Origin: a virus
IMG/VR virus record: IMGVR_UViG_3300022602_000067
Span: 17,013 to 81,012 of that record
DNA: 64,000 nucleotides
Strand: one strand, 5' to 3'
This document shows positions 1-64,000 of this stretch, one piece after another. The number at the start of each line of letters is the position of its first letter. The first letter of the stretch is position 1. Made by a program: the position numbers and the translations under genes. The notes below the pieces were generated by a model. The model saw only the letters and a list, made by a program, of their open reading frames with translations. It searched no databases and had not been told where the DNA came from.

Positions 1-45
1 ACAGTGAATCCTGCCAAATCGGCTAATAGAATGATTCTATTAGGA

Positions 46-53
46 TATAAATA
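46..53 (+). promoter_or_regulatory. T4-type late promoter TATAAATA
   Basis: Exact T4 gp55 consensus upstream of the 96..470 ORF; a minus-strand TAAATA also lies at 91-96. Confidence 0.6.
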
Positions 54-95
54 ACTTTGAACTTTTTGCATTGGCAAGGACCTTTAATAGTATTT

Positions 96-470
96 ATGGC
101 AAAATTAAGAGATGATATAGAACAAAATTTACCCTTTATTAGCGTCCTTACCTACGGAGATAATGAATACGTAGGAATCATAATAAATCAGGATCAATTT
201 GTCACTAGTTTCTACGACTTAAATGCTATCAAAACTCAGGAAGAAAAGACAGCATTTTTAGAAATCGGAGAAACTTGGTGGTGGGAAAGCAATCGTCAGT
301 TTCCTATCAATATTTTTTGTAGAGAGCAGATTCAACCATTTCATTATGCTATAAAAACTTTTAATAGCAAAGATACAAGAGTATTGTTAGGTCCTGTTGT
401 AAATCTAATGAATCTCACATTAAAGCGTGTAAAGCGTAAAAGTGTACAGTTAGTCCGTAAGGTTCGCTAA
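96..470 (+). CDS. hypothetical phage protein
   Basis: ORF 57..470; in-frame ATG at 96 (MAKLRDDIEQ) preferred over TTG at 57; late promoter upstream. Confidence 0.75.
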   Translation: MAKLRDDIEQNLPFISVLTYGDNEYVGIIINQDQFVTSFYDLNAIKTQEEKTAFLEIGETWWWESNRQFPINIFCREQIQPFHYAIKTFNSKDTRVLLGPVVNLMNLTLKRVKRKSVQLVRKVR

Positions 471-1022
471 TTGCTCGCAGATTAGATTCATTTGAACTAC
501 TATCACATGTGCATACGCAATAGCATGTGCTTTCTTAAAATAGTAGTCTTCATTCTCCGGTTTCATCCAAACTTCCGTCATCACCGTAGTCCAATCTTTC
601 CCAATCAGATAGCGTTTCGCGGGGCGAATCATAGCCAAAACTGCGGCTAATTGTTCTATCGAGGTAGGCTTCATTTGCCTCAATATAGAACCATGCCCGT
701 TCACGTGAAATAAGTTGTTGACGAAGTCGTCTTCTAATAATAGATCCCATAGGGGTTCGGTCTCCAATAATTTTTTCAAATGTTCTTTATTTCTAACACC
801 ATCATAGACACTTACATTCAAAAAATCTATCTTAAAATATCCTCTATCTTCTGCTTCTTTATAGTTTAATGTACTTATTCCTGTTATAGGATTATATGGT
901 ATAGAAGTACAATATACACCGGTATTATGTTTCTTATAAGTGTCGTCCAGGCAGGCATCGACGTGTTTTAACACAGCTAGTGCCCTTGTCCTATCAGCGA
1001 AATCTATATCGATATCTGGCAT
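450..1022 (-). CDS. minimal DNA polymerase III alpha (DnaE)-like palm-domain protein
   Basis: MPDIDIDF, KHNTGVY, GYFKIDFL, LAMIRP and FKKAHAIAYA match C-family polymerase motifs; only 190 aa. Confidence 0.8.
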   Translation of the reverse strand: MPDIDIDFADRTRALAVLKHVDACLDDTYKKHNTGVYCTSIPYNPITGISTLNYKEAEDRGYFKIDFLNVSVYDGVRNKEHLKKLLETEPLWDLLLEDDFVNNLFHVNGHGSILRQMKPTSIEQLAAVLAMIRPAKRYLIGKDWTTVMTEVWMKPENEDYYFKKAHAIAYAHVIVVQMNLICEQLANLTD

Positions 1023-1717
1023 TATATATTAGACTCTTTAACAACATCTTTGACCAGTGTTACATCATCGGCTAATTTCTTAAACTTTGACACCCAAAAA
1101 GGCGGATCAATAATGGCTTGTATATGTGTCAACTGGTCATCGCTGAATTTTTGTAGCATTGCTTTTCCATTCGTACTGTTCAATATTATCCAAGGACTTA
1201 TTTTACCATCTTTGATATCATAACAGGCACGACTTAGACTCACATATAAGAAATAATGATTCCATTGGGCACTATGTGAGTCTCCCCAATCCATCATCGT
1301 TTGGATTGATCTTTGGAGTGCTGTTTCGACTGTTTCTCGTCTGATGAGGTCGAGGACGTATTGTTCGTAGAGTTCGTCTCTGCACCAGTGATCGAGTTTG
1401 ACACCGCTGGTGACAATATAATTGACAAATCTTTCCGGGTAGAGAGGATTGACATTACTGACAAAACTACCAAACTTAATAAAAGCGTTATAGTAAGGAC
1501 TTTTACAAAAATCTTCATAGGTTTTCTCCTGTTTGCTGTTTGGTTGTGCTTGACGATAAAATTTCTGAAAAGCATCAAACGCTAACAACACATGTTTTTC
1601 ATTTTTTGCCAGTGCCCTACGCTTTTGCTCGCACACATGCACGAACAAAGTCTTTTCCTGCATAAAGCCTTTGTTACAATAATCGCAAGTATAAGGTTGA
1701 CTAACTAATGACATCAT
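1022..1717 (-). CDS. hypothetical protein with N-terminal zinc finger
   Basis: CDYC-x12-HVC motif; translationally coupled to neighbours. Confidence 0.75.
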   Translation of the reverse strand: MMSLVSQPYTCDYCNKGFMQEKTLFVHVCEQKRRALAKNEKHVLLAFDAFQKFYRQAQPNSKQEKTYEDFCKSPYYNAFIKFGSFVSNVNPLYPERFVNYIVTSGVKLDHWCRDELYEQYVLDLIRRETVETALQRSIQTMMDWGDSHSAQWNHYFLYVSLSRACYDIKDGKISPWIILNSTNGKAMLQKFSDDQLTHIQAIIDPPFWVSKFKKLADDVTLVKDVVKESNI

Positions 1718-2196
1718 TTAAGTTTTTTAGCAATAGTGGCTTCGTCCATACCATATTGTCTAGCAAGTTCTTTTATTTCTTTATCAGTTGACATTTCAGC
1801 CAGCATTTCTAATTCGTCCATTTTTCTTGTAGGATATATTTCTTCAAGAAATTTCAATCTTTTGCCCCCAGTGCCTGTTTTCTTCTTATTGCCTATCCAG
1901 TTATGATAGAATGTTTTTTCGCCGTTATAACTGCACATACATAACAATAACCACAATAGTTTAGGATGTTTTTGTATGTCATTCCAATTTTTATTAAAAT
2001 ATTCGTTAACTGTCAAAACAAAATGCTCTTGGATTTCTCTTTTTTGATCCTGCGCACTGCTAATATATCGATTTAAGATAAAAAATTCGCTCTTAAGACT
2101 CTTTTGCTGTGCAGGAGTCATTTCATCCCATGCCGCACGAACATTTAAGTCGACAAAAGCTATCTTTTCTTTTAATTCGATTTTATCGTCACTCAT
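1714..2196 (-). CDS. hypothetical protein, possible clamp-loader small subunit (gp62-like)
   Basis: FILNRYIS...W-x3-KK...L-x3-Y pattern and size resemble T4-type gp62; replication context. Confidence 0.45.
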   Translation of the reverse strand: MSDDKIELKEKIAFVDLNVRAAWDEMTPAQQKSLKSEFFILNRYISSAQDQKREIQEHFVLTVNEYFNKNWNDIQKHPKLLWLLLCMCSYNGEKTFYHNWIGNKKKTGTGGKRLKFLEEIYPTRKMDELEMLAEMSTDKEIKELARQYGMDEATIAKKLK

Positions 2197-2482
2197 ATTT
2201 TTCTTTACTTAATTTATAAATCATTATAACACGATCTAGTGCCCGTTGTAAAGTTATATTGGTTTTAGCTTCTCTCCGGATATTACCCCATAGTTGATCT
2301 TCTCTAAGTGAGTCAATTAATGGTCTGCTGTCATTAGTTCTAGGGTCAAAATTAGGATCATCTATTTTATAATCCCACCCTATGGCTTGTCTTGTACTAG
2401 GTTCAGCACCAAATTCTCTAGCATAAGTTATGCCATCGGCCTTCTCGTAGATGTATTGTATACCAGGTTTAAGTTGTCCCAT
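2189..2482 (-). CDS. hypothetical protein
   Basis: 97-aa ORF overlapping both neighbours. Confidence 0.7.
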   Translation of the reverse strand: MGQLKPGIQYIYEKADGITYAREFGAEPSTRQAIGWDYKIDDPNFDPRTNDSRPLIDSLREDQLWGNIRREAKTNITLQRALDRVIMIYKLSKEKYE

Positions 2483-3117
2483 TATTCACCTTTAGGTTTT
2501 AATACAGCATCAAATGACAATACTGTTCTCGTGCCCGTTCCCTTCCATGGATAGACCGTATGCGGAATATAACTAGGAAAAACAGTCATTGTACCAGGTT
2601 CGGGATCGTACTTCCATGTGTCAGCCATGATAAATTTGCTGATATCTCTAGTCTGTGGTAATCTAAACAATAACTGCCCATCAGTAGGCAATTTATCATC
2701 TGAATATTGTGGAGCATCAACATATATGTTGCCGCTGATATTGCCACCCGGATGACTGTGCATTTCTTGATATTGACCTTGCTGTTGTTGTATGGTCCAT
2801 ATAGAAGAAACTACAGGTACACAATATTTAAGATCTTCTGCCCCGGATTGTTGTGTAACCATTTCCATATAGGCAATGCATACTTCCTCGATCCATTTAA
2901 TTAACCAAGTAACATCGTGAGGATGTTTATTTTCTAAATTAGGATAGATAGTTACTTTCTGTCCACCACATAAATGACTAGGAGATTCTATTGGATCTAA
3001 ATATCCTGGATTACTGTGCAGATCCTGTGTAAGATTAAAAATTTTACTAAACTGAACAGGCGGCACAAAGTCTGTAAACATTACAACAGGTTGAAAATAT
3101 CCTATCTTTAATTTCAT
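2482..3117 (-). CDS. putative 2OG-Fe(II) oxygenase (TIGR02466-like)
   Basis: HSHPGGNISGNIYV...FPSYIPHTVYP...RTVLSF: HxH, distal H and R ligands. Confidence 0.8.
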   Translation of the reverse strand: MKLKIGYFQPVVMFTDFVPPVQFSKIFNLTQDLHSNPGYLDPIESPSHLCGGQKVTIYPNLENKHPHDVTWLIKWIEEVCIAYMEMVTQQSGAEDLKYCVPVVSSIWTIQQQQGQYQEMHSHPGGNISGNIYVDAPQYSDDKLPTDGQLLFRLPQTRDISKFIMADTWKYDPEPGTMTVFPSYIPHTVYPWKGTGTRTVLSFDAVLKPKGE

Positions 3118-3620
3118 AATAATTTATCCAGAATAATTATTTCGCTTTGTCTGCTGATTTCTTTAACAAAATATGCACAATCTGGTTTTCTTCCTCCTCT
3201 AGTAGGGGTTGCTAGTAGTTGTCCATTTTTCATTTTTGGAAAATACCATTTAACATCATTGTAAAAATTAACAATTTTGATAGGCTTAAATTCGACTCTG
3301 AAACTACTTAATGGATTAAAACATAACGCCTCAAATCCCCGGTCATTCAAACTAGTTAAAGGTAACACTTCTATATCAGAACTACTGGTGCTATCTCCCA
3401 CCGCTATGCTCCAATCTATAGGCATTGTTACTTCATTTTCGCCAATTTGTAGAACAATAGCAGGGGCATTAAAACTTTCTAAGAAAATTAATGGCATGAA
3501 AAAGAAGTCGGGTTCTTGTGGATTGCTGTTGTCTAATACCGCAAATCTGGTGTTTTCATCCACTTCCTCGGGTAAATTGTTTAATGAAAATGTTTCGTCA
3601 TCTAATGTTAATATCTGCAT
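3114..3620 (-). CDS. hypothetical protein
   Basis: 168-aa ORF with AAGGA SD, ATGA-type overlap with next gene. Confidence 0.75.
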   Translation of the reverse strand: MQILTLDDETFSLNNLPEEVDENTRFAVLDNSNPQEPDFFFMPLIFLESFNAPAIVLQIGENEVTMPIDWSIAVGDSTSSSDIEVLPLTSLNDRGFEALCFNPLSSFRVEFKPIKIVNFYNDVKWYFPKMKNGQLLATPTRGGRKPDCAYFVKEISRQSEIIILDKLL

Positions 3621-3626
3621 GATTCC

Positions 3627-5096
3627 TTATTTAGACCAATCCACTTTTTCTAAACTAAATGGATATTTGGCATCCTTGTAAAATTTTTTCCTCGTTGTGA
3701 GGTGACGTTTTGCAAATTTACAAGTCGAAGTTAAATCCCAGATTTGTACAAAGTCCTTATCTTCTGCTTTTCTTATTCCGCGGCCAATGCTTTGGATAAC
3801 ACGGACAAAACTCTTTCCGGGTTCTAGCAATACCAGATTAAAAATCCTAGGGATATTAATGCCCACAGCGGCAACACCATAGGTAGCCACAGTAACCTTA
3901 TTATCATTCGTCGCATGTTCTTTGTATTCCTCTTTACGATCTTTTCCTTTAACTTCGCCTGAAATAAACACTGCGCCTTCGATCATTTCTGTTAATAATT
4001 TGCCTGTGTCAATCCTGTTAACTAGGATTAGTGTGTTGCCTGATTCTGATAAGCCTTTAACGAGTTTACTGATATATGACATCCTGTCTTTGTTTGTGAC
4101 AAGATATTTTAATTCTTCTTGGTATGTCTTAAATTCTGGTAAGTCTATGAGTTGTAGTACGTTAACATGTAGATTACTAAGTATTCCCATCTCTTGTAAT
4201 TCATGTGCTTTGATACCACCTACTACTGGACCAATTGATGCAAAAATAGGCTCCGCTTCAAATGCATCTTTAGGTACAGTTCCAGTTAATCCCCAGCGTA
4301 TAGGAGCATTACACAAATTCTGTGTTAGTAGATTTTTTAGTACCTCTGCTTTAGCCATATGTACTTCGTCGACTATAACTGTACGAACACCATCTAAAAA
4401 TTCTGCTAGTGTAACGGCTATGTCAGCATCCCAGTTCTTGCTTTTCTTATCTAATATGTTTAGACTTTGCCATGTACAGATAGTGTGTGTATGATTAAGC
4501 ATTTTTCTATCACCATAATAAACACCAACATCTAGGCCGACGTTTACAAAATCTTCTTCGGTTTGTGTAACTAGATCCTTATTAGGAACAATTACAATAG
4601 TACGTCCATATTTTTCAGCACAATGACTAAGCGTTGCTGTCATAATAGTCTTTCCAGCACCGGTGGCTACTTCTTGTAATGCCTGTGTGTTGGTAAAAAA
4701 TCTATTAACTACTTCAACCTGATCATCACGTAGTGTTATAGGTTGACCTGCAAATCGATGACCTTCAGGCCATACTTTGCCTTGGTCACTCCAATATGTA
4801 TTAGTTATCGGGGTAAATTCAATTCGACTAGTAGTTCGAAAATCTTCTACTTCATCTACATCTATATCTAAATCGGATAATATACCTAGACACTTTTCTA
4901 ATTGACTCAGGTATCCGTTGCCGCCGAGTCCAAACATCGATACTTTACCGTCCCATCGTCCTAGTTTGTATGCCGGACGATATCTTGCGGTAGGATCTTC
5001 ATATTTGAAGGTGTTGGCTAACTTCTTACGAGCATCGAGCGGTAAGTTTTCAAATTTAATATTAACTTCGTCTTTGATGACTAACTTTACTACCAT
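3627..5096 (-). CDS. uvsW: UvsW-like SF2 DNA helicase
   Basis: ATGAGKT (Walker A), DEVH, LTGT, GINIP, QSIGRGIR. Confidence 0.9.
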   Translation of the reverse strand: MVVKLVIKDEVNIKFENLPLDARKKLANTFKYEDPTARYRPAYKLGRWDGKVSMFGLGGNGYLSQLEKCLGILSDLDIDVDEVEDFRTTSRIEFTPITNTYWSDQGKVWPEGHRFAGQPITLRDDQVEVVNRFFTNTQALQEVATGAGKTIMTATLSHCAEKYGRTIVIVPNKDLVTQTEEDFVNVGLDVGVYYGDRKMLNHTHTICTWQSLNILDKKSKNWDADIAVTLAEFLDGVRTVIVDEVHMAKAEVLKNLLTQNLCNAPIRWGLTGTVPKDAFEAEPIFASIGPVVGGIKAHELQEMGILSNLHVNVLQLIDLPEFKTYQEELKYLVTNKDRMSYISKLVKGLSESGNTLILVNRIDTGKLLTEMIEGAVFISGEVKGKDRKEEYKEHATNDNKVTVATYGVAAVGINIPRIFNLVLLEPGKSFVRVIQSIGRGIRKAEDKDFVQIWDLTSTCKFAKRHLTTRKKFYKDAKYPFSLEKVDWSK

Positions 5097-6289
5097 CTGC
5101 CAATTACCTTATCTTCCATCAATGTTTCGCGATCCGACCATTCGATAATCAAATCACATCTGTTAGAGTATACACTAGTTTTACCGTGACGTAAACCCAT
5201 TTTGGTATCTAGAGCAATAACGCTCATAGGTTGCCACGGAGTCCTTAAGAAAAACTTAGGAAGTTTTCCACTCATTACTACTGCTACCTTAGTATTTTTG
5301 TCGAGATTATAATTGTATGATTTATTTGCAATAAATTGATTAAATTGTTTTCCAGACTCGTCGTTGGCTAGTCTGAAATAGACGCCTATATTGTCTGTAA
5401 TTCCATTATTTTCTAATGCGCTAGATAAAATTTTTAGATTCTGATAGTACCTGTCATTTACATAAGTATCAAACACTACTAGTAATGGTAACCTGTGAAG
5501 TTTAACCAATGACGCAATTATTTCATCTAAAGTATGTTTTTCTTTGGATATCCAAAACTTACTTTTTGATCGATTAGCTATATTTTCTGTCAATGTTTCG
5601 CCGGGATTTTTGGCATCCTCTAGTCTATATTGATAACGCACACTACGATCATTTATAATATTATGATCTATACTTGTTTCGATACCAAGGTCATCTGTAA
5701 TAGCTTGATGGAAATTCTTGTAATCAATATTACCGATTAAAAATTGATTTTGTATGTCTATTTCACTCCATGATTTGATAATTTTGTAGTAATTCTTAAT
5801 AGTTTCATCAATTTCAAAATCTAAAGGAGACAACGCTTCATATAGTATTACAATATTTTTTTCGGTTAAATCGGCAGTATTAATTTTGCCTGCCGCAGTG
5901 ATGGATAAGTTTTCTACCTGCTTACTGAGCCCGCTTAATAATTTTCTGTATTCAGAATTGAAGTTAAACTCGATAAAAAGTGAAGCATCTTGATCCGAAT
6001 TTTTTCCAATATAGAATTTCTTTATCTGATCGATTTTCCTAAATTCTCTACTCCATACAGGATCGGCTAATGATTCATCGATAGCAGATGTAAACTCTAA
6101 AATTTTTGAAGAATTTTCTTTTAATATTTTAACAAGGAGCTTACTTTGATTCTCGGTTAAAAAAATGTGATTAATAATCGATGAAGCTAGGCTCCTTAAT
6201 ACTCTGGCATCTCGTGAGGTAATTTGTTCTTCGATGGTAGGAGAAACACTTTGTACTATTGATATTAAAAGATTATCTACTGTGGTCAT
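5090..6289 (-). CDS. hypothetical protein
   Basis: 399-aa ORF, stop overlaps uvsW start; promoter directly upstream. Confidence 0.75.
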   Translation of the reverse strand: MTTVDNLLISIVQSVSPTIEEQITSRDARVLRSLASSIINHIFLTENQSKLLVKILKENSSKILEFTSAIDESLADPVWSREFRKIDQIKKFYIGKNSDQDASLFIEFNFNSEYRKLLSGLSKQVENLSITAAGKINTADLTEKNIVILYEALSPLDFEIDETIKNYYKIIKSWSEIDIQNQFLIGNIDYKNFHQAITDDLGIETSIDHNIINDRSVRYQYRLEDAKNPGETLTENIANRSKSKFWISKEKHTLDEIIASLVKLHRLPLLVVFDTYVNDRYYQNLKILSSALENNGITDNIGVYFRLANDESGKQFNQFIANKSYNYNLDKNTKVAVVMSGKLPKFFLRTPWQPMSVIALDTKMGLRHGKTSVYSNRCDLIIEWSDRETLMEDKVIGRW

Positions 6290-6296
6290 ATTAATA

Positions 6297-6325
6297 AGTA
6301 TACGCTAACATTAATCAAAGGTCAA
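6297..6325 (-). promoter_or_regulatory. sigma70-type promoter TTGACC-17-TATACT
   Basis: -35 at 6320-6325, -10 at 6297-6302, 17-nt spacer, ATG 7 nt downstream. Confidence 0.7.
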
Positions 6326-6333
6326 CCTTAAAG

Positions 6334-6365
6334 AAAAAAATAGGCCCTATAATATTTAAGGCCTA
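6334..6365 (-). terminator. intrinsic terminator after uvsY
   Basis: TAGGCC...GGCCTA stem followed by a 7-T run on the minus strand. Confidence 0.65.
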
Positions 6366-6389
6366 CTTGATATCTTTTGAGCAGATTAG

Positions 6390-6845
6390 TTATAGACTAG
6401 CATCTTCCATTCCTGCAACACGCAGTTTTACAATATTAGTTATTTGCCATTGTTTCTGATCTAATGCTTTAATAATTGCTAACCACTTATTGCGTAGCAA
6501 GGCAAATTCGTTGATAATTTTTTCAAAGTCAACTACATCTGCCTCGCCTTCACAAAACTTTTCGCAATCACGACTGCTTAGAGCACGTTGATAGTTTTCT
6601 AAATATTTACGAAAATGCTGACTTCTAAGTCGGCGCAGTTCGATATTGAGATATTCTAATATAGCTTCGATTTCTTGTAATTGACTAAATCTTTGTTCAA
6701 TTATTCCGGGCATTGCGGCCGCGGCACGTTCAACATTTCCGCTTAATTTACACTCTTTGCGGGCTTCGACAAGCTCGCCTTCGAAATATAATACTGCATC
6801 GGGAATGTTAGAAATATCTTTAGCAATATCGGTATACCACCCCAT
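6390..6845 (-). CDS. uvsY: UvsY-like recombination mediator
   Basis: Helical ~150 aa ending QITNIVKLRVAG, downstream of uvsX; ATG at 6845 overlaps upstream TGA. Confidence 0.75.
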   Translation of the reverse strand: MGWYTDIAKDISNIPDAVLYFEGELVEARKECKLSGNVERAAAAMPGIIEQRFSQLQEIEAILEYLNIELRRLRSQHFRKYLENYQRALSSRDCEKFCEGEADVVDFEKIINEFALLRNKWLAIIKALDQKQWQITNIVKLRVAGMEDASL

Positions 6846-7075
6846 CAAAACTCCAGTTCGTCTACATCGTCATCGTTGTCAGTGTCATCGAGGTAGTATT
6901 CGATAGCATTATCCAAGTTGCTATCTATACCGATGGCGCCTTGCATAACACGGTCACTAGTACCAAAGTCAGCTAATAAATCTACATAGCGTTCAGCTAC
7001 TGTTTCAATAACTTTCTTATCTATATAATCTGCGAATAGTAACCATACGTCACCGATCTGTGTCTCATTCAACAT
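6845..7075 (-). CDS. small acidic hypothetical protein
   Basis: 76-aa ORF coupled between uvsX and uvsY. Confidence 0.7.
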   Translation of the reverse strand: MLNETQIGDVWLLFADYIDKKVIETVAERYVDLLADFGTSDRVMQGAIGIDSNLDNAIEYYLDDTDNDDDVDELEF

Positions 7076-8120
7076 TTTCTTCAGTCTCCTCTGGGATGGT
7101 AGTTGTTGTATTTTTGATATGAAATTTGTTCATTATCATATCTAATTTATCATCTTTCCATTCTTTTCGGTAGAATTTGAATTCCTCACCTGTCTCAGGA
7201 TCGACCCACTTGAGTCTATTACCTTCTTGTTTCAGTATGCCAGCTTTTTCGCACATATCGACCATACCGCTATAAGGATTCATACCTGTTTCATACGGAA
7301 TTTTAATTTGTACAGTTTCAAAAGGCTTGCTATAACGAGTTTTCATAATTTTGCAGGATGCACGAATACCCATTACATCTGATACCTTGTTGCCGTCTTC
7401 GTCTTCTTTCAACTTCAACTTCTTCATGGCAACTACTATGGAACTTGCGTAGACAAATCCTTGTCCTCCGGAAATTTTATCATCTGGGTCGAACATGTCT
7501 TGCGAAGCGTATGTGTGATTAGTACATACCATGCCGACGTTGTAATTACCAAACATATTAACACAATTACGAACCAGCGCCGTAAGTGCTTTAGGTTTAC
7601 GACCCATGTCACCTTTCAAGTCTCCGGCTTCAAACTGGTTGATGTCGGTAGGGGTAAGCAACATACCCAAGCTGTCTATGACGAACAAGACTTTTGGACG
7701 CTCAGTCATCTCTTTGTACTCTTTCATGAATTCGTGAATGGTTTTTGCCACATCATCGATCATGGCCATGTTGAGTTTGAGTAGTTTATCTTCGCTTGTG
7801 TCTACACCTAAATCGTGTAGCCATTTTTCATCTAGAGCATTTTCTGTATCAATCAGGATAACATAGATACCTTGTTCTTGTGCATTGCGTACTAAATTAC
7901 CTGAGCAAATAAAACTCTTACCTGCACCAGATTCGCCAGCAAATACTGTGACTTTACCTAGTGGGATACCTTTGTGGAAATCTCCACTGATCAAGTAGTT
8001 AAGCGTATAATTGCCTGTACTAACCCAATCTGTAGGATCATTAAATCCTACGCCGAGACCGTCAATCGACTTGGTCAAGGTTTTTCTAAATTTTGATAGA
8101 TCGAAGGCTTTTGTAGCCAT
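7065..8120 (-). CDS. uvsX: RecA/UvsX recombinase
   Basis: GESGAGKS, IDTENALD, VIDSLG, TNHTY, SGGQG; start MATKAF at 8120 with AGGAG SD. Confidence 0.92.
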   Translation of the reverse strand: MATKAFDLSKFRKTLTKSIDGLGVGFNDPTDWVSTGNYTLNYLISGDFHKGIPLGKVTVFAGESGAGKSFICSGNLVRNAQEQGIYVILIDTENALDEKWLHDLGVDTSEDKLLKLNMAMIDDVAKTIHEFMKEYKEMTERPKVLFVIDSLGMLLTPTDINQFEAGDLKGDMGRKPKALTALVRNCVNMFGNYNVGMVCTNHTYASQDMFDPDDKISGGQGFVYASSIVVAMKKLKLKEDEDGNKVSDVMGIRASCKIMKTRYSKPFETVQIKIPYETGMNPYSGMVDMCEKAGILKQEGNRLKWVDPETGEEFKFYRKEWKDDKLDMIMNKFHIKNTTTTIPEETEENVE

Positions 8121-8184
8121 ATTTAATTCTCCTAAATAGATAACTAGGGCGTACAACTAGGTTGCAGAGGCCCGAGACGAGTGC

Positions 8185-9171
8185 TTATTGCTTTTGACGA
8201 TTACGGATCATTGCCAAGATATCTTGGGCACGACTATCACCGCCTGCACTTGCGTCAGCTTTTGGTGCTGGTGCAGGAGTAGACTTAGCTACTGGTGCTG
8301 GAGTGTCGTCTGGATCGATGTCATTATCGATTGGAGCACTTGCTTTAGGAGTTGCTTTTACAGGATCGCCAGTTGCTTGGCCCATACCCGCTGGTTTGAA
8401 ATATTGTCCCCAACGTTCCATGTCGTATGGTTCGCCGTCGACTGACGCTTCAAACATTTCTTTCATAACCTTAAGTTCAACTTCGCCTGGCTTCTTAGGT
8501 AGGAAGTCGCTTAGATTAAATAATCCGTGAGTTTTAATTGCCGCTTGTTCGGCATCACTTAATGGACGCTCACGACGTGCCCAAGAACTAGTTGAGTAGT
8601 CAGCATAACCGCCTTTTGATGTTTTCTTCATGCGATAGTCTAAACCATGTACATAGTCGGTTGGTAAATCTTCCAACTCTGGATCGACTAGTGCCGCACG
8701 AATTGACGTAAAGATCTGAGGACCGATAATGAATCTGCGGATTGGATTTTCTGGAATTTCTTCTGCTTTTTCGCCTAGTCCGTCTTCTACAACGAAACCT
8801 TGGAAAATATAACTACGCTTTTTCCAGTACTTACGACCCATATCTTCTAGACTTGGATCTTTGAACCAACCACGCACTTCTGCCAAGATCGGGCAAGAAT
8901 CGCCATACATTTCTACGCATGGAACTTGTACTGTGATGTTTTTGCTTTCAGATTCGCCTTTGATGCCTGCAAAGGGAAGTTTGATCATTGCACGTTCAAC
9001 CCAGAAAAAAGTATTATCTGAATTGCCGTCTGGTAAGAATCGCATAACGGATTCTCCACCTTCTTTAAGATTCCAGAACGGATAAATCGATTTATCTCCG
9101 CCTGTCTTATTGTCAGAGCCACGTTGCTCATTTTGTTTTAGTTTTGCTCGAATTTCAGCTAAAGATGCCAT
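8185..9171 (-). CDS. gp32: single-stranded DNA-binding protein (gp32-like)
   Basis: MRFLPDG, CVEMYGDSCP, YWKKRSY, YADYSTS; next to uvsX; AGGAG SD. Confidence 0.85.
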   Translation of the reverse strand: MASLAEIRAKLKQNEQRGSDNKTGGDKSIYPFWNLKEGGESVMRFLPDGNSDNTFFWVERAMIKLPFAGIKGESESKNITVQVPCVEMYGDSCPILAEVRGWFKDPSLEDMGRKYWKKRSYIFQGFVVEDGLGEKAEEIPENPIRRFIIGPQIFTSIRAALVDPELEDLPTDYVHGLDYRMKKTSKGGYADYSTSSWARRERPLSDAEQAAIKTHGLFNLSDFLPKKPGEVELKVMKEMFEASVDGEPYDMERWGQYFKPAGMGQATGDPVKATPKASAPIDNDIDPDDTPAPVAKSTPAPAPKADASAGGDSRAQDILAMIRNRQKQ

Positions 9172-9230
9172 AATTATTCTCCTATTAATAGCCTTTGTTT
9201 TTGCCTGTATGTTTTATCACCCGATAAAAC

Positions 9231-9275
9231 AAAAGTGCATATACATAGTATACGCACTTTTATTTATGTTTGCAA
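9231..9275 (-). promoter_or_regulatory. sigma70-type promoter (TTGCAA-17-TATACT) plus TAAATA, overlapping a hairpin
   Basis: -35 9270-9275, -10 9247-9252, TAAATA 9261-9266, inverted repeat 9231-9243/9249-9261. Confidence 0.65.
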
Positions 9276-9310
9276 GTGTTTTTTTGCTCTAAATATGAGC
9301 AGATATTTAA

Positions 9311-10177
9311 TTATCTGTAGTGTACTAAACTTACGATTCTCTTCAAATCGTCATAGGTTGTGCTTTCACCCATTGGTGCTGGGCCGGCTGGCATTGTTTG
9401 GGTTGCTTTTACCGCATTGGCTTGATTTTGCGAGTTGGCCGCTGGTGTTGCAGGTGCCGCCGCTGGTGTTGCAGGTGCCGCCGCAGCCGCTGGCTTGCCA
9501 CCATTAGGAGCACGACTTAGGATAATATTATCATTGATATCAGGTACACCACCGCCTTTAGTCAACCATGCTTGATCTTGTGGAGTCAATGCCGCAAATT
9601 TTGCAGCCTGAGCAGGATCTTTATAAGGGTTATTAACAGCGGGTGCCGCTGGAGTACTTGTTGCAGGTGCTGGAGCAGGTTTTGCTTGATTGGCTGGATT
9701 TTCTAAACCACCTGTTGGGATTGCGGTTGCCGCATTAGTAGTACCGACTGGATTCTTAGCGGCATCTCCTGTAGGAGCCGCTGGAGGTGCAGTTGTGCCT
9801 GCTGGCGCTGCCGCTTGTCCGCCAAATTGTGCTTGTGCCGCTTGGGTAGCAGGACCCATGATACCATCAGCTTTAATTTTTGCACCTTTAGCAATTAAAT
9901 CTTGTTGAAGTTTTATCACATTAGGATCTGACTTTGCCGCTGGTTTGCCAGCCGCATTCATAGCTGCCGCGCCACCTGCCGCGCCTGCCAAGCCTGCCGC
10001 GCCCGCAGTCTTCACAGGATTTGCACCCATCCATGATCCAACTTTTTGTGCACCAGCTTTAACAGCGTCTCCAATAGCACCAAGAACTCCTTCATTTTGT
10101 TGAGATTCTATTTGTGCTATTTTTTCTCGTAAACTTGATACTTTAGATGCTAGTTGTGTTTCGCCAATTCTTTTCAT
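9311..10177 (-). CDS. Ala/Pro-rich protein with peptidoglycan-binding-like module
   Basis: VIKLQQDL...ADGIMGPATQAA matches the PG_binding_1 pattern. Confidence 0.7.
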   Translation of the reverse strand: MKRIGETQLASKVSSLREKIAQIESQQNEGVLGAIGDAVKAGAQKVGSWMGANPVKTAGAAGLAGAAGGAAAMNAAGKPAAKSDPNVIKLQQDLIAKGAKIKADGIMGPATQAAQAQFGGQAAAPAGTTAPPAAPTGDAAKNPVGTTNAATAIPTGGLENPANQAKPAPAPATSTPAAPAVNNPYKDPAQAAKFAALTPQDQAWLTKGGGVPDINDNIILSRAPNGGKPAAAAAPATPAAAPATPAANSQNQANAVKATQTMPAGPAPMGESTTYDDLKRIVSLVHYR

Positions 10178-10186
10178 TTTTAATCC

Positions 10187-12622
10187 TCATCTTAATCCTG
10201 CAATTTTAAGTATCGCAGTTAGTTCTATATTTTCTTTCATTCCTTGCGGACCTTGTGGCATTCTAGGGTCCGCCATATGACCTAACTTAAATTTTTCAAG
10301 GTCAGCCATAGTTGGCATCTTTGCTATGTTACTAAGATCGGAGGAGCCGTGCGGTTGTCCTGGCGTAGCCAACGGGCCAGTTATGTTTGGCATATTTGGC
10401 ATATTTGGCATATTTGGCATAGAAAACATGCCTTCGTCAGCTTCTTGATCGTGCATGCCTGCTAAGTGACGGATATGACCTAATTCACTAGACGCATGCT
10501 GTTCGCTTGGATCCATTTTATCGATTAGCTTCAATACATGATGCAGATCCTGCTCTGTGGCATTACTGAATTCGCCATTCTTAAAATCTTTGAGAACTTT
10601 AGTTTTTGCACGAGTTCCGCCTATTGTAAAGTTTCTAGCTTCTTTATTCCAGAATCCACTTATACTTTTAAGCATTTGTTCCACGCCACTTTTATCACTA
10701 TCAGAATCAAACCCAAAATCTTTAGGCTCCATACCACAGTCATGTATACAATCGTGTAGTGTCATTTCTTTATGACCAAAGTCTAATGTTGTATCTAATG
10801 TTGCGCCGTGCTTTTTAGCTGTATGTATTGCTTTAATTAATCTAGCTTTAGGATGCGATCCTGTACTTTCTGCTACAGGTGGTGCTCCTGGAGGTACAGC
10901 TCCTGGAGGTACAGCTCCTGGTGCTGGTGGTGCTCCTGGAGGCATTGCACTTGCATCCGGTGCTGGTGGTGCTCCTGGAGGCATTGCACTTGCATCCGGT
11001 GCTGGTGGTGCTCCTGGAGGCATTGCACTTGCATCCGGTGCTGGTGGTGCTCCTGCTGGAGCGCCTGGAGGAAGTTCAACTCCTCCAACTGGAGTAGCAT
11101 CACCTTCTGAATCTAGAGCCTTAGTGGCAACAATCTCTTGGGCTATTTCTTTAGCCTTAGGAGCGTCTGGTTCGCTAACCTTACCCGAGGCTAAATCTTG
11201 TAAATACAATTTGATTGCTGTACCAACATCGTCTTCATCTGAAAGACCTTCTAAATAATCATCGGTGAATACTTGACTATCTAAAATACCTTTAAGACTT
11301 AGTGCGGCATTTATACCATCAACTCCTGGTCGTAATCCTGAGCTTATTAATTCTTTAAGTTTGTCTAATGCTTGTGATCTACGTGCTACATCAGCACTAA
11401 ACAATTCGTTATGTCCTTCTTCATCTTCGGCGTCTTCTAACAAACCGTTGACGAAATTTTCAAATTGATCTTCTGGTGATTCTTTAATTCGCTTGCCTTC
11501 TTCGTTGTATTTTCCAGATTTTTTCTTTGAAATAGCAATGGCAGCCTGTTGCGCATTTCCTGTTTCATCTAATAAATCATCTGGTGTTAATTCCTTAATA
11601 CCAACATTTTCTCCTACTAGTCTATAGATATACGGAAAGGCTGTTTTTAATTCTTCGTTAAATGTGCGGATAGTTAAGCGATCGATCCAATCATTTAAGA
11701 TTTCTTCTGGAATGTCTTGAGATTCTTGTGCTGTAAAACTTTCTGCAAATGCTTGATAATATGTAGAGCGTTGGAGATTGTGTATTTCTTTTTTAACAGC
11801 TTCAATACGTTCATTGACTGTGCTGTTTATGTCATCCATTGCTTCGCTAAGTGTATCATTACGACCAACATAGTTCTTGAATTTACGTAGTTGGGCTAAT
11901 TCTTCGCTTAATCCGGTAATATGCTGTCCGATCGGATCATAAGGATTACCACCGGCCTTGATATGTTCTGCTAGAGCACGGGCTCCATTTAAGTGCTTGT
12001 AAGGATAACGGAAACGTTCACCGTTTGAATTTTCAACCCAGATACCCTCGATATGCATTGTACGTCCAGCGGCAAGTTCTGTGTTAATTGGTTGACTGTG
12101 TTTTACTACTAATCGAGCTTCGCCTAGATCTTGATAACTCATGCGGCTTGTGCCATACATCTTGTTTTCCATCATAGATGATTTAGGAGCCATTGGTCCT
12201 TTAGGTTGCGGCTGTTGTTGAACAGGCTGTTGCATAACTGGTTCTTCCTTACGTTTTGATTGAAATTCATAGTCTCGTTTATCTAATTGATCTTTACCAA
12301 TGTTTTGGATGTCAAAATTTAATAGTCGATCTTTAGCAAATGATCTTAATCCGCGAATAAATCTAAATATTCCTTCATTTTGTTTATTGGCTAGTTCTCC
12401 ACTAGTTTGCACAATAATACCATCATCTTCATCTAGCGTGATAGTCACTGTTCCTAGCTTTTTACCAGCATTTTTATACTCAAATTCAAAAAATCTAGCC
12501 TTAGGTATATCTTGTTTTTTGCTCAGTACACCTGCATTTTCATCCCCAATTTTAATGTCATTAAAACGGGTGCTAATTTTTCCGTATAAATCTAAAGCAA
12601 TTTTATCTAAATTAGTTTTCAT
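10187..12622 (-). CDS. large hypothetical protein, probable internal head/core protein
   Basis: Start MKTNLD at 12622 after TAAATA; follows terminase; acidic and Pro-rich repeats. Confidence 0.7.
10391..10420. repeat. 9-bp tandem repeat encoding MPN
   Basis: (CATATTTGG)n, about 3 copies. Confidence 0.8.
10921..11055. repeat. perfect 39-bp tandem repeat x3.5 ([13 protein letters not shown])
   Basis: GTGCTGGTGGTGCTCCTGGAGGCATTGCACTTGCATCCG at 10921, 10960, 10999, partial at 11038; adjacent 15-bp repeat at 10884-10920. Confidence 0.95.
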
Positions 12623-12632
12623 GTTATATTTA

Positions 12633-14234
12633 TCACATACCCGTCGATATGAATATAGGTAGCGGGGGTTCAAATTCTTGATCGGTAATCCAATCGCTGG
12701 TTACCCTAATGTGTTCAAAGACCTGTGGATCCCATTCCGCAAGCACTTGACTCATACGTATCAGCAAAAGTAAAGCCGCTACTAGATCATCGTGTTGGCC
12801 TTCTTTGGCTTTGAAGCTAGTTCCGCTGGCAATATAGGTTTTTAATTCGCTGATTAAAGGACGGCTGTTTAGAACACATTTTTCTTCCTCTATTAAGAAT
12901 TTGACCTTAGCGCATGCGGCAATCTTAGTTCCGTGTGTAGTATTAAATCCTTTGCGGAATTTTTTAACGTGTCCTTTACGTGCAGGCTCGCTAAGAAAAA
13001 CTCCCGGAAACGTTTCTTCTCCTAGATTATCTATTACTACTAAAGCACTTTCGCCTACTGTATTATTCTCTACACTCCAATATATATGATTAAAAGGCTC
13101 GCCGCCTATTTCATCTGCAATATATTTTAGTATGTCTCTTAGTATTTTTACCTGACCCTGGATAGGAGTGATATTGTGTTGCCATTCGGCTACCTGTATC
13201 ATGCTAGGCATTTCGAAGACTTCTATCGCTCCAAAATCTCCGCCTGTTCCTAGACTAGGGTCAAATGCTACCAGATAAACTTTGCCCGACTCGGGTTTTT
13301 TCCACCAACGCACCTGACCCATTTTCCAGGCTGGTTCTCTACCGGCCATATCGATTAGTTTAAGACTACTAATTAGTGTTTCGTCATAGACTAAGAATTC
13401 GCAACCATACTCGCGACGGAAACGCTCTTCACCGATACGACCCATTTCAGTTTTCTTCCAGTTCTCATCGCGATCCGGATGTTCGTGCCATTCTGCACGG
13501 AATCCGTGGAATCCATTACGACCTATACCGTCGGTTCTTTCGTCACCGTACTCGTTAAATTTATCCTGGCTTTCTTTCCAGATTATAGCAAACTCGTCCT
13601 CGTCACTGTTAGGTGTTGAGGTAATAATTGCTCGTCCACCAGTTGCGAGTGTCGGGCTGATTGATGTCCAGAATTCTGTGGCAATATTTGGCTGTACGAA
13701 GGCAAACTCGTCGCAATAAAGGAGGGATATAGACATACCGCGGCCTGTGTTGCCAGTTGTTGTAGCAGATACAATTCTTGATCCGTTGTCAAATTCAATA
13801 CTCCCCTTGTTATAGTTAACTACACCTGCTCGAACATATTCGTCACATAATTCGTATCCATAACGAATACGTTGCATAATTTCCTGTGAACCGGTGTATT
13901 TGTGCGCGGCTACTAGAATAGTTTGATCAGGATGGAACATGGCATACCATAACAGATATGCTGATGCACAAGTTGTCTTACCACTTTGACGTGGCAGCAT
14001 ATTAATATTAAAACGATAATCGTGATATGCGTTTAGTAGTCGTTCCTGGTATTCGTAAGGCTCAAATTTAACTTTACCTTTAACAGGATGCTGGATATGA
14101 AAGAAGTTTTTACTGAAGTAGTGATAACCAGTTGTGGGGTCAGCACAGGCTAGCAAGTCCTGAACCTGCTGTTCTGTAAACTTTTCTTTAGTGTGAGCCT
14201 TTTTTGTTAAGACCCCGTCGAGACTTTTTGCCAT
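12633..14234 (-). CDS. gp17: terminase large subunit (gp17-like)
   Basis: PRQSGKTT, LYCDEFAF, ITSTPN, FRREY, DPSLGTGGD, HDDLV. Confidence 0.95.
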   Translation of the reverse strand: MAKSLDGVLTKKAHTKEKFTEQQVQDLLACADPTTGYHYFSKNFFHIQHPVKGKVKFEPYEYQERLLNAYHDYRFNINMLPRQSGKTTCASAYLLWYAMFHPDQTILVAAHKYTGSQEIMQRIRYGYELCDEYVRAGVVNYNKGSIEFDNGSRIVSATTTGNTGRGMSISLLYCDEFAFVQPNIATEFWTSISPTLATGGRAIITSTPNSDEDEFAIIWKESQDKFNEYGDERTDGIGRNGFHGFRAEWHEHPDRDENWKKTEMGRIGEERFRREYGCEFLVYDETLISSLKLIDMAGREPAWKMGQVRWWKKPESGKVYLVAFDPSLGTGGDFGAIEVFEMPSMIQVAEWQHNITPIQGQVKILRDILKYIADEIGGEPFNHIYWSVENNTVGESALVVIDNLGEETFPGVFLSEPARKGHVKKFRKGFNTTHGTKIAACAKVKFLIEEEKCVLNSRPLISELKTYIASGTSFKAKEGQHDDLVAALLLLIRMSQVLAEWDPQVFEHIRVTSDWITDQEFEPPLPIFISTGM

Positions 14235-14247
14235 ACATTATTTAATC

Positions 14248-14275
14248 AAAAAAATAGACTCCGAAGAGTCTATTT
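14248..14275 (-). terminator. intrinsic terminator with UUCG loop
   Basis: AAATAGACTC-TTCG-GAGTCTATTT plus T tract on the minus strand. Confidence 0.8.
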
Positions 14276-14309
14276 GGCACCTTGGACAGGGTGCTAACTG
14301 CGACGAAAC

Positions 14310-15554
14310 TTAACCGTTTAATCTTTTGTTTAATGCTAGCATAGCATTTAATTCTTTACTTTCATTCATTTGTTCTGGTAAGGTTGGAGTATGGTGTTGT
14401 CCTAAACTTCCTCGAATATCATTTTTCATACGCTTTCTTCTATCAGCCGTAAGTTTTCCTTTTGAGTCGCCTTTACTAGAGATACTACCATACCCCCAGT
14501 TCTCAGGATCATTGTGATGCTTAGGTAAATTACTTCTAGTATCTAATGGATCCGTCCATACAGTATCTCTGTCAAATGTAGATCGTTTTTGACCTGGATC
14601 TTTTTTAGGTCTTTCTTTTATACCGTATCCGTAATCTATGCTGTCGTAATCATCACTGTCGCCTTTCTTTTGAGTAAACAGTTTACCTTTGTATTTAGGA
14701 TCACGCCATTTAGCAGATTCTTCCATATCTTCATAATCTTTAGGATCATGTTCTTCATAGTGATAGTGCTCTAATGCCTCTTGACGACTCCAACCGTATT
14801 TTCGCATTAGGTGTCGAATCTTTTTCTCTTCGTCATCCTCGTGATGAGCGTTTTCTTTTACGTCTTTTTTAGACATTTTTTCACTTTCACGGCGAGCTTT
14901 GTCACTCATGTTAGTTACTTTACCCCGGCCATTTTTATCTTGGGCCTTGCGCCATGGAGTTTCTTCTTTCCACTTAATAACGTTGCCTTTTTCATCTTTT
15001 TCTTCTGTACGTTCTTCTTTAATAGCCTGATACATAGCAGATAAACGATTTACTAATGATTCATTATATGGATTTCCGCCGCCTTGCTTTTTATGCGGTT
15101 CCATAGAACCTTTGCTGTTCATGTCATCACCATGAAATGTAACGGCATCTATACCATGTGTATGATGAGTGTGGCCACCTTCAGCGGAATTACCCCAACC
15201 TTCTTTGTCATCGTCGATTACTTCAGACATGCGTTCTTCTTCTGCACCAAATAAAGGTTCTCCGTGACTATGATCTGGTTCATGATCTGAATGATGTGCA
15301 ACACCACTTTCAATATCTCGCAGTATGCTCATTAGATCTTTTACACCACCAGGCCCCGATCCATTCAGACTAACGTTCATTGTAACCGTATCTGGTTGTT
15401 TAGGCTGATCTTGATGGCCCATCATGCCTGGTAATCCCATTGGCCCGCCGATAATTATGCCTTCCTTTTCTGCAGGACCATCGGTATGGACAGGAGCGAC
15501 AGGAGCCCCTTCATCTATTCTTTTTAATTTAGTTAATAAGTCTTGTAGGTTCAT
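14310..15554 (-). CDS. charged, His-rich hypothetical protein, probable internal head protein
   Basis: 414 aa; N-terminal LQDLLTKLKRIDE; multiple x-x-E block boundaries. Confidence 0.7.
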   Translation of the reverse strand: MNLQDLLTKLKRIDEGAPVAPVHTDGPAEKEGIIIGGPMGLPGMMGHQDQPKQPDTVTMNVSLNGSGPGGVKDLMSILRDIESGVAHHSDHEPDHSHGEPLFGAEEERMSEVIDDDKEGWGNSAEGGHTHHTHGIDAVTFHGDDMNSKGSMEPHKKQGGGNPYNESLVNRLSAMYQAIKEERTEEKDEKGNVIKWKEETPWRKAQDKNGRGKVTNMSDKARRESEKMSKKDVKENAHHEDDEEKKIRHLMRKYGWSRQEALEHYHYEEHDPKDYEDMEESAKWRDPKYKGKLFTQKKGDSDDYDSIDYGYGIKERPKKDPGQKRSTFDRDTVWTDPLDTRSNLPKHHNDPENWGYGSISSKGDSKGKLTADRRKRMKNDIRGSLGQHHTPTLPEQMNESKELNAMLALNKRLNG

Positions 15555-16186
15555 TATCTACTCTCCATAGCTTTAGCGCCAATATCGTCTGGCCTTTTAG
15601 CAACAGGGCTACGATGAGCTTTTTCTACTGTGCTTTGTTTTTCTTTACGATATTCTTTAGCAAGTCCTGGAACACTTCTTGCTAGGATTTCATCGTTGAA
15701 TCCTTTAACTTGGGTACCTTGATGACGTTCATGAGTAAGCGAACTAAGGAAGTTCATTTTATGTTTTTCGCCTACTAGGTCGCTGTTGTCGCTAGGCTCT
15801 TGCATAGTTCCACCTAACGCTTGGCCACTAAGTTTATCGTATTGATGATTGATCATCATTTCTTTTTCTTCTGCCATGCTTCTAACTTTAACAGAAGCAT
15901 GCGATATATTCATAATTGCGCATAGCTTGTCCTGTATTTGCTTGCTAGTACACGGATAGTTTGTCGCAATATCATATACTGTCATATGAACATTTCTGTG
16001 CTCAGGAAATTCACTGTGGCGTTCTTGAATAGGAGTTCGTTTGCCAGCACTACAGCTAGAGATTTCAAACTCTCCTAAGGCTGCCTTGATTTTAGTGGCA
16101 ACATCTGACTGATGCTCGCCTGCAATTTTTACTTTGAATTCGTAAACTTTTGTGCTTTCCGTTAAATATTCTTTGAATGATTTCAT
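15554..16186 (-). CDS. hypothetical protein with T4 capsid-targeting-like N-terminus
   Basis: MKSFKEYLTE resembles the T4 internal-protein CTS MKTYQEFIAE; TAAATA at 16205-16210. Confidence 0.7.
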   Translation of the reverse strand: MKSFKEYLTESTKVYEFKVKIAGEHQSDVATKIKAALGEFEISSCSAGKRTPIQERHSEFPEHRNVHMTVYDIATNYPCTSKQIQDKLCAIMNISHASVKVRSMAEEKEMMINHQYDKLSGQALGGTMQEPSDNSDLVGEKHKMNFLSSLTHERHQGTQVKGFNDEILARSVPGLAKEYRKEKQSTVEKAHRSPVAKRPDDIGAKAMESR

Positions 16187-16207
16187 ATTAGTTTCCCAGT
16201 ATTGTAT

Positions 16208-16681
16208 TTATTTCATATTCTTTAATTTTTCTAACAAGCTGTTGCGATCTGTAATAATAACACCGTCTCCTGGTATTGTTACGCCGTCATCTGTATTAGC
16301 ATCTTGGTCTAATTTCTGTTTTTTCAGCTGTAGTTCAATCATTCTAAGTTTTTTATCTATCTTGGCACTTTTAGCGTCAACTGCATTTTTAAGCATGCTG
16401 GCCGCTACTTCAAATAAACGACTGCTATAACGTGCTTCCACATTCATGCCCAGATCCATAAGATCTTCATAGGCCTCTGTGGCTTTTTTAGCAAGATCGT
16501 CAAATTCACTATCACTAGCATCGCCTAGACCTTTTACAGGAGGCAGTGCGGCAGAAATTTTATCAAATTCGCTAATATCACGAAGCAACGGTGCTACATC
16601 GCGTTTTTGTTGTTTTTCATCTTCCTTTATAATTTTCTTACTTTCGGGAAGATTGAGTAGTTCTTCAAGTTTTTTTGTCAT
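16208..16681 (-). CDS. putative terminase small subunit (gp16-like)
   Basis: 157 aa helical, DLMDLGMNVEARYSSRLFEVA segment; near terL and gp4. Confidence 0.5.
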   Translation of the reverse strand: MTKKLEELLNLPESKKIIKEDEKQQKRDVAPLLRDISEFDKISAALPPVKGLGDASDSEFDDLAKKATEAYEDLMDLGMNVEARYSSRLFEVAASMLKNAVDAKSAKIDKKLRMIELQLKKQKLDQDANTDDGVTIPGDGVIITDRNSLLEKLKNMK

Positions 16682-16695
16682 ACAACTACTTATGC

Positions 16696-17124
16696 TTATG
16701 TTTGGCTGAATATATCATTTTCGTTAAGAATACGAAACTTAATGCCCTGTTGTCGACACCACGCATTTGCCGCTAACCATTTAGCTTGATTTTTTACATA
16801 TTGAGCTTGATTATACTTGTTCTTGCCCACACGCTCTAAAATAGTTTGACTTGCCGGTTTAATTTCAATTAGTTCAGTCAACATACGATTATTTTTATCT
16901 ACATACTGTATGAAAAAATCTGGAACATATACCGTTTGTTTTGCTGTTAGGGGATCTCTGTAAGGAATCTGGACTGCTTCGCTAGCCCACTTGACTACGC
17001 TTCTATTGTTGTCGCAAAAATTCATAAATGTTAGTTCCCAGCTTGAACGATACGTAGGCATTTTTGTCCCCACATATTTTTCAGGATGCTTCATTACAAA
17101 TTTTCCACGGGCAAATTTAGTCAT
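16696..17124 (-). CDS. gp4: head completion nuclease (gp4/TnsA-like PD-(D/E)xK)
   Basis: YRSSWE, WASE, IPY, YVPDF, EIKP, KW. Confidence 0.85.
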   Translation of the reverse strand: MTKFARGKFVMKHPEKYVGTKMPTYRSSWELTFMNFCDNNRSVVKWASEAVQIPYRDPLTAKQTVYVPDFFIQYVDKNNRMLTELIEIKPASQTILERVGKNKYNQAQYVKNQAKWLAANAWCRQQGIKFRILNENDIFSQT

Positions 17125-17125
17125 A

Positions 17126-17491
17126 TTAGATTAAAATATTACGTGCTTCGTAGGTATTTGTTATAGGTTGAGTCCTATAGCCCAATAGACTAGTTTTATC
17201 TCTTGTACTGTTGAGTACTTGAGCTACTACTTGACTAAGCTGTACGTCTGTTAGACCTTTAAGTGTATCTAATAGACTAAAAACACTAACTTTTTCTGCG
17301 CGAGCCTGTCTTAATAATACAATAGCAACAGAGCTTGCTCCAGTAGTATCAAACCCTCTTTTAAGGAAAAATGCTGTAGTAGCATCCATTTCTCCTGCTG
17401 AAAAACTAATAGGTTGTTTTGTTAGATTATCAAAAAATGTTTTGACATTTCTGCCATTAATCGAAGATATAGGTAAATTACTAGAAGACAT
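17126..17491 (-). CDS. hypothetical protein
   Basis: 121-aa ORF tightly packed in the late operon. Confidence 0.7.
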   Translation of the reverse strand: MSSSNLPISSINGRNVKTFFDNLTKQPISFSAGEMDATTAFFLKRGFDTTGASSVAIVLLRQARAEKVSVFSLLDTLKGLTDVQLSQVVAQVLNSTRDKTSLLGYRTQPITNTYEARNILI

Positions 17492-17494
17492 ATT

Positions 17495-18652
17495 TTATAA
17501 ACCCAAAGCACCACTCACTGCGTCGGCGGCAGAAGAAATTGCATCTCCTACTGCACCTGCGGCATCCGATATCGCTCCGCCTACTGCACCTGCGGCATCC
17601 GATATCGCTCCGCCTACACTAGACAATCCGCCTGATAAATCAATTCCACCAAGTCCGCCTATCGCACTTCCTAACAGGCCGGCACCTACACCGATTACAC
17701 CAGCAACTCCTGCGGCCGCTCCTATAGTACCGCCAACAGTATCTAACGGACTGCTTGACTGCTGACTATTCTGATAAGTGTTTACTTGCGAAATGGCTTT
17801 AGATAATGCTCCTGCCGCCAAACCAGTTGTATCTATAGCTGTGACAAAACTTGCTCCACCTGCGGCATTATTGATTGCCGGTGTATCTCCTGCCGCAGTA
17901 TTGGCCTGCAATGGGCTAAGAGTTGTATCGTAATGTGTAATTCCAAATCCTTCGGGACTGTCTGCGCTTACTGCTCCTACACTATAACTTACTGCTTCAT
18001 AATTAACTTTCATGTCAAATGAATTTGGTTGATAGTCACTATAACTTAATTTATTATGGTTCCAGTTAGTGATAATCGGATTCCACAACTGATACATGAC
18101 ATATTCATGGCGTGCCATCTGGTAGATTTTAATGTAGTTAAAAAATGGTACTGTGCTACCTGCATCATACCCATAACTAGCAGGAATTGTACTGAAAGCC
18201 TGGGTGGCATTTCTTGAATAGGCTCCTGGAATAGTTGCAGTAGTTGGATCAGCATAGTAATAACTGTAATAGTTCTGCCAGACTTGATTAATTAATCCCA
18301 TGTTGTCATCATGGAATGTTATACCAATTTCAGAAGGAATAGCCTTATATTGCACAACTTTTTTACGATTATACTGATTTAATACTTCTGTTTGTATTTG
18401 AAAATTTGGAAGGTCTGCACTCTTAACAAGCATATTGATCTCTTGGCCAAAGCTAGTCAATATCGCTGGGTTTTTTAGACAGGCAGGATTAATACCAAAA
18501 GCAACATGAAATAAAAATTTACTTTTTGGTGCAAGTCTAAATTGATCTATGGTGAATAATTTAGCCGCATGCTGTTGGTCGCGCAGTAGCTCGGGACCTC
18601 CACCAGGTCCTGTTTGATTTTCAGTAAGATAATTGTTAGGAGTGAACGCCAT
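17495..18652 (-). CDS. tail-tube-fold baseplate/tube initiator (gp48/gp54-like)
   Basis: VKSADLP...NQYNRK...ITFHDD tube-like motifs; Gly/Ala-rich tail; adjacent to tube gene. Confidence 0.6.
   Translation of the reverse strand: MAFTPNNYLTENQTGPGGGPELLRDQQHAAKLFTIDQFRLAPKSKFLFHVAFGINPACLKNPAILTSFGQEINMLVKSADLPNFQIQTEVLNQYNRKKVVQYKAIPSEIGITFHDDNMGLINQVWQNYYSYYYADPTTATIPGAYSRNATQAFSTIPASYGYDAGSTVPFFNYIKIYQMARHEYVMYQLWNPIITNWNHNKLSYSDYQPNSFDMKVNYEAVSYSVGAVSADSPEGFGITHYDTTLSPLQANTAAGDTPAINNAAGGASFVTAIDTTGLAAGALSKAISQVNTYQNSQQSSSPLDTVGGTIGAAAGVAGVIGVGAGLLGSAIGGLGGIDLSGGLSSVGGAISDAAGAVGGAISDAAGAVGDAISSAADAVSGALGL
17547..17617. repeat. perfect 33-bp tandem duplication (VGGAISDAAGA)
   Basis: CCTACTGCACCTGCGGCATCCGATATCGCTCCG twice. 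Confidence 0.9.
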
Positions 18653-18702
18653 ACTATTATTTATCGAAATAATAAACTACGCACTTAATGGACAATCATA
18701 AT

Positions 18703-18722
18703 AAAACCCACTTGCGTGGGTT
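18703..18722 (-). terminator. intrinsic terminator after tail tube
   Basis: AACCCAC-GCAA-GTGGGTT-TT. Confidence 0.7.
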
Positions 18723-18728
18723 GTATTA

Positions 18729-19358
18729 TTAAGATCCTAGCAAGTTTACGCCGCCTGGGAAATTCTGTACTGCTGTTGCTGATCCTAATGCATTTGTTGG
18801 GCCAACTTGTACTGCGTTGTCAAATTGTATGCTTAGGTCAATCATCACAGGACCTTGATCGCTGTATTTTAAGTCTTGATAGTTTGTGCTAACTAGATAG
18901 CAACCATAACACACCCATGTTTCTAATGCGGTTGGAGTACTGGTTCCGTTAGCGCCATCGAGAATCTCTATACGCATAGTGAACTTATAGTCACCTGCTG
19001 ATGCCGCAGAGCTTTGCTCAAAGAAATCAAATTGTTTCTGATTCTGTTCGCCCACTAAAGTTGTAACTGCGTTGGTGACGTCATCACGCAACTTAATGCT
19101 GATTGGATCCCATGCTGGTTTGCCTGCATAGTGAACTACAGAGTTGTAAATTTCAATTTTCTGATCAGCAAACTTGACGCTAGGACGAGCCGCTTCTGAA
19201 ACTTGTTTAGTTAATTCTACCGTACTGTTACCTGATCCAAAATTTTCAAAACTAACTCTAAAACGATATTTCAGTTTCGGCATTAGCATACCTTGTGAGG
19301 TAGCACTTTGGTCCGAAGCTAATGGTACTGTAAAATTTGATAGTGCCGCAATTGCCAT
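18729..19358 (-). CDS. gp19: tail tube protein (gp19-like)
   Basis: PKLKYRFRV, YAGKPAWDPISIKLRDD, ETWVCYGC; directly follows sheath. Confidence 0.8.
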   Translation of the reverse strand: MAIAALSNFTVPLASDQSATSQGMLMPKLKYRFRVSFENFGSGNSTVELTKQVSEAARPSVKFADQKIEIYNSVVHYAGKPAWDPISIKLRDDVTNAVTTLVGEQNQKQFDFFEQSSAASAGDYKFTMRIEILDGANGTSTPTALETWVCYGCYLVSTNYQDLKYSDQGPVMIDLSIQFDNAVQVGPTNALGSATAVQNFPGGVNLLGS

Positions 19359-19371
19359 AATGTTCTCCTAA

Positions 19372-22300
19372 TTATTTTCCACCAAGGCCTTTGATGGCTC
19401 CAGTGTTTTCTAGACGCAATGGAATATAGATAAATTCAACTGCCTTCACTGGTTCAATGGCTATGTCAACATGCAGTTCACTTGCGTCAATTCTAGCCGG
19501 TGTATTGTTACTTGTATCGCATACAACCAAGAAATCATACAATGCACGTTGCGCTGTTAATTGTAATAACAATGCTTCAATTTGTTGTTTGATCTGATTA
19601 CGTGTGATAGTATCATTTGGTTCAAAAATGTATGGTTTAGCTATCTTGTTCAATTGATAACGTAGATAAATTACTAAACGTGCAACATTAATACGATCTA
19701 AACTGCTAGCAACTAACTGACGTGTATACTGTCCGTATGCAACCAGACCTGTACCTGCAAGATATGTAATTGGATTTACATGTACGCCTGCTAGTGTATC
19801 ACGTTGTCCTTGGTTAAGAGCAACTGTATAGAACTCCCCAGTGTTTACATCAACGTAACCAACTGAACTAGCATTTGTCACACCGCCACGACGTACACCA
19901 GCTGGTGCAAACCATGGATAAGAAACGTTGTCGCTTAGAGCGATTGTACGCAACATGATGTGACTTGGAGGAACTACAATATCATTACCTAATAAATCTT
20001 GTGAGTAACCCCATGGATAATATATTGCTGAGTAAGCATCTGTAAATATTAATCCGGTAGGACCGTCAACTGCCGCACCCTTTGTATTGTTACCCCAGTT
20101 GCTTAATGTAGTTGCGTCTGGAGTTAAGTGCGCTGGTGTATCATGCACTATAAATGCTGACAGACCGTTGTCATTGTTCAATCCAACAAGTGGACTTGCT
20201 ACTTCTAAATAACCTGGGCAACTTAACAAGTTGAAAATAACTGTGTCTGGTTGACGAATATTTTGATTGCCTTCAATAGTAGCTGTAAGAGCTTGTACAA
20301 CTACAGCACGTTGAGCGGCAGGACCGAAACGTCCAACACCAAACGTATCATTGGCAGCGGAAGAAACCCATGCATCTGGATAATAGTTAGTCATCAACTG
20401 ACCTGCTCCGATTGGATATGTACCGCCATTGTATTGCAAATTGTAAGTTTGTGTATTCACATAACCAGAAACATAGTGTTTAACATTATAATCGCTACGA
20501 CGTAGGTTAAACAATAGAGTGCCTTTTGGATAAAGTGCAGGACTTGGACAATCAAAGTCTACATAACTGCTTAGAAGTAAGCTAGCGATAGATGTAGGTG
20601 TTCCTGCACCAGTTTGTACGTTACTGTTAGAAGAATTATCTACCCAACGTGCATCAGCAAACACAATGCCACTTCCTGTTGTATGATCTTGGTTGTTTAC
20701 TAATATCCACTTGGCTGTTACACTATTATACTTAAAGATTTGTGGAAAACTAGCTATAGTAGCTGTGTCAATCCATAGATCACCGTTGGCTAATGGAGTA
20801 CCAGCAGCCTGCGTTGTAGGCTGTGTTGCACTTACGATTGGACCTGCTGGGTCAGTGTACAACTGACTACCACTTGCGTAGACTGCACTGTTAATAGCTT
20901 TAGCTTGTGTTGTCAAATAGCCGCGCCATACTTGACCATCATTAATCATAATGTCAAAATTAGCTAAACCACTGTTGTACCATAGTGTGCCATTTGCTGG
21001 GAATGTTGTTGGTGGTGTTGCACTTGCTGTAGCAATACCGTTACCTGTAGTTCCAATAGTGCTTGACCAGTTACTTGAGATATAAGTTGTTGAACTTGCG
21101 CCGCTAGCACCGTCAATCTTTGGAGCTGTGTAGTAGAAATTAGTTGTTGTTCCAGCAGTAAAGATCTTGCTTAATGGCGTTCCTGTACCATCTGTAAACA
21201 CAATATCGCCACCAGCAAGGTGAGTAATTGTAATACTGTTATTGGAATTTACTGTAGCCATTATCAACGGATCACTTACTGCGGCTGTCAATGCAGTTAA
21301 TAGTGTTGTAGCATCACTAGTAGCGGCTACGGCAGTGAATGATACTGTAAATTGTGTACCCAATGTAGCTGAACCAATTTGACTAGCTTGAACAGTAAAT
21401 GTATAGCTACCTGCTGTGAATGTACTAGCACTGATCGCACTAGATGTTACACTTGTTGGTCCGATAGCACTGCGATAGTAGATCTTCCAATCTGCGTATT
21501 GTGGAGTTTGCTCATCGTCATTATATTTTACATATAGTGTATCAAGAGCTAGGTTTATACCACCACCTGTTGGATCCAGTGCTGCCAAAGCCGCATAGTT
21601 GCTAGAATATAAAGGAGCATTTTGTGTTTGCCAACTGCTGGTTGTTGAATTGTATTGCTGGATTTGCCAGCTTGAACCCAAATTAACTGCTGTTGTTTTA
21701 ACCCATACAGATCCTGTAGGAGCACCGCTAGTTACAATACCACCTGTATAACCATAACTAGGAATACTAGTATGTGGACTCATTACAAACTGTGGACACT
21801 GATATGTAACTGATGACAAACCAACTTTAGCTACAGTTGTACCTGATAGCGTAATACTACCTGCTGGATTAGCGCCATTTGTAGTTGTACCGTTAGAATA
21901 TAAATTCAAATAACCGTTAATTGCAGCCGCTGTAACACCAGTTGCTGAACCAGCAGTAATAGCAGTTGCTAAAGCTGAAACTGTTGAATAACCTGTGAAT
22001 GTTGTTCCGTTAATAACTATACTATCGCCTGTTACTGTAACTGTGAATGATACTGGACTACCGCTAGTACCAACGTTACCTGTAACTGCTTGACTTAACA
22101 CATAAACACCTGTACTACCAGTAGTACCGCTCGATTGACTAGCGATTGTAGTACCTGCTGTGATGCCGCCAGTTCCCGAAGTAAGCGTAGCACCAACTGT
22201 TATAGTACCTGTTGGAGTTGAAGTTACTGTTAGGGTTGTACCTGTAGCATATCCGTTAAATGTATAAACGCTACCTGCAATAAGAGTCGGGTTAGCTACC

Positions 22301-23022
22301 GTGCCTACTGCTGTTGCACGACTAGCAATCCAATTTGGAGTACCAACTTGAACCCATGTACCGGCTGGTGTACTGGTAAGTCCTTTTTTGTAGTACAACT
22401 TGTTAAGAGTCGTTAGTGCTACGACTGCATAATCACCTTGTTGTCCAAAACTTGGTAATGGAACATAGGTGCTAGAATTTACATAAGCTGAATTAGTAAT
22501 AACTGATAGATTTCCGATTGAAGATTGTTCAATAAAGCTCTGTCCGTTAGTTGCTGTTGCTACGTTACCATTCCATTCAAATACACCGAACATAGTTGTT
22601 GCTGTGTTAAACCAGAATGTACCACCTGTTGGTGCGCCTGTTGGAATTGTCGGTGTTCCGATAAGTTGACTTGTATCTACGTTAGCACGTACAACGTATG
22701 CACGACTGCTTACTCCTAGGAAACTATAAGCGGCTTGTAGACCATATTCATTTAGTTCGCCTGCATTGTAAGGATTGTTTTCAGCGTCAGTTTGGAAATA
22801 TGGAATACCAAAAGTATTGCCAAGATCCATTTGACTTGTTAATAAGTATACAGTTCCAGCATTAGCTGTTAGTGTGCCTGGAGCAATTCCTGTTCCAGAT
22901 GAATTCATTTTGTTCGCTTGAGTAGCGACTATAATTAAGGGTACGGTTCCAGGAGCCGCCGGTGTATAGAACGATTCGTCTACTACTGTTACGCTTACGC
23001 CTGGGGAACTAAGTTGAGCCAT
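19372..23022 (-). CDS. gp18: tail sheath protein (gp18-like) with large insertions
   Basis: LSSPGVSVTVVDES N-terminus; PWFAPAG..RG, LDRINVARL, FEPND, IEPVKAVEFIYI. Confidence 0.92.
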   Translation of the reverse strand: MAQLSSPGVSVTVVDESFYTPAAPGTVPLIIVATQANKMNSSGTGIAPGTLTANAGTVYLLTSQMDLGNTFGIPYFQTDAENNPYNAGELNEYGLQAAYSFLGVSSRAYVVRANVDTSQLIGTPTIPTGAPTGGTFWFNTATTMFGVFEWNGNVATATNGQSFIEQSSIGNLSVITNSAYVNSSTYVPLPSFGQQGDYAVVALTTLNKLYYKKGLTSTPAGTWVQVGTPNWIASRATAVGTVANPTLIAGSVYTFNGYATGTTLTVTSTPTGTITVGATLTSGTGGITAGTTIASQSSGTTGSTGVYVLSQAVTGNVGTSGSPVSFTVTVTGDSIVINGTTFTGYSTVSALATAITAGSATGVTAAAINGYLNLYSNGTTTNGANPAGSITLSGTTVAKVGLSSVTYQCPQFVMSPHTSIPSYGYTGGIVTSGAPTGSVWVKTTAVNLGSSWQIQQYNSTTSSWQTQNAPLYSSNYAALAALDPTGGGINLALDTLYVKYNDDEQTPQYADWKIYYRSAIGPTSVTSSAISASTFTAGSYTFTVQASQIGSATLGTQFTVSFTAVAATSDATTLLTALTAAVSDPLIMATVNSNNSITITHLAGGDIVFTDGTGTPLSKIFTAGTTTNFYYTAPKIDGASGASSTTYISSNWSSTIGTTGNGIATASATPPTTFPANGTLWYNSGLANFDIMINDGQVWRGYLTTQAKAINSAVYASGSQLYTDPAGPIVSATQPTTQAAGTPLANGDLWIDTATIASFPQIFKYNSVTAKWILVNNQDHTTGSGIVFADARWVDNSSNSNVQTGAGTPTSIASLLLSSYVDFDCPSPALYPKGTLLFNLRRSDYNVKHYVSGYVNTQTYNLQYNGGTYPIGAGQLMTNYYPDAWVSSAANDTFGVGRFGPAAQRAVVVQALTATIEGNQNIRQPDTVIFNLLSCPGYLEVASPLVGLNNDNGLSAFIVHDTPAHLTPDATTLSNWGNNTKGAAVDGPTGLIFTDAYSAIYYPWGYSQDLLGNDIVVPPSHIMLRTIALSDNVSYPWFAPAGVRRGGVTNASSVGYVDVNTGEFYTVALNQGQRDTLAGVHVNPITYLAGTGLVAYGQYTRQLVASSLDRINVARLVIYLRYQLNKIAKPYIFEPNDTITRNQIKQQIEALLLQLTAQRALYDFLVVCDTSNNTPARIDASELHVDIAIEPVKAVEFIYIPLRLENTGAIKGLGGK

Positions 23023-23127
23023 ATTGTAATCTCCATGAGTACATGTTTCTTAATGTATTTATGGCAATTTGAATAAATGCTAGGGTTATATACCCCTTAA
23101 AAGGCGCTGAAAAGGCTTAAATAAAAT

Positions 23128-23454
23128 ATGAGACCTCTATGTTCGTGCGGCAGACTACCTGTAGCAATTAACTATTATAAAAACAAAAAGCCCTACTATC
23201 GTAGCCAGTGTGGTGCTTGTTTACGGGGTGTAACTATGCCTCGATGGAAGTCAGCAGGTTATGCGATGAAATCATTATGTGATAAATGCGGTTATAAGTC
23301 ACCGCATCAAGAAGTTTTTAATGTATTCCATGTAGATGGAGACTTAAACAACTGTAGGCATATTAATCTTAAGACGGTCTGTGCCAACTGTCAGAGAGTC
23401 CTACATAAAGAGGGCGTTCGATGGCGGCAGGGAGATCTAGTACCGGATCTATAA
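23128..23454 (+). CDS. HNH-like zinc-binding protein
   Basis: CxxC pairs and HVDGDLNN...NLKTVCANC; TAAATA at 23118-23123. Confidence 0.7.
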   Translation: MRPLCSCGRLPVAINYYKNKKPYYRSQCGACLRGVTMPRWKSAGYAMKSLCDKCGYKSPHQEVFNVFHVDGDLNNCRHINLKTVCANCQRVLHKEGVRWRQGDLVPDL

Positions 23455-24073
23455 GTGTACGCACCTTGGCATATAGTTCATCTATGCTTCCGTCGTTGTC
23501 AAACACTTGATCAAAATCTGTTCCTACCCATGCAGTTTCCGAAGCGTGTATTTTTAGTTTATCCATGCGAGTCTTTGCCAACATCCAATTTATATGGTGA
23601 TCGCCGGCATTCATGTCTACAGCATCTTGATACCAGTCGGGTTCTGGACCTCTTTTTACACGGATAACAATACCGCCCGCATCTCGTATTGATTTAATTT
23701 CGTTAGGAAATCTACAATCGCTGATAACAATGTCGTCTTTACTGTTACGTAGTTTATTTTCCAAGCTGGCAATCCAGATATCATCGTGGAATGCTTTGCG
23801 GCATACTTCTGTACCCCAGTATTGTAAGACCCAGCGTGGTGTGAGATTTGGCATGTCTAATCGTTCTGCCCACCATGGATCTACTTGTTCTCGCCATTCA
23901 CGTGCTTGTTTAGTGCGGCCTTCCAACATGGTTCTGTCCCACCCAAAAACCATACTTACCGCATCTTTTAGAGAATTGGCAAAACTTTCTCTTCTAAATC
24001 CGTGAAAGTTAGTCAAATAATCAGCAATAGTATCTTTGCCCGAACCAATAAAACCGCATACGCCTATAATCAT
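23369..24073 (-). CDS. deoxynucleoside monophosphate kinase (gp1-like)
   Basis: GFIGSGKDT, FANSLKD, LQYWGTE, ISDCRFPNE, HASE. Confidence 0.9.
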   Translation of the reverse strand: MIIGVCGFIGSGKDTIADYLTNFHGFRRESFANSLKDAVSMVFGWDRTMLEGRTKQAREWREQVDPWWAERLDMPNLTPRWVLQYWGTEVCRKAFHDDIWIASLENKLRNSKDDIVISDCRFPNEIKSIRDAGGIVIRVKRGPEPDWYQDAVDMNAGDHHINWMLAKTRMDKLKIHASETAWVGTDFDQVFDNDGSIDELYAKVRTLIDPVLDLPAAIERPLYVGLSDSWHRPS

Positions 24074-24125
24074 AAGAAACCCCGTAATGTAGTGCTAGTA
24101 TATAACACTTTTATTACGGGGTCAA
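24074..24125 (-). promoter_or_regulatory. sigma70-type promoter (TTGACC-17-TATACT) inside a terminator-like hairpin
   Basis: -35 24120-24125, -10 24097-24102; ACCCCGTAAT/ATTACGGGGT inverted repeat 24079-24088/24113-24122. Confidence 0.7.
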
Positions 24126-24141
24126 TTAATTAATTACTCAA

Positions 24142-24774
24142 TTATACTGGAACTTCTTCCCATTGTACTGAGTAAGCTGTACCTGATGAACCTGAAGCGG
24201 CACTTAGGTAAAATTCTGCGTATGCACCTGGTGGAAGAATCAATGAACCTTCCAAATCATAGTATGCACCACCAACTGAAGCTGCCTGAGCACCAACAAT
24301 AGTGTGAACTACTGGAGTTGTACCACCAGTACTTGCCGCTGTACCAAAAGTTGCTACAGAGTAAGCAATACCTTGACCTTGTGCGTTTTGGCCGTTTACA
24401 AAAGCGTTACGTGTAGTAGCTAGTGTTGTGCTTGATGGAGGTTGTGTTGTAACACCAGTTGCTAGACCATATAGTGTAGCAGTTGGAGCAACAACGAATG
24501 CAAAACCTACTTTATTAATAACCAAGTTAACTGAGCTAGCTAATGGGTTGAATAATGCCAAACCTGTATAAGCTGAACCTAGTGCAATAATACCGTTTGA
24601 AGCTGTTTGTGCGGCTGTATTTGCAACAAACACGTTACGACGGTAAGTTGTTTCGTAATAACGACCATGTAGTTCGCTAACTACTAAATCGCCTAATTGT
24701 CCTTGACGGATTGCTGGGGTAGCGCCTGGCTGGTTTGAACCTGCTGGTGCGCCGACTTGTCCTTGAATTAACAT
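24142..24774 (-). CDS. putative virion structural protein
   Basis: Beta-rich 210 aa ending WEEVPV; AAGGAG SD. Confidence 0.7.
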   Translation of the reverse strand: MLIQGQVGAPAGSNQPGATPAIRQGQLGDLVVSELHGRYYETTYRRNVFVANTAAQTASNGIIALGSAYTGLALFNPLASSVNLVINKVGFAFVVAPTATLYGLATGVTTQPPSSTTLATTRNAFVNGQNAQGQGIAYSVATFGTAASTGGTTPVVHTIVGAQAASVGGAYYDLEGSLILPPGAYAEFYLSAASGSSGTAYSVQWEEVPV

Positions 24775-24786
24775 TTATAAATCTCC

Positions 24787-25236
24787 TTAATTGATCGGGT
24801 TATTGTAGACGGAGTTCACATCTGTACGCAACCCGTCGATATCGTCATTAATATTTAGCCCTTGTGCTAAAATAATGTTCATTACACGTAGTTCTTGCAA
24901 GACTTGATCCATAGTTTCTTGCATTTTTTGAATCTGGCCGCCGTATTCTGCAACGTTGTTAGACTCATATCCCGGCGCTGTATCATAATAAACGTTAATT
25001 TTATCACTAGAATTTAGAGATGCTGTGCTAACAGCTAGTGTGATTACACTACCGTTAATGCTAGTAATACCTAATCCTGGAGCGCCAGCAATATACAATG
25101 GGGTATTAGCAGTAACATCGATTACAGCATATAATTTATCTAGATTAAAATTTCCTGGATAAGCGCTGAAATCCAGCGTGCCTACGCCTGCGGCACCTGG
25201 AGTTAATATTGGTTGAAATGGTAATAATTGTTTCAT
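24787..25236 (-). CDS. putative structural adaptor protein
   Basis: Resembles the N-terminus of the 36884..41908 protein; C-terminal coiled coil. Confidence 0.7.
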   Translation of the reverse strand: MKQLLPFQPILTPGAAGVGTLDFSAYPGNFNLDKLYAVIDVTANTPLYIAGAPGLGITSINGSVITLAVSTASLNSSDKINVYYDTAPGYESNNVAEYGGQIQKMQETMDQVLQELRVMNIILAQGLNINDDIDGLRTDVNSVYNNPIN

Positions 25237-25245
25237 GTTTGTCCT

Positions 25246-27390
25246 TTATAGCGCCAACTGATAAGCTAATACTGTTGTTAGATTGGGTACGACCACTCCA
25301 TTTTGCTTGATTGTACCTGCAAAATTGGTAGTGCTACCAGTGTTGCCTATATTTACTGTTCCAGTAACACCCGAAAATAAATTTACAGTTCCTGTGGTTA
25401 CATTGGTTGTTACTGTTGCTGTTCCTGAACTAGTATTACCTAACACACTAAATGTACTGTTTCCAGTACTTTGTCCAACGTAATAAGTTACACCTGGAGC
25501 ACCTTCGTTTATCGTAGTAGCCGCACCATATGCATTAATAGTTGTAGCACTGGTATTGAATATTGTAGCAGTACCTGTACTGGCAGTCGTTAAAGTTGGA
25601 TTAGTAAAATTCAATACACCAGTAGTTGACAACTGCATCTGTTGACTACCACCATTATAGAAACTCAATGGTAAGTATGTACCAGAACCGTTAACACCTG
25701 ATACTAACTGTACATCGGTAGTACCGTTAGTAGCAATTAAAATCTTGCTAGCATTAGTTAAATTACTACTGTTGGCAGCTTGCCAACTGGCTGCTGTAGC
25801 AGTGCCGTTTGGAACTACATATACGCCTGGATTAGCATTTGTCGTTTTTGTTGTGAATACCGTGCGACTATTAACTGTAGCATTGTCAAAATCACCAGCA
25901 ATCTGTGTACTAGTAGCATAGGTCATGTTACCGTTAACGCTAGTAGAACCATTTAGTGTTGCAGTTCCAGTTACAGTTAAACCGTTGTTTACTGTAGTGG
26001 TACCTGTACTTGCACCTATGTTCAATGCTGTTGCCGCGCCACCAAAATTTATAGTTGTTGCTGTTGTGTTTAGTAAAGGTATAATTGTTTGATTTGTTGT
26101 AATACCAAGAGAGCTGTTAGCACCAATAGCACCAGTACTGTTGATAGAAGTTACAGTTTCGGTATTGGTTGTTGTAGTAGTTCCGTTAATTGTTAAATTA
26201 CCTGAAACTGTTAGATCATTATTGATGGTTGTTACACCACCTCGGCTGTTACCACCGCCAGTGCTAGCACCAATACTGATAGTAGTTGCCGCGCCAAATG
26301 CATTTATAGTAGTAGCAGTTGTATTATATAAAGAAAACGTTGTGCTTGAAGTAGTAACACCAGTTGTTACTACCGGTGAAGATAATGTTGGACTTGAACC
26401 AAAACTAGTCAGGCTACTGCTAACTACAGTAGAATTTAATGTTGTACCACTTAAAGCGCCTGCATTGGCTGTGATTACTCCGGCTGATGCTGTAATACTT
26501 GTACCGTCTACTTTTACTGCGCCTATCTGTGAACTGGTAGCTTGAGCTAGACCAATAGTACCATTACTGTTCGTAATACCACTGGTAGCTACAGCGGGAA
26601 TTAATACGCCTCCTAGCTGAGATGAACTGCTAGCTGTTAAGTAGAATGTTACTGCGGCTGTACCATTAAATGTACTAGATGTACTAGTTAATCCGTTACC
26701 GATAGTAAGAGAATACTGATCTGCTAAACTGATTGTAGCAGAGCCTCCTAACGCAACTGTAGTTCCGTTGATAGTCACTGAATTATTTGTCAGCGCACTA
26801 TTTGGAATATTAGTTAAGGTATTGTTTGACCCGTTGATAGTTTTATTGGTAAGCGTATCTGTTGTAGAGCGGCCAACAAGTGTGTCTGTTGTTGTTGGCA
26901 ATGTTAATAAACCGCTATTACTGATTGAAGAAATTATAGGTTGTGTCAGTGTTTTATTTGTCAACGTAGCTGTGTTGGTCAAACTGACAGCATCTGTAAT
27001 TCCAAAACCAGCGATAGTTGTAGGTACACTTGTCAAAGCTGACCATGCTAGACTAGTAATGGGAATTGTGTAACTACTAGCACTACCGTCAAAACTCACA
27101 CCGTTAATCAAGGTAGGAGTTGCTAATTTTGTAGCAGTAGTGGCTGTAGCTACTGTAGCAGTAATTGTTATATTGCTAGATCCATCAAAGCTCACACCGT
27201 TAATAGTTACCGGTGCCGCAAGTTTAGTTGCTGTGGCAGCATTTCCGCCTAAAACATAATTTTTTAATGTAAGAAGTGTAGTAGCTTCGCTGGTTGGAGT
27301 ACCTGATACCGAAGCAGTGACCAGCATTAGATTTGCGTCTGCTAAACTGCTCGTGGTAGGTAGTGCGGAAAGTGTAGTGTATGATGGCAT
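25246..27390 (-). CDS. tail fibre-like protein
   Basis: ATATKLA..INGVSFDGS, TLTNKT and NTTATTINxxGAAT repeats. Confidence 0.75.
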   Translation of the reverse strand: MPSYTTLSALPTTSSLADANLMLVTASVSGTPTSEATTLLTLKNYVLGGNAATATKLAAPVTINGVSFDGSSNITITATVATATTATKLATPTLINGVSFDGSASSYTIPITSLAWSALTSVPTTIAGFGITDAVSLTNTATLTNKTLTQPIISSISNSGLLTLPTTTDTLVGRSTTDTLTNKTINGSNNTLTNIPNSALTNNSVTINGTTVALGGSATISLADQYSLTIGNGLTSTSSTFNGTAAVTFYLTASSSSQLGGVLIPAVATSGITNSNGTIGLAQATSSQIGAVKVDGTSITASAGVITANAGALSGTTLNSTVVSSSLTSFGSSPTLSSPVVTTGVTTSSTTFSLYNTTATTINAFGAATTISIGASTGGGNSRGGVTTINNDLTVSGNLTINGTTTTTNTETVTSINSTGAIGANSSLGITTNQTIIPLLNTTATTINFGGAATALNIGASTGTTTVNNGLTVTGTATLNGSTSVNGNMTYATSTQIAGDFDNATVNSRTVFTTKTTNANPGVYVVPNGTATAASWQAANSSNLTNASKILIATNGTTDVQLVSGVNGSGTYLPLSFYNGGSQQMQLSTTGVLNFTNPTLTTASTGTATIFNTSATTINAYGAATTINEGAPGVTYYVGQSTGNSTFSVLGNTSSGTATVTTNVTTGTVNLFSGVTGTVNIGNTGSTTNFAGTIKQNGVVVPNLTTVLAYQLAL

Positions 27391-27439
27391 AGTGTATTTA
27401 TTGCTTTTTGGTAATTATTAAGTACCTATAACCGTTTCT

Positions 27440-28123
27440 TTAGAATGGTTTACTTGTCGAAGTTGTTACTGAACCTGTATTAGTCACTGTATTAGTACCA
27501 CTAGAATCTGTAGTTACACTTGCACCTAACATCAAATACTTGGTATTTGCTATACTTGTTAGCGGTGCATTTGGAACAGTAATACTGGTAAGAGTTGGAT
27601 CGTAAACAAAAGATCCTACCACAGCTCTAAAATTTGTCATTTGTCCCGGCCAACTACGCACATAACTCATACCTATACGTGTTGTAGCCGCGGTATAATT
27701 AAGGGCATTTGTTTGGGCGGCACCTGCTCGTGTACCGTTAAGGAACAATGCTTCAGTTGTGCTGTTTCTTGTTAGGGCAAAGTGATACCAAGTGTTAGCT
27801 GTCATTGTTGGCGTAGTATAACTGACACTTCCGCCGCCACCGTTCTTGTCTGAGAATATTACAGTTGAACTACTTACGATTAAATTCATCATACCGTTAC
27901 CGTCACCGGCGCTGGCATTGGCGCCAAACAAAGCATATTGATTGGTAAAGTCTGGCAATCGGAACCAACCTTCAACGGTGTAAGATCCGCCGCCTAATGT
28001 AAATCCTGTAGATAGATCTAACATACGTGTACCAGCAACTCCACCGGGAAAACTTAAACTACCAGCCAATGTGCTGCCACTAGATATTTTGTGGCTCATG
28101 TTGTGCATCATTATACCAGTCAT
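27440..28123 (-). CDS. LamG/concanavalin A-like lectin domain protein
   Basis: YTVEGWF...WYHFALTR...LFLNG...IG...GQMTNFR. Confidence 0.75.
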   Translation of the reverse strand: MTGIMMHNMSHKISSGSTLAGSLSFPGGVAGTRMLDLSTGFTLGGGSYTVEGWFRLPDFTNQYALFGANASAGDGNGMMNLIVSSSTVIFSDKNGGGGSVSYTTPTMTANTWYHFALTRNSTTEALFLNGTRAGAAQTNALNYTAATTRIGMSYVRSWPGQMTNFRAVVGSFVYDPTLTSITVPNAPLTSIANTKYLMLGASVTTDSSGTNTVTNTGSVTTSTSKPF

Positions 28124-29202
28124 TATGTTAATCCTGTTCCGTTTATAAACCAGCTTGTACTGGTAACTTTAACCGCAGTGGCCATACCATATGCGGCCAG
28201 TGTTCGGCTTCCTGTTGTACCAGTGCCGCCTAAATACATGGTGTCAGTTGTTATAGCAATGGTCACTGTTGCTCCTGATGCCGCAATAAAAGCAATAGTT
28301 GTCCCAATAGGAAATGCTACACTACTATTGGCAGGAATAGTTACAGTGCATGTTGCTGTTACATAGATATGTTTTCCAGCGTCGCCTATAACAATAGGGT
28401 ATGCACTAGAAACACTATTTTGAGGCATGCCTAAATAACCAATACTGGAAGCTGTACTAGACGTAGTAGCTGTTGCGGCAAATCCTATTACAGACCCTGT
28501 AAATGTTGGACCGGACAATGGCGCATAAGTTGTACTGGCTGTGCTAGTTGTTAGATAACTGCTTAGTGATGAAGTTGTGGCATACGAAGTCAGTGTGCTG
28601 GTCAAGGTACTTGATGTCACATAGGATGTCAATGTGGTTGTCAATCCGCTTGGACTAACATAATCAGTACCAGCAGTTGCGGCGGTGAGAGCGTTTGCTC
28701 CATTGCCTTTTACTATGCCGCTGATAGTTCCAATAGGTGATTGATAGTCGGTACCTGCAACCGCAATTGATAGTGCGCCAGTAGAAGTTGTGCTTTTAAC
28801 TATACCAGTAGCTAAGGCGCTAGTTCCTGCTGAATAATCTGTTCCGCTAGTGGCTGACACTACTGAAGTGCCATTGCCTTTTAATATTCCAGTAACACTA
28901 GATCCAAATGTCGGGTATCCCCATGTAATACTAGTACCGTTCCAATATAAACTTGTACCAGTTGTAGTAGGTGCAGATACAAATGCTGTAGTATTCAGTG
29001 CAGATTGATATGGTATCTGATTGGCACCGCCTTGCGCTAGATTGGTAGCATTTGTGCTAGTGCCAGTCAGCATAAATGTCTTGATTGTGCTTAATGGAAC
29101 TTGTACACTAGTGGCTGTGCTCGATACAGTTGCTACCAGAGCGGTGGTTTCTGAACCGGTTAAACTTTGTCCAAGCGTAGGTAGATCTGTAAATTTTGTC
29201 AT
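28123..29202 (-). CDS. tail fibre-like protein
   Basis: GIxKGNG/AGTDY repeats; C-terminal VTIPANSSVAFPIGT...WFINGTGLT domain. Confidence 0.75.
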   Translation of the reverse strand: MTKFTDLPTLGQSLTGSETTALVATVSSTATSVQVPLSTIKTFMLTGTSTNATNLAQGGANQIPYQSALNTTAFVSAPTTTGTSLYWNGTSITWGYPTFGSSVTGILKGNGTSVVSATSGTDYSAGTSALATGIVKSTTSTGALSIAVAGTDYQSPIGTISGIVKGNGANALTAATAGTDYVSPSGLTTTLTSYVTSSTLTSTLTSYATTSSLSSYLTTSTASTTYAPLSGPTFTGSVIGFAATATTSSTASSIGYLGMPQNSVSSAYPIVIGDAGKHIYVTATCTVTIPANSSVAFPIGTTIAFIAASGATVTIAITTDTMYLGGTGTTGSRTLAAYGMATAVKVTSTSWFINGTGLT

Positions 29203-29205
29203 TGC

Positions 29206-29997
29206 TTATCCTATAACCATGGTCATTGGTATTCCACCAGCGGCATTGGTTTCTATTTCTTTTTCTAATTTTTCTATTGTTTCTTTGGCTTCTGTTATTA
29301 ACGCAGTACCGTTTAACTGCATGCCACCCGAGCCTGGTCCAGCAATACTAGCAAATTTGCTTCGTGCTTGTCCTAGAATCTGTTTGCTAACTGCAAGGCT
29401 GTAATCACGTAACCATTGTTTAGCATAAGGATCTTGTAATAGCACCCAATCTGGACGGAAGTTGTAGCACTGCACTAGTATCTGCTCACCTTGTGCGAAA
29501 GGACGTTGTAGAATATTTAGAATATGTGTTGTTGGCTTCCACAAAAATTCTATGTAGGATCCAAACATACGCCCTACTAATTTTTGGTAACCGGCAAAAG
29601 CATCATATGTTGCTAATCCGCCCATCATTGATCCAGACATTAGATACGTATTTGTATATGCCAAGTTAAAGGGTTCAAACAAAGTACCACCAGCACCGAT
29701 ACCGCTACGACTGCCGATAGCACGACGGAATACTTGGCGAACTGTAATAACTTCATCGGGTAATCTGTATTCATTTTGATCCTGTATTAATTCTAAGAAC
29801 ATATAGCTTTCTTCTACACTGTTACTGCTACGCTGACGATAGTAGGTAAGAGCGCGATCTAGTGCTAGTTCCATATGTTGTGGATCTAATTCCACATCAA
29901 CCATACCATCGCCTAGCATGAGTTTAATATATTCAAACACTGCATTACGCTCGATAGTGCTGTTTGATTGGGTTGTTGACGGTAAGGAATCGGCCAT
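29206..29997 (-). CDS. gp13: neck protein (gp13-like)
   Basis: LGDGMVDVELD, WLRDYSLA..K..LG..RSKF...G..LNG; start MADSLP at 29997 with AGGAG. Confidence 0.8.
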   Translation of the reverse strand: MADSLPSTTQSNSTIERNAVFEYIKLMLGDGMVDVELDPQHMELALDRALTYYRQRSSNSVEESYMFLELIQDQNEYRLPDEVITVRQVFRRAIGSRSGIGAGGTLFEPFNLAYTNTYLMSGSMMGGLATYDAFAGYQKLVGRMFGSYIEFLWKPTTHILNILQRPFAQGEQILVQCYNFRPDWVLLQDPYAKQWLRDYSLAVSKQILGQARSKFASIAGPGSGGMQLNGTALITEAKETIEKLEKEIETNAAGGIPMTMVIG

Positions 29998-30014
29998 TTT
30001 TTGTTCTCCTACTA

Positions 30015-30044
30015 TATTTAGCTGGCAACAGCTAACGATAAATA
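30015..30044. promoter_or_regulatory. back-to-back late promoters (TAAATA on both strands)
   Basis: Minus TAAATA 30015-30020; plus TAAATA 30039-30044. Confidence 0.65.
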
Positions 30045-30085
30045 TCATATGTCATATAATTGCAAAGTTATGTTAGGAGTTTAAC

Positions 30086-31531
30086 GTGCCCAGACTCTCC
30101 CTATACAAACCAGAAAAAGGCAACGATTATTACTTTATTGATCGCCAAGCCAACGAAATGTTCACCCTGGGTGGAACAGATGTGTATCTGCACAAATATC
30201 TAGGTGCAAATACATCGGCCGAAAATGCCACTGCTGATCAGCCTAATTACGTCAGCAATCAGGTTGCTAACATTCAAGATTTGCTATTTTTAGAAAATCG
30301 AGACGGCACCTACGATACAACAATTTACAAATTACGCGGTATCTACAACGTACAGAATATTGATTTTAATATCAGTCAATTTGGACTGTTTATTGATAAC
30401 GATACACTCTATATGACTGTGCATATCAATAATTTTATTAGACTAGTGGGTCGTAAACCTATTAGCGGAGATGTTATAGAACTGCCGCATCTACGAGAAA
30501 ATTTTGCACTTAATGACTTATCAATTGGCCTGCCAAGATATTATGTTATTGAAGATGTAGGTCGTGCATCAGAAGGATTTAGCGTCACTTGGTATCCTCA
30601 TTTGTATAGATTAAAAATTAAAAAAATAGTTGATAGCCAGAAATTTGCCAGTATCTTTAATCAGACGGCGCTGGATGCTAATGGAGATCCTACTAACTTG
30701 ACTCTTAGAGATCTTCTGAGTACCTATAATAAAGAGTTGTCAATTAATAATCAAGTTGTTGCGCAGGCAGAAGCAGATGCTCCTAAAAGCGGTTACGAAA
30801 CACGTCAATACTATACACTAGCGGTAGATCCTGCTACGGGTAAACCATTGCTTGAAACTACTGATACTGATAATGTATTGGCTAGCGATACCAGTGAACG
30901 AGCTAGCGGAGTAAATGCTGTTCCCCAGCGTAGTGGTTATACAGGATATCTCTTAGGAGATGGATTTCCTGTTAATGGCTACGAATTTGGATTTGGTATA
31001 CAGTTTCCGGAAAATCCTGTAAACAACGATTTCTTCCTACGTGTAGATATGCTACCCAATCGACTCTACAGATATGAAAGCTCGGGTAGTATATGGGTGG
31101 CTGTTGAAGATTCAGTAAGGATGACCATGACTCAAACAGATACTAGAGCAACACAAAAAACTGGATTTATTAACAATGATAATTACACATATTTTGATGC
31201 AGTTACAGCTGATTATGTTACCCTAGCACAAGGTGCAACGACTGTACCTACGATTATTCCTCCCGGAACAGTTGGACTATATCTAGTATTAAAATACGAA
31301 GTGGCTATGCTACAATTCGTTGTAGCAGATAATCCAAACTTGCTAACTACATATCAATATGTTAATCCAGCCGGTATGACCAGTACTATGACCCAGATAA
31401 ATTTGCCAGTTACTAACGGAGTACAAACTACAATTCCATATGCAGGTCAATGGACTGTAACATTCTATAATGATAGAATAAACGAGCGACAAAGTCTTAG
31501 CAAGGCACTTAAACCAAGGGCAGATCTATAA
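30086..31531 (+). CDS. gp14: neck/head-closure protein (gp14-like), extended
   Basis: GTDVYLHKY, DLLFLENRD, SQFGL, GDVIELPHL; GTG start with AGGAG. Confidence 0.65.
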   Translation: MPRLSLYKPEKGNDYYFIDRQANEMFTLGGTDVYLHKYLGANTSAENATADQPNYVSNQVANIQDLLFLENRDGTYDTTIYKLRGIYNVQNIDFNISQFGLFIDNDTLYMTVHINNFIRLVGRKPISGDVIELPHLRENFALNDLSIGLPRYYVIEDVGRASEGFSVTWYPHLYRLKIKKIVDSQKFASIFNQTALDANGDPTNLTLRDLLSTYNKELSINNQVVAQAEADAPKSGYETRQYYTLAVDPATGKPLLETTDTDNVLASDTSERASGVNAVPQRSGYTGYLLGDGFPVNGYEFGFGIQFPENPVNNDFFLRVDMLPNRLYRYESSGSIWVAVEDSVRMTMTQTDTRATQKTGFINNDNYTYFDAVTADYVTLAQGATTVPTIIPPGTVGLYLVLKYEVAMLQFVVADNPNLLTTYQYVNPAGMTSTMTQINLPVTNGVQTTIPYAGQWTVTFYNDRINERQSLSKALKPRADL

Positions 31532-32982
31532 TGGAATTTTTTTATGATGGTCAAGTAAGACGTTATATTACACAGACTATTCGCGTGTTCAGTAACTTTT
31601 TAGTGAAATACGGTGATGGTACGCTGGTTAGAATTCCTGTCATGTATGGCGATGTTGACAGGCAAGTAGCTAATATTATCGCTCAAAATAGCTCAGGCAA
31701 TGCGGTAAGCAATGTTCCTAGGATTGCTGTATATGTAACTTCACTAGCCCTAGACCGAGATCGGTTAGCAGATGCTACCTACGTAGGCAAAGTTAATATT
31801 AGAGAGCGTGATGTAACTGGCGCAAGCTATAACAATGCACAGGGTCGACAATACACTGTAGAGAGATTAATGCCTACCCCATTCAAACTTACTATGAAAG
31901 TTGATATATGGAGTTCTAGCACCGAACAAAAACTACAGATCCTTGAACAGATATTAGTATTATTCAATCCCAGTTTAGAACTACAGACAAATGATAATTA
32001 TCTTGATTGGACCAGTCTTACAGTTCTTAATCTTAATGACATAACATGGGACAGCAAAACAGTCCCGGTAGGAAACGATACACCCATTTCTATAGCTAGT
32101 CTAACAGTAGATACACCTATATGGATCAATCCTCCCGCCAAGGTCAAGCATCTCGGAGTTATTACAAAAATTATTACCAGCTTGTATGGATCATCTTCTA
32201 CGACTGGAAACTATATAGAAGGACTAGGCAGTGATCCGTTAGCAGGCACTACATCTCTAACTGATTTTATCGACTTAACTGTTACTACTGTTGGGCAAAA
32301 TAGCATTGAAGTATACGGAAACACGGTAATTCTACTAAATCCTCATGAAAGCGTATTACCTAACGAGCCTACTATGGATCCCGCTCCAACTCGCCAGGGT
32401 GCGCCTTTGAGTTGGTTACAGTTTTTTGCTAGCAGTGGCGGTAAATATGTAGCAGGTAGCAGTATGATTTATCTACTTCAACCTAATGGGTCTTATGTAG
32501 TGGGCACATTTGCTGTAAACCCTTTAGATGATACTAGTCTAACCGTAAGTTGGAATCCGGATACATTGACTACAAACACTGGTATCGATAGTGCAGGTAT
32601 AATTGAAGGCGCAGTAGGATATAATGGAAATGGAAGTTATAGATCTAATAGTCCTGGTACGTTTGATGCTATAATTAATCCGTTAACATACGTTCCACAG
32701 AATGTAGTAGCAGGTACACGTTATCTTATTATTGAAGATATAGGTAATGTTAGCAATGTAACTCCTGCGGCGGCGTGGGGTAGCCTTGTAGCACATGCCA
32801 ATGACATTATCGAATGGACCGGAACAGCATGGCATGTTATTTTCAATTCTAGTCAAGAAACTACTACAATGATGTGGCAAACTAATATATACACTGGAGT
32901 TCAGTACTTGTGGAATGGGGTTTCATGGGTCAAGAGCTACGAAGGTGAATATAGTCCGGACAAATGGAAAATAGTACTATAA
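31531..32982 (+). CDS. gp15: tail sheath stabilizer/terminator (gp15-like)
   Basis: FFYDGQVRRYI, IPVMYG, MPTPF, QILEQILVLFNP. Confidence 0.8.
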   Translation: MEFFYDGQVRRYITQTIRVFSNFLVKYGDGTLVRIPVMYGDVDRQVANIIAQNSSGNAVSNVPRIAVYVTSLALDRDRLADATYVGKVNIRERDVTGASYNNAQGRQYTVERLMPTPFKLTMKVDIWSSSTEQKLQILEQILVLFNPSLELQTNDNYLDWTSLTVLNLNDITWDSKTVPVGNDTPISIASLTVDTPIWINPPAKVKHLGVITKIITSLYGSSSTTGNYIEGLGSDPLAGTTSLTDFIDLTVTTVGQNSIEVYGNTVILLNPHESVLPNEPTMDPAPTRQGAPLSWLQFFASSGGKYVAGSSMIYLLQPNGSYVVGTFAVNPLDDTSLTVSWNPDTLTTNTGIDSAGIIEGAVGYNGNGSYRSNSPGTFDAIINPLTYVPQNVVAGTRYLIIEDIGNVSNVTPAAAWGSLVAHANDIIEWTGTAWHVIFNSSQETTTMMWQTNIYTGVQYLWNGVSWVKSYEGEYSPDKWKIVL

Positions 32983-33413
32983 AAGAACAAATAGTATGTA
33001 GCGGTGCATTATTTTATGCTAAATCTACAAGTCGTTTCTTACTACTACAAAAAGCTCATGGAAAACACGAAGGCACATGGGGACTAGTAGGAGGTACGAA
33101 TGTTACAGGTGAAACACCTTGGCAGGGATTACAGCGCGAAATTCAAGAAGAAATTGGCTGTATTCCTGAAATAATCAAGACGATTCCTTTAGAAACATTT
33201 GTATCAAATGATCGCGTGTTTAACTTTCACACTTATCTTTGTGTCATAGAACAAGAATTTGTTCCTGTGCTTAGTGATGAACACTATGGATGGGCATGGG
33301 CTACTGTGGACCGCGCACCTAAACCTTTGCATCAAGGACTACGTAATAGTTTTAGTTCAAAGACTATTCGTACAAAACTTCAAACAGTCTTTGATGTAGT
33401 TGATTTAATGTAA
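32964..33413 (+). CDS. Nudix hydrolase
   Basis: Nudix box GTNVTGETPWQGLQREIQEEIG. Confidence 0.9.
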   Translation: MENSTIKEQIVCSGALFYAKSTSRFLLLQKAHGKHEGTWGLVGGTNVTGETPWQGLQREIQEEIGCIPEIIKTIPLETFVSNDRVFNFHTYLCVIEQEFVPVLSDEHYGWAWATVDRAPKPLHQGLRNSFSSKTIRTKLQTVFDVVDLM

Positions 33414-33872
33414 TGTAGGTTTGTCGTCACCAAATTGATCCATTCCGGCATCTTCCAACTCGTCTTCGATATCTTCAAGATCCTCATCACCTAGAGCTTC
33501 GGCAACATTTTCGGGCTCAAATGTTTTATGTCCGTCCGCTTCAGGATCTACTTCAAATGTGACAAATCGAATAAAATGAAAGAAAAAATCCTTTAATTCT
33601 TGAACGTCATCATCTGTAGCATCAGTTATGCCATTATATTCAATAAATTCACGAACTTTATTATCTAACAGTACAGATTTAACTTGTGGGAAAAACCAAG
33701 TGAAGTGTTTTTCATTTTTATAAATTACATGAACACCAACCTTTGCTAATTCTTCAGGGTCTTCGATTTTTTCTTCAGGTCCAAACCATTCAGCCGCCCA
33801 GGCTGTACTGAGGCCGCCTGCGTCGTCGGCTTCTTCTTTCCAATCTTCGATGGTAATATTATCGTTGTTCAT
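33405..33872 (-). CDS. acidic hypothetical protein
   Basis: 155 aa, GGAG SD, TAAATA at 33893-33898. Confidence 0.7.
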   Translation of the reverse strand: MNNDNITIEDWKEEADDAGGLSTAWAAEWFGPEEKIEDPEELAKVGVHVIYKNEKHFTWFFPQVKSVLLDNKVREFIEYNGITDATDDDVQELKDFFFHFIRFVTFEVDPEADGHKTFEPENVAEALGDEDLEDIEDELEDAGMDQFGDDKPTLH

Positions 33873-33941
33873 GTATTCTCCAGTAGTGCAGTTATTTAAT
33901 TCTATCTAAACTAAGTACATTACAAAACTGAAGGAACTGCT

Positions 33942-34247
33942 ATGTTTTCAAGGATACAAGATTTAGATAGATACAAAGCTGATTGTACACGATTTACCTT
34001 AGGAATACAAGGACAATCGGGCGAAATTGCAGAAGAAGGTCAACAATTATTTGAAACTCTTAAATCTGCTGTTGTAGATTTTGATAATACCACTATGGGA
34101 CTAATTAAAAAACAAGAAAGTGGAGCACATTTGGATCATGTTAGTGCGCAAGAATATGTACACCGAGCAAAAACCAATATGGAAACGTGGATGATGCGAT
34201 ATGCTCCTAACACTCACGTGGAAGTCTTGCCAGAAACGGCTAAATAA
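33942..34247 (+). CDS. hypothetical protein
   Basis: 101 aa helical, AAGGA SD, TAAGTA at 33912-33917. Confidence 0.65.
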   Translation: MFSRIQDLDRYKADCTRFTLGIQGQSGEIAEEGQQLFETLKSAVVDFDNTTMGLIKKQESGAHLDHVSAQEYVHRAKTNMETWMMRYAPNTHVEVLPETAK

Positions 34248-34270
34248 TAGCAATAAGCGGAGATTCTCAC

Positions 34271-36760
34271 ATGGCTATTCAAACACAAACCGGTGCCAGC
34301 AATGCAAACGTTCTAGGAGCAGGTCTTCCTGTTGTGGGCGGGGACCAACAAGGCGCAAATTTAATCATAAGATCCAACAGCACACCAGTCAAGGGTGCGG
34401 TTATATTTGACGAACTTACACCAAGTTTTGGGCCCAATAGTGGTGCAATTCAGACTAACGGTGGTGTTGGTGTACTGAACAATGTAAGCGTAGGCGGGCA
34501 ATTTATTAACATGCCCAACGGTTACAGTGTAAACAATGTTATGATTCCACCAGGTCAAGGTGGTGATTATAGAGGGTACTTTGGCCTAGTAGGTTGTGTA
34601 TCAGGAACACAATCTGGTACTGTGGTTACAGTAACATTTGCTACTCAAACAGTACCTCCATTTTATATCGGTCAAACTGTTACAATAGCCGCTGCCGCTC
34701 CTTCCGCATATAATTCCCCATGGGTGGTTACCAGTTGCAGTACTAGTACTTTTACTTTCACAGCTAACGCAAGCTCTGTTGGTACTATGACCACACTAGG
34801 ATATGCTTATGCAGTATTAGGCGGTGGTTCTACTAGCCCTGCTATAACTTTCCAGAATAATACAAATACTCAAACTTTACAAAATAACATTAACGATATT
34901 GCGTATGCAGTTGCTAATACCAACGTTCAAACATTTGTAATTACAGCAGTAACTACTGGTACAATAACTTTTGCCAACGGTACTGGTAATATTCCTCCAT
35001 TTATTGTAGGACAATATTTCCTAGTTAGTAACTTAACTCCAACTGGTTACAACGGTTGGTGGCTATGTACTGCTAGTACAACTACTACAGTAAGTGCTAC
35101 AATGGGCGGTTCAGGTGCAAGTGGCTTTGTTGCTGGTGCAGGAACTGTTAGTTGCGGATACGTGGTTGGCACTAGCATTATTAATCCTGGAAGCGGTTAT
35201 ACACAACCTCCACAGATTACATTTGCTGAACCCACTACAACTGCTAGTTCTTTGTGGTTTGCTAATATGCAGGGACAGCTTGCTCCTGCTGCCATTCCGC
35301 AAACTATTACATTAAACGGATTTACAACTATCGGTGCCGTAAGCACAGTAGTAACTCCTAGTATTACAAACATCAACGGTCAAACTGTTACTGTTTCATC
35401 GTCTAGCACTTTATATCCAGGACAACCAGTTCTAATCAGCGGCTTGACAGCTGGTCAAAGTGCTACAACAGGCATGTATAATCAATTATACTATGTAGTG
35501 GGCTATCCAGGTCCAGGTACAACAGTTAACCTTGCTATTAATCCAACCAACGCATTGTGGGGTATTATTATAACATTTACAGGCGGTAGTCAAAGTGTTT
35601 CAGCTACAATGACTAGTCAGATTACACAAGCTATGAGCAACGGTTTCGCTTACTTTGGTTGGAGTTCGATAGGATCAGGTACTCCATTTTTCCCAGGACA
35701 ATTGATTAATATTTCTGGTACTAATGCTAACGGTAGTATTCCTAACTTCTACAACCAAACATGGCAGGTTTACTATGCTACAAACACCCAAGTATGGATC
35801 CAAACAACTTATACACAAAGTTTGAGTGCTAACCAAGGAACGATAACTACGCAAGGCACTAACGTGCCACAGATGTTTATCAGAGCTCCTCAGACCAGCA
35901 GTCCTTATGCAATCTACTACTATCAAGTAACTTATCCTGGTTATCTAAGCTCTACAGTGCCAAGTCATACATATGGTCTTCAGATCAACGGATCTGCCGG
36001 ATTGTTGTATGTAGGACAAGTAGCACAAGGATATCCTGTTCTAGGCTATAGCGGTATAATTACCCAAGGTGCAGTACATCAAGTTGGCTGTGTAGTTAAT
36101 ATTGTCATTACTAATGCCGGTAGTGGTTACACTGGAGTAAGTGCTCCCGTAGTATTATTAAGCCGCCCAGATGTGCCAGGTGGCCGTCAAGCCCAGGCAA
36201 TTTGTACAGTATCTAGTGGTGCAATTACTACAATACAAGTAACAGACCAAGGTTCCGGTTATTTGAATCCACCATCTGTTACATTTATATCAGCTGGTAG
36301 TACTGGAACAGGAGCTACAGCAGTTGCAGTGATTGGAAATCCTGGTGAAAAACCAATTGTAAGTTCTATGCCAATAGCTACAATACCGGCAAACACATAC
36401 GTTCTAGACTTTGGTTTAACCGGACACAACGTGGTATTTTTGAATACAGGTACTAACTCTACAGTGTATTTTGATAACTTAGCTAACAGCGGTGGTACTC
36501 CATATTCTAAGGGATTTCCGTTAGGACGTAGAGTTATTATGTATGTTAAAAATACATCAGGCTCGTCAATCACAATTACATTTAGTAACTTGCTAAGTGC
36601 TAATGCCGGAAGTACTGGTAATGCTCCTGTAATTACAGCTAACCACATACTTAAAGCAGAATTTATTGTTCTAAGTCAGGGTAATTCATTTAATCAATCT
36701 GGTGCTAGTTATGCTGGTGGAAGTGTTAATGATGTGTATGCTACATTTACACTAACCTAA
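34271..36760 (+). CDS. modular virion structural/fibre protein
   Basis: TAAATA 34241-34246, GGAG SD; repeated PFxxG...YN..W and TNxGSGY modules. Confidence 0.75.
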   Translation: MAIQTQTGASNANVLGAGLPVVGGDQQGANLIIRSNSTPVKGAVIFDELTPSFGPNSGAIQTNGGVGVLNNVSVGGQFINMPNGYSVNNVMIPPGQGGDYRGYFGLVGCVSGTQSGTVVTVTFATQTVPPFYIGQTVTIAAAAPSAYNSPWVVTSCSTSTFTFTANASSVGTMTTLGYAYAVLGGGSTSPAITFQNNTNTQTLQNNINDIAYAVANTNVQTFVITAVTTGTITFANGTGNIPPFIVGQYFLVSNLTPTGYNGWWLCTASTTTTVSATMGGSGASGFVAGAGTVSCGYVVGTSIINPGSGYTQPPQITFAEPTTTASSLWFANMQGQLAPAAIPQTITLNGFTTIGAVSTVVTPSITNINGQTVTVSSSSTLYPGQPVLISGLTAGQSATTGMYNQLYYVVGYPGPGTTVNLAINPTNALWGIIITFTGGSQSVSATMTSQITQAMSNGFAYFGWSSIGSGTPFFPGQLINISGTNANGSIPNFYNQTWQVYYATNTQVWIQTTYTQSLSANQGTITTQGTNVPQMFIRAPQTSSPYAIYYYQVTYPGYLSSTVPSHTYGLQINGSAGLLYVGQVAQGYPVLGYSGIITQGAVHQVGCVVNIVITNAGSGYTGVSAPVVLLSRPDVPGGRQAQAICTVSSGAITTIQVTDQGSGYLNPPSVTFISAGSTGTGATAVAVIGNPGEKPIVSSMPIATIPANTYVLDFGLTGHNVVFLNTGTNSTVYFDNLANSGGTPYSKGFPLGRRVIMYVKNTSGSSITITFSNLLSANAGSTGNAPVITANHILKAEFIVLSQGNSFNQSGASYAGGSVNDVYATFTLT

Positions 36761-36774
36761 TATCAATAAACTAA

Positions 36775-36804
36775 ACAAAAACCCGCCTTAGGCGGGTTTT
36801 TTGT
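36775..36804 (+). terminator. intrinsic terminator (possibly bidirectional)
   Basis: AAAAACCCGCC-TTA-GGCGGGTTTTT. Confidence 0.85.
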
Positions 36805-36841
36805 TGACTTAAATTTACTTTGGTATAGATCGTAGAGTCAC

Positions 36842-36866
36842 AAAAAAAGCACCTTGCGGTGCTTTT
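36842..36866 (-). terminator. intrinsic terminator (possibly bidirectional)
   Basis: AAAAGCACC-GCAA-GGTGCTTTTTTT on the minus strand. Confidence 0.85.
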
Positions 36867-36883
36867 CTTGTATAAGCGTAGTA

Positions 36884-39800
36884 TTACGCTTGTGCTTCTG
36901 TCCATGAAATACGACTGAAGATCTGGTTAGCATACTGAGTGCTTAGGTTAGTAGCAAACACAGTGATAACGTCTGGACCGTCTGGGAACACGCCGTCACC
37001 ACCATATACGCTGTTACCTAGATCCTTAACAACTGTTAAGTCTGCGCTAGTATCAGTAAAGAATGTACCACCTGATGCGTTAGCGTAGAAAGCAACAACA
37101 ATATCACCACCAGTTACGATATCACTTGGGTTGTGATAGATAACCTGACTTAATGAACCTGAACCAACAACGTTAGCTGTCCATAGTGCAGGAGTAAACA
37201 CTGTACTTGCACAGTTATACTTGACTGTTACCAAGAATGGTCCAGCGTTGAATACGTCCATCTGATACAAGTTTGCCTGCATACGCATAATAATATCACG
37301 TACACCAAAGTTACGAGCAAAACCGTTTGAAGCACTTGGGCTAACACGGATACTAATCAACGGACTAGTCTGGTTAGGCTGTACAACTGCGGCTGTTGAA
37401 CGTGGTGTAGTAAACACGTATGATTTATCGCTATCGTAACGTCCGTCCATAATACATGAAACACCCCAGTGTTGTACGTTTGGAGCCAACATTATTGTTG
37501 TGTTCCATACGTTTGACAATGGATTACCTGAGTTATTGTAGTTATAGTGAACGCTTGCTGTTGAAATACCACGGTTAACAATGTTAATCACCATCGATCC
37601 ACTGCTAGTTGCTAGTGTATCAACATAGATTGTTGTACCGCTGAAACCAATAATACGAACGTTTAGATATCCAAAGTTAGTTACACCTTGTATAACCATA
37701 CCAATAGCAATATTACTGGTATAACCAGCTGTTACGTTGGTAATTTGGTTTGTACCGATTAGTGTAGTACCCGAAACTGCGTTACCTGTGTTGATATAGC
37801 TAACTGCTGTCGATTCACGGAATGCACCAGTTAGTTGGTTAGCACCAATAATAACTGTAGGAGCACTAGTATATCCATAACCACCGTTAGTTACTACTAC
37901 GCTTGTTACAGAACCGTTAACTACGATTGCCTTAGCAATACAACCTGCTCCACCACCACCAGCGATTGTTACTGGAGGGCTACTTGTGTAACCAAGTCCA
38001 CCGCTAGTAATAGCTATCGATTGTACAGAACCGTTTGCAACAGATACTGTACCAACTGTAGCTACTGCTGTCAGACCGTTTACGCCGGTTGCCCAAGGAG
38101 CCGCAGTACTTTGAGCACCGTATGGATAAGCGATGTTCTGAGTCACAGCATCTGGATTTCCAGTTGTAGACTGTGTAGTAGTTGCGGCAACGCCTGTGTA
38201 GTAGAAAATCTCACCGTCGATATTAACTTCACCATGAGTTGATTGGTTCAACGCTTGTGTACTTGGAATAAAGAAACGACTTGCATCATACACGTTGATA
38301 GTTCCAAATGTTGGACTTGCGCTCATCACATAACCAGTTGCATTGATTTGAGTTGTTAATGGGCTACGAGCACCTGTATTAACAACTTCAAAACGACCTG
38401 GTAGGTTACCTGAGCGTTGGAAGGCCAAGTATTCACGGTTACCGTGTTGTACTTTGTGTGCATATTGAATGTCACCGTTGATTGTACGAGCACCCCAACG
38501 GATGAAACCTGCTCCATACCAGCTGTAGTCGATATAGATCATCTGGATCTTTGTAAGATCCATGTTAAATCCTGAAGGACCTGTACCGTCGAATGAATCT
38601 AGGTTAAATTGGTATTGTGGAACACGTAGTTCACGCACATGATATTTCTTAACAGCAACATCTTCACCAAACATCTTAGTAGTACCGTACACACTGATCA
38701 CAGTTGATGCAGATACAGTTGCGGCTGTTTGATATGTTAGTGTAGTTGATGTAATAGCAGTAACTGGCCACATACCGTTAGCGTTGGTTGATGTTGCGCC
38801 TGTTACAAATATACGTGAGCCAAACACGATGTTTACGCCTGAGCTAATACCGCTACCTGTTAGACCTTGTGTAGTAGTAAACGGTGTATACAACTGGACT
38901 ACGTTAGTGCTTGTATTAATTCCAATAACAAACGTGTTAATTGGAATGTTAGTATTGGCTGTTGTAGTTACAAAGCTACCAATCTGGATGCCGTTAACGT
39001 TGTTCATTGTTAAGAATGTACTACTTGCTGAACTTGAACTGCTTGTCTGGATTGTAATCGCATACAAACTCAAGTTAGGAGCAAATGTCAATGTAGTACT
39101 ATTAGACACAGAAGTTGTAATACCTGTGTTAAGAATAACACCTGTACCTGCCGCTGCCAAACCAGCAACAACCGCGTTTCCTGGAACACCAGTACCAGTA
39201 ATGGTCATACCAGGACTAATACCATATGTTGTGTTTAGAGCGATAACGTTGGTAGTTGTTGTGTATAAGCTAGCCGCTGTATAACCTGGAACAGTACCAA
39301 TTAACAATGTAGTGGTAGTTGTTGTTGCAGTCAACCCTTGGTTGATGTACAACTGGATAGTAATTGTTGCGCCTGAGCTGTTGGCTGTGTTAGTGAATGA
39401 ACTTACCTGTGTACCGTTTGGAACAATACCTTGTGCCATTGTACCGGCGATAACGTTCATACCAGATGCTGGACTGTAGAAGAAGTCGATTGTACTACCA
39501 CTTGCTACACCACTTAGCATACCCTGTGTCAATGGAATTACTGTTGCGCTTGAGCCTGGAATATAAGTTGAGCTGACAAAAGTTCCGCTAGGTGTTGAAC
39601 CAGCCGCTGTACAAATAACCAACATACCTGGAACAATCGCACCGCTGTTAGTACTTGTAACTGTTACAGAAGTTGCGTTAGCTAAAGCAGATGCACTTAA
39701 TGTAGTACTCCAAGTTCTTGAAATTGTACCTGCGATCTGATATGCACCTGCTACACCGATACCGCCTGTACCAGCTGTACCTGTACCAGCTAGAGCTGTA

Positions 39801-41908
39801 AAGGTAATCTGCTGTGTTGTAGCATTTGTGCTGATTGTTACAGTTTGTGTAGTGCTAGCACCGCCAGTGATATATGCGATTGGAATACCTGCTGTACCTG
39901 AAGCAACAGCTGGACTTGCCGCGCGATATGCTGGAGCAATATGAACTACGTTATCGTTTACTACTTGGCTGATTTCATAAACTTGTCCACGGATAATAAC
40001 TTTATCACCAGCTTGCACTTGACGTGTAAACAGTGAGCCTGTACCGATAACGATAGTTGATCCTGTACATACGTTAGTTGTACCGCGCATAACAGTAGTA
40101 CCGTTACGACGTACAGCATTTAACAAAGTACCGTCAAATTCATAGAAGAAACCGTTCATGTCGTCAAATAATCCGCAACGAACTGAACCACCTTTAGCAT
40201 CTGCTGTTTCAACAGTAGCAATACCAATACCTGGGGTTTGATCAACGATTGTACCTGAATATTGAACAGCAAATGTTTTGCTGGTTAAGTTTACAATAGG
40301 ACTAACCGAGAAAGTGTTGTTGTAGATCGATAGATCTGCTGCCACACTTGATGCGATATTACGTAGGTTAACGTAAGCGCCTGTTTTTAATCCATGGTCT
40401 TGATCAGTTGTAATATTCATTATACCAGCACTTGGGAATGAAATACCAACGATATCCATGTTTGGTTTGAATGTACTACTTGTTGAGTACTGAATACCTT
40501 TACCAGCTTGGTAACGGAAATAACGACGTGTTTGACGCAGTGATTGAGCACCTGGAACAGCATTACCACCAAAAATACCAATGCCACCGTCAGCTGAACG
40601 TTGTATCTGATAACCTTCTGGACGAGCATAAACAACTGTGGTATTTTGTAGAGTACTTGAACCAGACTGGCTAGCTGAAATACCTGAACCTGGTACTTGA
40701 TATGTAAAGCTGTATGGTGAAGGAACAGAAGCAACGTACTGTGGGCCGTTACCTGCTGTTAATACCATGTTACCTACATAGACTGGAGCACCTGTTACCA
40801 AATTGTGATTACTATAAGTTGTTACAGTAACAATGTGACCTGTTGAGTCTGTTGAAATACCGCTGATTGGAATAATAGATCCTAGTCCATAACCTGCCGC
40901 ATAATAACCGCCTACAAATAAACTTGTAGAAGATTTCTGTAATTGGTTTTGACTAAATTGTTGGTTAACTTTAGGGAAGTAGCTGAAAGCACCTTGTGCT
41001 TGGTTGATATAAGCTACAACGAAAGTACCATCACAGTAGGGTTCGTTTTGTGTATCTTGTGCTAGCACTGGCTGACCAGCTGTTAAGTTAACACCGCTTG
41101 ATGTTAAGTTACTAGATACTTGGAATGCCGCATAAGTTGGGTTTGCTGTTGTTCCGTTTACATTACCAAAGATGATCTGTTGAACAGTTTGGTTACCACT
41201 TAGACCGCCTGGCACACCGGTGACCGTAACGCTGGTTGTACTTGCGGCTGTAATAGCATAACGGAAACTTGAAAAGTTTGTTGTTGCATTACCTGCATCA
41301 ACGACATACACATATGAACCAATGAATGGAACTGATGGCAATGTCATACCGGTAATTGTACCTGAACCGCCTGAACAGTTAATAACTGCGGCAGCACCTG
41401 TAAGACTGAAACCTGCACCACCTAAGTAAGCTGCCAATACCGAGTTGCTGGTACTTGTATATACCGAAGCGTTCCAGTTTTGTGATTGGAAGAATTCCCA
41501 CTTGGTTGGTTGGAATGAATATTCAAAGTCTGTATCAATCAAACTCTGAGGAGTTGTTGTACGTAGTTTGTTAGTTGGATCTAACTGAGTTTCTGCAGGA
41601 GTAAAACGCTCCTCATACTCGTCAATCATGATTTGTAGTTTGTCAGTTGCGCTGAATACGGCTGTATTGGTATTATACGCTAGAGTGATAGTTGTTGTAC
41701 CACCTGCTGATCCCCAGTATGTTTGTCCAGCTGTTGCTACATAACTGGTTGCAGTTAGTGTGCTATCTGAAAAGTTGTAAAGAACAATGTTCTTTGTGAC
41801 ATCAGTAATCAGAATCAATCTTTCTCTAGGTATATATCGTGGAATTACGATAGTGGCAGTAGAAGGAGTGAATGTGTATGCTGTGTCGACTAGTATTTTT
41901 CTTGCCAT
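36884..41908 (-). CDS. large virion structural protein (1674 aa)
   Basis: PQSLIDTDFEY, RQTRRYFRYQAGKG, IDYSWYGAG core with many inserted beta modules. Confidence 0.8.
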   Translation of the reverse strand: MARKILVDTAYTFTPSTATIVIPRYIPRERLILITDVTKNIVLYNFSDSTLTATSYVATAGQTYWGSAGGTTTITLAYNTNTAVFSATDKLQIMIDEYEERFTPAETQLDPTNKLRTTTPQSLIDTDFEYSFQPTKWEFFQSQNWNASVYTSTSNSVLAAYLGGAGFSLTGAAAVINCSGGSGTITGMTLPSVPFIGSYVYVVDAGNATTNFSSFRYAITAASTTSVTVTGVPGGLSGNQTVQQIIFGNVNGTTANPTYAAFQVSSNLTSSGVNLTAGQPVLAQDTQNEPYCDGTFVVAYINQAQGAFSYFPKVNQQFSQNQLQKSSTSLFVGGYYAAGYGLGSIIPISGISTDSTGHIVTVTTYSNHNLVTGAPVYVGNMVLTAGNGPQYVASVPSPYSFTYQVPGSGISASQSGSSTLQNTTVVYARPEGYQIQRSADGGIGIFGGNAVPGAQSLRQTRRYFRYQAGKGIQYSTSSTFKPNMDIVGISFPSAGIMNITTDQDHGLKTGAYVNLRNIASSVAADLSIYNNTFSVSPIVNLTSKTFAVQYSGTIVDQTPGIGIATVETADAKGGSVRCGLFDDMNGFFYEFDGTLLNAVRRNGTTVMRGTTNVCTGSTIVIGTGSLFTRQVQAGDKVIIRGQVYEISQVVNDNVVHIAPAYRAASPAVASGTAGIPIAYITGGASTTQTVTISTNATTQQITFTALAGTGTAGTGGIGVAGAYQIAGTISRTWSTTLSASALANATSVTVTSTNSGAIVPGMLVICTAAGSTPSGTFVSSTYIPGSSATVIPLTQGMLSGVASGSTIDFFYSPASGMNVIAGTMAQGIVPNGTQVSSFTNTANSSGATITIQLYINQGLTATTTTTTLLIGTVPGYTAASLYTTTTNVIALNTTYGISPGMTITGTGVPGNAVVAGLAAAGTGVILNTGITTSVSNSTTLTFAPNLSLYAITIQTSSSSSASSTFLTMNNVNGIQIGSFVTTTANTNIPINTFVIGINTSTNVVQLYTPFTTTQGLTGSGISSGVNIVFGSRIFVTGATSTNANGMWPVTAITSTTLTYQTAATVSASTVISVYGTTKMFGEDVAVKKYHVRELRVPQYQFNLDSFDGTGPSGFNMDLTKIQMIYIDYSWYGAGFIRWGARTINGDIQYAHKVQHGNREYLAFQRSGNLPGRFEVVNTGARSPLTTQINATGYVMSASPTFGTINVYDASRFFIPSTQALNQSTHGEVNIDGEIFYYTGVAATTTQSTTGNPDAVTQNIAYPYGAQSTAAPWATGVNGLTAVATVGTVSVANGSVQSIAITSGGLGYTSSPPVTIAGGGGAGCIAKAIVVNGSVTSVVVTNGGYGYTSAPTVIIGANQLTGAFRESTAVSYINTGNAVSGTTLIGTNQITNVTAGYTSNIAIGMVIQGVTNFGYLNVRIIGFSGTTIYVDTLATSSGSMVINIVNRGISTASVHYNYNNSGNPLSNVWNTTIMLAPNVQHWGVSCIMDGRYDSDKSYVFTTPRSTAAVVQPNQTSPLISIRVSPSASNGFARNFGVRDIIMRMQANLYQMDVFNAGPFLVTVKYNCASTVFTPALWTANVVGSGSLSQVIYHNPSDIVTGGDIVVAFYANASGGTFFTDTSADLTVVKDLGNSVYGGDGVFPDGPDVITVFATNLSTQYANQIFSRISWTEAQA

Positions 41909-41934
41909 TTTGTTATTTCTCCAATTTTTTGGGC

Positions 41935-44484
41935 TTAGGTTCCTGTTGCTATATCTAATGCATTAAACGGATAAGTTGTGTATACTGGGTTAGTAACATT
42001 ACCTATCATTACGGTTGCATTAATTACATCTCCGTATTGCGGTGGGCTCATAAAAACAATACTACCTGCGGTTACTGTGTAATCGCCATAGCGTGTATAT
42101 GTATTCCACACTGGTCCACTCTTATTTAGCCAAGGTTGTTGATATACACCATTTTTATACATCAAAACTTGGATTGGGTAATTTACGGTCACCGCATTTC
42201 CGTTGTTAGTTGGTGTAAACAGTGTATTACCACCGTTAATAGTGTTTGTACTGACTAAATTTGACCCTGCCAACGAAATATTATACGTTGATGGTCTGGT
42301 CCAACTGTCTAACTGTGTGATGTTTGGTAGGACTGCACTTAGGCTAGTCCATGTAGGCGCTGTAGCAGATCCGGTGCTGGCTAGCACTTGACCAGCTGTA
42401 CCTGCTGTAGGTGCGCCAGTAATCGATCCTGCAACCGCTTGGTTTCCGTATTGTCCAACTAGAGCAAAAGAAACTGTGCTATTAGTTGCTACAGTAACTT
42501 GCCATGTGCCGTTATAAATTCCAGTTACTGCACCAAGAGCTTGTGTTCCTGCTATAGTGATATAAGTTCCTACTGCATAAGGTACAGTTGTCTGTACCAC
42601 AGTGAATGTTGCTGGGCTTCCTGAACTTCCTACAGTTGCCGCTATATTCAACAAATATGTTCCTATACCACCATTGGTACCGCCTTGCTGGCTAATAATT
42701 ATAGTACCAGCTGTAAGTCCAGCGGTATTTGAACTGATCTGATATCCCAGTGTGATTGGAATATTTGGAGCTGTTGTGACTGTCAATGTAACTTGTGTAC
42801 CTGTCATAGATACAGGGCTAACTGATGAACCAACAGTAGCTGATGCACTTAGGGTATATGTACCTTGTCCGCCTAAACCACTACCATATGAGCTAATGTA
42901 TGTGCCGCTTGGTATTCCTGCTGTACCTGAAGTAATTACATAGCCAATACTTAAATTAGTTGTTGGATTTGAAGTTACTGTAAGGGTGCTACCAACTATG
43001 TAACCGTTAAATGTAGATGTAATTGAACTAGATACATATCCATTAAATGATGCGCTGTTAAATGTAACTGTGGCTACATAGCCAGTTGTTGTAATTGATT
43101 GAGTAGCATAAGTTGTTGTGCTGACCGACAATGGGCCATTAAGTGTAACTGCTCCTGCCGCCGCCGTAGTTACTTGAACTGCGTTAGTTGTTAATAATCC
43201 TTTACTGGTCAAACTAGCAACTAGTTGAGGACTATTAAATGTACCAGTGCTATCAGTCATTTTCCAACTGAACTGACCGTTGCTTGGACTTGAACCGCTT
43301 GGTGCGCTGGTTACAACAAATGCTTGGCTACCAACTAGTGCTGATTGACTGTTTTGATACGAAAAGAAATCGATATTACCAACAGTGTCGCCTAGTTGTG
43401 CGTTTAGTGGTACAGTAGGAGTACCACGAGCACTCTTAAATGCTATGCTACTGTTAGCCGCTGTACCTGCTCCTAAATTCCACGATTGAAATTCTGCTGA
43501 ATAACCGCTGGCATCAGTACTAACTGTGAATAAATTATTAGCAACAACACTACCTGTTGGCACTGTTAGACTTACTGAACCTGCGCTACTGCCTCCGCCT
43601 TGCACAGGAGGATTTGCAACTACAGTAGATGCTGTTCCTGTTGCACCTACTAGTAATCCTACTAGTGTACCAACGCTAGTTAAACTTGAGCTAACTACTG
43701 CTGAATTAATTGTTGTACCAGTTAGTGTATTAGCTGCCGCAGTAATTGTGCTAGTACCACCTAATGTAAGTGTTGAGCCATTGACTGTTATTGTACTATT
43801 AGCCAACATTGAATTAGTAACACCGCCGCCTGCTAATACTGATTGTAGATTACTTAAGGTAGCATACTTGTTTGCGCCTGTTCCTTGAGCAATGTTATCT
43901 GTTGTAAGAACAATGTTTCCTGTCTGGCCGTTAACTTGGTTTACTGCTTGTGTAAATGTAAATACGCCGTGAGTTGGATCGTAAGTTAAAGCGCCGCTAG
44001 GACTTGAAACAACACTAAGACTGTTAAGAACTGTATTGCTGGTCAAATAACCAACGTCGTTAGTGAATGCACTTAGGACTGTTGGAGCTGTATAACTGAA
44101 TACCCCAGTTGTGCTATTATAAGAAATACTACCTGTAGCACTTACTGAACTTCTTGCACGGGCTGTAGTAAAATATAAATTACTACCTTCAGTAATTGTA
44201 CTTGTTGTTACACCAACAAAACTTACTGCGCTTACTGCTGTCTGTACGAAAGCAGTAGTAGCTATCTGTGTTGTATTAGTACCACTAGTTGCTGTAGGAG
44301 CTGTAGGAGTACCGGTGAACGCAGGACTAGTTAGCGGTGCCTGTGGCCATCCGCCAACAGTTGTACCATCATGTACAATCAGCGAATTTGTTGTTGTGTT
44401 TACAATTACTTCGCCAGCCGCTCCTGTGAAAGTACTATTGTCTGTTGTAGAACCTCTACGCAGTTGAAGTGTGGTTTTTGACAT
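41935..44484 (-). CDS. tail fibre-like protein with Mtd-type N-terminal domain
   Basis: LQLRRGSTT..FTGAAGEV...HDGTTVGG; SPAFTGTPTAPT..TQIATTAFV; EGSNLYFTTARAR. Confidence 0.8.
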   Translation of the reverse strand: MSKTTLQLRRGSTTDNSTFTGAAGEVIVNTTTNSLIVHDGTTVGGWPQAPLTSPAFTGTPTAPTATSGTNTTQIATTAFVQTAVSAVSFVGVTTSTITEGSNLYFTTARARSSVSATGSISYNSTTGVFSYTAPTVLSAFTNDVGYLTSNTVLNSLSVVSSPSGALTYDPTHGVFTFTQAVNQVNGQTGNIVLTTDNIAQGTGANKYATLSNLQSVLAGGGVTNSMLANSTITVNGSTLTLGGTSTITAAANTLTGTTINSAVVSSSLTSVGTLVGLLVGATGTASTVVANPPVQGGGSSAGSVSLTVPTGSVVANNLFTVSTDASGYSAEFQSWNLGAGTAANSSIAFKSARGTPTVPLNAQLGDTVGNIDFFSYQNSQSALVGSQAFVVTSAPSGSSPSNGQFSWKMTDSTGTFNSPQLVASLTSKGLLTTNAVQVTTAAAGAVTLNGPLSVSTTTYATQSITTTGYVATVTFNSASFNGYVSSSITSTFNGYIVGSTLTVTSNPTTNLSIGYVITSGTAGIPSGTYISSYGSGLGGQGTYTLSASATVGSSVSPVSMTGTQVTLTVTTAPNIPITLGYQISSNTAGLTAGTIIISQQGGTNGGIGTYLLNIAATVGSSGSPATFTVVQTTVPYAVGTYITIAGTQALGAVTGIYNGTWQVTVATNSTVSFALVGQYGNQAVAGSITGAPTAGTAGQVLASTGSATAPTWTSLSAVLPNITQLDSWTRPSTYNISLAGSNLVSTNTINGGNTLFTPTNNGNAVTVNYPIQVLMYKNGVYQQPWLNKSGPVWNTYTRYGDYTVTAGSIVFMSPPQYGDVINATVMIGNVTNPVYTTYPFNALDIATGT

Positions 44485-44502
44485 TGTCTTTTCCTATTAT
44501 TA

Positions 44503-47028
44503 TTAATCGCCGACTAAGCTGTGCATTGTATATCTTGGTAGTGTATAGTTATTGCTGGTACTAGTAATCTGTCTGAATCTCCACAACCAATTCAGTTGTC
44601 CTTGCACACTATTTGTACTTCCAATACTACTTGCACTACCTGGAGTTGTTCCGTCACCTCCGCAGAATAACACTTGTCCATCGTCCGTCATAAACGCCGA
44701 TATGTCATTACCGCCCTGTAGTCCAAATCCCATGATAGCATTAATACGTGTATTACTTGGTGTACGTAACGGCCAATAATGATATTGTCCGCCTGTTTCA
44801 GGATCTTGTGTAGGATCATTAACAGCTACAGCTATCGATTTACCTGCATAACCTAAGCTCAAACTACCATAGTTATTATAACCTTGTCCCCAGACACGAC
44901 CATTTTCGTCCAGCATAACTATAGTGAAATAGCCCTGATTTCCTGAACCTATGTAGCCTGCTTCATTGTTTGTGATGGCTACAACGTTTCTTGGGCCGCG
45001 AATTAATGTCCACGGGCCAGTTACACCAGTTCCGCCTGTCGTGTAAGCATTAGTCTGACTGCTGATAGTATTATAGGTATTATCTCCCATACCGTATGTT
45101 AATCCTGTATCTTTTTCACGAATAAACACATTATTAGAATATGTATCACCACCGATTATCCAGAAGTTATCAACCTGTTTAATATTATAATTGGTAGTCA
45201 TATATTTGGTGAATCTATTAACTACCTGTCCTTGAGTGCTTGTCTGGCTACCAGCTGGAGTATAGAATGGTTCTGTTGGGCTTTGTCCGATAGGAAATAC
45301 ACCTGCTCCAAATAAGCTACCATCATTAGTTAAGATCATTACAAATCTCTGTAACGGTGTATTAGGCGTAGTTTGACTATGAGCAAAACTCATTTTCTTG
45401 ATACCACCGTATTTTCTAAAGTCAAATGGTACACGAGTAGGTAGCAAACGTTGGTTACCATATGTTAAACCATACTGACCGCCCATACCAAGTTCGCCTG
45501 AATAATCAGTGCCCCATCCCCATAACTCGCCGTCTTCGTCTAGTGCCAGGCATGATCCATAGTCACCACCAAAGCATATAAAATCGACTATTTTCTTATT
45601 GTCAAAATAAGATGCTGGAATACGTATCGGTGAAGTCTGGCTTACACCCGACGTACCGGTACTGTTAGGATTCGTTGTTGCGTTAGTACTACCTAGACCT
45701 AATTGACTGTAAATGTTGTTGCCCCAAGCCCACATACTGCCATCATTACCAATAGCAAACCACGAAGGATCAATAGAACCACTACCCGGATACTGCATAC
45801 CAACTGTGGTAGCATCTACCTTTATAATTTTAGTTTGGTTAAAACTACGTGGCCATGTTTCGCCTATCCAGCCAGTAGTACCTAAGTTTGTTACACGAGT
45901 TGTACAGTTATATTGGCTAGTGCTTCCGTTTCCTGCCATTCCGTTACTGTTGTTATATCCCGAATAATAAACTTCTCCGTTGTTAAACACCCAGCAACTC
46001 GAATTGTATGTGCGTACCCACTGGATGCATCTTGGACTTAGTCCGTCTGGAGTAGGTAACCAGGCATTGGCTAATACACCTAAACCAAGACCTGTTTGGT
46101 TATCAGTTGAACGTAACCAATCTACAAATGTAAAACTACTAGCTTGCCAACTTGCTACCCAATCTCTAACGCCACGCCCAGCAGTATTAAGGCTAGTCGC
46201 AGGTCCTGGGGAATAATTAAATCCACAACTGTAAGGAACACCATCTGCTCCGATGTATTGTACACTATTACCGTCTGATATTGTTGGATTTGGATAATCA
46301 CCATTATTACGTGTCCAACCTAGAGGTTGGTGATTTGGAAATACCGCACCGTACAAACGACGTGAATCTCTGTTAGGGTTTGTAAATATGCGAACCCAAT
46401 ATGTAGGATCTTCGGGATGTGTGTTACGCACAGGAGCAAAGTTAATATTAACTGTTGGAGCTGTCTGATAACCTATTCCTGGGTTTGTTATAACAATGTT
46501 AACCACTGAGCCGTTGGCCACTGTAGCATAACCAGACGCACCAAAACTACCACGCATGCTATCAAATCCAAATGTTATTAGTGGAGCTTGGCTATAACCA
46601 ATACCACCATTAGTAACTGTAACTGATACAATACTACCTTGACCGTTTATTGTAGCAGTAGCAGTTGCTCCAGAACCCGGAGTACCGGTATACATAAACA
46701 AATCGCCGCCGTAACGCACAACATCGCCATATGTATATACTTTGTGAGGACCCCAACCGCGCTTGAATTGATTACCACGAACAATTAGACGCCAGTATTG
46801 AGTTTCCAGATCAGGACGCTTGTCTGCAAAATAAATTTCAGGTGTACCTGTAAAATAACTTTGTGTATCTACCTGTTTGTCCATGGCGATTTTCCACTCG
46901 TCTGGAATGTTTTGTAAACAGACATAAGCGGCGTTATTGTATTGAACAATATCATTCTTAAGATACAATGTGCTTGATTGCCACTGACCTCTATAGTTAA
47001 ACTTAAATTCTGAGACTGTTATTGCCAT
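44503..47028 (-). CDS. RCC1/BLIP-II-like propeller virion protein with N-terminal CBM5/12-like repeats
   Basis: WAWGNNIYSQLGLG, LWGWG, VWGQGYNNYGSL; RGxW..YxxxDxV repeats. Confidence 0.8.
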   Translation of the reverse strand: MAITVSEFKFNYRGQWQSSTLYLKNDIVQYNNAAYVCLQNIPDEWKIAMDKQVDTQSYFTGTPEIYFADKRPDLETQYWRLIVRGNQFKRGWGPHKVYTYGDVVRYGGDLFMYTGTPGSGATATATINGQGSIVSVTVTNGGIGYSQAPLITFGFDSMRGSFGASGYATVANGSVVNIVITNPGIGYQTAPTVNINFAPVRNTHPEDPTYWVRIFTNPNRDSRRLYGAVFPNHQPLGWTRNNGDYPNPTISDGNSVQYIGADGVPYSCGFNYSPGPATSLNTAGRGVRDWVASWQASSFTFVDWLRSTDNQTGLGLGVLANAWLPTPDGLSPRCIQWVRTYNSSCWVFNNGEVYYSGYNNSNGMAGNGSTSQYNCTTRVTNLGTTGWIGETWPRSFNQTKIIKVDATTVGMQYPGSGSIDPSWFAIGNDGSMWAWGNNIYSQLGLGSTNATTNPNSTGTSGVSQTSPIRIPASYFDNKKIVDFICFGGDYGSCLALDEDGELWGWGTDYSGELGMGGQYGLTYGNQRLLPTRVPFDFRKYGGIKKMSFAHSQTTPNTPLQRFVMILTNDGSLFGAGVFPIGQSPTEPFYTPAGSQTSTQGQVVNRFTKYMTTNYNIKQVDNFWIIGGDTYSNNVFIREKDTGLTYGMGDNTYNTISSQTNAYTTGGTGVTGPWTLIRGPRNVVAITNNEAGYIGSGNQGYFTIVMLDENGRVWGQGYNNYGSLSLGYAGKSIAVAVNDPTQDPETGGQYHYWPLRTPSNTRINAIMGFGLQGGNDISAFMTDDGQVLFCGGDGTTPGSASSIGSTNSVQGQLNWLWRFRQITSTSNNYTLPRYTMHSLVGD

Positions 47029-47042
47029 GGTTTTCTATCCTG

Positions 47043-47441
47043 TTAAAATCCTAGATTACTTAGGTAATCATCATGTTCTTTTTTAAGAGCTGTTAGTATA
47101 TCTATAGTATATTTATCGCCAACTGCTAAGTTAGTTAATACGGTAAACAAATCCATAGGTAGCTTTTCTTTTATATCCTGTGTTTCTTGTTTGATGACCC
47201 ATAGTTGATTTTTAATTAAATTCAAATATTGGGCATCTTCTACATTATCTCGATCATATACACGAACTTGAAAACGTTCATCGTTATCAGCTAAGGCTAC
47301 AACAGTAGGGTCAAAACTGTAAAAGGCTTTATTATCAGCTTCCCCTAAAAATTTATAGCTAACATCAAGGATATATCCTTCCAGATGTTCTGGTTCGATA
47401 TATCCTTCCAATGCTCCTGTAATATGACTTAGTATTTTCAT
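47043..47441 (-). CDS. hypothetical protein, possible fibre chaperone
   Basis: Start MKILSH at 47441 immediately after upstream stop. Confidence 0.65.
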   Translation of the reverse strand: MKILSHITGALEGYIEPEHLEGYILDVSYKFLGEADNKAFYSFDPTVVALADNDERFQVRVYDRDNVEDAQYLNLIKNQLWVIKQETQDIKEKLPMDLFTVLTNLAVGDKYTIDILTALKKEHDDYLSNLGF

Positions 47442-47442
47442 A

Positions 47443-49995
47443 TTATCTTGCGTATTGAATACAAACCGGTGTAAACACTCCACGACCTGTACCAGCCGCA
47501 GTACCATTCGCAGTTGGGCTGTAACCGATAAAACTACCATCTAGTCCTGGACTTTGATTACCACTACCGTATGTACAACCCCATGCATACACTTGTCCAA
47601 TATCGGTTAAGGCAAACATGCCGTGTTGAATGTTAATTGTAGAGCCGTCTGATGTGCCGCCACCTGCTGGTATAATTTGTATCGGTTTAGTACCTGGAAA
47701 GGAGTAAGTAACTACCGGACTATAAGTACTACCAGTTTCATCCACCGGATTGGTACCACCCGAACCACTGGCAATTCCTGGATTACCTAGTTCTCCGTAA
47801 ATGTTATAACCTTGACTAAACACTTTACCGCTGGCTGTTAACCAGGTAATAGTTCTGTTGGTGCCGGCGACATCGACATGCATGTAGATGTCTATAATAT
47901 TAACAAGTCCAACACTACTACCAATTGAGCTAGATAAAGGATTTACACCATTGGTCACAAGAATAGAAGTTGCAGGTTGTTGACTGACTGTGCCATAGCC
48001 GTAGACATTATTTCCGGTAGTACCGCCGCTTGGGTTTGAACCTGCTCCGCAAACATAGGTAGCGCCTGTTACTGTTTTAATAAAATTCAAATAATACCCA
48101 GTGCTTTCACCTGACCATACTAACCAGAAGTTATTGATAGATCCTGCTACACCGACACCTGCTGAAGATTTAGTTAGGGTAGTTCTAGAAGCAACAGTTG
48201 CACTATTGCCGGCTGCACCATAGTTATCATAACCAGTTTGCCATAAAGAGCCGTTACCATCTAAAATCATAAATGTTGCATAAGAACCAGCACCTGCGGC
48301 CTGCCATTTCTGAATACCGTTATTGGCACTTGGAGTCCAAGAAGCTGTGCTCATCTGAACTGGACGATAACGTGTTGTTGTATCGCCTGTACCTAATTGG
48401 CTTACACCATTGTATCCCCATGCATAGATGTTACCTTGAGCTGTACGAGCATAACTACAACCACTACCAGTGGTTCCCATGGCAAGAATATCTACTACAC
48501 GTTCGTTGTTAAAGAAAATGCGTGGTAAACGTTGTGCAGTTGCTAGATATGTAGCTGAGTTATTGGCTGTATTGGTGTTACTGCCTACACCGCATTGTCC
48601 AACATCGTTCTGACCCCATGCCCATACATAACCATATTCATCTAGTGCTAAAACATGATGGTTATCTGTACCTCTTATACCATATGGTGCTGAAATTTTT
48701 ACAATACGAGTATCATTTAATCCTTGTACACGACGTGGCAGTCCTGAACTTATAGTATCACCCGTTCCTAAATATCCGTTAGAATTAGCACCGTTGCCCC
48801 ATACTTCCCCATTGTTAAACAAGTAGTGAGCCCAGTTTATTCCCGCTTCAATTTGTATACATTTTGGCGGCATACCGTCTGGAGTAACTAAACGTCCTGG
48901 TCCGCCGTTATCTCTACTTTGCCACCAATCTATATGATTAAATGTGACTTCCTGCGGATGTGTAAAGGCTGCTCCAGTGGATCCGCCTGTACCGCCGTTA
49001 CCTGATTGACTGTTTGATACACCATGATTATAATTATAACCACAACCATGATTGTAAACACGGCCGCTACGACTGATCCATTTCATTGCTTGATAGTGTT
49101 CGCCTTGCCCTTGATTGCCGTTAGGATAAGGCCAACCGATCGGTCCTTTATTCATCAACCAGCCAATTGAGTTGTGTTCACTTCTGCGATCGCCGTTTAC
49201 CAACAACATCCAAGGTGCGGTTACTGTATTTGTTCCAGTACCAGTTCCTATGTTGGGTGAGCCCGGAAATATATTAATATTATCTGCTAGTGCTAGATAT
49301 GTTGCACCTTGATATTCTACGATATTGTTATAGTAGTACTGTGTACCGGAACTCCATGTACCAATAAATTGATAACCAGTAGTTAATTGATCCCAATATT
49401 GATAACCCCTCCATGCTGGAGAAACAGTCAATACTGGTTTAGGACTTAAACTAGCTCCACCAAATCCAGTATCATTTGCGGAATAATAGTATAGCGATCC
49501 TACAAATCCACTGGATAACACTACATCTAACGAACCATCGATACCAGGTGTTCCTGAATATTGATAAGTGTAACCTGCGTTATTTGAACTTAATTCAACA
49601 CCGCCTGATCCATAAATACCGTCTGGAGTTGTTGATAGTGCAAATCTATGACTCACATTACTTGAATCTTTCTGGAAGAATTTGTAGTGAACGTTAGCAT
49701 ATAAAGTCAAATTAGGTGTTTGGCGTCCATCAATGAAGAAATAGTTGTTACTGCTTACGGTACTAACAGTGATGTTATAGGTGTTGATTTCCTGTGTGTC
49801 GACTGTTTTTGGTAGATAATTTGTACGATCGCGTTTACCTGGGCTGAATTCTGTGCTTGAGCCAGTTCCATGCGCCTGCGTACAGATCCAGATAGCGCCG
49901 TTATAAGCCACAATATCGTTTGGCAAATAGCTACTGCTGGTATTCCATGTACCTCTCCAAAGTTGTTTAATTTTTCCTAAATCTAATGTTGACAT
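47443..49995 (-). CDS. RCC1/BLIP-II-like propeller virion protein
   Basis: VWAWGQNDVGQCG, IYAWGYNGVSQLGTGD; LDLGKIKQLWRGTW N-terminus. Confidence 0.8.
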   Translation of the reverse strand: MSTLDLGKIKQLWRGTWNTSSSYLPNDIVAYNGAIWICTQAHGTGSSTEFSPGKRDRTNYLPKTVDTQEINTYNITVSTVSSNNYFFIDGRQTPNLTLYANVHYKFFQKDSSNVSHRFALSTTPDGIYGSGGVELSSNNAGYTYQYSGTPGIDGSLDVVLSSGFVGSLYYYSANDTGFGGASLSPKPVLTVSPAWRGYQYWDQLTTGYQFIGTWSSGTQYYYNNIVEYQGATYLALADNINIFPGSPNIGTGTGTNTVTAPWMLLVNGDRRSEHNSIGWLMNKGPIGWPYPNGNQGQGEHYQAMKWISRSGRVYNHGCGYNYNHGVSNSQSGNGGTGGSTGAAFTHPQEVTFNHIDWWQSRDNGGPGRLVTPDGMPPKCIQIEAGINWAHYLFNNGEVWGNGANSNGYLGTGDTISSGLPRRVQGLNDTRIVKISAPYGIRGTDNHHVLALDEYGYVWAWGQNDVGQCGVGSNTNTANNSATYLATAQRLPRIFFNNERVVDILAMGTTGSGCSYARTAQGNIYAWGYNGVSQLGTGDTTTRYRPVQMSTASWTPSANNGIQKWQAAGAGSYATFMILDGNGSLWQTGYDNYGAAGNSATVASRTTLTKSSAGVGVAGSINNFWLVWSGESTGYYLNFIKTVTGATYVCGAGSNPSGGTTGNNVYGYGTVSQQPATSILVTNGVNPLSSSIGSSVGLVNIIDIYMHVDVAGTNRTITWLTASGKVFSQGYNIYGELGNPGIASGSGGTNPVDETGSTYSPVVTYSFPGTKPIQIIPAGGGTSDGSTINIQHGMFALTDIGQVYAWGCTYGSGNQSPGLDGSFIGYSPTANGTAAGTGRGVFTPVCIQYAR

Positions 49996-50005
49996 ATTTT
50001 TATCC

Positions 50006-53000
50006 TTAATCAGTTATTGGAGGTGTCATAGTTTCTATGTTTGTACTGGTCCACGATATTTGATATATACCTGCTAGATTAGAACGAACTGTACCGTCTC
50101 CACCGTTGCCTGCAACCATCACACGACCATCGTTGTTTTGCCACATCAACCATTGATAGCCTGCTGAACTATAGCTAAAGCCCATGCAGTTGGCCATATT
50201 TCCTTGCATGCCTGGAGAAGTACGAACTGGTTGCCATACATAACTGTTGATCAATTCGATACCGTTACTTTCACTAGCAAATGTACCACTTATCGCCGGC
50301 ACCATGAATGCTGTTGATTGTGCTCCTGTATAGGCCGCTGTCTGGCTATTAGGGCCTGCTTGGTTACTATAACCAATGCTACCTGTTCCGTAATAGTTGT
50401 TACCAATACTAAAACTCATTCCGTTGTCTAAAACTATAGTAGCTACTATATAAGCGGCGTATCCGCTAAATGCTAGATGTTTTACGTTTACTAGGTTATA
50501 GATACTACCGCCTACGTTTACTTTGCTGATGGTAAATGTACTGCTGTTAGTTGTGCTAGATCCGCTATAACCTAATTGTCCATATCCATTATATCCTGCG
50601 GTCCAGCAATAACCAGTGCTAGAATCTCTCTGCATCATGCTGGCATAAATTCCGCCCGATCCATATAACCACATGTCTTTACAGGTACTACTTGCACTTG
50701 CTCCAGGGCCTCCGCCGACTACAGTCCAGTTTGCCAGGGTAGATGTTGCCGAACCAGCCCATCCCACTGTACCTTGATATCCTGCACAATAAACTAATCC
50801 TGTACTAGTCATGATGGCCGCACAAGCATAGTTACCAGATGTGTTGTCTAATGTTTGAATTTTTAATACAGATCCAACTGCACCACTACCAAATGTTGAA
50901 CCTGCAGTACCTGCTACGTTAGAAATCTGTTGTGGGCTATAAATGTTAGTACCAGTTACACCGTTACCAAGTTGTCCAGAATTATTTGAGCCCCATACAA
51001 ACAAATTACCGTCTTGAGTCACTGCATAACTCCAGCCGTTAGTTCCTGAACCACAGGCCCAAATAGCCACGACAGATTGCCCAGCTGGTAACAGTGAGGT
51101 AGCAAAACTTACTCTTGGAATCTGTTGTGGTATACTACGGTTGTTAGCTTCAGTTGAGTTTCCTGTTAGAGTGGCTAGACCTAATTGTCCGTTATTGTTG
51201 CTACCCCAAACCCAAACGTTACCGTTTTCATCTAATGCTAGTGTATGTCCGTTACTTGCACCATAACCGCAACCGCCGCTGGTACTAATACGTTTGATAC
51301 GTACACTGCCAAACACATGTCCTGCTGAGTATAATGTACCTGTTCCTGCAGGGCTTGTACCTGTTGGGCTTGTGTTGCTATAAACACTAGCTAGTGTTCC
51401 GCCAACACGTACTGGATATGCAACGTTAGAACTTGCGCCATTACCGTTTTCGCCTTGCGAGCCGCCGCCCCATGCAAATACTTCTCCTGAATTCATAAGA
51501 ACTACGTTACGATCGTAAGATTTTTCCCACTGTATTACACGTGGTAATCCGCCATCGGGTGTGGCATGCACACCACTTTGTCCTTGTATGCTAGTTGAAC
51601 GCCAATAGTCATAAAATGGAAATGTTAAACTATTCATCGCCCATGTAGTTGATCCCGAAGTGGCTTGAGCAGACTGTGGTAAACCTACTGAACCGTTGAC
51701 GTCTGAGCCCCAACTCATTGCTTGACCATTTAGCGCAACGTAACCGCCTGTAGGACTATCTGTTGTATTATGTGTACTACCGTTGTAATATTGTGAAGAG
51801 TTATCAAATGCGATACCTCTGTTTGGCAACACTAGTGATGTATTGTTTTGATTACTGTAAACACCCAAGTTATAAGAACCATACAGCGATTGAGGAGCCG
51901 ATTGTGTTCCTAAAATGCCCTTACGATTTACTGGCAACCAGTAACCAGTATCTATTGGAGTAATAACTGTACCATTACCTGCATTATTATTTGCTGTATG
52001 AGCTGTGATGCAATAGTAAGCCTGAGATACTGTACGACTTAGACTATAGTTACCTGCAATAGATGTTGGAAAAGTTGTTAGTGTTGTAGGAGTATTATAG
52101 ACTACGGTATCTCCAACAGCATAAGTTTGTCCGTTGATCCAATTAGCATTATTGTTAAACAGTTGTGTAAATTGTGTCCAGTATGCGCTACCTACAGCTG
52201 GTATACTTGGTGCAATGCTAGTCCAACTAATGCTACCAGTGGATGTTACTACCGAGTTACTAACTGTGTAAGTTCCTACACCGTTGCCTGCGGCAGCCAC
52301 TGTGATTGTTGCGGTATTAGTCATACTGGTTATTGTACCAGCACTACCGGTCTGTAAAGGAGCGGTAGTTGTATTTGCAAAACTAACAGTGCTAGTAGTG
52401 CAAGCTGTAACTACCCATTGTCCGTTGTAACCAAATGGTGTTAACCCTTGCACAACAATAGTGCTACCAATGGCATACGGCGCTAAATTTTGAAGCGCAA
52501 ATGTAAGTGTTGTTGTTGTACCTGTACCTGTAGCCGCTGTAATTACTAATGGTGCAGTTGATCCTGCGATAACTTGACCTGCTGCCAGTGATCCGTATGC
52601 AATAAAACTAGTACCCGATTGTGAGATTGTACCAGTACTTTGTGATCCAAATGTAAATGCTGTAAAAGTGATAAAGCTATTAGCAATAGCATTTGAATAA
52701 CTTGTCGATAGTGTTAGTGTAGTATTTGACAAGACACTACCAACAAAGTATGTGTTGCCAGCTGTTAATCCACCACCACTGTTACCTGAAACTACTATCT
52801 GTGCTCCTTGAAACAGGTTTTGTGTACTGCTTACTGTAACTGTTGTACCAGCCGCAGTTGAAACAATATTTACTGATTGTGTGATTGGTGTTAATGCCGA
52901 TACAACCAATTGGTTAGCTAACTGAGTTCCAGTGAACTGAGCCATAGTAGTTGGCTGTGTGCATACCCATTGTTGTTGACGATAAGTAACCACATCATTA

Positions 53001-53077
53001 GCGACGTTAGCAATGGATGGGTTATAATCCCCTCTCCAATCAAGTCTTAACTTACCTAAATTTATTGTTTGTGCCAT
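50006..53077 (-). CDS. RCC1/BLIP-II-like propeller virion protein
   Basis: VWVWGSNNNGQLG, LFVWGSNNSGQLGNG; INLGKLRLDWRG N-terminus. Confidence 0.8.
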   Translation of the reverse strand: MAQTINLGKLRLDWRGDYNPSIANVANDVVTYRQQQWVCTQPTTMAQFTGTQLANQLVVSALTPITQSVNIVSTAAGTTVTVSSTQNLFQGAQIVVSGNSGGGLTAGNTYFVGSVLSNTTLTLSTSYSNAIANSFITFTAFTFGSQSTGTISQSGTSFIAYGSLAAGQVIAGSTAPLVITAATGTGTTTTLTFALQNLAPYAIGSTIVVQGLTPFGYNGQWVVTACTTSTVSFANTTTAPLQTGSAGTITSMTNTATITVAAAGNGVGTYTVSNSVVTSTGSISWTSIAPSIPAVGSAYWTQFTQLFNNNANWINGQTYAVGDTVVYNTPTTLTTFPTSIAGNYSLSRTVSQAYYCITAHTANNNAGNGTVITPIDTGYWLPVNRKGILGTQSAPQSLYGSYNLGVYSNQNNTSLVLPNRGIAFDNSSQYYNGSTHNTTDSPTGGYVALNGQAMSWGSDVNGSVGLPQSAQATSGSTTWAMNSLTFPFYDYWRSTSIQGQSGVHATPDGGLPRVIQWEKSYDRNVVLMNSGEVFAWGGGSQGENGNGASSNVAYPVRVGGTLASVYSNTSPTGTSPAGTGTLYSAGHVFGSVRIKRISTSGGCGYGASNGHTLALDENGNVWVWGSNNNGQLGLATLTGNSTEANNRSIPQQIPRVSFATSLLPAGQSVVAIWACGSGTNGWSYAVTQDGNLFVWGSNNSGQLGNGVTGTNIYSPQQISNVAGTAGSTFGSGAVGSVLKIQTLDNTSGNYACAAIMTSTGLVYCAGYQGTVGWAGSATSTLANWTVVGGGPGASASSTCKDMWLYGSGGIYASMMQRDSSTGYCWTAGYNGYGQLGYSGSSTTNSSTFTISKVNVGGSIYNLVNVKHLAFSGYAAYIVATIVLDNGMSFSIGNNYYGTGSIGYSNQAGPNSQTAAYTGAQSTAFMVPAISGTFASESNGIELINSYVWQPVRTSPGMQGNMANCMGFSYSSAGYQWLMWQNNDGRVMVAGNGGDGTVRSNLAGIYQISWTSTNIETMTPPITD

Positions 53078-53090
53078 TCTGTTATCCTAA

Positions 53091-56000
53091 TTAATATGTG
53101 ATTTGCAAATTGCCGGTCGCGTTATTTATTAATATGTTGGTTCCACGATTTACATACATGTAGTCTGTAAATACCGACCCATCATTAATAGCTCCAGTAG
53201 TTCCAGTATCAGTCACCCAAGTTAAATAACCGTTAGCATCAACAATTAATGCTTGAAGAACTTCGCGTCCTGACAAATCAACATAGTCTTTGTTTGCAAT
53301 ACTAGTAGAACTTTGAGTAATTATCTGACTGTAGGTAAAGTTGTAGTTAGCTAAAGAATTTAATTGTATCTTGCCAGGTGTTGCTTGTGTTTGATCTGGT
53401 AATAAAATAATATCTGCACCTGTTCCTGGACTAGTAGCTATGATGTTACTTTGAACAAAGACTTTACCGGCGGTCAACACGTTAACCTGAAGATTATTGC
53501 TACCGGAACCTAGCTGACTGCTAATGTAAGTTCTGATTGCTCTCTGCGTTGGAACAATACTATCACTGTTAGCACTTAAAGTACCGTCAGTTGAAAATTG
53601 ACTTACTGTTGCACCACTGCTACCTAATTGTAAACTATTCAAACCTGCTAGATTGAAAGAACTAACGTTCAAAGTAGCTTGACCAGTTGCTTGATTAATC
53701 TTGAATAAATCACCAACACTAAAGTTACCGTCTTGGTCAGTGCTAGTATAAAACACACGGCCATTATTTTGACTTACGTGTTGATTGTTTGGAAGATAAG
53801 CACTGGTCAGCACACTTGGATATGCTGTGCTGGCAAAATTACCTGTACCGATAGCTAGATAATCATGCCCTGTTAAACGAATCTGACTAAACTTGCTATA
53901 GAATGTAACAGTTGTGCCTTGGACTAGAGGACTAGTTGTAGGAACTGCTGATCCAAAAGTAATATTAGCTTTATATGTACCTGGATTTGCACTATCAGCT
54001 ATGTAAGTATTAGTTAATACTACTAAGAACGGTGTCGAAAATCCTGGAATAGTCATGATGCTACCTGGTCTTGGACCAACTGCTTGTGACAAACCTGAGA
54101 AGTTCAAGGTATATCCAGTTTGCTGGATACTTGCATAACCTGTTGAGTCCGATACTGCTACTCCGTCTGTAATTGAAACATATCCTGTACCGCGGCTGAT
54201 ATAGTTAATGCTCTTGATAGCGCCAGTTAGTATTGATGCTGTAAATGTTGCTCCACCTCCTAAAGGATCCACAACTGTGAATGTTGGAGCAGTAGCATAT
54301 CCTTCACCGCCATTAATAATATATACTCCGTTGAATACAAATGTACTAGGATCAATCCATGCTCTTATTACAGCTTGTGTACTGTATCCTCCACCAATAG
54401 CTTGAATTTCTGGAAGAATAGTATACTGACTGCTAGCATCTAATGTAGTGATAATACTTGCACCAGTTAGTGTTTCCCAACCTTGCGCACCTGCGGTTGT
54501 TTGTACATAAACAACCTTAGTATATCCGCTTGGCGTATCTGTCAAGTAGCTATTTGCAATAATACCAGTTTGTCCTGCGCCTGTACCACTAATAATTGTG
54601 ATGCGCATACCTTGATACTGATTGATAACGCTAGCTCTGTCTGTTGCGGCTAGTGCAAAGTATGTGCCGCTACTGCTAGTTCCACCAGCACGACCTGTAC
54701 CAGTTACAAACTGATAGTTAGCTCCTGCGTTAGTCACTGTAATGTGGCTTAGAGAACTTGTACCAATATTAGCTGTAATACTTGCGTTAGTTCCTAATGA
54801 AGGAGCATTATCTAAAACTAATGTAGGACTAGTATAGTTTTGTCCTAAATACAACCAGTAAATAGCTATAATTTGTCCGTTTGCTACTATCACTTGCCCC
54901 GCAGTTGCTTGATTCTGATTGTTATTAACTGTACCAGTATAACCACTGTCGGTTGGATCTATGTCTGTTGCAACATCGCCAAATGTACCATAACTGTTGT
55001 TACCATTTGTAGCACGTAGGATACCGCCCGACTGCGCTAGATATCCAATATATGCATAATATGTGAATACAGAAACAAGTTCTGCACGGCCTCCATTCAA
55101 TGCCATTATGCCGATACCGTTGTCAATTACTTGTGTAAAATCATTAGCTACCATAGAGCAATTACCAACACGCCCTTGATCTAAACCGTTGATATACATA
55201 CCAACTGCATGATCACCGAATGTACTTACGTTTTGTACATATGGAGATTTAGTAGTAATAGTTCCTGCTGTATCTAGTGCAAAATAAGCACCGGATGCTG
55301 TTGTGCTAGGCCATGTACCTACTGTCAAACGTACAATATTGTTTGGATCCGATGCAAGATATGTGCCTGATGTAAACTGTCCTGTTAATCCACCGCAAGT
55401 AAGGTTGCGAACTATACAACCATTATTCAATAAAAACATGCGTGAGCGATTATTTGGTGTTGTTCCATCACTACTAGTACCTGCCGCTGGATAAACCATA
55501 GTTGTACGTAGTTCATCTCCTACGATACTAACGTTTTGCGGAACACTAATTGGTAAAGTTTCATAATAAGAACCAGTCTTAACATAAATTGTTGCCGGAC
55601 CGGTTACATGAAGACAAGCATAACGTATAGTAGCAAAAGGTTTGTCTAGTGTACGTCCCCATCCACTAGCATCTGTTCCTGAAGATGTTGATACATACCA
55701 AACATTAGTTACGTAACCAAATTCACCCCAACGTGGTTGTGTACTACCATCGGCCTGTGTACGTGCTTTTAATACATACCCATCTAATGTTACTAGTCCA
55801 CCGCTGGTGCTGTTAACAGCTTGTGATCCGTTGGCCATGTGCAAACCAGTAACTGTGCCATCACTATAACGATAAGCCAAGTCACCTACTTCAGTTAGTG
55901 TTGCACCAACACCGCCTTGTCCAATGATCTGCCAATAAACTGAGCTTGGAGGATAAACATTACTGCTGACTGCGACTGCAACATAAGTAGAACTTACGTT

Positions 56001-57077
56001 AAGAACTACGTCACCCGGATAGTAAATGCCTGCTACTGTTCCTGAACTGCTGACATAAGTTGCAGTAGTAGAACTGGCATAACTTACAGAACTTGAAGTA
56101 CTAGCAGTAACAACATAAGTTCCGTTATAACCAGCTGGATTTACTCCAGCAACAACAATATTTGAACCTACATAAAATGGAGAACTTGTCTGATTAGCAA
56201 ACGTTAATGTAACTGTAGTTCCTGTACCGCTTGCACCAGTTACAGTAATCTGTGGAGCGAATGCTCCTCGATGTGTAAATCCAGTAACCAATAGTGTCCA
56301 ATAAGCTGTGTTGACACCGGTTGTACCAATGTAAGGTGTTTGGTTAGTACTATCGGCGGCTGCTACATAAGTCCATCCGCCAAACTGTACAACAGATCCT
56401 ACTTTATAACTTGTGCTATTATTCCATGCACCACTATTGCTGTATCCTGTGGTAACAAGTGACCAATATCCGCTAGCTGTGCTGGGCGTTTGTCCTACAT
56501 TTATACTTATAGCACTATAAACATAACCACCATAAGTAACAACATCGCCGATTGCGTATGTTGTACTGTTGTTCCATGAATTTTGAAATTCTAAACCTTG
56601 TACAAATAATGACCAACGAGAATTTGTAAATGTAGAATCGTTATTTGCCGTTGTACAAATATAGATATCTGCACCGTATTTGACTAAATCGTTTATATAA
56701 TATTGTGTGCTAGCTGTCCATACATTACGGAATTTTACACCTGGCAGATACAATGTCCAGTTAGAAATATCAGACAACCAAGTGCTAGCACTATTATGTG
56801 AAACGGTACAATAGTACACGTTGCCATCAACTGTAACTAAATCGCCTAGGTTAAAAGCGGTGCTTGCGGCCCAACCTGTTTGCACATAGTTGGTACCACC
56901 AGCCATTTGTTGCCAATTATTTGTATCATTTGCAAATGCACTACTCGAAGTATATGCATTGACGCACATGTAACTGATACCGCCGACAATTACAACGTCA
57001 TCTTTGTAGTATGGTGTGCTAGTTTGCCATGGGCCTTTCCATACAAATTTGATTCTACCTAGTTTGAATTCTGCCAT
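53091..57077 (-). CDS. virion protein with six CBM5/12-like repeats and a beta-helix (pectin-lyase-like) region
   Basis: W-x4-Y-x3-D-x-V repeats; PFATIRYAC...IYVKTGSYYE...GDELR; RLTGHDYLAIGTG; TAAATA 57097-57102. Confidence 0.8.
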   Translation of the reverse strand: MAEFKLGRIKFVWKGPWQTSTPYYKDDVVIVGGISYMCVNAYTSSSAFANDTNNWQQMAGGTNYVQTGWAASTAFNLGDLVTVDGNVYYCTVSHNSASTWLSDISNWTLYLPGVKFRNVWTASTQYYINDLVKYGADIYICTTANNDSTFTNSRWSLFVQGLEFQNSWNNSTTYAIGDVVTYGGYVYSAISINVGQTPSTASGYWSLVTTGYSNSGAWNNSTSYKVGSVVQFGGWTYVAAADSTNQTPYIGTTGVNTAYWTLLVTGFTHRGAFAPQITVTGASGTGTTVTLTFANQTSSPFYVGSNIVVAGVNPAGYNGTYVVTASTSSSVSYASSTTATYVSSSGTVAGIYYPGDVVLNVSSTYVAVAVSSNVYPPSSVYWQIIGQGGVGATLTEVGDLAYRYSDGTVTGLHMANGSQAVNSTSGGLVTLDGYVLKARTQADGSTQPRWGEFGYVTNVWYVSTSSGTDASGWGRTLDKPFATIRYACLHVTGPATIYVKTGSYYETLPISVPQNVSIVGDELRTTMVYPAAGTSSDGTTPNNRSRMFLLNNGCIVRNLTCGGLTGQFTSGTYLASDPNNIVRLTVGTWPSTTASGAYFALDTAGTITTKSPYVQNVSTFGDHAVGMYINGLDQGRVGNCSMVANDFTQVIDNGIGIMALNGGRAELVSVFTYYAYIGYLAQSGGILRATNGNNSYGTFGDVATDIDPTDSGYTGTVNNNQNQATAGQVIVANGQIIAIYWLYLGQNYTSPTLVLDNAPSLGTNASITANIGTSSLSHITVTNAGANYQFVTGTGRAGGTSSSGTYFALAATDRASVINQYQGMRITIISGTGAGQTGIIANSYLTDTPSGYTKVVYVQTTAGAQGWETLTGASIITTLDASSQYTILPEIQAIGGGYSTQAVIRAWIDPSTFVFNGVYIINGGEGYATAPTFTVVDPLGGGATFTASILTGAIKSINYISRGTGYVSITDGVAVSDSTGYASIQQTGYTLNFSGLSQAVGPRPGSIMTIPGFSTPFLVVLTNTYIADSANPGTYKANITFGSAVPTTSPLVQGTTVTFYSKFSQIRLTGHDYLAIGTGNFASTAYPSVLTSAYLPNNQHVSQNNGRVFYTSTDQDGNFSVGDLFKINQATGQATLNVSSFNLAGLNSLQLGSSGATVSQFSTDGTLSANSDSIVPTQRAIRTYISSQLGSGSNNLQVNVLTAGKVFVQSNIIATSPGTGADIILLPDQTQATPGKIQLNSLANYNFTYSQIITQSSTSIANKDYVDLSGREVLQALIVDANGYLTWVTDTGTTGAINDGSVFTDYMYVNRGTNILINNATGNLQITY

Positions 57078-57122
57078 TTTTTATTCCTCGATGTCTTATT
57101 TATTCATACAAGATGAACTAAA

Positions 57123-57725
57123 TTAACTACCTGTTATGGTTCCCATGTTAATCGCATATAGCGTACCTTCTGTATCTGTTACAAAACTTAAATTTGTGCT
57201 TGTGACATTTTCTAAAGGATTACCTGTACTTACAATAGTTCCCAAATTATATCCGCCAGCTAGAACTTGTGCTCCTGAATTAGCTGGTGCTGTGCTGTTA
57301 GTTAATAGTATTTCTGGATTTACTGTTGTAGTAACTCCAAAACTATAGTTATAAGGCACATCAACTCTAACACTCAATACTCCGTTACCATCTATATAAT
57401 AATACAAATCATCTGGTGACCACTTGTATTGTTCATAATTTAATCCAACATAATTTGGCATACGTGTAGTGTTATCTACACCTTCAAAAAAGTCTACACC
57501 TTCTTCAAACTGATCAAATAGTTCTGCTTCTACTTGATTTTCTGTTAGTGTTCCTAAACTAAATGTACTAGAATTTTGTAATGATACCGGATCAGGATCT
57601 GAGTCTAAATTTATTTTCTCAATTTTCAAAAATCCGTCAGCAGTGCGTTGCATGCCATAAAAATAACGCGGAGTTTGATTAATAAACTCTTCTGGTGTTT
57701 GACCTAAATAAAAATTATTTGCCAT
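57123..57725 (-). CDS. hypothetical structural-cluster protein
   Basis: 200 aa with SD; YEQYKW...LYYYIDGNG. Confidence 0.7.
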   Translation of the reverse strand: MANNFYLGQTPEEFINQTPRYFYGMQRTADGFLKIEKINLDSDPDPVSLQNSSTFSLGTLTENQVEAELFDQFEEGVDFFEGVDNTTRMPNYVGLNYEQYKWSPDDLYYYIDGNGVLSVRVDVPYNYSFGVTTTVNPEILLTNSTAPANSGAQVLAGGYNLGTIVSTGNPLENVTSTNLSFVTDTEGTLYAINMGTITGS

Positions 57726-57734
57726 TTCCTATCC

Positions 57735-58100
57735 TTATACTATGCTTACATAACTTACAATAGCATCAATACTATTGTTAGCATTTGAAGTTATTAGTAT
57801 TGCTTGATTTGCACTTAAAATTAATTTTTCACTATTTGTTATCAGCTTCAAACTGCTCTGCGGAGCCATCATGATATTTTTAGCAATGTATCCTTGACTA
57901 ACTATGTTGCTGGTATTATTTGTACCATCGCCGTTAGCAGAATAAGAAAATAGTTGAGCGCTTATTTGTACCAAAGTATTGCTAGTATTGGCCAAATTCA
58001 GTCCAATTACAGTATATGTTCCTGCGTTGTTAGTGGACAAAACTGCTGTAGGAACTACTCCTATATTTTGCGTTGTGGTATTTAAGAATGTAGTTGTCAT
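57735..58100 (-). CDS. small beta-sandwich virion protein
   Basis: LANTS...EKLIL motifs; paralog of 62267..62605. Confidence 0.7.
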   Translation of the reverse strand: MTTTFLNTTTQNIGVVPTAVLSTNNAGTYTVIGLNLANTSNTLVQISAQLFSYSANGDGTNNTSNIVSQGYIAKNIMMAPQSSLKLITNSEKLILSANQAILITSNANNSIDAIVSYVSIV

Positions 58101-58103
58101 GTC

Positions 58104-59165
58104 TTATCCAAATATTAAAGCGGCTTCGATTGAGGACGCCTGTGCTTGACTATAAGTGATACCACTGTTAGCAGTACCACCTGCGCTTTGCCAAGCCAAT
58201 GTAGTAGTATTATAACTTTCTACGTACTGAGTATCAGTGTTAAAGCGAATCATGCCTGCTACTCCTGCCGGGCGCTGTGCTGTATTTCCTGTTGGGATAA
58301 CAATACCGTTGGTGCCTTGAAAACTTACATATCCGGTGTCCGTTTCTGTAAAAACAGTATTTGAATTTGATACAGTATTAGTAATTGTATTATTAAAAAT
58401 CCTAAAATTACCAAGTGTAATTCCACCCGATCCGCTAGTGGTTAAATTAATATCAATATCTGCACTGGTAGTAGCGATTGTATTTCCGCTTAGTGTTAGG
58501 TTACCTACATTAATTGTAGTAGCATTTAGCGTAGGAAGTGTTAATGCATTGGCAACATTTAGATTATTGCTGTAGATAGTGTTCCAACGTAAAGTACTGC
58601 TACCTAAATTATATGTGTTTGTTGCACTTGGAATAATATCGCTGTCCACTTCGCCGTTGAACGCGATAGTATCGCCTGCTCCAACATCTCCTAACTGGAT
58701 GTTGCCATCAGCAGTAATTGTTCCAGTAGCATGCAAATTACCATTGATCAGTGTGTTACTGTTTATAGTTACACTACCAGTGCCGCTAGGAGTAATGTTG
58801 ATGTTGGTATTTGTTCCAGTTGCGGCTATAGTGCTCCCGCTGATGGCAAAACTGCCAACATCGATAGTACCTTGGTAAACGACACCAAGTCCGCCATTGG
58901 GAACTAGATTGATTGTGTTATTTGAGCTGGCAATAGTATTGCCGGATACAGTAAATGAGGCCATCTGCGCCTGTGTGTTTACTGTTAAATTTGAAGTTCT
59001 TGTAGTTCCAACTACTTGTAGGTCATTGGTAGGCGCGGCTGTATTGATACCGATACGGCTATTTACAACATCTAAGTAAAGTAAGTTCGTCTCAAAAGCT
59101 AAATTTACTCCGTTACGAAGCAAATTATCCTTTAAGAGCGGACCCGAAATTCGACCAACAGCCAT
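58104..59165 (-). CDS. fibre-like virion protein
   Basis: GRISGPLLKDNLLRNG N-terminus; IPTGNTAQRP..GMIRFNTD; GAGGAG SD. Confidence 0.8.
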   Translation of the reverse strand: MAVGRISGPLLKDNLLRNGVNLAFETNLLYLDVVNSRIGINTAAPTNDLQVVGTTRTSNLTVNTQAQMASFTVSGNTIASSNNTINLVPNGGLGVVYQGTIDVGSFAISGSTIAATGTNTNINITPSGTGSVTINSNTLINGNLHATGTITADGNIQLGDVGAGDTIAFNGEVDSDIIPSATNTYNLGSSTLRWNTIYSNNLNVANALTLPTLNATTINVGNLTLSGNTIATTSADIDINLTTSGSGGITLGNFRIFNNTITNTVSNSNTVFTETDTGYVSFQGTNGIVIPTGNTAQRPAGVAGMIRFNTDTQYVESYNTTTLAWQSAGGTANSGITYSQAQASSIEAALIFG

Positions 59166-59305
59166 TTACGCTCCTCTTGACCCCGTGTTTCACGGTTAAC
59201 CACATTTGGAATCTAGCGTTACCTTTCATCCTCAGCCTTAAGGCTCTTAGCGGGTTTACCACTGGTTAGTATCGTAGAGCTTTTGGTCAAGCTCTACAGT
59301 AATAG
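59166..59305 (-). ncRNA. candidate structured cis-regulatory leader RNA
   Basis: Stems GTAGAGC/GCTCTAC, TAACCA/TGGTTA, AGCC/GGCT, CCGTG/CACGG and loop pairing TTGACC/GGTCAA; downstream of TAAATA 59306-59311. Confidence 0.6.
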
Positions 59306-59325
59306 TATTTAGCTGTTCTGGGTTT

Positions 59326-61236
59326 TTAGCCTAAGATCAGGCTCCAAATTGTATTGAGATCGCTGGCCTGCTGTGCAGTCGCTTGACTGCCGGTCGCTCC
59401 GCTAATATCTTGCCAAGCAGTGCCATTGTAGATTTCTACATAGCCTAAAGCGGCGTTGTAGCGTGTTTGTCCTGTTTTTGGAACAGCAGGTCTATCAGCA
59501 GTTGTACCTGTAGGTATCTGCATAGCGCCAGTGCCTGTGAATTTTACATAACCAATTCCTGTGTTCTTAAACACTAATGGAGTTGACGCACTTTCCGATG
59601 CTATGATTGTACTATTTTCCGCTGTAATTACAAAATGTCCAGACTCTGTCTGAAAATAAGCATTACCTAAATTAGGATTATTAATGCTGTTGCCTGTAAA
59701 CAGTGCAAAACCGTTGAACTTAACTTCACCTGTACCTGTTGGGGTTAATGTTAAATCCGCTACGCTATCGCTAATAGTGTTTCCAGAAATATTAATGTTT
59801 CCACTATTCACTGTAGTAGAAGTGACTGTACTGGTTGTCAGCGCATTAGACAAATTAACATTATTACTCCATACATTATTCCATTCTAACGAGCTAGATC
59901 CAAGATTAAAACTAGCAGTTGAACTATAAGGAGCTCCAGGGTTAGTATATAAACTATTTCCCAACTGATCTGTAAGAGTATTACCTAACTGATCTGTAAG
60001 AAGACTTGTAACAGGAGTTATTGTTGTAGGAGTTGCATACGGAATAATGTCACTATTAACTTCTGCGGGTATAAAAATCGTATTTGACGAATTAGATCCT
60101 AATACAATATTACCATCAAATGTAATATTTCCTGTAGCATGTAACGTTCCATTAACTAAAGTATTGCTGTTAATCTGAGTGATTCCAGCAGTCACACCCT
60201 GGGGACTTACTGAAACATTATCAAGATAAAATCTACCTGCATCATTTCTGATTACAAAACTCAATACATCTGATCCAGTACCTGTTACTGTTGCAGAATA
60301 TTGAGTATAGTTCCATGCTATAGCCGCAGGCGATGAATATGGCACAGCAGGGCCGGCTCCTGATGTAATGCTAATATTTGTTAATTTAACACCATTCCAA
60401 TAAACTGCAAAATCGGCTTCTCCCGACGGTGTAGAAGTAGTTAAACCAAGAATGTTATAGCCATCTTCGGTGGTAATAATTGCAGTATTTTCTGTATCTA
60501 AAAATATATCGTAGACGTTCTCTAAACTGAATGTTAGTGTATAAGTCTGACCGTTAGATGTTGCCAGTGTTTGTGCCAAAGTTGAATAACTTATGCTAGA
60601 AGCCATACTGATGGCATAATTTCCGCTAGTGGCATAAGCTGATCCTCCAACTACGGTCATAGTTGCCACAGATCCGTTAACAGACCATCCTGATAAATCG
60701 CCTGTTTCAAATCCACCATTTACCACAAACTGTGGTGTGGTTGTAGGACTAAAATTAAGAACTGTGTTAATAGGTACAGTTATATTATTTGAATTAAAAC
60801 TAACTTGTCCTCCAGTAAGTGTACCGTTGACTACAATGGTAGGATTACTCGACTGATTAGGGCTAATTATTATTGGTAGATTAAGACTATTTGTAATCTG
60901 GTTTGTAGTAATTGCAAAACTACTATTGATATCTGTTTCGGTATCTACAATAAGGTTATCTGTTGTGGCATTGCTGTTGATATCTAAATCACGGGTAGGA
61001 GTACTATTATTAATACCGACAAAATCTCCGGTAACATTGAGATACAATAAATTGGTTTCAAACGCAATGTCATTACCATTGCGTAGTAAATTATCTGCTA
61101 GTAATGGGCCACTTATCCTACCAAATTCGCGTCCAACTTGAGGACTACCTGCCAGTGGTTGAAAGGTATTGGCAACTGGTTGTTTTGGAAGACTTACACT
61201 TTGTATAGGTCTCTTTGGAGTTATTTTAAGAGCCAT
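59326..61236 (-). CDS. fibre-like virion protein, paralog of 58104..59165 with an inserted CBM4/9-like domain
   Basis: GRISGPLLADNLLRNG; VVNGGFETGDLSGW...FYLDNVSV; IPTGTTADRP. Confidence 0.8.
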   Translation of the reverse strand: MALKITPKRPIQSVSLPKQPVANTFQPLAGSPQVGREFGRISGPLLADNLLRNGNDIAFETNLLYLNVTGDFVGINNSTPTRDLDINSNATTDNLIVDTETDINSSFAITTNQITNSLNLPIIISPNQSSNPTIVVNGTLTGGQVSFNSNNITVPINTVLNFSPTTTPQFVVNGGFETGDLSGWSVNGSVATMTVVGGSAYATSGNYAISMASSISYSTLAQTLATSNGQTYTLTFSLENVYDIFLDTENTAIITTEDGYNILGLTTSTPSGEADFAVYWNGVKLTNISITSGAGPAVPYSSPAAIAWNYTQYSATVTGTGSDVLSFVIRNDAGRFYLDNVSVSPQGVTAGITQINSNTLVNGTLHATGNITFDGNIVLGSNSSNTIFIPAEVNSDIIPYATPTTITPVTSLLTDQLGNTLTDQLGNSLYTNPGAPYSSTASFNLGSSSLEWNNVWSNNVNLSNALTTSTVTSTTVNSGNINISGNTISDSVADLTLTPTGTGEVKFNGFALFTGNSINNPNLGNAYFQTESGHFVITAENSTIIASESASTPLVFKNTGIGYVKFTGTGAMQIPTGTTADRPAVPKTGQTRYNAALGYVEIYNGTAWQDISGATGSQATAQQASDLNTIWSLILG

Positions 61237-61247
61237 TTTGGACTCCT

Positions 61248-62267
61248 TTATTGATCAAAGCCGTTTAAGACTGTGACCACTTTTCCATATGGAACCGGAG
61301 TACTAAACTGCAAATAGTAACCGCCCGATGAAATAGTATTACTGGCTTCTACAAGAGTAAGCGATGAGTTAGTTGCTATGATAGCATTAGTTGTTTTGTT
61401 TAGAGTGATACTGGTCAATACATCAGTAACAGAATCTAATGTATAACTTACTACTGTGGTGCTTGACTGAATACCGGTACCTGTTACTGCGGAACCTACT
61501 AAATTAACAGTTGGATATGTTGCTGTCTTACTAGTGATATTACCAGCAAAAGTCATAGTAGTTGTATACGAACTAGCATAACTTACACTACTAGTTGTAC
61601 AAGCTGTTACAGTAAAATTACCGTTATAACCACTTGGTGTAAATCCTGTTACTACTATAGTAGATCCTACTGCAAACGGTGAGGCATTTTGTGAGGCAAA
61701 TGTTAGTGTTACTGTAGTACCGTTGCCGCTTGCTCCTGTAGCTGTAAGACTGCTGTTCAAATACAAAACATTTGATCCGCTGGCGGTTGCAATACTAGTT
61801 GTGATAGAATAAGTCTCCGACGAGAATGTAGGATTTTGAACTACTACATAGTTTATACTGTTTAATTGTATTACGTTTTCTACTACTACGATTAAGTTCT
61901 GTCCTCCCCATGTTGTACCACTTGCAGAAACACCAGGGGGTGCAGGATTTAATGGACCAAAAATTGTATTCACGCCGTCGCCTGCACCAAGATTTTGTTG
62001 CGTTATAGCAGTAGATTCTTTGAATCGCAGACTTCGCCATACATTTCCTTGATATACTTCGACTTCACCGCTGCCATCAATGTTAGTATTATAGCGCATC
62101 ATTCCATTAACTGGATTAATAGGACGTTGACTAGTATTACCACTTGGCAAAATGACACTGCCTTGATTAACCGGATTCAAAACTACGTTCGTGTCGGTAT
62201 AATCCACATACACACTGGTATGATTAGCAGTTCTGCGATTAATAGTTTGACGTTTTAGATATCTCAT
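61248..62267 (-). CDS. virion structural protein
   Basis: LPSGNTSQRP..GMMRYN; inserted beta modules. Confidence 0.75.
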   Translation of the reverse strand: MRYLKRQTINRRTANHTSVYVDYTDTNVVLNPVNQGSVILPSGNTSQRPINPVNGMMRYNTNIDGSGEVEVYQGNVWRSLRFKESTAITQQNLGAGDGVNTIFGPLNPAPPGVSASGTTWGGQNLIVVVENVIQLNSINYVVVQNPTFSSETYSITTSIATASGSNVLYLNSSLTATGASGNGTTVTLTFASQNASPFAVGSTIVVTGFTPSGYNGNFTVTACTTSSVSYASSYTTTMTFAGNITSKTATYPTVNLVGSAVTGTGIQSSTTVVSYTLDSVTDVLTSITLNKTTNAIIATNSSLTLVEASNTISSGGYYLQFSTPVPYGKVVTVLNGFDQ

Positions 62268-62605
62268 TATACTGCCAATGTGCTGATTACTATAGACACA
62301 GTTGCTCCTGTGCTAGCGATAGCCACAATAGTGTCATTATTACTTAATACTAATTTTTCTTGATCTAGACTTACAGTTTCTGTTGGTGGAATACTAAGTG
62401 AATTTACAATCATATTAGTGGGTCCTGCAGATCCAACTGATCCGGAACTATTTGGAACAGCATATATAGTAACTGTGACTGTAGTGCTTCCGCTTGTATT
62501 GCACAAAATAATACTAGTTACAGCATTACCTAACACAGGTGCAGTTGCTACACTAGTATAAACTGTGGTATTTGTTGAGCCTATCAATTGTGCTGTTAAT
62601 GCCAT
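62267..62605 (-). CDS. small beta-sandwich virion protein
   Basis: ILCNTS...EKLVL; paralog of 57735..58100. Confidence 0.7.
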   Translation of the reverse strand: MALTAQLIGSTNTTVYTSVATAPVLGNAVTSIILCNTSGSTTVTVTIYAVPNSSGSVGSAGPTNMIVNSLSIPPTETVSLDQEKLVLSNNDTIVAIASTGATVSIVISTLAV

Positions 62606-62614
62606 ATTCTTTCC

Positions 62615-63613
62615 TTATAATAAAATACTTAATGCTACTGCTCGGCTTCTGCTGACCAACTCATCGGGAACTTGTGCGGCATTATTGTTGTTAAAGTATA
62701 TACCAGATTTTCCTGGACCTACTGTAGCACTTGAATAGATATTACTCTGACCTGAAACCAAACTTGGCGCAGTTGCTTGATTATCTAATGTAAGATACCC
62801 TTCAACTTCGACTTTTCCTGTAACTGCTGATAATACAAGGTTAGCAGAAGAACTTCCTGTATTTGACACTGTATTTTGACTAATAGTTACATTGTTAACT
62901 GTAAACCCTTGACTGGCCAACGTAACTTGTGTGATTCCACCTAGTTGGAAAACAATACTGCTAGACAAAGCCTGTATGCTGGTTGTAGCATCTGCCAAAG
63001 GAGTCACGGTAGGATACCATAACGCACTAACCGCAATAGTTCCAGCGGCATTTAATACATACTGCTGAACATATTTTCTATTAGGAATATCGTTATCATG
63101 CAGTACTTGATTTTCATAGCCGTTGGCGTTTGCTAGAGTTAGCACATATGGCTGATTCTGCATATCAAATACAAAATTACTGTTGCTAGGAGTGACTATA
63201 GTTGCTAGACTTAGACCAGCCTGCCCAGTTGATCCTTTCACATTATTTGTAGTTAATACAAAAGTACCGCCTACTGAACTACTGGTTGTAGGTTGGAAAT
63301 GACTCAATCCTTCGTCAAACACAAAATAAGCCGGATTATAAGAACCTCTCCAAATTTCTAAACCTGCCTGCCCATTTATAGGACTGCCTGTGGGAATGCC
63401 GTTTCCACTATAAACATTGTTAGGATCATAGTTGATTTGAACTATGTTGTCCTGAATATTAGCCACAGAGCTTTCAATAGTTGTCTGTGCGCCCATTACA
63501 TCAAGATTACCAGTGATAGTAACCGTGCCAGAGCTACCCGGATCTAAAAATATATTTCCACCAGATGTTACTCTTATTCGATAGTCACCACTAATGTTTA
63601 AGACTCTTGACAT
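62615..63613 (-). CDS. fibre-like virion protein
   Basis: VTITGNLDVMG..T...DNI...AGLEIWRG; C-terminal AVALSILL. Confidence 0.75.
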   Translation of the reverse strand: MSRVLNISGDYRIRVTSGGNIFLDPGSSGTVTITGNLDVMGAQTTIESSVANIQDNIVQINYDPNNVYSGNGIPTGSPINGQAGLEIWRGSYNPAYFVFDEGLSHFQPTTSSSVGGTFVLTTNNVKGSTGQAGLSLATIVTPSNSNFVFDMQNQPYVLTLANANGYENQVLHDNDIPNRKYVQQYVLNAAGTIAVSALWYPTVTPLADATTSIQALSSSIVFQLGGITQVTLASQGFTVNNVTISQNTVSNTGSSSANLVLSAVTGKVEVEGYLTLDNQATAPSLVSGQSNIYSSATVGPGKSGIYFNNNNAAQVPDELVSRSRAVALSILL

Positions 63614-63652
63614 GTGTATCCTTAAGTAGGGGCCAAAGCCCCTATTAGTTTA

Positions 63653-64000
63653 TTAAGCGTTATCTAGTGTTACTGAAACGTTAGCTGTTGGACTTGATAA
63701 GTTCCACTGAGCCGCTTGTCCGGTAGTAAACTGTGTACCTGTGATTGGAACCAAGTATGCCTTACGGTTTGTTAACTTAGATACAGCATAGATACCACCA
63801 GCACTGTCAGTAGCAATGATTGCCATTTGACCTGTAGTCAAACTGCTTTCACTAACTGCTGTTAGCTTGCACAATGTACCTGGATAGCTTCCGCCTTGTT
63901 GAATAACACGGAATGTACGTGAACCTTCTTGTTTGATGATGTCACAATCGGTATACAATGTTCCGCCAATGTTAGCATTAGCAATAATCTGCTCGTAACG
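63653..64000 (-). CDS. structural-cluster protein, 5'-truncated by window edge
   Basis: Frame stays open from 63958 to 64000 (RYEQIIANANIGGT...). Confidence 0.7.
   Translation of the reverse strand, partial: RYEQIIANANIGGTLYTDCDIIKQEGSRTFRVIQQGGSYPGTLCKLTAVSESSLTTGQMAIIATDSAGGIYAVSKLTNRKAYLVPITGTQFTTGQAAQWNLSSPTANVSVTLDNA

Follow-up and report, generated by a model that had tools for sequence, protein, structure and literature searches.

What role is played by a 160-nt gap between two fibre genes of a phage is the question raised by one locus in the window, the whole stretch of 64,000 nt analyzed here, taken from an IMG/VR virus record of 81 kb that is rated 23% complete. A preliminary description had proposed that the gap holds a pseudoknotted leader RNA of a late fibre gene. 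The relatives of the locus and the covariation among them support this proposal: the minus strand of the gap codes for a structured 5' leader of the fibre gene, and this RNA is conserved. The parts of the locus are as follows.

58104-59165, minus strand: fibre gene, 353 aa, with the N-terminus MAVGRISGPLL and its ATG at 59163-59165; downstream of the leader
59166-59325, minus strand: gap of 160 nt between the two fibre genes, carrying the leader
59326-61236, minus strand: fibre paralogue, 636 aa; its stop codon is upstream of the leader

Locus and distribution of the leader

Both fibre proteins are assigned to PHROGs families of virion structural or unknown function, and the 353-aa protein has no Pfam family. 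The GRISGPLL block is shared by the 636-aa paralogue, in which it is placed after an N-terminal extension of 36 residues. The neighbouring genes encode tail fibre proteins, a tail sheath of 1216 aa and a tail tube, which indicates a contractile-tailed phage. The gap is the longest only locally; the open reading frame map of the window contains longer gaps of 346 and 216 nt. A G+C content above that of the surroundings was confirmed to a modest extent (0.47 at 59150-59299 versus 0.40-0.45 alongside), although the nearby stretch 59375-59524 reaches 0.49.

No match to 58000-60500 was found among GenBank phages by blastn in distant mode. When the fibre protein was compared with these phages by tblastn, the matches covered only 17-18% of it and belonged to T4-like Synechococcus cyanophages and the Methylophilales phage Melnitz. 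The phages carrying the leader are uncultured, and GenBank phages give partial domain matches only.

Protein-guided retrieval gave 76 viral loci with fibre homologues 33-79% identical to the fibre protein. Directly upstream of the homologue in most of these loci, blastn detected the leader at 68-87% identity, a range to be compared with 43-79% for the fibre proteins downstream. The matches covered most or all of the leader, or formed two blocks where the middle was absent. A 19-nt core pattern, which occurs once in the window, was used for wider collection; the type-1 core pattern was found in at least 120 viral contig stretches. The covariance model R1 was built from 102 unique type-1 leaders (set A1), with the pseudoknot helix left out. 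Weaker matches to R1, of 60-67 bits, lie upstream of more distant fibre homologues and are referred to as type 2 leaders, in which the last hairpin differs from that of type 1. The type-2 pattern was found in at least 120 further viral contig stretches. The two types compare as follows.

Unique stretches: type 1, 116; type 2, 105
TAAATA upstream of the leader: type 1, 115/116; type 2, 97/105
..GRI[ST]G.. gene downstream: type 1, 115/116; type 2, 97/105
P1 hairpin predicted: type 1, 113/116; type 2, 96/105

The remaining 8 stretches of type 2 have a high G+C content and appear to be chance matches. The leader is conserved ahead of the MA[VI]GRISGPLL fibre gene in hundreds of uncultured lake-phage contigs of IMG/VR. 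It appears to be a single-copy element: exactly one match to R1 per source was obtained in 99 of 100 sources (997 kb in total), and one match in each of five records, including those of 356,312 bp (96% complete) and 357,559 bp (100% complete).

Leader lengths range from 112 to 165 nt, and the differences are not multiples of 3, which argues that the region is non-coding. A small open reading frame within it (a 45-aa GTG frame, 59125-59262) was considered and ruled out by this length pattern together with the covariation of the helices.

In prokaryote genomes (596 Gb), 34 matches to the core pattern were obtained where about 35 were expected by chance. None of them passes R1, under which the best scored 24 bits versus 41-127 bits for real members, and these genomes gave no sign of a prophage or host. 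Seventeen sequencing runs, labelled lake water, freshwater, aquatic or metagenome, contain at least half of the sampled words.

Secondary structure and pseudoknot

The elements of the leader are ordered as TAAATA, hairpin P1, an H-type pseudoknot with an expandable loop 3, hairpin P4, GU, GGAG and ATG. Their positions in the window are listed below. Counts marked A2 refer to an alignment of 99 sequences produced by R1, a model without the knot.

59306-59311, minus strand: TAAATA, a T4-type late-promoter-like motif with a putative promoter role
59274-59297, minus strand: P1 hairpin, 9 bp, loop GACCAA, starting about 7 nt past TAAATA
59264-59273, minus strand: linker J1/2, the 3' end of which is a conserved AC in relatives (A97 C2 and C99 in A2) and CC in the window
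59249-59263, minus strand: box 1, comprising the lower P2 stem, L1 and the 5' pseudoknot strand
59261-59263 with 59249-59251, minus strand: lower P2 stem, 3 bp
59258-59260, minus strand: loop L1, GGU, its GG invariant in 99/99 (A2)
59252-59257, minus strand: 5' strand of the pseudoknot, within the P2 hairpin loop
59204-59248, minus strand: loop 3 of the pseudoknot, with optional hairpins P3a and P3b, a conserved 5' A and a conserved 3' AA
59234-59245, minus strand: optional P3a hairpin, AGCC-UUAA-GGCU
59208-59231, minus strand: optional P3b hairpin
59197-59203, minus strand: box 2 (G-u-GGUUA), which forms the 3' pseudoknot strand and lies 23-29 nt upstream of the Shine-Dalgarno sequence
59182-59196, minus strand: P4 hairpin, an A.G closing pair and then CCGUG-AAA-CACGG, abutting the knot
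59180-59181, minus strand: conserved GU directly 3' of P4 (G94/99, T90/99 in A2)
59171-59174, minus strand: Shine-Dalgarno sequence GGAG, nearly invariant in A1

Every sequence element named in the preliminary description was found at its reported place on the minus strand, including GGUCAA (59176-59181) next to GAGGAG; P1, the small middle hairpin and the CCGUG hairpin are real. The 181-nt stretch has a predicted folding energy of -51.7 kcal/mol versus -40.5 +/- 4.0 kcal/mol for shuffled sequences (z -2.79), and 1 of 200 shuffles folded as well. When MAFFT and RNAalifold were applied to A1, only P2 and P4 were found (8 pairs), the other helices being missed because the length of P1 varies. 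Anchor-based parsing and alignment by the covariance model were used instead. Over the whole structure in A2, 89.4% of the cells are paired versus 66.7% in shuffled alignments; the covariation score is 0.410 versus 0.114, a value reached in 0 of 500 shuffles, and slid controls gave at most 0.073. In these comparative data, the helices supported by covariation are P1, the lower stem of P2, the helix of the pseudoknot and P4.

The three pairs of the lower P2 stem occur in A2 as UA84 CG9 AU5 GC1, GC98 CG1 and UG94 UA3. The closing pair of P2 thus takes all four Watson-Crick forms, and the U.G pairs fix the strand. P1 is predicted in 102/102 leaders of A1, with very different stem sequences, and all 9 of its aligned pairs vary on both sides in A2.

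An unbiased mutual-information scan of anchor-parsed columns gave, as its top long-range pair, a supposed bulge base in the 3' strand of P2 and the base two positions before GGUUA (CG72 AU11 GU9 UA7, with 3 misfits). On account of this covarying pair, an H-type pseudoknot between the P2 loop and the GGUU strand was proposed. In it, (u/c)AACC-N of the P2 loop is base-paired to N'-u-GGUU(a/g), a strand that immediately precedes the CCGUG hairpin. The pairs of the knot and their forms in A2 are given below.

59252:59203: CG48 AU28 GU8 GC4 UA3, other 2
59253:59201: CG91 UA3
59254:59200: CG92
59255:59199: AU60 GC18, other 10
59256:59198: AU86 CG1
59257:59197: UA32 CG16, other 36

Five of the six pairs vary on both sides, and 91.1% of the cells of the helix are paired. 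Bases of a hairpin loop are thus joined to a 3' strand with compensatory changes, as in an H-type pseudoknot. The stems also abut: the last base of the knot strand is 59252 and the first of the 3' strand of the lower P2 stem is 59251, and the knot pair 59257:59197 directly adjoins the P4 pair 59196:59182. P4 and P2 may therefore both be stacked coaxially with the knot.

GGUUA is invariant in the type-1 set because it was part of the pattern by which these leaders were fetched. The type-2 leaders were fetched by another pattern, and therefore provide a real test of the knot. Compensatory variants were present among them, namely AGCC/GGCU, UUCGCC/GGCGA and CGCACC/GGUGA, and in five sequences a C-to-U change is accompanied by the matching G-to-A change (..CU/AG..). 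An additional U-A or C-G pair takes the place of the A.A of type 1. An A.C mismatch at one knot pair in about 10-13 type-2 leaders counts against the knot. In a full P2 hairpin the top two pairs, GG with CC, are in competition with the knot; they never vary.

Two extensions of the fold were considered. A pairing of box 1 with box 2 over all 8 nt was rejected, the sixth base of box 2 being a U in 30/102 leaders that clashes with the invariant U of L1; this extended pairing is also not kept in type 2. The bases of a closing helix AC/GU (59264-59265 with 59180-59181) are nearly invariant, with rare exceptions lacking compensation.

The fold proposed in the preliminary description differs from this one. 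It joined the P1 loop UUGACC to GGUCAA at the ribosome-binding site, around a multi-way junction, with UAACCA/UGGUUA as its closing helix. The window allows both pairings, and the enclosing helix appears in its minimum free energy fold, where it rivals the covarying knot for GGUUA. The complementarity of UUGACC and GGUCAA is real, but of 180 leaders the window alone reaches 6 bp or more. Four or more Watson-Crick pairs could form in 29/180, versus 23.0 +/- 3.3 with shuffled partners, and a GACC loop occurs together with a GGUC tail in just 8/180. The enclosing helix requires a C at 59265, which is present in 2/99 aligned leaders (A in 97), so that it is confined to the window and one other sequence; GGUUA covaries with the P2 loop instead. 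Among the leaders no covarying partner of the P1 loop was found, and L1 GG and GGUUA are unchanged in leaders without a GACC loop. The earlier fold therefore has hardly any likelihood left, and the covarying knot, rather than touching the ribosome-binding site, uses other bases 23-29 nt upstream of the Shine-Dalgarno sequence.

A different view of the locus is that it acts at the DNA level only, as a recombination joint for fibre-module swapping or as a promoter or operator, the hairpins being incidental. One DNA run from a lake has a depth of 669-920 at 59031-59272 and of about 34-39 alongside, and contigs link 59314-59321 to varied places in the upstream gene. The rise in depth and the variable joins suggest that the leader lies at a mosaic boundary and is common to many co-occurring phages. 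However, compensatory Watson-Crick and G.U changes in four helices are not explained by recombination or by binding to duplex DNA, and G.U pairs are specific to one strand. A purely DNA-level element is thus most improbable.

Among 99 parsed type-1 leaders, loop 3 measures 7 nt in 59, a single hairpin is inserted in it in 19 and a pair of hairpins in 21; the insertion point of the hairpins is fixed. The window leader belongs to the longest class, and the GGUAACGC motif was found in 4 leaders. The closing pair of P4 occurs in type 1 as AG72 UU24 UA6 and in type 2 as G-C (GC41), and one P4 pair in A2 as CG33 GC12; in type 2 the entire hairpin is replaced by GGGA-CARGA-UCCC. The invariant unpaired bases are the GGU of L1, the AC before P2, the A and AA of loop 3 and the GU past P4.

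Transcript start, ribosome-binding site and proposed function

On the coding strand, 11 of 28 copies of TAAATA fall in intergenic DNA, which makes up 3.6% of the window. In T4, the late promoter TATAAATA is recognized by gp55/gp33 (PMC3014915). By this likeness, TAAATA is probably a late promoter of the T4 type. Several other late genes of the window have TAAATA just 5-10 nt ahead of their ATG, and the long leader of the fibre gene is therefore exceptional in the genome.

T4 late transcripts start about 6 nt past the promoter motif. The commonest distance between TAAATA and P1 is 7 nt, found in 102 of the 209 stretches with P1 (49 of type 1 and 53 of type 2). With the start position taken from T4, P1 would probably form the stem-loop at the very 5' end of the late transcript, and it is on this spacing and this assumed start that a comparison with the 5' stem-loop of the ompA type is based. 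GACC is kept in the loop of 162 of 209 P1 hairpins (85 of type 1 and 77 of type 2). P1 does not have the features of an intrinsic terminator: no U-tract follows it, the window having GAUACUAACC at this place and most relatives GAUAUU.AAC, and it lies downstream of TAAATA. Contigs from three lake metatranscriptome runs fall on 59024-59239 only, with ends, strand and level not given. One RNA-library contig is unbroken from loop 3 via P4 into the fibre gene, although DNA carry-over may account for it. These contigs are therefore taken to speak neither for nor against transcription of the leader.

The distance from P4 to the ATG is 14-20 nt, most commonly 17, with about 3-8 nt between P4/GU and GGAG. 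The Shine-Dalgarno sequence has a predicted unpaired probability above 0.5 in 77/102 leaders. No conserved anti-Shine-Dalgarno partner of the CUCC/UCC type was found in the conserved core of the leaders, and no U-tract follows any leader hairpin. Since the Shine-Dalgarno sequence is mostly open and lacks a conserved partner, control by masking is not evident.

The leader is most likely a cis-acting translational operator or stabilizer. More precisely, we give a probability of about 0.5 to the reading that the knot and P4 act in cis as an operator, recognized by a factor acting in trans, and that P1 is the 5' stabilizer. Transcription late in infection would be driven by TAAATA and leave P1 2-3 nt from the 5' end of the mRNA, which P1 would shield from 5'-end-dependent decay. 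A factor supplied in trans, most likely a protein of the phage or of the host, would bind the knot and P4 and thereby tune initiation at the adjacent Shine-Dalgarno sequence. In this way the operator would set the amount of this single fibre made late in infection. The invariant unpaired bases and the fixed distance from P4 to the start suggest such a reading, and it fits best because the leader, a single-copy element with one target, combines a rigid stem stack with invariant unpaired bases, a hairpin loop that is conserved and a fixed distance to the start. The P4 loop, which is wholly different in the two types, counts against it; either P4 is therefore not the recognition site, or the partner is specific to the type. 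The fibre protein and the products of the neighbouring genes contain no nucleic-acid-binding or RNA-binding domain in Pfam or PHROGs, and so offer no candidate for the factor.

P1 and the knot may instead act constitutively, by stabilizing the mRNA through a block to RNase or by keeping the Shine-Dalgarno sequence open, without any regulator or ligand. The position of P1 close behind TAAATA, the predicted openness of the Shine-Dalgarno sequence, the failure to find an anti-Shine-Dalgarno partner or a terminator, and the single copy ahead of one highly conserved fibre gene are all consistent with this. However, a 5' hairpin alone would suffice as a stabilizer, and neither the GACC loop of P1 nor the invariant unpaired bases (L1 GGU, AC, AA and GU) would be explained. 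We therefore consider a purely constitutive leader rather unlikely.

Relation to known RNAs and significance

Among phage leaders, that of gene 32 of T4 and T2 offers the closest functional comparison for the operator reading. According to PMC3014915, it is a translational operator that forms an H-type pseudoknot of two coaxially stacked helices, located 67 nt upstream and followed by an unstructured A+U-rich tract over the ribosome-binding site. Its product is a single-stranded DNA- and RNA-binding protein under autogenous control (PMC3014915). The fibre leader resembles it in being a phage 5' leader with an H-type knot upstream of its ribosome-binding site that is conserved among relatives. 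It differs in having the G+C-rich P4 after the knot in place of the A+U-rich tract described there, and its hairpin ends 3-8 nt from the Shine-Dalgarno sequence. The gene regulated here encodes a virion fibre with no known RNA-binding domain, and its promoter is probably late. By eye, the gene 32 sequence shows no likeness to the fibre leader.

The rpsO (S15) operator of E. coli, also mentioned in PMC3014915, contains a protein-bound pseudoknot next to the Shine-Dalgarno sequence, and it shares with the fibre leader a knot in a translational operator at this site. It serves the feedback of a cellular ribosomal protein, and its knot overlaps the initiation region, whereas the Shine-Dalgarno sequence and AUG of the fibre leader are outside the knot. 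The fibre leader may thus be akin to the gene 32 and rpsO operators in its working, while being a member of neither.

No match to any family was obtained over the whole window at the gathering thresholds of Rfam 15, and the preliminary description was right in recognizing none. At E up to 10, 58900-59600 gave two chance-level matches only: CRISPR-DR51 (18.9 bits versus a gathering threshold of 45) and, on the opposite strand, NEAT1_2 (15.1 bits versus 60). Rfam 15 includes models of the pistol, hatchet, twister, twister-sister, hammerhead and HDV-like ribozymes. The fibre leader is a structured 5' leader with a pseudoknot that is absent from Rfam.

It is unlikely, on the whole, that a new class of RNA, either a riboswitch or a self-cleaving ribozyme cutting at the GU, has its sensor or its catalytic core in the knot and P4. 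If so, a riboswitch might tune the fibre output of a giant phage to a host or phage metabolite, or a ribozyme might trim the leader; in either case the element would occur once per genome of about 357 kb and be widespread in lake viromes.

As a riboswitch, the knot domain would be an aptamer that recognizes an ion or a small molecule, and its ligand-dependent folding near the Shine-Dalgarno sequence would modulate initiation. An H-type pseudoknot with hairpins in loop 3, highly conserved junction bases, a covarying domain suitable for an aptamer and a fixed spacing to the start are in keeping with this. PreQ1-II, preQ1-III and SAM-II/V riboswitches are found in 5' UTRs and have a hairpin loop paired downstream and an A-rich loop 3 able to carry a hairpin. 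Their general layout is that of the fibre leader, but it has no match to their Rfam models, nor to any riboswitch even at E up to 10. In these riboswitches the Shine-Dalgarno sequence is in or next to the knot strand, whereas in the fibre leader it is 23-29 nt downstream, and the gene contexts are unrelated. With no conserved alternative pairing to the Shine-Dalgarno sequence and no terminator, the classical expression platform is also missing; moreover, the gene encodes a virion fibre, neither metabolic nor transport, and a genome of about 357 kb has one copy. A riboswitch is therefore quite doubtful.

In the pistol ribozyme, which is often found in phage DNA, there is a hairpin-loop pseudoknot, together with an A-rich linker and a hairpin that is followed by a conserved G-U. 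The fibre leader has the same general order, with a hairpin-loop knot, an A-rich linker, the knot strand, a hairpin and GU. If it worked as a self-cleaving ribozyme or as an element for RNase processing, the leader would be cut, for instance at the GU past P4, and a fibre mRNA with a short leader would be freed; the transcripts cut would be read-through or promoter-proximal ones. The compact knotted fold, the invariant unpaired bases, the conserved GU right after a hairpin and the location between two genes of a phage structural operon agree with such cleavage. Against it, no Rfam match was obtained to pistol, hatchet, twister, twister-sister, hammerhead or HDV, no helix equivalent to the closing P2 of pistol was seen by eye, and the RNA-library contig described above runs unbroken past the proposed site, although partial cleavage or DNA carry-over is compatible with it. 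Cleavage of the leader thus seems very unlikely.

Among the late mRNAs of phages, a structured leader with a proven knot is a rare feature. The fibre leader would provide a second, unrelated knot-bearing leader, with compensatory changes in four helices, and it occurs in hundreds of uncultured lake-phage contigs, ahead of the same fibre gene and once per genome. With its 105-150 nt and clear mutants, it is a defined RNA on which to test how giant phages set the dose of one fibre. The leader is also a clean candidate family for Rfam, and if it were to bind a ligand or cleave itself, it would represent a new class of riboswitch or ribozyme.

No paper on the fibre leader was found in literature searches. 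Fremin et al. 2023 (PMC10690425) reported, in the main text, 8,495 unnamed candidate structured RNAs from IMG/VR intergenic regions, of which 879 lie no more than 25 bp upstream of a gene. That main text mentions tail or fibre genes 0 times. Both the IMG/VR source and the kind of object are those of the fibre leader, which may well be already among the unnamed DNAVirus_N entries.

Fibre paralogues and the mosaic boundary

Two fibre paralogues lie in tandem and have the GRISGPLL N-terminal block in common:

59326-61236, minus strand, fibre paralogue of 636 aa, GRISGPLL N-terminal block
61248-62267, minus strand, fibre paralogue, GRISGPLL N-terminal block

The conserved structured 5' leader RNA is present only before the last paralogue of the series, the 353-aa fibre gene at 58104-59165. 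Sub-threshold matches to DUF642/CBM_4_9 were found at residues 171-239 of the 636-aa paralogue, the fibre gene directly upstream of the leader. In one lake DNA run, contig depth over 59031-59272, which corresponds to the leader and the first ~45 codons, was ~20x that of the flanks, and positions 59314-59321 were joined by contigs to three different sites in the upstream fibre gene. Thus, 59031-59272 and 59314-59321 mark a mosaic boundary common to many co-occurring phages.

Variation within the leader

The leaders fall into two types that differ in the last hairpin. In both, the loop of the 5' hairpin P1 (59283-59288 in the window) tends to keep GACC, which was retained in 162 of the 209 predicted P1 hairpins. 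No covarying partner for this GACC was found in the leader alignments, and the rest of the motif is unaltered in leaders whose P1 loop differs from it.

In the H-type pseudoknot of ~13 type-2 leaders, such as those at the related loci L297, L310, L198, and L255, UUAACC is paired with GGCUA, a combination from which an A.C mismatch within the knot arises. A G.U intermediate was seen in none of these ~13 leaders. Possible explanations are an A+.C wobble and a relaxed constraint at this position.

TAAATA motifs close to start codons

In several minus-strand genes of the window (e.g. at 18658, 14239, and 27395), the ATG is located ~5-10 nt after TAAATA, a T4-type late-promoter-like motif. In T4, transcription starts a few nucleotides downstream of the late-promoter motif; if the same spacing applies here, the late mRNAs of such genes would be leaderless or nearly so. 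An SD-like motif was found in only 22 of 44 genes.

Other genes of the structural region

The tail sheath protein was matched to phrog_10581 over its full length, and its 1216 aa seem large for a tail sheath:

19372-23022, minus strand, tail sheath protein of 1216 aa

Three large consecutive minus-strand ORFs of 841, 850, and 1023 aa (44503-53077), inside the structural region, match PHROGs for RCC1-like repeats, annotated as 'regulator of chromosome condensation'.
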